This document shows positions 1-34,712 of a stretch of DNA of 34,712 nucleotides, piece after piece. The position numbers and the translations under genes are program-made. The stretch lies in the NCBI GenBank assembly GCA_011109175.1, contig RDEW01000153.1, forward strand, positions 1-34,712. The letters are read 5' to 3'. Within the stretch, counting starts at the first letter, position 1. Every line of letters begins with the position of its first letter. Under the pieces are notes generated by a model. The model had not been told where the DNA came from and did no database searches. It saw only the letters and a program-made list of their open reading frames with translations. Source of the DNA: Dicyema japonicum (Eukaryota; Animalia; Dicyemida).

Positions 1-419
1 TTAAACATAGGGTAATCTTTAAAGATACTTTTGTGCTGTCTTTGACACCTCGAGTAAGATTTTCGATAGTTCTGATAACCTTGTACATTTTCTTCCAACC
101 ATAGGGGAATCGACATACGAGGATTTGTCCCGTAAGCAAGTTAAAATTTCTTGAGAATTGACCTTTTTTTTGAGTCGTACCATGCCTCCAAACTGTAAAA
201 CATTGCAGGAAATATTTCGGAGTTGAAGACATAAACATAGGTTTCCGGATCGAGCTTTAACTTTTTAATGTAGAACACAGCGTTCCTAGCTTTTTTCTTT
301 TGTATTTTAGCGTGTTCTTATAAAATGACCTCACTCGTCAATCAGGAAGCTAAGGTAATTCATATTCTTCTTGAGAGTATGACGGTATATTATATCCAAC
401 AATTTTAATTGACACTTTA

Positions 420-960
420 ACCGTGAAGGGGAGCCTCGTTCACTTAATAAAGAGTTCACGGATTCAGAAATCATTGAAGGTCTTAGCCGCTTGAATGATA
501 ACAGAGCTGATTACTATGACAATATTTGTGGAAAATTACTAAAATACGGCAAAAAATAACCTTTATGTTCAACAAAATATTCAAGACTCACTGTTCAGTT
601 GACATTTCAAAGGGAATATTACTAAAACCTAGTGAAAGTGCAGGATCCCCAGTCATAGTTTATTAACATGTCAGCGAAAAACTTTATATATAATAACTCT
701 GTCAGATATCGAGTTATGTTGACTGATATTTATCGCCAAATCAAAGTGGATTTAGACAAGGAAGGTCAATCGTTGATATCATTTAGAGTCATTGATGCCA
801 AAAGGCTCAGATGTATATGCGTAGAAAACATGTCTCAGAATCTTCGGATAAGTTTATTTAATGCGTTCGTAACTCAAAAACGTGGGGAAGACGTGGTGAA
901 GGTCGAAAGTATATCAAGAGACTTAACAGATACCAAAGGAATCAGTTGTGGAAAATAGTA
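420..960 (+). mobile_element. Old, heavily decayed RTE-like LINE reverse transcriptase fragment
   Basis: Translation GEPRSLNKEFTDSEIIEGLSRLNDNRADYYDNICGKLLKYG parallels GRPRPLKIPITAEEIKTACRKLKNNRSPGPDAINPELLKYG of the RTE copy at 10.4-13.4 kb. Multiple stops and frameshifts follow. Confidence 0.55.
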
Positions 961-968
961 GCCATCTA

Positions 969-1204
969 TATGTTATGTTGTCCAATTAAGTCGTGTCCGA
1001 CCCTTGGAGATCTCATGAAACGAGTTTTCCTCCACTCTCCCCGATCCGTTGCAATTTGGAGTAGCCTTGATATAGGCATCCCCTTGACGTCTTCCACCGT
1101 GGATAGCCACCGAGTCCTCGGTCGGCCAGGTCTTCTCTTTCCAGTAATATTGCTCAGCATAATGGTTCTTTCCAGTGAATCAGAGTGGACAATATGCCCA
1201 AAGA
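969..1204 (-). mobile_element. 5'-truncated RTE-clade LINE 3' end with a 12-bp target-site duplication
   Basis: Encodes FFGHIV..SLERTIMLSNITGKRRPGRPRTRW...ATDRGEW, a typical RTE C-terminus, and ends in an (ACATA)2-like tail. Flanked by the exact direct repeat AGTAGCCATCTA at 957-968 and 1205-1216. Confidence 0.85.
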
Positions 1205-1640
1205 AGTAGCCATCTACTGGCTGATAAAATCAAAAAAAACAGTATTTTATGAGCTATGTAAATGCAGGTTGACAAGCGAGTAAATGATATAATCTCACTG
1301 GTGAATTTAAAGGCATATTCTTCTTATGGATATGGTTACGCCATGTAACCTTATTATTGAAGATTTTTTAACCAAAATGTAACTGGGGGTTTTCGTTGAC
1401 AGCAGAGAACTACACTTTGTCTGGACCAAGATTATGACCAAGTTGATGGAAATATGAAACAGCGTACGACTTATACTTATGAATAACACATGAGTATTTT
1501 TAATATTCTCACTTTATGAAAAAATAAAGACTATTTCTATTATTTACTCAGAGTGGACTGTAAAGAGTAAAAATCAATAAGTCAAATGAATAAATTTATC
1601 ACTTAAGATACCGAAAAAGGACTATTAAACATTATACAAA

Positions 1641-1700
1641 ATATCGCAATTGATAGTTGAAAATTTGAAGCATCAAAATTGTATCAAAAGGGGGCGGCTG
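1641..1700 (+). repeat. ~60-bp repeat, inverted partner of 5237-5297
   Basis: ATATCGCAATTGATAGTTGAAAATTTGAAGCATCAAAATTGTATCAAAAGGGGGCG closely matches the reverse complement of 5237-5297, with a few substitutions and indels. Confidence 0.85.
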
Positions 1701-1922
1701 ACTTAAAAGACGTTAAGAACAACTGGTCTAGCGCATACGACATAATAAACTTGTTTGTGTCACCAGTAATTTTTTTATTATTAAACAGTTTTTTAAAATG
1801 CATCTGCGATGCTTTTAGTGATACCTCAACGGAATTGAATTGGGTTCTTGTTTGGTTGATGGTCGCCATTTTCTTGCAACAAAAATCAATATATGATAAT
1901 TTTTTAGTTAAAAATTAAATAT

Positions 1923-4900
1923 TTAAATTTTAATTCCCTGAACCCTCTGGGCATATGGCATCTCAGGGCTCTGCCTCCTATACTCCAGTGTCAGGATCTC
2001 TAGGGTCCGCTTTAATACAGTGGACTGTAGATAGGCCTGGAGCTTCCTATCTACCTCCAATTGCTTTAGATAACCCTTGTAGTATTTTGTTGTAATTCCT
2101 TCCCACGTCATTACTATAGGAATAACGAGGACCTTGCAACCAAGAATCTGCCCCATCTCGTTTGCAAGCAAGTCATACTTCTTTTTTTTCTCCACCTCCA
2201 CAGTCTGCAAACAGTCTTGAGACGTGATACCAACCTCTATGATAAAGACTTAATTAGACTCCTTATCGTGTACCACAATGTCCAGTTTATTGTGCTTCTC
2301 TAGAACCGAGGTACAGATAATACTATCAACCTTAATTTGGAGCCTGGTGTTTTTTACTACAAATTGCATCTTATGAGTCTGCAACTTTCTGGTGTGGCGA
2401 ATACCACACTTATTGCATAGTAGAAGATGAAGACTCCCTACTACCTCGTTATGCCTCCACACATAGTCGTGGCAGAGCATAGATCCACATCGAGTGGCTA
2501 AATGATCAACCGACATGATCCTTGACTTACAATTGGGACATGTATTTGTTGATCGACCCCAAAAAATATTGCGGTCTTGCATATACGTGTACAACGCCTC
2601 CGATCGAGGTGAGTTGTCACCGTATTTTAGCCATATTGTCGACGACTTAAGGTCGACATGTGGGTTGTCCAATGCTCTGAAGAGGACCTTATGAAGGCTT
2701 TTTAAGTTGATCTTTTCCATCAAATTATTATATTGTAATTCGATCAACGCCTTCACATTTACTAGCCCACCATCATCAACACCATACTTAGCAGACAAAA
2801 AAGGTCTGATAGTGCCTAGGTGGGTTGCCCGTGTTTTCTCGGTCGTTATTATGGCGTGCTTCCTAGCAGACACACTTGACCCAGCTATCAGGGTGTCGTG
2901 CATTCGCATTAGGATACGCTCACTTAGTTGGACTACTCCACACAGTCCACGGCCGAATTTATCACGGGGTAAATATAGTCTCTCCTTATTGGCTGCCACA
3001 CATGGACATGGTTCTCTCTGAGTACTCCACGGATCATAACATCCATCTCATCATACTCTTTGGGCTCAAACTCCACAACACCTATGTAGTAGTTTAGCAG
3101 CGAGACAGCATACTCATTTAATGCTAGGAACAAATTCCTTGCATTTAGAGACGTCTTACACAATAACGCTGCTCTTTTACGGATGCCTTCAGTAATTTGT
3201 CGCTTTGTCTCAGGCATTATAAGGGACTTTGGAGATTCGGTAACACCCAGATACTTATATCCTTCGTGTTCCTCTAGGACTCTTACTAACTCGCTACATA
3301 CTTGCGTGTTAGTCGCAGACTTTGAATAATTCAAATCTAGCCCTATACTCTCAAAGAATTCCCTGGCACAGACCCCCATGGAGTAGAGCTCCTCGGCTGT
3401 TCGAGCATACATCTTCAGTCATCGATAAAAAGAAGGTGATTTGTACTGAAACAGACCCCTTCACAATGAACTGGTATTTGCTCAAACCGGTCATTGAGGC
3501 GGCGACTCAATGGCTCCAAACAGAGAACAAAGAGTAGCGGAGACATGCTATCCCCTGAAGGATCCCCCTCTTGAGTTTTACCTCGCCTATCCGGTGCCTA
3601 TTATAGTTCAGATGAATACTCCACCTATTCATCACAGCCACTACAAAGCTGATGAACCACACAGGCATACACAGACTGTGTAGGCACTCGACAAGGTAAG
3701 AATGATCAACTGAATCGTAAGCCTTCTTCACATCCACCCACATAGACAAAAGTGAGTTTCCGTGAGACACAGAAAGGCATTTGTTGATCAAAGCCTGCTC
3801 TTTTGCCCCCTGACAATTTCGCACAGTTCCCAACTGATTCTCGGAGAGAATCCCATTTGCGTCTACAAAGCTCCTGACCTCATTAGCCACCAATTTGGTC
3901 ATCAGCTTATACAGGGTTGGCATGCAGGTTATCGGTCGATAATCTGCAGCAGACTGGGGGTTGTCCAGCTTTGGGATCAAATAAGTTGTCCCTGTGCATG
4001 CCCAATCAGGAATCGTTTCCGGGTTAGTGATGCTTTTCTGTAATACACGACACATAGACTCGTGTAATGAAGTGCATCTTTTGATAAAGAAATTATAAAC
4101 TTTATCGACCCCGGTCGTCTTCCAATCAGGGAGATGTCTCACTACCGCCTCAAATTTCTTGCGAAAATCGAAAATTCCGCAAGATTCCGCCAAGAAAGGA
4201 GCGGCGCTGTACGGGACATTCCACGCATTTCCTCTGCGTGGTTTAGCCTCCCACATACTACCCCATGTGGAAAGCATTTCCGCGTCCTGCTGGGAACATA
4301 CACTATGGCCATTTTCGTGTAGGCGACGGTAAAACAATCTGCGATTAAACTCAAACAGATTATTTTCTCTCCTTCTCTTACACCGACTTTCATGTGTATA
4401 GAGTTTCCTCTTATACACCATTATTGCCCCCTCTAACTCCACCTTTGCCCTCCTCAACTCTTTGAGGTCCCATTTGGGAACACGGAGTTTACTAATTAGC
4501 CCCTTTACTATAGCCGGTGCTTTTCCTCTAACCCCTCTCGCCACACTACTTATGTGCCCCTCCAGTGCTTCCAGCTCAGTCTGTCTCCAAGCAATCTTGG
4601 CACAGATCTGCTCCCTCCATTTACTGGGTGGTCTTGTCCGCTTGATCGCTGCATACAGCACTAGGGAGATGTCACCCAATGACCCTACTGGCTTAGCCTC
4701 CACCGCATAAGCCACAGCCTTATTGATACAGGTGAACACTACTCCGTTAACCTTACAATGAGGGATCTTGCTGGTAAATCTACGGTCCTCAAGTGGGACA
4801 TATGCCGCTGAAGCGAGATTCCACGCAAAGACCTCATAAACATGCTTGAGCTGCAACGTATCACAGCTCTGGTGCTCGTGCTTTTTTTGACAGTTGTGGT

Positions 4901-5132
4901 CACCTGGTCCCCGCCTTTTTAGACCAGTACCCTTTTTGTATACAGCCATTTTCTTGAGTTCACTCACAGATATAGCAGTACTGAATCTGTCACTGCAGAG
5001 CTCCACCAAGTATAGCCAACCATTCCAAGGCATTCGAGATAGCCTGCTACGTACCTGCAGGACTACCTGCCTCGCCCATACTTTTTGGTCAGCTGCCACA
5101 ATGCTCTCGGATATGGCAAGAATTACATTCAT
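1923..5132 (-). mobile_element. R4-like non-LTR retrotransposon (RT + CCHC + restriction-like endonuclease), inactivated
   Basis: Consecutive ORF pieces 3507-5132, 2933-3412, 2250-2999 and 1923-2210. RT motifs WKTTGVD, YRPITC, DVKKAYDSVDH, QG(D)SMSPLLF (1-nt deletion), FIDD. Knuckle CPNC...HLATRC and RHNEVV. RLE NKLDI...IEVG...EKKKKYD. Two frameshifts and an in-frame TAA at 2250-2252. Confidence 0.9.
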
Positions 5133-5236
5133 GCAATCAGGTAACGCAAGTGACCATTCTCCTTTTTTCCTTTCAACATTTTTGCCAACTCGAGAGTTTT
5201 AACGCCACCGAATCGAAAGCACGTTGCATGTTTATA

Positions 5237-5297
5237 TCAGCGCCCCCATTTGATATACAATTTGATGCTTCAAACTTTCAACTATCAATTGCGATAT
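5237..5297 (-). repeat. ~60-bp repeat, inverted partner of 1641-1700
   Basis: Reverse complement reads ATATCGCAATTGATAGTTGAAAGTTTGAAGCATCAAATTGTATATCAAATGGGGGCG. Confidence 0.85.
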
Positions 5298-5963
5298 CGC
5301 CCATGTCTCGAATGTATCGAATTCGATATATTGGACAGTGCTAAAATTTTATTTATCTATTTGAATTCGCAATGACCAATCCCAAAATCTGATTTAATCC
5401 TTAAATCTCCATTTATACCTAATTTTTTGAAAGTGATTTTGACCTCTTCTACTTAGAACCTATAATTGATAGCTAATTCATTTAAATTATTGTTTTTCGA
5501 CTTTTCGTCTACGTGAATGGCACACTATATGTTCATACTTTGTTAAGGTTTCTTTCTTTACACAATTCATTATCTTCAATTGTTTTGTTAGAATGACGTC
5601 ATCCACATGTCTCACCTGTCAGAGGCGACACCTACTACAGGAAACACGAGAAGAGATCATTTGTTCTCTCTCACTTAATTAGATGTGGTCCATGTGAGAT
5701 GAAGCGTCACATCCGTACTTTTCAACAAAGAGTGGGCGAAACATATTTGAGAGCATCAATTACTGAGGAATAAAGATTTCGATTCATGCGCTTTTCTTAG
5801 GTATGGTTGGTGTATAATAAACCTAACGTTGAGGAGAAAGAGCTCTTTTATTGTCGATTGGCACATCTATGAAGTTTGTTTTAATTTTAGTTATACCAAT
5901 AACATCTCTCTATTTTTAATAAAAATCTATATGTAAGGTATAGCGGATAGTAGTAGCAAATAA

Positions 5964-6309
5964 AATGGAATCAGGCCAGAGGAGATCCCCGTGGAACCAA
6001 TTAAGAAATAAGCTAGAAAGAAAATCCTCCAGCCATTGTTTTATGTTTGGATGTACATTCGACATGGAGATCTTAATAGGCCTCGAAACAGACTCGAAGG
6101 GCTATATTGTATGTTGATTAACACACCCAAGGGTCCAGGTGTTTAAGGTTAGTAAAGTTGTCGTTAAAGACCCTGCTTGAATTTATGTTGAAAAAAACCA
6201 TGGACAGATAATATCGAGAATTTTGCAGGTGAGGCATATGGGTTAGTAAGAGAATAGAGGAATCCTATTGGAACCCAGGATCGGTCTTATATCAAACAAC
6301 TTTATATAA
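5964..6309 (+). pseudogene. Possible multi-exon fragment resembling the start of a Sec23/Sec24-type vWA (trunk) domain
   Basis: Removing GT-AG segments 5991-6016, 6053-6079, 6109-6131 and 6148-6169 (22-27 nt) gives IRPEEIPKENPPAIVLCLDASKQTRRAILVQVFKTLLEFMLKK. A -1 shift at an A7 run plus a further short intron leads to ...PRIGLISNN. No clear start codon in this frame. Confidence 0.3.
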
Positions 6310-7165
6310 AAAATAATAAATTATTCCAATAAAAAAGCAAAAAATTTATAAACTTCAGAAACTATCAGACTCATTATTTTGTTTGACGTCGGTGACGAAC
6401 ATGCCATTGGCAACAAGTAAAGACTCGTCTCTATCATTAAATTCACTAATCGTGGGGTCGATATTTTTAGATTCGTTGTTCACCTCTTTGAGAGGTTTAT
6501 CCAATATAATAGATTCCTCTTCATAATTGTCNGTTGTCCGTGTCCTGACCCCCATAGTTCAAGGCTGAAATATTATATACTTGTTGCACATGTAAATTAG
6601 TTCGTTTGGCTAATATATGCAAGTAAACCTCATGACAGTTACTCTAATCTCCGTACATCATTCGGGTTAGGAAAACCAGAAAGGTGTACTCCCATGAAGG
6701 AGAACTAGTCTGCAACACCATCAGCTTTTCAAAAGCAACGAGAGAGTCTATATCTGTAGGTGTCAAAAATTCACTTTCAAATCTATCCTTTGCAAACTAT
6801 GTAATCATTTTTTATTGTACTAACATTATGAGTGAGAAATGATAGCTTGATTCTGCCATTGATGAGATCTACACTACGACAACAGACTATTTCAAGAATT
6901 TCGAATTGGAATGCCCCCGTAGTTGATAGGTATTAAATTACTCAATCAATAATTAATATACCCTTTATTAATCACCGAATAATGGAATTAATGTAACTTG
7001 TAAATATACTCTTTAATGATTGTTGGGGGATTACATGTTAGCACTGATGACTTTTCTAATCAAATGAAGGCGTTCAATGAGTATCTCAATATTTATTTTT
7101 ATCTAAAATATGCTAAATAGAACACTATTTGTCCTTCTAGCTCAAGAATTAGTTCTGGTAGGCCA

Positions 7166-7800
7166 TTTTTTTTCTTTTTTTTAACCCCAAGATCACCGGA
7201 TTAGAAAAGTTAAAAGTTAACTACTAACTAAGTGATCCCGGTTTTCCGGGTTCTGGCTCTCGTTCGGGGTCCTCGAAGATCCAACAGAATTGGTAGAAAC
7301 GGGGACGGTCTCATTCTCCATAGATTTCCCGCATTTTCTAGATAGTCAGATATAGAGTGAAAGCGGACAGCCGGTTTTTATTGCTTACTGTAGAAATGAC
7401 TTCACTCTCCACCTTAGGTGTTCTTTAACATTCAATACGTTATCCACAGTTTTCTTATTTATTATTTGTGCGGCTTCTACAAGTTGTGCGGCTTCTAATT
7501 TTTGAGACGACGATTAAGAAATCATCGAGCTCCAGGAGGGACATGCATATTCGATTACTGGCAGTATGTATTGTCTGTAAATATTCTGTAGTAAGAAGGT
7601 GTTGTGCCCGATTGGTGATCGGGACAAAATTTTCAATATGTTGGTCCTCCTCTTGACTTTGGTAATAACGTCTGGTAAACCCTGTGCTAAAGTATTAGTC
7701 AAACTTTACTTAAATTATCGTTACCCGTGATCTGAGGGTTATCGAGGAGTATTACTACAATCTGAAACTGGTAGACCGTTACTTTCAGCATTTCTTCAAG
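7166..7800 (-). mobile_element. Decayed 3' fragment of an Ingi/Vingi- or I-group-like LINE
   Basis: KVKRRTNILKILS...LLQNIYRQYILPVIEYACPSWSSMIS, an RT thumb region homologous to 22240-22400. Terminal hairpin and A-rich tail at 7166-7182. An 18-nt tandem duplication sits at 7466-7497. Confidence 0.7.
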
Positions 7801-8000
7801 CTTTTCCATATTCTTTCTCTTTTACGCTCAATATATTTATAATTTTCCATTCCACTTATTTTTAGAACATAGCGGAAAATCTGCTATTTCAATAGACTTC
7901 CGTCACATTTCTATTTATTATAATTCGAGCGTGCAAATAATAATTCACATTGAAAATATATACCACGGTCAAGTTATCTAACTTTGTCAAGGTAAACAAC

Positions 8001-8320
8001 CCCAAGTCTCCGAAGGAGACTCGAACCAATACTTTAGTCTATCCGCTTCCTTGGTTCTTAGAGACTCCTAGTCTTAATTTTCCTCTAACTCCCTCATTCA
8101 TATGTGAACATGAAGACGGCATGAGGAGATGAAGCCATTTAGTAAAAGAATAACGCCAAAGCAGACAATTTCCAAGTCTCCGGAAGAAATTCAAACCCAT
8201 AACGTTACTCTACCCGCTTCCTTGTCCTTAAAGACTTTTTGCTCCTTCATTCGCATCAACACATGGAGAGAAGAGGACTATATCCGTCACGAGGAGATGA
8301 AGGCATTTAGTGGACAAAGG
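8001..8320. repeat. Diverged tandem duplication, ~170-bp period
   Basis: CAAGTCTCCG at 8003 and 8173; CCGCTTCCTTG in both units; GAGGAGATGAAG.CATTTAGT at 8123 and 8291. Confidence 0.75.
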
Positions 8321-8410
8321 TACGTCACCAGCCTTTAGGCTATCAGGATCAAACTAGTAAGAGATAAGGAAATTCCTATAGAAGATAATAATAAAGCACG
8401 TAAAACAAAA

Positions 8411-8766
8411 TCAAACAGTAATAAAATCAATTGATCTTATATTTCTCATAAGAGGGTCACTGTTCCTTCTCTCTGTCCTAGTAAGAACACGCACTTGGTT
8501 GGAGTGAATAGCAGAGGAGACAGTGTATCTAATAAGATAAAATAACTTGGGAATGTGCAAGACTAAGAATAAGGTTAATAATACCCTGAGAGGACATGGC
8601 ATCACGACATCCTTGAGATTAGGTTACGGACGACATTCTACTTTATAGCTTTGTCCTTTAGCAAAGCATGACAGCAATAAATACAACAAACAAAATTTAC
8701 TCTACTCCGTCCTGTACTGTCCTCAACATGATTTAGTTGTCTACTATTAAAATTAACGACCACCAT
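8411..8766 (-). pseudogene. RPS26: 40S ribosomal protein S26 (eS26) unprocessed pseudogene
   Basis: GRSRVNFVCCIYCCHALLKDKAIK*NVVRNLI...RDA...IPKLFYLIRYTVSSAIHSNQVRVLTRTERR aligns with GRGHV..[24 protein letters not shown]...[30 protein letters not shown]. Has an AAG-to-TAG-like stop, a frameshift, and a retained 22-nt GT-AG intron at 8563-8584. Confidence 0.85.
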
Positions 8767-10379
8767 TTGTATATTTATAACCCAGGGATCACTGAGAAAG
8801 AAAGATAGAAAAAACGTCACCAAGTGAAGGTAATTCCATTTCCCATAATCAGTGCGCCATCACGTTTGAAGTCTTCCACAGTCAAAAAAGGTTGACATGT
8901 TGCATTTAAAATTTAAAAAATATTTTCATTTTTATATAATTGATTAATTAAATAAATAACTAATTTTCAATAATTTTTCATTGTCATCTTAGAAGAGAAT
9001 AAGAAAAGATAGATCCGCAATAAGGAGTTAAATTTTCAGAGGGATATAAGATCTACGTCCAGTCGCCGATAAGGTCTCGATTAAAGTAATCATTAGGTCG
9101 GAAATAATAAAACAATTTTTAAAATATTTTAAAAGCAAAATAGTACAATTAGGACATTTTAAAAATCATGACAATTGAATTTTTTATTTTTCAAATTATT
9201 TTTTATTTTTCGCGTTTAACTGTATACAAAATATCACAAATACTTAATCTGCATTTTAAAATATCTAAAAAATAACCAACCTAAAAAATAACGCTCAAAT
9301 AACCAGCAGCGCTCACGAGGGTCTCCTGTATCTAACCAAAGGCTTGACGATACGTGAAATCAAGTCGTACTTAAAAAAAATTTTAGATGCGAAAAATGAA
9401 AAATTACTATTTAAAAATAATTGCTATTTTCTGGTTGTCCAAGTTAATAATATGAATAGGTGCAATTGCAAAATATGTTGACATCTGAATATATCTCTAA
9501 CTTTTTGGAAGATGTAAATTGCTGCCAGAAGAGTTTGTACACTGTTGATCAAGTAATTGGGATATTCATTGAACTCCAGAGGACTGGTATCACCTGGAAA
9601 GCATTTTCATTTGCTATGAAGGCATTACAAATCAGCTGCCCAAAGAAAGCGAACATTCTACAAAATTTATTTGAAATTCTACTTTTTTTTATTTATCCAA
9701 ATCTTATGAAATTCCTGTTGAAATGTGTCAATCTAAGAGTTGAAAGTCTTCACAAACACCCTCATATTGAACGAACGTTCGAGGATTAATCTCCATAATG
9801 GAAAAGGTTTCCTCTCTTTCTTGCTCTTCCACTATTTTTCGTTTTTTGGGTGTTCGTGGATGAAACCCACCACCAAGTTGTATCTCAAGTAATTTCCAAA
9901 GCGATTCCTAGACATCTGGAACAAACTGGCATCATCTCCGCACGCTATTTCCGTAACATCATCACTGTATGACTTCACACGATTCTACAAAACCGAAGGA
10001 TGGGAATATTAGAATTATTGATTTTGTATTATCATTAGCTCAACTCTTTTTCACATAAAGGATTGCAGTCTGTTTCGCTTACATCCCGCTAGTTCAGTGG
10101 GGGCTTAAGCTGTGCTGTTCTCTTCGCTCACAGCCATTTGATGTAATTTCGGCTTAATGTCTCATAGCTAGTTAAGTAACTTCGGCCTCACTAACTTGTA
10201 GGAGACCAGCGGCTATTAAACCCGGTCACTCCCATAGATCGGTCAGTTTTGACATTGTAGACAAACAGTGTACTAATTCAGGACATTCAAAAAGGTAATT
10301 TGTTGTTAACTCGGAGAGGTTACAAATGGAACAGAGGAATGCCTCATGATTAGTAAAATTATTAGCTGGACCATTTTAT

Positions 10380-13300
10380 TATTATTTATTTAAGCACTTC
10401 ACAAGAGCCATACTAATTATAGCCCCGCATGTGCAGCAAAAGAAACAAGGTTAGATGTCATCCTTTTCCATGCTCCCCTGTTCCTAGCCAAGGCTCTCAT
10501 GCTGTCCAGGTCGTCGGCATTTGTTAGGTTTTTTTTATACTGACCAGGTCTTTTTGTAAGACTATTGGCAGTGTTGTTCTTGGTCTTCCCGATAGCGGCC
10601 TTCTTCGCTAACATAGTATGTTTCCATAGATATGTTCGGTGGGGAAGTTAATTCCATCCTCAGCACGTGTCCGAAGAGCCTCCATCGGGATTCCAGTACT
10701 TCTAAGCTGATAGGTCTAGTGCTGCATCTCTTATATAAAGCATTCCTAGATATTCTCGTAGGCCAAGTAGTTCCTGTTATTTTTCTCAGCTGACCTCTGT
10801 GGAACGAGTCTAGTTTTTTCATATCCGCTGATGAGGTCGCCCAAGTTCCAGCGTTATATAAAAGTACGGGTTTTATGAATGAGTCGTATAGTAGGATTCT
10901 CATTTTTGTGTCGATGCCTTTTTGATTGAGCCATAAATTCTTCAGTTTATATAACGCAGCATTGGCTAGAGTTTTCCTACGTAAAATATCTTCGCTATCT
11001 CCCATAAGTGAACCGAGTTTCTTTACTTGTCGCCACTTCTCTTCTAGGACGTTACTCATCCTTCTTATCTCTGTGAGTTCTGTTTTTCTCTGTTCACAGT
11101 AAGAAACCATTTCCCTAGTACATCTGGTGCTTTTTCTAATAGGTTTTCCAGGACCTCTTTGTCTTCAGAAATTAGGTCTACATCGTCCGCGTAGATTACT
11201 TCTTCCGTCTTTCCTTGGTATGACGGTCTAAGTTCCCTCATAGCGGCTTCCAAATAAATTGTGAATAGTAGAGGAGAAAGAGAGTCTCCTTGTGGAGTGC
11301 CCGTATTTGTTTCAAATTTTCTTGAATAGGTTTTTCCGACTCTCACAAGGAGCTCAGTGTTAGAAAGTAGAATTCGGATCATCCTTAGACTCGATTCATC
11401 AAGAAATCCGCCCAGTACCCCCATTAATTTGTTCCTGTTAACCGTATCAAAAGCTCTTGATAGGTCAATTCCCAAAATATTGGTGGCGTTACGGTATCTT
11501 TGATATGTTGCACACCTCCATCTGTGACTCCAGACTGCATCAGCTGTGGATCTCCCTTCTCGAAAACCACTTTGACTATCTGGTAGGTATTTGTAAGCAG
11601 GTCCTTTTATTCGTTCAAGCACAATGTTTGCCAAGACTTTGCGTAATGAATTTAGTAGTATGATGGGTCGCAAATTTTCGAGCGGTCCTCTGTTTTTGTT
11701 AGTTTTTTGTATGGGGATTAGTAGTCCCGTACCCAGAGGTAGAGTTGAGTTAGTTGAAAACATTTCATTTAGTAGTGTAGCGATTTTTTCAAAAAGGAGG
11801 TCAGGGCCGTATTTCAGTAGTTCTGGGTTTATCGCATCTGGTCCGGGGCTTCTGTTATTCTTGAGTTTTCGGCAGGCCGTTTTGATTTCCTCGGCCGTGA
11901 TTGGTATCTTAAGGGGTCTTGGCCTTCCATCAAATGGGTGGATTGCTATGGTTTTGATGTTGAAAAGCTTCTCAAAGTGGCCGCGATGGCTTCAGTTTGT
12001 TCTTTGGTGTTCAGTATCAGCTTACCGTTCTCGTCTTTTATGGTTAGTCGACTTCGGTTCGTTCGCCGCAGCAAACGGGCAGCGACGTACACCTGTGCGT
12101 TGTCTTTCACTTTGTTTACTTCTTCTATACAGGAGGCTATTTCTTCTATGAAAAGCTTCTTGTTCAGACCCTTTATTTTTCTTCTGACACGTTGTCTTTC
12201 GCCTTGAAGGGCTTTTATCGCATTAGTGTCAGTGGCATTTGATTTTCTCATATTTATTTCTTTTAGACTTTTCGCAAGCTCGGGAACATCTGGATGAATA
12301 GCCTTCAGGTGCATTTTACTATTCTCCCTTTTGCCAAGACATGCTTCAGCAGCTTCGTTGATGGTGTCCTTTGTGCGTTTCCAGGCGTCTTCTAGCGTGG
12401 TATCCACCAATACGTCCTGCAAATTAGTCTGAATGTATTGTTGATATCTCTCAGTAATCTCCGGTTGAGAAATCAGCCTTTCAGTCGCGTAGTCGCCTCT
12501 GATTTTTCAAATTCGTGATTTTTTGCATTCCTGTATTTAGTGGCATGTTTTTTCAGGGTGAAGGTCGCAATAACCATCTTGTGGTCGCTGACAGTCGTCG
12601 AACCTTCATATGAACGTGCGTTTACTAGTAGGTGTTTGTCTTTAGCCCGGCATATGACATAATCGATTTGGTTGTATATTGGACCAGCTTTCCTTCTGAG
12701 TTCCTTCGCTTCCCCATCCACGTAGTTTTGTGGCAGGCAGGATGCGTAAATGCAGTATTGCATAGGAAAAGGTTGTTTGCCATACAAAAGTGACCAAGTA
12801 TTGTCCCGGGTAAATTTCTTATTCCACGTCCATGTTCTCCCAAGAAAACATCATCCGGGTTATTCTTCATCCCGACTTTTGCATTCAAATCACCAGCAAT
12901 GAGTATTAGTGATGACGACTCATATTCGTTGTACGTCCGTAACAGTGTTGAATAGAAGTCGTCTAGTTCTGTCGGATCTTTCGCTACTCTCCCGCAGTGT
13001 GGCGCATAAACATTTACAATTGTCAGAAAGCTCTTCGAAGGAGGTAAGTCGTTTAGCCGGATTTGTATAACACAGATCCTGTCATTCACACTCCATATAC
13101 GGTGGACTGCACTTGTCAGCTTTGAGTGGATGGCAAATCCAAGTCCATAATGTTTGAGTCGCTCGGCTGACATATAATTCGATATTCGCCAAAGTTTTCA
13201 TCAAGGCTACAAGTGACTTTCGTCTCTTGTAGACACCCAATAGAAACGTCGTATCTCTCCAGGTCATCACAGAGAATCTTCCTCGACCAGGTCGTAGATA

Positions 13301-13440
13301 AGGCCTCTAGCATTGAACGTAAGGACTTTTAGACGAGATGCATCCCTTTGTATCCATTGCCTTTTAGACATTTTCCTCAATTGCGATCCAATCAAGAAAC
13401 GAGGCACGTCACCACCTCACCAAAAAATTCCAACTATAAT
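10380..13440 (-). mobile_element. Near full-length RTE-clade LINE (APE + RT), multiply frameshifted
   Basis: ATG at 13371. APE motifs KVLTFNARG, CLQETK, NVYAP, AGDLNAK, NQIDY, SDH. RT motifs RPIILLN, DLSRAFDTV, PQGDSLSPLLF, YADD. C-terminus RWRLFGHVLR...GRPR...LARNRGAW. (TAA)n-like tail at 10380-10400. Confidence 0.92.
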
Positions 13441-13480
13441 CACAGGAATTCTGATTAAATAGGACCATATTCGGTTTCAA

Positions 13481-13785
13481 TAATTTGGGATGCTGCCTGT
13501 ACTGACAGCTTTTCCCAGTCGAAACTTTTGAGGTCGGCAATGAAAGCGGGAGAGGCTGCCCGTTTATATGAAAACTCAAAAATAAAGAAATACAGCAGCC
13601 TCCTAAACCGTTTCCATGTACAGCCAGTCGTCGTCGAGACGAGCGGAGTCTTTGGCCCCAAGATGGTCTCTTTCCTTAGAGCACTTGGGTGTCTATTGAC
13701 CAAAGCCTAGAGGGAGCGTCGGGAAACCGAGTGGCTTTTCCAAAGGATATCCCTGGCAGTAGTCAGAGGTAACAGCCACCGATCA
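13481..13785 (+). mobile_element. CRE-like retrotransposon 3' (RLE) fragment
   Basis: IWDAACTD...AARLYENSKIKKY...PVVVETSGVFG...ETEWLFQRISLAVVRGN; premature TAG. Confidence 0.85.
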
Positions 13786-13827
13786 TATGCTGACTCAGTA
13801 ATTAACTACTCATGTTTCCTAATAATN

Positions 13828-14186
13828 GGTCAATAGAAGACCCAAGTGCTCTAAGGAAAGAGACCGTCTTGGGGCCAGGCAGCATCCCAAATTAAGCATT
13901 TGCCCCGAGAGAAGGGGAAGACAGTAATTCCATCGGGTCGCTTCCCATCATCCCTACTCAAGCCCGTTGGCTCTAGAATGGATGGGTATCCCGCCAACTC
14001 GAGGGCGCGCTCACCACTAGAGACGAGCGGAGTCTTTGGCCCAAGACGTCTCTTTCCTTAGAGCACTTGGGTGTCTATTGACCAAAGCCTCGAGGGAGCG
14101 TCGGGAAACCGAGTGGCTTTTCCAAAGGATATCCCTGGCAGTAGTCAGAGGTAACAGCCACTCGATCATATCCGCTGGACTTTAGA
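13828..14186 (+). mobile_element. Rearranged CRE-like 3' end with an inverted upstream segment
   Basis: 13881-14019 read on the minus strand is [44 protein letters not shown]. 14020-14186 on the plus strand is ETSGVFG...VVRGNSHSIISAGL*. 13828-13880 is an inverted repeat of ~14036-14085. Confidence 0.8.
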
Positions 14187-14286
14187 ACGATTTTATTGTT
14201 ATTGTTAAAATTAAAATATTTAAAAAAAAATTTATAATAAAATATAGTTAAAAATTTTTATTAATGGAAATAATTAAAATAATTAA

Positions 14287-14990
14287 TTAACACGGCCATC
14301 CATCCAAAGTGGACCTCGCCGACATTATTGACGTTGTGTTGCCTCTCACGATTGAAACAGAGATCAACTGGAGAAGCCACCGGGTCTCACGTGCGTCGTG
14401 GCTTTTTAGTGTAGCTAAGCGTCCCAATTTCTTTAGGAAGCGAAGCAATTCTTCACTTATTCCTCCAGTTGTCTCGACCACTATCGGATAAAACGCGAAT
14501 CGGTTCATAAATCTTCTCCTTTGCTCTCATCGTTTATTCCGCGGCATACAGTGTGTCAACCGCGCCCCGACAATGTTGGATAAGCAAGTGTGTCGACACA
14601 AGTTGCGCCCCAGACCAAAGGTTTCCCCTCTTCAAATGGGAAAATTGTGATCCCTTCGGGACGTTTTCCGTCTCTTCTTTTCCAGGCCAACAGGTTCTAG
14701 TATGGCTGGTATCCCGCGGACTCCAGGGCTCGCTTAACAATCTGTTGATCGCCTTGTGTCTTGGGAATCGTCCTGCATTTCTTCGACAAGAGAGGGCATG
14801 GTGTCCATAACAATCGACGGTTGCGCCACACCGGGCATTTGTGAGTCCGACAAATATCCAGTCCAAGTCTGGTGGAAATGCCGATGCGGACAGTATCGTC
14901 GTCAAGGTGGGTCCCGACACTACCAACGGGGAGTGCATTGATCCAAGCGCCACTCGATTCGCATCTTCCAGTGACTAGACAGGCACGTCT
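14287..14990 (-). mobile_element. CRE-like retrotransposon 3' portion (CCHC knuckle + RLE), frameshifted
   Basis: CGATVDCYGHHALSCRRNAGRFPRHKAIN; [25 protein letters not shown]; FYPIVVETTGG...IVRGN. Confidence 0.9.
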
Positions 14991-15370
14991 GTGTTGGTTT
15001 GATTGGTTCAGAAGCCTCTCATATTTATCCTCGCAGATTTGACTTTATAATTTTTGATTAATATAATATTTTTGATTAAAAACTACATTTTTATAAGTTT
15101 TTCCAGGTCTTTTTGTCTTCGACTCTTTAATTCCTGAGTCATCTAGGGAATCGGATTTTTACACGCAAAGGAGATCTCCTTGAGCGCTAGTGGCTATTTG
15201 CTCGGTCGATTGTTTCTTTAATGTAATAAAGGCAAAAAATTATAAGTAAATAATGAACTAAAACTACAAAAAATAAGATTCAAAATATAATATTTTTTAT
15301 AAAAAATATAATTATGAATAAAAATAATAAGATTCTAAATTAATAAATTTAAATTTTTCCATGTTTTGTG

Positions 15371-16061
15371 ATGGGTCACGTGAAGCTACCGCAGAAGAAG
15401 TATTACCGTCAAAGGGCTCACTGTAATCCAATGTCAGACGATAATTTCGACGTGTTTTGTGTGTTTTTACCGCCGTAGCCCTGTTACGGCCGTCACAGTG
15501 GAATTTCAAATGTCTTTTTAGTCAAGACGACGCCAATCTTGCTGATGAAGAGATCAGAATTGTTGATGTTGGCTGTGGATTCGGCGGACTTTTATGTATA
15601 AAACTATTCTGACTCAACCTCAGTTCGACTCTCTTCGCTTTTCCCCCAAAAGCTAATAATTGGACTGGAGATTCGAAGGAAAGTCTCGGAATACGTGAAA
15701 CAGAAGATTCTAAGCCTAAGAGAAGACGGCTTCGGTAACTTGGCTTGTCTACGGACGAACGCTATGAAATACCTAACAAATTATTTTAAGAAGGGGCAGG
15801 TTGGGAGGATCTTATTTGCAGCTGGAGAAGATCTTTATACTGTTTCCTGATCCCCACTTCAAGAAGTCTAAGCACAAGTGGAGATTCGTCAACTCCAGCA
15901 CAGTCGACGAGCTGGCCTTCGTCTTGGCGATTGGCGTAGTCCTAGTTGGATTTTGTTAGGGAATCGTCTATACTATTACAGACGTGGAGGAACTGCACGT
16001 GTGGATGGATTCCATCTTCTCGGCCCATAAATTGTTTAGGAAGCTCTCTGAAGAGGAACTG
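15371..16061 (+). CDS. TRM8: tRNA (guanine-N7)-methyltransferase TRM8/METTL1, 5 recoverable exons; native last exon missing
   Basis: Spliced protein [23 protein letters not shown]...[10 protein letters not shown]...GLEIR...RTNAMKYL...[12 protein letters not shown]...[13 protein letters not shown]...EEEL. Introns 15459-15478 (20 nt; donor least certain), 15596-15623 (28), 15800-15821 (22), 15936-15959 (24). The donor GT at 16062 has no native acceptor or final exon. Confidence 0.93.
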
Positions 16062-16078
16062 GTTTGTTTGTTGCTTTT

Positions 16079-16358
16079 CACACTGTATTCCGCGGAAAAA
16101 ACGATGATGGCAAAGGAGAAGAAGTACGAAGCGCTACGCGACCGATTCGCGTTTTATCCGATAGTGGTCGAGACAACTGGAGGAATAAGTGGAAAATCGC
16201 TTCGCTTCCTAAAGAAACTTGGACGCTTAGCTACACTAAAAAGCCACGACGCACGTGAGACCCGGTGGCTACTCCAGTTGATCTCTGTTGCAATCGTGAG
16301 AGGCAACGCAACGTCGATAATGTCGGCGGGGTCCACTTTGGATGGATGGCAGTTTTAA
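16079..16358 (+). mobile_element. 5'-truncated CRE-like 3' end inserted in the TRM8 final intron
   Basis: Close nucleotide match to the reverse complement of 14290-14552, starting at CACACTGTA. Encodes AKEKKY...FYPIVVETTGG...IVRGN. Confidence 0.9.
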
Positions 16359-16627
16359 ATATGCTTTACTGGATATAAATCAACTGATTATTTTTCTAAA
16401 ATTTGATTGATTTGAATGATAATGAATACGCAATTTATGAAAATGAATACGCAATTTCTAATAATGAAAAATCCTGTAAATCTTTAATAACATTTCCTAT
16501 ATAAAAATGCAAAAAAAGTCGATGGAGTTTCACGTACGGCGGAGTTCCACGTGCGGACGGTGACAATTATCATTTTATTTTTTTATTTTAAAACCAAGAA
16601 TCACAGACAAATAAAATATAAGAGAGT

Positions 16628-17235
16628 GGGGGCCGTCAAGTGATCACGGCCTCCTTAGGCAGCCACCTCATCTTTTCTGGTGTTCCTTCCGAGAACCGAC
16701 ACACTTCCTATATGGATGATCCACTTGTTGGAAAATTGGAGGTTTCAAATGGGCTCCCGCGTGGCTAATTGGTTTAAGTTTTATGTTTGTTTGTTTACAT
16801 TCACTTCTTTCTCGGTGTATCCGGGGTTAATAAATAAATGGGCTTTCATTTTTTTACAGGTGCCTCGAACGGAGTTGGCATTAGTGGCGAGGGTGGGAAC
16901 CTACTCCCCTCGTGACTATTACTTGGAAAGGAATCGATTTTCTTTAGGTCGGTATAGGATAGGTGAGTACCCCATGTAAAGGTGATTTATTGTGGAGTGG
17001 AAACAGTTTTTGTAGTATCTAAGTAGAGTTTTTACAAAATTTAGTTTTTGTTGAGAGGAGGAAATGATGTTGCTGGCATGTTATATGAAGGTCATATGGG
17101 GTTGGATATGATCCCCAGTATTTTGATAGAGTTAGTGGTGGGGATTGACGTTTTATTAAGTTCAAAATGATCCAAGTTCCCGTAACGCTAATCCATGACT
17201 TGATCCAAAATTCGCGCAACTCTCCTGCTTAAGGC
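16628..17235 (-). mobile_element. Decayed Ingi/Vingi-like LINE 3' portion
   Basis: Remnants aligning to the post-YADD region (W...W.SV, P.ILG) and TP..L.W of the 19.6-kb element. Terminal hairpin GGCCGT-GATCACTTG-ACGGCC. Confidence 0.6.
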
Positions 17236-17237
17236 CT

Positions 17238-17790
17238 TGATAGGCTATGTATCCTCCACTTGAATCACATCGTACCTAGTGGAGTCAATGCTCTCAAGGC
17301 CATTTATGAATTCTCAATTAACTCATGTTTTATTCTTACATTATGCAAGAAATCGATGATTATCCCTGGACTCAAAAACAACAAGGATTCCTTCTACAGA
17401 CTTATTTCGTCAGTTGTATCGAAGATTTTGAACGAGATTTCAGACTACCTGTATGTTTTCCATTCCATATGTCCCGATTCCGCTACCTCCCCAAAGGTCT
17501 CCCTCTGGAATCTGTTCTCTCACCATCATTTTTAACCCAAACCTCATCGACATCCTAATGACCTAGAAAACGATCCTTCTATCATACGCCAATGACATTG
17601 ATATTGCATCCAAGGATAAACGCATTCATTTGGTATCTGTGATGTCTAAGAAATTCTGACTGGATGGTGACAAACTGGATATCTCCATCCACGTCGAAAT
17701 CCTCAGTAACAATCTTTACAACTGACCGGAGACAATTTAACCACAGACAGAGTATATACCTCAACTACGAACTCCTGAACCACGTTTGAC
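17238..17790 (+). mobile_element. Decayed Ingi/Vingi-like RT fragment
   Basis: DRLCILHLNHIVPSGVNALKAIYEFSIN...LKNNK...SVVSKIL parallels DRISIFHLKHLGPNGLLALKDIYEFSIN...LKNNK...SVVSKIL at 21.2-21.4 kb. YAND remnant at ~17585. Confidence 0.8.
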
Positions 17791-18679
17791 ACTTCACTCA
17801 GTTTTGAAGTACTTTCCACCAGAAAAACGAAAATAAAACATTTTCCAAAAAATACTTTGCCACTCGAACAGCCAGCAAAAAAGTGTCTATCTTCTTGTAC
17901 AAAAAAAATTCATTAGGACGACGCTAAATTATGCTTCCCCATGATGGATCCCTTTTATAGGGCATTATCCGTCTCTTTCTAGGACTGAGAGAGAAGTTCG
18001 GGATATCTTTGGTTACCCTGGACCTCCAAAACTCAACGTCAAAGTAATGGATCTCTGGTTTTTGAAAATTGCCAGTTTCCTAAATTTTAGCGAAAATGAG
18101 GAGGTAATAATTTAAGACTGCAGCCATTGTTGGCTGAGTGGTTGGCACCTCTCTAAGAATGTCTAGTCTTACGATTGGCGTCTTTCAGATGCACCAGACT
18201 CTATTCAAAAACTTAGTGAAGAAGGCTAATGCACAATGGAATAAAGTATCGATTTCCATGACAGCATTGGCGTTTATGGCGGTGCCCAAATGGCCCTTCG
18301 ACGTGAGTGGCCTAATACCGAAGGCACATTACAAGACACCAGTTATTCTCCCAAAAATGCTGGTACATAGAAAACAATTACAGCTGTGGAGTTGAGAAGG
18401 CCAAGGCCACACTAAAAACTCGCTAAACCTCATAACAATTTTACGTTTTTTTTCATATTGTGGGAAATCCAAATTAATACAAAGTCATTCATGTGAAACT
18501 TTTACGTATGTGCAGCTCAAGACACATGCTCTGATTTCAACTCATGTAATCTGTAATCCTATGGTCTCAACCCCCTTTTGAATCTTTCAGTTTGATCGAC
18601 TGGAGAGCAAATCTTAGCCTACACGAAAGCAGTTTTTGTGGCAAACATCCTTCCGTAACTATTTACTGCGTTTGGGTAT

Positions 18680-18880
18680 TTGTGTTTGCCGTTAATATTC
18701 TGGAATAGGTTTTCCGACTCTGACGGTGAACACCATGTTTAACAGTAAAATTCTGATAACTTTTAAACTAGACTTGTCCCCCAATTGTTCAAGTTCCTCC
18801 ATCCACGTTATCTTGTAATAGGCTCCTGATAAGTCTATTCGCATAATATTGGTAGTTTTTGTGTGTCTCTGGTGCGTCGT
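18680..18880 (-). mobile_element. Small decayed RTE RT fragment
   Basis: RIDLSGAY...SSLKVIRILL..TVRVGK parallels GIDLSRAF...SSLRMIRILL..LVRVGK of the 11.3-11.5 kb copy. Confidence 0.6.
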
Positions 18881-18891
18881 TCATCTCCTAN

Positions 18892-19540
18892 ATTTAACTA
18901 CCCAAGACCACGGTAAAACCAAACTAATTATCTCGTGATCCCGATTCATTCTTAAAGCGACCTCATTTTTTCTCTACTCGTTCCCGCACATGAACGTACA
19001 GGACTGAATTTTTAGGGCCACATTCTCGTCATCTGGACTCTAGTCTCATAAGTTCTTCCAGAGGCGTTGGTCCGGTTCGGTAATCTTCACAAATCCAACG
19101 CTCCGTTACTCTGTAAGTCCGCTTTTGGATTTCCTCATTTTCCTCATATTTGTCCAAGATATAGACGGTCCTCACTAGGCGCATCCATATGAGAAACATG
19201 GTTCAATGTACTGTTTGTACAAGTTCATCAGGAGCGGTGAGTACAACTCTTTCACATTCTCGATAAAATTTACAATACGTTCCGAAAAAGTCAGCTAAAT
19301 TGCTTCTAAACATACACTATGACGTGCCTAGTTGGAATCAATGAAAGCTTCATGCACGCCTTGGAGGTACGGCTCTCAGGTCGGCGCTGGAGATCAACTT
19401 TCCAGCATACGTGTAATCGCTCTCAACTGGAGGTTTTTTGGTCCAAGATATCCTACGCTTTCCAACTGGACTTTATTGGTAAAAAGTCTTTGACGAAGCT
19501 AGTCGTGAATGGCGGAAACTGGTTTGGATATATTTAAATA
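18892..19540 (-). mobile_element. Decayed Ingi/I-group-like LINE 3' end
   Basis: NLYKQYIEPCFSYGC..PSISWTNMRK, an RT thumb remnant. Its last ~200 bp recur at 23262-23463. Confidence 0.7.
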
Positions 19541-19591
19541 AATAATTGATTAACATTTTTTAAATAATGTTTTATTATTAAAATATATGAG

Positions 19592-19655
19592 AAACGTGGC
19601 TTTATTAAGGAAATTAACGATATTTTGAAAAACGTGGCTTTATTAAGGAAATTAA
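19592..19655. repeat. 26-bp direct repeat (38-bp period) immediately 5' of the Vingi-like LINE
   Basis: AAACGTGGCTTTATTAAGGAAATTAA at 19592-19617 and 19630-19655. Confidence 0.9.
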
Positions 19656-19798
19656 TGACGTTGTGGTTCACCAAGAGGTGTCATTTGGTTGTGCCTGTGC
19701 CCTACACACTACAAATGAAAAAGAACCACACCATTTCCCTATCGTCTCTCTTCAAGGAGATCTCGATGGCGACCATTGAGCGGGCACGAAGCTTTCGC

Positions 19799-19849
19799 TC
19801 ACAAGAATCCCTCCTGACATCCGGTGACATTGAACTAAACCCAGGGCCG
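19799..19849 (+). other. 2A-like StopGo (ribosome skipping) peptide SQESLLTSGDIELNPGP
   Basis: GAC ATT GAA CTA AAC CCA GGG CCG at 19826-19849 = D-I-E-L-N-P-G-P. It matches the D(V/I)ExNPGP consensus and lies in frame directly before the APE domain. Confidence 0.9.
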
Positions 19850-21386
19850 CAGAATAGACCCATCAGAATCTTACAACTTAACATCAATGGAATCACCTCG
19901 AAACATACCGAATTGGCTGAGTACTTGGTTAAACACCGTATTGACATTGCCCTTCTACAGGAGTCACGTTTTCTGCCTTCTACCCAAACACCAAAATTCA
20001 AAAACTACTCTTTGCTCCGTACTGAGCGATCAAATGGATCTCACGGTGGTGGCCTAGTCACCCTCATTCACAACTCCATCCCATTCACGGATACCACTGA
20101 CCACACATTGACAGCGGCTTCTGATAAACATATGGAATTGCTATCCATCAGCATCAATATTATATCAACTCCTTACACAATTCTGAATATCTACATTCCC
20201 CCTTCGTCTTGCTGCCAGAAGAACTACCGACCAAACCTAGAATTCCTTCAACTATACGAAAACATAGTTATTTGCGGCGATCTAAACGCAAAAGATCCAC
20301 TATGGTTCCGAAACCAGAATTCGGACCACAGAGGGAAACAAGTGATCTCTGAACTGGAACACCTAGTGATATTAAATAACCCCCGCCAACACACAAGATG
20401 TGGAACACGCTCTGGGGATCCTAACACGTCTCCTGACCTTTCCATATGCTCAGCTCCCCTTGCAAAATCGATCTACTGGGATGTCAGATATGACTTACCC
20501 TCAGATCATAACCCTATTCTGATCGACATCTAATTGCATTTTGGACGAACTATGTCGAGGCGAACCTATGTGAACTACAAAAGGGCGAGATGGATCGACT
20601 TCACGGTTGACGTCGAAACGTCGCTGGAAAACTTCTCTGTGAAAGATTTTACCTCTCCAGACAAAGCCATTGCACATTTCAACTCAGCCATCCTTTCGGC
20701 GGATAGAAAGCACGTCCCTAAAGGATTCATCCATGATTACAAACTATTTTTCAACAAAGAAATATTGGATCTCATCTGTGAGAGAAGACACCTAAAACGT
20801 TCCCGAACAACCAACCAGCAACTCCAAGATGAAATTTCTTCCCTAAACAAGAAGATAACCCACCTCATTACGGAGCTCAAAAAGGAGAAGTGGTCCACTT
20901 TCGTCTCTCGATTGAATCCAAAATCAAAACCCCAAAGTTTCTGGAGATTTATCAGAGAAATACAATCAAACCGAATCGAGCACAACTCATGGAGGTAGAC
21001 TTGGAAAGGACAACCAAACGAAAGATTTCCACTGCCAGGCAAATGACTTGATGACTCACTATTGCAAAATGAGTCATATTCCAATGAATAAAGAAAATCG
21101 ACCTCATATTACTAAACCCCCAAGGGTAACAAAGGCACGATTTGAAGTATCAATAAGTCATGTTCAAAAACTCATTACAAACTCAAGAAACTCACCAGCC
21201 ACGGGACCCGATCGGATCAGCATATTCCACCTAAAGCACCTCGGTCCAAACGGTCTATTGGCACTTAAAGATATCTACGAATTCTCCATCAACAAGTGTT
21301 TCATCCCGATGTTATGGAAGAAGTTGAACATTATCCCGATACTCAAGAACAACAAAGCCTCCTCCTTGCCCTCTTCGTTCAGGACA

Positions 21387-21594
21387 ATTTCCTTAACATC
21401 TGTTGTCTCAAAAATCCTCGAAAGGATCATTCTTAACGAAATCACTCCCCACCTCGACCTCTCCGACTCACAACATGGTTTCCGTCCTTTATTTCCTTAA
21501 CATCTGTTGTCTCAAAAATCCTCGAAAGGATCATTCTTAACGAAATCACTCCCTACCTCGACCTCTCCGACTCACAACATGGTTTCCGTCCTTT
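21387..21594. repeat. 104-bp tandem duplication inside the RT
   Basis: Units 21387-21490 and 21491-21594 are identical except CCCCACC vs CCCTACC. The duplication causes a frameshift. Confidence 0.92.
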
Positions 21595-23261
21595 ACACTC
21601 GACCACCACGCACTTACTGACACTAACCCAATACATCTCCAACGGTTTCAACAACTGCAAACCCCCAGAACGAACTGTCTTGGCCTCTATTGACCTAACT
21701 AAAGCTTTCGACAGAATCTCCCGTGTGGTCCTCTACAACAAGATCTATTCTACAAATATTCCTTCTGTATGGAAGTCATGGCTCACAAATTTCCTCTCGG
21801 GAAGACTGGGCCATACGTGTCTATATTCAAATCTATCAAGATATCGACTCCTACCAAACGGTGTTCCCCAGTGATCAGTCCTTTCACCCTCACTTTTCAA
21901 CCTTTACGTCAAAGATATCCCAACAACCCAAAATACGTTACTATTGACATATGCCGATGATCTAGTAATCGCATCCAGGAGTGGCGATGTTCGACTGGCC
22001 ACCGAAAAAGTGCAGTACCACCTGAACTTGCTATCCGACTGGATGAACTTAAACTGGATGAGTGTTTCCACCTCGAAGTCATCAGCTACCCTGTTCACAA
22101 CCGATCGAAGACAATTCAACCTAAACCCCACACTCTCGTTGGGAGACGAACCACTCCCCTTAAATAAATACCCGAAGATCCTTGGAGTTGTCTTCGATCC
22201 TTCACTCTGTTTCAACAGACAAGTGGAGGAAGTAATGACAAAAGCCAAGCGGAAACTTAACATATTACGGGCAGTAGCTGGCTACTCAAACGGTCAGCAA
22301 AAAGAAAACTTAACTCTTCTCTACAAACAGTTCATCAGGACTACACTCAACTATGCCTCACCAAGTTGGGCCCCCTCAATCTCCTTGTCCCTTTCTCAAG
22401 AACTGCAGAAAGTGCAAAACTCGGCGCTGAGAATAATAACTGGCTGCTTAAAGTCAACCCCCACCGACCATTTACATTGGGAGTCGAAAATCCTCCCGCT
22501 CTATGACCACCTGAAAATGCGTAATTTACAATTCCTACGGCAGTCGTTCGACCCGAATCACCCAGTTCACGCTCTGCTAAGTAACAATAACCGCAGATAC
22601 ATACCAGGACCCTCTTTGACCTACAAAGAGCCTTGTCGAAGATCACCCCCCCTCAAGAAGACTCAACTTGGACCCGCCGAATCCATGATTTCATCTCGAC
22701 ACGGGCCATTAGGACAATTCAATATAACAAAGTCTTGGAGCGCTTCCCCCCTGATATCAGTCCAACGGAACAATCGCTCCCGAAGAAGATCAGAATCGGA
22801 CTGGCTCGCCTACGATGTGGACACCACACTTTCCTGGCTGGCAGAGTAGTTCGGGACCTTTTTCCCTGCCCTGGACCACCGGATGCAAAAGTCTAGGATC
22901 TCTGGGAGCGGCCTGTCCGGACTGCACGCTCTCTGATGGTCGCCGGCTTCCCACTTGCTGGCGAAGCCGGGGTTAATAATTTAATTTAATTAAAATGGAG
23001 ATGTTTGGCACGTGCTTAGAATGAACATAAACGCCTCTGCATAACAATTACATTAACAATGAGAACAAACCATCGTCAGAGGAGGGCCTAAAGTCACTAT
23101 TCCTTTGGCTCTAAACAAGGATCTTAATTGAATTGGAATAAAACTTAAATGTGTGGCATACCTAGAAGATCTACGAACCGATGCACACAGAAGAGACTGA
23201 GGTAGACGCCTAGTGAAAAAAATTTCGAAACGTGTAGCATAAATGGTTCCTTGTTTATTTA

Positions 23262-23463
23262 CTTAACTACCCAAGACCACTGTAAAACCAAACTAATTAT
23301 CTCGTGATCCCGATTCATTCTAAAAGCGACCTCATTTTTTCTTCACTCGTTCCCGCACATAACAGCAAAAGACTGAATTTTCAGGGACACATTCCCGTCA
23401 TCTGGAGTCTAGTCTCATAAGGTCCTCCAGAGGCGTTGGTCCGGTTAGGTGATCTTCACAAAT
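23262..23463 (-). mobile_element. ~200-bp 5'-truncated copy of the LINE 3' end at 18892-19090
   Basis: High nucleotide similarity by eye, from TTAACTACCCAAGACCAC to CTTCACAAATC. Confidence 0.9.
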
Positions 23464-24130
23464 CAAAAGTACAGGCTGGAATGGACGAGCTAGATGGAGA
23501 CTATGGACTCATTTTACTACCAACGTCATCAAGACACTATGGACAGGTATTTGACGTGAACAAGAAACTTGTTAGTGGGATACGTCGGTGTTGGAGTGTG
23601 AACGACAGAATCAGCATACTCAAAACGAGTTGGGGTCAAACGCACGTCGAGGAGCCTTATATCTCAATTATAAATGTTTATGCACCCCACAGTGGACGGG
23701 TCGCCAAAGATTCGGACGAACTTGACGCTTTCTACGTGCAGCTGTGGAGGACATATGGCAAACTGGAACCGTCTTTCTAGTTTTCATTGCCGGAGACTAG
23801 AAAGGTAATGAAGGAGTACGTCAGGAACATGAAGCGACTATCGGAAGACACGGAAGATGGATCAGGAACCTGCCGGGGGCTGTGCTGATAAATTTCTGCA
23901 GGGGATTTAATCTATTCCTGTGTAACAATGTGTTTGCAAATGCTGCACGATATAAGACTACCTGGTCGAGCTGCAGAATAAATGAATCTGGGGGCCATGT
24001 GATGATTTACAATCAGATTGATTACATTCTTTGCCGACAGAAAGATAGAACACTATTACAGGACTTGAGGTCATACGGAGGTGCCGTCGTAGAAAGCGAC
24101 CACAAGATCGTCGTGGACCTGTTTGACATT
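23464..24130 (+). mobile_element. RTE-family APE endonuclease fragment
   Basis: WSVNDRISIL, NVYAPHSGRVAKDSDELDAFY, YNQIDYILCR, SDHKIV; homologous to 12.5-13.2 kb. Contains stops and frameshifts. Confidence 0.88.
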
Positions 24131-24300
24131 ACAAGTCGCTTTATACGCACTTCATGTACAAAGCCATCTCAGTTCATACGGAGAGAATACCTAGTCGAGA
24201 GATTATGTTTTTCACAGTTCACTCGAAAAATCTATCNTCATAATTTTCTTTTAAAAATCTATGAATTTTAATTCTTGAAAATAAAAAAAATTAACAATAA

Positions 24301-25495
24301 TTAAGAGAAAACACCACTACCAGTCCAATTATCAACAGCACTTATATTTTGAACCTCTGTGATATGATAACAATTTTCAAGACACGCATTACGGTCGCCA
24401 ACGGCGACAACCCCGATAATCCAAGGTCTGTATCCTTCAGTTATGAGCATATCATTGCAAAAAAGATTAGCATTTTCTCCTGATATTACAATTAAAAGAC
24501 CTCCTATCAATAAATATTGCTAAAACCATTAACTTCGGAGATGGAACCAGGCTGAACATTATTAAACCAATCCATAGCTTTGCCAATTTTAGCCGTATTT
24601 GCAATCATAGGAAAACTATAAAAATGAAAATTGACGGCATTTTTTTGAATCAAAGCTAAATCTTGAGCGTGACCAATAAGACCCCTTTCAGAGATAGTAA
24701 CTGCTGCTTTGGCAGAATATTTTTTCATGAGAGTGGCAGCTAAAAAGTCATTTAATTACTTTTAAACCAGATTTATTTAGTCTTGTCATTGATTGAATAG
24801 CAACGTTATACGCGTTTGTTACTTCACTCGTAGTGGTGAATTTAAGCAATGAGACAGAATTCTTAGGATCATTTAAACATTGAAAAGCTTTAACTGCAAT
24901 CTCAGTTCCCAAAGGTTTTGTTAAAATCAACACATCTCCAGTATCTGAATTATATGGACTAAAAAATTTTATTTAAAATTACTAAATAATCTCATTTTCG
25001 GAACAAATAGAAGTAGCTGATCCACCCAATGTAACCCATGGATTCAAAACTGTTTGTCCCCCATTAACCTCAGCTCCAGCAACTCTTGCTTGATCTTTAA
25101 ATCCTTTAAAAATGCTCTTAGAAACAACGTCTTTATCTTTTTCAGACAAATTAGTGCTTAGTCCGAAGAACATGAGAATATTTTGACACTCTGTTATTCC
25201 ATATGAGTATATATCGCTTAAAACACATGAACATGCAATTCTCCCCATGATGTAAGGATCATCAACCATTGGATAAACTATTTCAGTAGTTTGAATCATA
25301 ATAATTGCTCCATTTCTTAAGCTAGTAAGAGTACAACCCCCTATATTTGATAAACTAAATTTTACCATGCACTGTAGAAGGACCAGTATTTTTTGTCTTA
25401 AGATTTTCCCTTATTTTTCTAATAATGGCTAGGTAAGAAGGAGTAATATGATCTTTATGAGATGCAAGGGCTGTCAATTTAAAATCAAGTGACAT
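24301..25495 (-). CDS. SEPHS: Selenophosphate synthetase (SelD/SPS/SEPHS) homologue, 364 aa, catalytic residues degenerate
   Basis: Exons 25495-25366, 25340-24983, 24958-24768, 24739-24527, 24503-24301 (1095 nt, all phases consistent, no internal stop). GT-AG introns of 25, 24, 28 and 23 nt. Motifs YPMVDDPYIMGRIAC, LSDIY, GGQTVLNPW, GDVLILTKPLGT, GHAQ, GGLL. Confidence 0.93.
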
Positions 25496-25689
25496 GAAAT
25501 CAGATTCCAAATTTTGAGATAGAAAAAACAACCAAAGTATTGGATTTTAATTAAATTAAAAAAAACAAATTATTATAATAAATATATAAAATTATTAAAA
25601 TAATTTAATTAAATTGGAACGGGAGTCTCTGATCTTTCTGCCTCTTTTTTTGCCACTTGCAAAAATTCTTTTAAAGAGTCATGCTCAGC

Positions 25690-26270
25690 GACATCACCCA
25701 TTTATCAATTTATCAATATCAAAACTTTCGACCACAGCATTCCACTACTACTCACTTTACTAAATTGACTGACTTTATCGCCGACGGATTCAATAACCAT
25801 AAACCACCTCTCCGAACTGTTCTTGCATCTATCGAAATAAGCAAAGTTTTTAATAGAACTTCAAGACATCTCCAAGAGAATTATTAGAGATATTCCTTAG
25901 TTCCTTTTCTACGATTAATTTTTCAGAGATATTTCTTAGTTTTTTTCTACTATTAGTTATCATAACTGTTTTTAATAAATTATGTGTCCTGCGTGTATGG
26001 AGGTATAAGAATTATTGCTCTCGCGAAAAGAGTTGTGTTTTTTGCAGAATTGGCTAACGTCTTTCATGTCTGGTAGAATGAGCAGGACTCTTGTTACCAA
26101 ATGGAGTTATACGAAACTCTGTCTTCTCTCCCGCATTATTTAACCTTCATTTATATTACTGGGAGACAAGAAACTCTTACTCTCTCACGCAAAAGATCAA
26201 ATAATTGGTCAAGACGAAACAACATTCCAGAAGCCTCGACGATGCTACATGACGTCTTGATATTTTAACA
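25690..26270 (+). mobile_element. Decayed Vingi-like RT fragments
   Basis: QNFRPQHSTTTHFTKLTDFIADGFNNHKPPLRTVLASIEISKVF, and NGV...SVFSPALFNL at ~26100. Confidence 0.75.
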
Positions 26271-27272
26271 TCATGGCCGTGCGGTCTTTGGTTGGTTGGA
26301 GCGAGTCTGGGCGGCTCCAATTAGACAGGAAATCTAGCAGCCTCAAGTCCACAAGCAATAACTCAGTTGATTGCGGCGTGTCTTGGACTTCTTCCAGCAC
26401 TCCTTCGGCAGGAAAAAGCGTGAAAACCTTTCGCGCCTACCATTCTTCCACATCTAGAGCGATGGATCGTGAAAACATCTATTCCGAGGTGAACGGAAAC
26501 CCTAATTCTCGTCGCGTCGTCATCCAATAGTGTCACAAGTGAGATGCATGGTAATGCTCTGAGCCAGACACCACTTTCGATGAGATGCAGAAGCTTGACG
26601 ATGCTGATCAAGCACAGGTTTTATCTTATCTATAATCTTTGAGCATAGAAGCTTGTCCTATTCTCGTTGTTTATTAGCGTTCTTCGGAATCCCAGACTCA
26701 GTCATGTCCAGACGTCCCGAGCCATGGATGCCACAGGTTCAGCGTCCGATCTGTTAATGTAGCGTAGGATCTGGCGCGTGAGACCACTAAAAGCATATGT
26801 CGAAGATAGAAAGGCAGGGAGGGCGAGTTCTAGTGGTAGCGTATTCCGATTCCTCAATAGCGAACGGGTAGTTTGCATTGGATCCAGCCAGTTTTATCAA
26901 AAGAAATGTTGAGTATTTCTTCAACGGCAGTTTTCAGTTTCTCGTCAATGGCTCTTAAGAAGTTCATATCAGTAAAACACGGGGCTGTCCGTAGAAGAAA
27001 AAGGAGTGGCGTAAGGTTAATATTCCTTAGCAATAATAAAGACGTGTGGGAGTCCAGGGTTTTTAAATCTAATGTGAAACATTGAAAGGATGCATTTTTT
27101 TCTTTCTGGAGAATTGACACATTACTTTCGTATAGAGGAGAGCCAAGAAAAATTGCGTTTTCGAATCGGGTGACCGAGACATCCCGGAGATAAGTAAAAT
27201 TTGCCACTGCACAATCAAATTCGACCTCTCAGCAAACAACATTTATGATTTCACATCTATGCGGATTCGGTT
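26270..27272 (-). mobile_element. CRE-like retrotransposon, post-RT region to CCHC knuckle, cut by the gap
   Basis: FLGSPL...SLLLLRN..LLFLLRTAPC...W.QCKLPVRY*GIGIR; SGVWLRALP...LLDD..RI.V..HLG...RCG.MVGAKGFHAFSC..SAGR.PRHAAIN. Confidence 0.85.
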
Positions 27273-28209
27273 NNNNNNNNNNNNNNNNNNNNNNNNNNNN
27301 NNNNNNNNNNNNNNNNNNNNNNNNNNNNNNNNNNNNNNNNNNNNNNNNNNNNNNNNNNNNNNNNNNNNNNNNNNNNNNNNNNNNNNNNNNNNNNNNNNNN
27401 NNNNNNNNNNNNNNNNNNNNNNNNNNNNNNNNNNNNNNNNNNNNNNNNNNNNNNNNNNNNNNNNNNNNNNNNNNNNNNNNNNNNNNNNNNNNNNNNNNNN
27501 NNNNNNNNNNNNNNNNNNNNNNNNNNNNNNNNNNNNNNNNNNNNNNNNNNNNNNNNNNNNNNNNNNNNNNNNNNNNNNNNNNNNNNNNNNNNNNNNNNNN
27601 NNNNNNNNNNNNNNNNNNNNNNNNNNNNNNNNNNNNNNNNNNNNNNNNNNNNNNNNNNNNNNNNNNNNNNNNNNNNNNNNNNNNNNNNNNNNNNNNNNNN
27701 NNNNNNNNNNNNNNNNNNNNNNNNNNNNNNNNNNNNNNNNNNNNNNNNNNNNNNNNNNNNNNNNNNNNNNNNNNNNNNNNNNNNNNNNNNNNNNNNNNNN
27801 NNNNNNNNNNNNNNNNNNNNNNNNNNNNNNNNNNNNNNNNNNNNNNNNNNNNNNNNNNNNNNNNNNNNNNNNNNNNNNNNNNNNNNNNNNNNNNNNNNNN
27901 NNNNNNNNNNNNNNNNNNNNNNNNNNNNNNNNNNNNNNNNNNNNNNNNNNNNNNNNNNNNNNNNNNNNNNNNNNNNNNNNNNNNNNNNNNNNNNNNNNNN
28001 NNNNNNNNNNNNNNNNNNNNNNNNNNNNNNNNNNNNNNNNNNNNNNNNNNNNNNNNNNNNNNNNNNNNNNNNNNNNNNNNNNNNNNNNNNNNNNNNNNNN
28101 NNNNNNNNNNNNNNNNNNNNNNNNNNNNNNNNNNNNNNNNNNNNNNNNNNNNNNNNNNNNNNNNNNNNNNNNNNNNNNNNNNNNNNNNNNNNNNNNNNNN
28201 NNNNNNNNN
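27273..28209. other. Assembly gap (937 N)
   Basis: Run of N. ORF calls spanning it are artefacts. Confidence 1.
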
Positions 28210-28339
28210 AAACTTCAACTTGGAACGATGTTCATCCCTCGAGCACATAAAAGCACGTAACTGGATCTTCGTAGTCGCAACGACACGTTCCTCTGTTTTA
28301 CGTATTAAGTATTCCATAGGCATTGGAGACTAAACATTC

Positions 28340-29830
28340 GAAAAGTCCATCGTATGATATCTTCGCTATTTCCTAGTAGTGAGCCAAATTTCTTTATGTG
28401 TCTCCATTTTTCTTCGAGTGAGTTGTTCATTCTTCTTATCTCTGTTCGTTCTGTTTTTTCCCTGTTCACGGTGAGAAACCATTTCTCAAGTATATCTGGT
28501 GCTCTTTCTAGTACATGCTCCAGGAGTTCTTTGTCTTCAGAAATTATGGTCGACATCATCAGCATAAATCACTTCTTCTATTTTTCCTTGATATAATTGT
28601 CTCAGTTCCCTCATAGCGGCCTCCAAGTATATTGTGAATAGTAGGGGAGAGAGGGAGTCTCCTTGAGGAGTGCCTGTGTTTGTTTCAAATTTTCTTGAGT
28701 AGGTTTTTCCAACTCTCACAAAAAGCTCTGTGTTAGATAGAAGGATTTGAATCATTCGTAGACTCGATTCGTCAATAAACCCTTCCAGCACTGTCATCAA
28801 TTTTTTCCTGTTAACCGAGTCAAAGGCTTTTGATAGATTTATTCCCAGAATGTGAATGGCATTGCAATATCTTTGATGTGTTGCACATTTCCATCTGTGA
28901 CTCCAGACTACATCAGCTGTTGATCTTCCTTCTCTGAACCCACTTTGACTTTCGGGTAGGTATTCATAAGGGGGTCTTTTTGTTCGTTCCAGTACAATGT
29001 TAGCTAAGACTTTCCGTAGAGAATTTGATAATATAATAGGTCGTAAGTTTTCAACCGATCCTTTGGGTTTATTGGGTTTTTGTATAGGTATTAGTAATCC
29101 CGTTCCCAGGNTTCCAATACAATGTTAGCTAAGACTTTCCGTAGAGAATTTGATAATATAATAGGTCGTAAGTTTTCAACCGATCCTTTGGGTTTATTGG
29201 GTTTTTGTATAGGTATTAGTAATCCCGTTCCCAGGGGCAAGGTTGAGTTAGTTGAAAACATTTCATTTAGTAGTGTAGCGATTTTTTTCAAAAAGGGGGT
29301 CAGGCCCGTATTTCAGTAATTCTGGGTTTATCGTATCTGGTCCAGGGCTTCTGTTATTTTTTAGTTTTTGACATGCTGTTTTTACTTCCAAAATTGAAAT
29401 TGGTTCTTTTAAAGGTATAGGCTTTCCTTTGAATGGGGGGATTGCTGTAGCCACATTAAAAAGTTTCTCAAAACTGTTGTAATTACCTCCGCTTGTTCTT
29501 CAGTATTCAGTAATGTCTTGCCATTTTTGTCTTTGATGATTATTTGTTCCTTCCGGTTTGTGTGGCGTAGTAAACGAGCGGCCATATACATTTCTGAATT
29601 ATCCTTTAGTTTGGATACTTCATTGATTTTACGAAGAAGTTCTTCTTGGTGAAATGTCTGGTTCAGTCTCCTGATTTTTCTACGGATTTGGCCCTCTGCC
29701 CCTGAAGGACTTTCCTCTTGTTATAGTCTTTTTCGATTAGTTTTTTTTGTATGGATTTCCTTTAACTCCTTTTCTAATTCCTTTACAAGTTCAGTATGTG
29801 TCGTCAAATCTTGACTGGCCATCTCCCGCG
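28340..29830 (-). mobile_element. Second RTE-family copy (RT region), diverged from the 10.4-kb copy and frameshifted
   Basis: KLKNNRSPGPD.INPELLKYG, RPIILSNSLRKVLANIVLE, GTPQGDSLSPLLFTIYLEAAMREL, YADD. A 124-bp duplication flanks the N at 29111. Confidence 0.92.
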
Positions 29831-30141
29831 TGCCGAGGTAGTTTCTTTATAACGCAATATTTCCACTTTTTGAGCAATTGAATGTATGGTGTAGCCTCCA
29901 ACAAAAACATTCCGACCTATGCTTGCTTTAAATTATTTCAATTTTTAAAAATATTTTAAAAAAATAGAAAAACTCGATTAAAATGACAAATTAAAGAGTG
30001 GCATATTTGAGAGTTTACTGTATTATAAATTTCACGTAAATTCAATCCGTCGTCTTCAAAAGACGTTGGAGAGTATGTTTGGTTGAGTTAAATACCAAGT
30101 ATCCACTATCGAGAACTTTGTTGCAGTAACCAATCACTTAA

Positions 30142-30338
30142 TTGAACTTAAAACTCAGTTGAGAACGGTGGCGAAGAGGAAACGGAGAAATATCAGGTAT
30201 CAGCTCCCCCAAGAAGAGAAAGGTCCAGGTGGAAGAACTTGGTTGAACTTAAAACTCAGTTGAGAACGGTGGCGAAGAGGAAACGGAGAAATATCAGGTA
30301 TCAGCTCCCCTAAGAAGAGAAAGGTCCAGGTGGAAGAA
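30142..30338. repeat. ~96-bp tandem duplication (101-bp period)
   Basis: TTGAACTTAAAACTCAG...GGTGGAAGAA at 30142 and 30243, with one substitution (CCCCCAAG vs CCCCTAAG). Confidence 0.92.
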
Positions 30339-30594
30339 GCGAGTCATAATGATAATTTAATTGCGTCGAATGTATATTAAAAAAATCTGCGTGCGATACC
30401 TTTTTTATAATCAGAATAAAATATTCACCGTACTGAATAATCCAGCCACTTTCTCGGTATTTGGGATAACTAAATTCGGGCCTAACTGGGTATTCCCGAT
30501 GATATGAACCAATTAATTTATCCTAAAGCTGATTATAAATAGCAAACTATTAAATAATCAGTAAAACACCAAATAAACCCATTTTAGAACTAAA

Positions 30595-31510
30595 CTAAGA
30601 GTAACAATGATCAGATAATTTCACGTTTGCTAGAAGCGTGTAAAGTGGAAAATAATTGCATTGATAGAGGCTCAGTCTTATTTTATTATCCAAAAGTCCG
30701 ATTCCTTCGGGAGTGTACATTGAGAATAGTACTTGTTCGTCAGTCGCCATCAGTTTCAGAGATAACAATTTAAAAAAAAACCTTTCGTAATTATCACAAA
30801 ATTTGTACATTAGGTCAACATGACCTATAAATATAGCTCCAGATACCCAAACTCTTGCATTTTTTATGACACTTTAGATAGGATATTCTCTATATTTTTT
30901 ACTTGACTCATAGTGACACGTGCATCGTACACGTATTTTGTTTTTTCAGTTTATACATTTTTGTAGTTTTCACGTTACGGAAAAGACCGACATCAACCCA
31001 GGCGACGTATGAGAAGTTATGGGAGAACATTACAATTGCTCGTCTCAAAATATCGTGTTTGGAATACATGACGGCGGAGTAATTATAATTTCCAGTTTCT
31101 TCAGGATGCACGCCAAATCCAGGAAGTGTGAAAATTTGCTTTATTTCTTCAATTTTTTTAAACCCAATCAATTCTGACCTGTTTAAGTTAATTAAAGTGG
31201 TAGGAAGGTTTTTTCTAATCTTACCCATGTATCTGAGGATTTTCTTGTCGTCTGAGAAAAATACAAGATGGTTTTCATTGAAGGCAAATTTTCTCATAAA
31301 CATAAAATACTCTTGAGGTTTACGAAACCCACCTGGTTTCATAAAACCTCCTATATTATAGTATCCACTGACTAATAAGATATCTTGTTGGAAGCTCTGT
31401 CATTTGTCTAAATATTATGAACTCTTTACATAGATTTTCCACAACAATATACAAATAACGATCAAACAAAGCAAAAAAATGATATTTTTTCTGATATGTC
31501 TAATACCCAT
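30595..31510 (-). pseudogene. HtrL/YibB (WlaTC-like) family type II membrane glycosyltransferase-like gene, frameshifted
   Basis: N-terminal TM anchor MGIRHIRKNIIFLLCLIVICILLWKIY, then a 33-nt intron (31397-31429), then LLVSGYYNIG...EYFMFM...LVFFSD...HPE..NYNYSAVMYSK...WVDVG.FR...RV..SQV...VWVSGAIFIG...ATDEQVLFSMY. Two apparent frameshifts near A-runs (~30890-30945) and one TAA. Confidence 0.65.
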
Positions 31511-31639
31511 GTGAATTTTATTTTTATTAACGATGAATAATTTATTTATATCAGAGTTGATTATGACATACATATTTTTTTTTCTTTTATTTCAAAATTT
31601 ATTAACAATAAAATATTATTTACTAACTAAGGGGAAGAG

Positions 31640-32375
31640 CGGCTGCTGACATCACGGAGTAAGCGTTTCCGCGAACAACTGCGATACCAATTCTTTGCCT
31701 CAGCCAGACCGCTTTCCGCACGTCTTTCTTGCGGTGGGCCAATTTTCCCTCTATTTCATTTAGGAAAGAGGCTGTAATACTTTCGGCTGCACCAGACGTC
31801 TCGATTGCTACCGGTACATAACGTTAGCGGTCTCCAATTTCACCATATTTTTTNCGCGAACAACTGCGATACCAATTCTTTGCCTCAGCCAGACCGCTTC
31901 CCGCACGTCTTTCTTGCGGTGGGCCAATTTTCCCCCGATTTCCTTTAGGAAAGAGGCTGTAATACTTCCAGCCGCACCAGACGTCTCGATTGCTACCGGT
32001 ACAAAACGGTAGCGGTCTCCAATTTCGCCACATTTTTTAATCTTGATTTTCTCGGCCAGATCGGGTGCCGATCCAGCAGACTGCGAGAGCTGAGCATCAT
32101 CGAGTTCGAAAAAGAATCCAAACAGTACAGTCCCATACGAGCGATTTTCCCTCAGTGAACGGAAAGATAATTAACCCATCCGGTCTTTTCCCATCTCCGC
32201 GATCCAATCCCACAGGTTCCAGTACGGGAAGCCTGCCGCTTCAAGGGCTCTCAAGACAATGTTGTTCATAGCAGCATGGCGGGGTGCTCTGCCCGCGCTC
32301 CTTTTGCACGAGAGCGGGTGCACCCTTTTGGCATCGACGATCCCTCCACAGCGACATTGGTGTTCGACGCATTTA
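31640..32375 (-). mobile_element. CRE-like RLE 3' portion with a duplicated terminal ~185 bp
   Basis: [33 protein letters not shown]; PVAIETSGAAG...LRQRIGIAVVR. The terminal segment is repeated on both sides of the N at 31854. Confidence 0.88.
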
Positions 32376-32595
32376 TTTAATTGATTTTTATTTTTTTAAA
32401 TTATTTGTTAGAAATATTTTAGGAATATTTATTTATTCCTGTTAAGTACCGGTTTCCTTGACTTGAAAAGACAGTAAGTAGGTGTTCCCTTGATTTCATA
32501 AGCGTTTTCATGGATAAAGTTTGTAACATCGGCTTGGAGTTTTTTTGTGAAAGTTCTTATGGAAGCTTATATTCTTAACAAAATGGGAGATGAAC

Positions 32596-33087
32596 CTACA
32601 TGCTTGATACTGCAAGTCGTCCTGAAATATGCTTGTTTTGCATTTTTGATGGGAGGACCCATGCACGCATTCTGAAAATGTTTTGACTTTGTATCTCCCA
32701 TTTTAACGGCAAGGAATGTGTATAACAGAAAAACCGATAAAAAGTGGAATAAAATTTCACACTAATTTCCCAATCAAATCGCCCTCGACATATTTGGAAG
32801 GTTATTCTAACAATCTCCCAATGGCAGAGTTGCCAATAGTCCNTCATTTCAAACATAACGTTCATCCACATCTCCAATTGTAGGAATCTCTCCAGTGGAT
32901 TAGAGAAACTAGAGATCCTTTCTGGATACTGACCAGCTATTGGCCTTTTCTCAAATAGGTGGTTAACTTGATGCCCCTTAGGATTTGACGTAAACAAAGA
33001 GAGAAAGAGATTTCTTCGACAAGGTAAACAGCGGAAAACATTTAATAATAAAAAAACACGAAAAAATCTTACTGACATTTTGGACAT
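32596..33087 (-). CDS. Hypothetical ORF (163 aa) with hydrophobic N-terminus; spans a single-N join
   Basis: Open frame bounded by AT-rich spacers; no recognisable family. May be chimeric across the N at 32843. Confidence 0.25.
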   Translation of the reverse strand: MSKMSVRFFRVFLLLNVFRCLPCRRNLFLSLFTSNPKGHQVNHLFEKRPIAGQYPERISSFSNPLERFLQLEMWMNVMFEMXDYWQLCHWEIVRITFQICRGRFDWEISVKFYSTFYRFFCYTHSLPLKWEIQSQNIFRMRAWVLPSKMQNKHISGRLAVSSM

Positions 33088-33691
33088 ACATTTTTGATAT
33101 ATTATATTAATTATCTATTATTTTAATAAATTTTTATTAAATTATTTAAAATGTGTTTTGTTGCATCTAGTGACGTTTATAAGTAATAAACATTGTTGTT
33201 AATTAGCATTTATTAACTAACTATTTGTTTTTATTTTACCATTTATAATATGAAATTGCAAAAATAGAGATTCTGAGTAAAGTTTCAGAAGTTCTACATA
33301 CGTGCATACAAAATTTTAAGTGCATATCGCTTTTCGGACATTTTTCTATTTTGGAAAGCAAGGATCATTAATTATTTCCTATTTGATCATATCTAACTAT
33401 ATAATACTAACCACGTGGCAAATAAATGTGTTAGGCTCTACTTTTTTATACGAATGAGTGATCGTCACCTTCTTTTCTGTTTCAGATTTGCATTAAACAG
33501 AGCATCATTGGACAGTGAATACCTCTGCAGTTTTCGGCATCGAATAGGTTATAGTGGAAGAAACTAATTTAAAAAATAATTAAAAAAATAATCCTCAAAA
33601 GGGATATCAAACATAAAGGTATATTATTCAATTCAGTTAACCGACAGCTATGTTGTTCACCTTATTCTTTAGACTGTATTTGTTGTGCTTG

Positions 33692-33764
33692 TATTTCTAA
33701 GTGCACTGATTATCACGTTCGCCTAACACGCGAAAGTTTCTTGGTTCAAATCCCAGTCTGAGTA
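33692..33764 (+). pseudogene. tRNA-Val(AAC)-derived pseudogene
   Basis: 73 nt. TTATCACGTTCGCCTAACACGCGAAAG matches canonical eukaryotic tRNA-Val(AAC) with a perfect anticodon stem TTCGC/GCGAA. B-box-like GGTTCAAATCC and a downstream T5 are present. The acceptor stem does not pair and the T-stem has a mismatch. Confidence 0.8.
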
Positions 33765-33877
33765 ATTTTTCAACATTTTCATATATTGAAATTTTATTGT
33801 TTCCATACTTTTGTGAATAATGTCATTTTTTCAATCGTTTTTAAAAACAAAAATATTTAAAAACAATTATATTCTTT

Positions 33878-34140
33878 GCTGACGGCAACGCATTCTCCAG
33901 AGACGCAGCCGACCAAGCGGAGCCCAAAAAGATCCGTAAATATGAATCCCTTGACCAATACCATTTCACCCCCATTGCTGTAGATACAATTTGAACCGTG
34001 GGTGCGAAGACGGACGCCTTTCTTTTTTAATATTGGAAGAAAACTCGCCTCAAAAAGTGTGAACCACGGGAGAAGCTCTAATTGAGGCAGAGGCTCGAAA
34101 TGGCGATTATCAGAGGCGGCAACAGTAGAAGGAAAATGTC
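33878..34140 (+). mobile_element. Decayed CRE-like RLE 3' fragment
   Basis: AADQAEPKKIRKYESLDQYHFTPIAVDTI*TVG...NIGRKLA. Confidence 0.75.
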
Positions 34141-34289
34141 GAAGGGCAGCCCATGTATCACACTCCAAGAAAAGTCAATCCGTTCTCTGAAACCTGAGTT
34201 CAGTGTCGGGCGAAGACCAAGGTTTAGCTAAGCTGAGAACTAAGTAAATCCGAAATTACAACCCATGTAACACCACAACAGGCAAAGTT

Positions 34290-34712
34290 TAATTTTATTT
34301 TTTTTATTTACCCCCAACTGCATTCAAGTGGAGGAAATCAGTTGCTTAAAAAACGTGACTACTAATGACGGACGTTTCCAGAGATCCCAAAAGTTGATCC
34401 CATGGGGGAAGTACCAGAAGGCGGGAGAGGACACGAGAAAAGGTGATCTGTTCGTGGTTATCATGTGTACATAATGGTATGTCAGGTTTATCTCAATATC
34501 ACAAGGAAAAGAACATTCGCAAAAGATCGATGCGCGGTGGAGGACGACCAAGAACTTAAACTCAAGTCTTCAGATCGCATTCTTAGACGCCCAGTCGTGT
34601 AATTAGAAGAGGAATTTTATCATGAGCATTGGTTCCAGGTTAAACTGACGACGGTCAGTTGTAAACGGAAGAATTTAATAGATTATGGTATTTAGGTGTT
34701 CTTGAAGGAATG
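34290..34712 (-). mobile_element. Vingi-like LINE 3' end, running off the window
   Basis: VLGRPPRID...; DLWKRPSLVVTFFKQLISST*; terminal hairpin followed by GGGGGTAAATAAAAAAAATAAAA tail. Confidence 0.75.

Follow-up and report, generated by a model that had tools for sequence, protein, structure and literature searches.

Animal selenophosphate synthetases (SPSs) of the SPS1 type have been described with a variety of residues in place of the catalytic one. These paralogues include SEPHS1-Thr of human and mouse, SPS1/ptuf-Arg of Drosophila, SPS1-Gly of tunicates, SPS1-Leu of clitellates and SPS1-UGA of Hymenoptera (Mariotti et al. 2015, PMC4561486). Genes of this type have originated more than once, cannot sustain the synthesis of selenoproteins and are retained in insects devoid of selenoproteins (PMC4561486). 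Although it does not produce selenophosphate, SPS1/SEPHS1 is required for life in both mouse and fly, and it is absent from the screens that recovered other factors of selenoprotein synthesis (PMC12936836; PMC4561486). The phosphate/metal ligands listed for SPS structures include D69, D87, D110 and D265 (D64, D97, D120 and D279 in the Leishmania major enzyme; PMC7595633), and nucleotide complexes of human SEPHS1 are known (cited in PMC7595633). The survey of Mariotti et al. (PMC4561486) makes no mention of decay of the Lys, Asp or Asn ligands in SPS1. In the full-text literature we found no description of a selenophosphate synthetase as a pseudoenzyme, and nothing relevant on selenoproteins in Myxozoa.

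We examined a stretch of 34,712 nucleotides from the dicyemid Dicyema japonicum (contig RDEW01000153.1), referred to here as the window. An SPS homolog is present on the minus strand at positions 25495-24301. We rebuilt the gene model independently, and obtained five exons and four introns (Table 1) with a coding sequence of 1,095 nt, corresponding to 364 codons and a TAA stop. There were no internal stops, the four introns were all of the GT..AG type, and 8 of the 8 splice dinucleotides were intact. The initial annotation, which had proposed a clean 364-codon gene of five exons with neither stop nor frameshift, was borne out by this model. Past the TAA, the minus strand at 24226-24303 runs for 25 codons free of TGA (with in-frame TAA and TAG) before a TGA is met. 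A ciliate-type code would read through this run, which we judged to be a matter of chance in AT-rich sequence.

The identity of the gene was clear from comparisons of the individual exons with human SEPHS1 (phmmer against PDB). Exon 2 matched residues 73-186 (E 1.5e-41), exon 3 residues 188-249 (E 1.4e-8), exon 4 residues 253-309 (E 5.5e-7) and exon 5 residues 323-377 (E 8e-3), with an identity of approximately 41% overall and 56% in exon 2. The proposed splice junctions thus restore an alignment with SEPHS1 that is colinear and nearly without gaps. On exon 2, the AIRS N-domain (PF00586) scored 37.4 bits, above its cut-off of 24; Pfam did not pick up AIRS_C when the short exon pieces were scanned one by one. 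The NCBIfam selD model (TIGR00476) matched exons 2, 3 and 4 in order with 87.2, 25.5 and 12.9 bits. Its cut-off of 125 bits was reached by no single exon piece, and the rough sum of the pieces was about 125.6. Exons 2-5 are thus colinear with the SelD/SPS body, with the N-domain followed by the C-domain as expected. A tblastn search of the window with three canonical SPS proteins gave no second SPS-like segment. Most animals do not normally have introns as short as 23-28 nt. Introns shorter than 30 nt have been documented in Dicyema japonicum itself and in myxobolid myxozoans (PMC13644364).

Table 1. Exons, introns and motifs of the SPS homolog, and retrotransposons of the window.
Feature	Position	Strand	Remarks
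Exon 1	25366..25495	-	ATG at 25495-25493; 43 codons + 1 nt; diverged N-terminus
Loop position HKDHITP (exon 1)	25459-25439	-	Replaces Gly-rich Sec/Cys-Lys loop; residual DFKLT..K....P likeness (MAFFT)
Intron 1	25341..25365	-	25 nt, GT..AG; excision joins CAT G|GG GGT, frame restored
Exon 2	24983..25340	-	AIRS N-domain core; HGG (GMD equivalent) spans intron 1
QTTE (exon 2)	25293-25282	-	
SCVLSD (exon 2)	25230-25213	-	
NGGQT (exon 2)	25065-25051	-	
Intron 2	24959..24982	-	24 nt, GT..AG
Exon 3	24768..24958	-	Conserved LTKPLG at 24924-24907
Intron 3	24740..24767	-	28 nt, GT..AG
Exon 4	24527..24739	-	C-domain start; VTISERG at 24701-24681 for TDITGFG; D265 equivalent is T
Intron 4	24504..24526	-	23 nt, GT..AG
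Exon 5	24301..24503	-	TAA stop 24303-24301; EVNGG (ETSGG equivalent) at 24536-24499 spans intron 4
Non-LTR retrotransposon	3507-5132	-	
Non-LTR retrotransposons	10562-13173; 19625-22849; 23436-23780; 28305-29591		

The rest of the window consists mostly of decayed non-LTR retrotransposons with RVT_1 and endonuclease domains. One long LINE ORF is intact, and its best relatives are 'uncharacterized proteins' of Octopus sinensis (62-63% identity; scaffold VCDQ01005567.1), followed by sequences from microsporidia and dust mites. Dicyemids inhabit the kidneys of octopuses. Like the very short introns, the likeness fits a dicyemid source, and it is compatible with transposon sharing between host and parasite or with parasite DNA in the octopus assembly. 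An HtrL_YibB-like gene is located on the minus strand at 30595-31510, where the piece 30908-31375 matched PF09612 with 27.3 bits (cut-off 24.1). It has an apparent N-terminal membrane-anchor exon joined via a GT..AG intron of 22-33 nt, and a second short intron, of about 61 nt, seems to precede position 30873. The HtrL_YibB family is mainly bacterial. We also found a fragment of a dynein heavy chain on the plus strand at 9460-9671 (PF08393, DHC_N2, E 1.6e-4), a protein with more than 4,000 residues, about 70 of which are visible here. The match passes from 'ELQRT' to 'WYHLESIFICYEGITNQLPKE' by moving into the next frame, and the switch therefore implies that 1 nt is missing near 9584/9585, through a frameshift or a fault in the assembly.

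[quoted passage not shown] Residues 1-45 contain no Cys and neither a G-x-G nor any other Gly-rich loop; the first Cys does not occur before residue 46. The coding sequence has no in-frame TGA. A scan against Rfam gave neither a SECIS element nor any other family at gathering score in the window, no SECIS was found at E<=10 in 23000-26200, and no tRNA-Sec was found within the 34.7 kb. These results agree with the initial annotation, in which an in-frame TGA and an obvious SECIS had been reported absent. It had further placed HKDHITP at the site of the KGxGCK loop. By MAFFT and by eye, DFKLTALASHKDHITP aligns with DFRLTxxTELKGTGCKVP, the window protein being two residues shorter, and the position of the catalytic Lys (K20 in Escherichia coli, K32 in human) is then taken by I or T. 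On the other hand, an HMM built from the N-termini of canonical SPS proteins gave exon 1 a score of 2.1 bits (E=1), hmmalign left residues 1-45 unaligned, and a search of PDB with exon 1 gave no SPS match. The absence of Sec, Cys and a Gly-rich loop therefore stands, whereas the residue-level equation of HKDHITP with KGxGCK, made by eye and with MAFFT, is statistically unsupported, and which residue is exactly homologous is uncertain. The conclusion that the site is dead does not depend on this alignment, since residues 1-45 contain neither Cys nor a Gly-rich loop.

We also looked for a different 5' exon that would supply a GxGCK loop, a possibility raised along with the original claim. Among the ORF pieces of 25341-27272 on both strands, examined with the HMM of canonical N-termini, none outscored exon 1 and no alternative 5' exon was found, nor did tblastn over the whole window reveal one. 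Translation from an ATG inside intron 1 (25368) would yield a product without the loop, so that with either start, 25495 or 25368, the catalytic Sec/Cys and Lys are missing. The assembly is a draft, with a 937-N scaffold gap at 27273-28209, about 1.8 kb upstream of the SPS homolog, and single Ns at 6532, 13827, 18891, 24237, 29111, 31854 and 32843; a more distant 5' exon beyond the 27273-28209 gap is conceivable.

To examine the remainder of the active site, we aligned the spliced product with canonical SPS proteins, 42 sequences of 300 residues or more taken from a HMMER search of 1.84 billion representatives. Residues were numbered as in human SEPHS1, which was fixed by the PDB matches of exons 2 and 4. 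Fifty columns were conserved in at least 90% of the 42 proteins, and the window protein retains 38 of these. Among the 12 changed columns, ten lie in the nucleotide/metal motifs (D69G, D87E, N106C, T264V, D265T, T267S, G268E, F269R, T320V and S321N), the other two being (F/I)89V and Q206E. Changes were enriched in the motif blocks (10/18 against 2/32 elsewhere, Fisher p=2e-4) as well as among the five ligands defined in the literature (4/5 against 8/45, Fisher p=0.009). These five positions, D69, D87, N106, D110 and D265, which we take to be D51, D68, N87, D91 and D227 of E. coli SelD, read G, E, C, D and T, and D110 alone is unchanged. Scaffold columns were kept, among them G100, G115, G147, F148, W169, G173/G174, T200-K201-P202 and G204, and so were M244, N248, G270, G273, H274, E319 and G322/G323. 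D110, the carboxylate of D87E, T85/T86 (T61/T62 of the product), GGQ, LTKPLG and H274 survive; in product numbering, the equivalents of D87 and H274 are E63 and H250.

The alignment with SPS proteins had been suggested as a check of the initial annotation, and its outcome, a scaffold kept in 38 of 50 columns with the losses concentrated in the ligand motifs, agreed with what had been read from the sequence. The readings HGG for GMD, TTE for TTD, SCVLSD for ANVLSD, VTISERG for TDITGFG and EVNGG for ETSGG were each correct on the rebuilt model. The statement that only the D91 equivalent is intact, with D68 changed to E, likewise matches the column table, in which D110 is kept and D87 is E.

Decay of this kind was not confined to the window. 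Approximately 20 of the best 150 representatives deviate from the TTD or NxxxD motifs, although in two or three the row is truncated or misaligned and the replacement is not a true one. The decayed SPS-like proteins include a 'selenide, water dikinase-like' protein of the sawfly Cephus cinctus (XP_024936427), proteins of the wasp Odynerus spinipes (KAK2579299-301), the mites Varroa destructor/jacobsoni (XP_022663503) and Tropilaelaps (OQR67876) and the acanthocephalan Neoechinorhynchus agilis (KAL7669484), a Drosophila obscura protein that carries the NCBI name 'inactive selenide, water dikinase-like protein' (XP_022212863), and proteins from Tara Oceans metatranscriptomes (P0015/P0170). Scaffold columns are kept in these proteins, and the losses are subsets of D87, N106, D110, the T264-F269 block and T320. 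The pattern is that of the window protein, at an identity of only 27-40%. Among them all, the window protein alone has a non-acidic residue at D69 and no basic residue at the K32 position of the loop, and it is among the few that retain D110. The Cys at the N106 ligand (Cys82 of the product, codon 25225-25227) recurs in the P0015 marine group and in the Cephus protein (P0080); in the other decayed lineages this position is Ser, Ala or Val. In the marine group, five transcript contigs (L001 and L009-L012, Tara Oceans) gave a dN/dS of about 0.036 at a dS of about 0.10. Expression and strong constraint are thus evident for at least one lineage of decayed SPS. The marine proteins are 459-463 residues long with an acidic N-terminal extension, and probably derive from planktonic arthropods.

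As judged from these sequences, ligand decay in SPS-like proteins is recurrent across animal groups. The suggestion that the window gene may represent an undescribed SPS class was thus an overstatement, as public records already hold SPS-like proteins with overlapping losses. The accompanying claim that animal SPS1 paralogues keep the Lys and Asp residues applies to vertebrate SEPHS1, but not to the proteins of Cephus, Odynerus, Varroa, Neoechinorhynchus, D. obscura and the marine group, which have lost overlapping sets. In a quick tree built on all columns, the window protein and the decayed SPS-like proteins formed one group with an SH-aLRT support of 97. In a more careful tree with the N-terminus and the motif columns masked, this grouping was gone; the window protein lay outside a well-supported bilaterian clade, on a branch without resolution, and the decayed state must have arisen two or more times on this tree. 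A single clade of the window protein and the decayed SPS-like proteins was not rejected by the AU test (p=0.23). Long branches are involved in these groupings. The proteins may belong to one old paralogue family, and convergence together with long-branch attraction is the simpler reading of the grouping.

At the level of sequence, the chemistry of the SPS homolog is lost while the gene is intact. The loss of the loop and the ligands makes selenophosphate synthesis by the protein very unlikely. We lean towards the view that the gene is maintained by selection and that its product acts without ATP-dependent chemistry, as a binding, dimeric scaffold that continues the role of SPS1. The protein would then be a PurM-like two-domain pseudoenzyme with the residues of the fold kept, among them those of the N-domain core through which canonical SPS dimerizes. 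Of the five ligands, D69, N106 and D265 are lost outright, as is the mobile Gly-rich Sec/Cys-Lys loop; the change of D87 to E is conservative, and canonical ATP binding or hydrolysis is most likely gone. Such a protein would act by binding, as a dimeric scaffold or a partner, in continuation of an 'SPS1 function' that is independent of selenoproteins. Given D110, D87E, T85/T86, GGQ and H274, the homolog may still bind some ligand or metal. The role as a scaffold or partner is a reasonable guess, and a default rather than a demonstrated mechanism, because the function of SPS1 is itself undefined (PMC12936836).

The surviving residues raise the possibility that the pocket was rebuilt rather than abandoned, for instance with Cys replacing N106, E replacing D87 and E-R replacing G268-F269, and that it serves a different small molecule in a remodelled enzyme or ligand-binding protein. 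In favour of this, D110, E63, T61/T62, GGQ, LTKPLG and H250 are kept, N106 has become Cys in three separate lineages (the window protein, the P0015 marine group and Cephus P0080), and a dN/dS as low as that of the marine lineage is seen more often where a protein has an exactly defined molecular task. The replacements at the other ligands, however, vary by lineage (D87 to E, A, K or N; D110 to N, G, H, R or S; D265 to A, E, W, H or T), which resembles release from constraint and not convergence on a new site. To our knowledge, no chemistry in the PurM superfamily (PurM, ThiL, HypE, SelD) proceeds without the Asp-metal cluster, and this counts against a rebuilt enzyme. We regard a rebuilt pocket as unlikely.

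Another explanation is that the lineage has lost selenoprotein synthesis and that its SPS gene is a young relic, drifting but not yet marked by a lesion. The surroundings are those of a decaying region, rich in LINEs and with a frameshifted dynein fragment, and the window protein has a long terminal branch, of 1.24 where the median is 0.88. In contrast to the SPS homolog, the neighbouring LINEs are broken into many short ORFs and the dynein fragment carries its apparent 1-nt deletion. We estimated how long an unconstrained gene would remain intact. Of all possible point changes in the coding sequence, 4.3% create a stop; with modest indel assumptions and with the 16 splice-site bases counted, the chance of an intact gene was about 5% once neutral divergence had reached 2%, and less than 0.1% once it had reached 5%. 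Several of the active-site replacements (N to C, D to T, F to R) require at least two nucleotide changes, in addition to the shortening of the loop, and the site has therefore decayed while the frame was kept. Furthermore, the substitutions are strongly non-uniform, the other conserved columns being almost unchanged, while drift would have struck the conserved Gly, Pro and Trp columns equally, and every splice dinucleotide has survived. Since a frame is unlikely to stay intact beyond a few percent of neutral divergence, selection is probably still acting on the gene. A relic is, in our estimation, somewhat less likely than a rebuilt pocket.

No close relative of the gene was found in the collections searched, where nothing exceeded 56% identity. 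The best match of the HMMER search against 1.84 billion representatives was at 56%, with vertebrate SEPHS1 at 54-56% in exon 2. A word-index search of 5.8 billion clusters gave three matches, all at 54% or less, and a scan of JGI metagenomes four loci at 52-53%. An exact look-up of the exon-2 ORF returned no record, no protein at or near 100% identity was present among the representatives of about 15 billion proteins, and these collections yielded no copy derived from a transcript.

We consider it highly improbable that the gene is an artefact, be it of an erroneous gene model, of a scaffold that is chimeric or of contamination by foreign DNA, for example from a ciliate with another code: the 23-28 nt introns are also typical of Paramecium-type ciliates, the homolog sits in an island of 31-35% GC between LINEs of 43-48% GC and an in-frame TGA follows 25 codons past the TAA, but the exons lack the in-frame TAA or TAG that ciliate reassignment would predict, the protein falls among animal sequences (nearest to vertebrate SEPHS1 in the quick tree, and among opisthokonts without finer resolution once the active-site columns are masked), the HtrL_YibB-like gene also seems to use very short introns, such introns are documented in Dicyema japonicum and myxobolids (PMC13644364), and the LINEs have relatives in octopus records. 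A ciliate origin with a reassigned code was rejected on the absence of in-frame TAA/TAG, the proximity to SEPHS1 and the known introns of Dicyema.

Returning to the reading of a constrained, non-catalytic scaffold, a broader proposal can be put forward, which on the sequences at hand we consider possible but doubtful: animals may repeatedly evolve SPS pseudoenzymes that are expressed and strongly constrained, consisting of a dimeric PurM-like scaffold with neither the loop nor the Asp/Asn site. Examples would come from a dicyemid, Hymenoptera, parasitiform mites, an acanthocephalan and arthropod-like marine plankton. If this is true, the 'SPS1 function' would need neither selenophosphate synthesis nor ATP chemistry and would be a binding or scaffolding role, and the window gene would be its most stripped-down natural example, having also lost the loop Lys and D69. 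Intact SPS homologs without ligands would represent ready-made separation-of-function mutants; if decayed homologs rescue the loss of SPS1, the function of SPS1 is non-catalytic. For annotation, decayed SPS genes should not be taken as proof that an organism is capable of making selenoproteins. The dicyemid homolog also hints that one more parasitic lineage of animals may have lost the selenocysteine trait.

Among known systems, the window protein is homologous to the active SelD/SPS2 enzymes across the whole AIRS/AIRS_C body, and differs from them in lacking the Sec/Cys-Lys loop, the UGA/SECIS pair and most of the metal ligands. In terms of sequence, none of the features of an active SPS, Sec or Cys in the loop, the catalytic Lys, the set of metal/nucleotide ligands and a SECIS, was found. 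The AIRS N-domain is common to the PurM superfamily (PurM, PurL, ThiL, HypE and SelD), and weak matches to ThiL were obtained; the protein is specifically SelD/SPS-like and not a member of another branch. The resemblance is closest to SPS1. The window protein is a metazoan SPS homolog that lacks Sec as well as Cys at the catalytic position, has no SECIS, is not expected to synthesize selenophosphate, has the same two-domain architecture and finds its best matches in vertebrate SEPHS1. Neither Sec nor Cys occurs in its N-terminal 45 residues, and vertebrate SEPHS1 sequences were nearest in both trees. The characterized SPS1 proteins, however, keep K32, D69, D87, N106, D110 and D265, as seen in the vertebrate sequences of the alignment, and bind nucleotide, whereas the window protein has lost the loop, K32, D69, N106 and D265, and has E at D87. 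Judged by its sequence, the window gene would fit the SPS1 definition of Mariotti et al., as a member decayed beyond those characterized so far.
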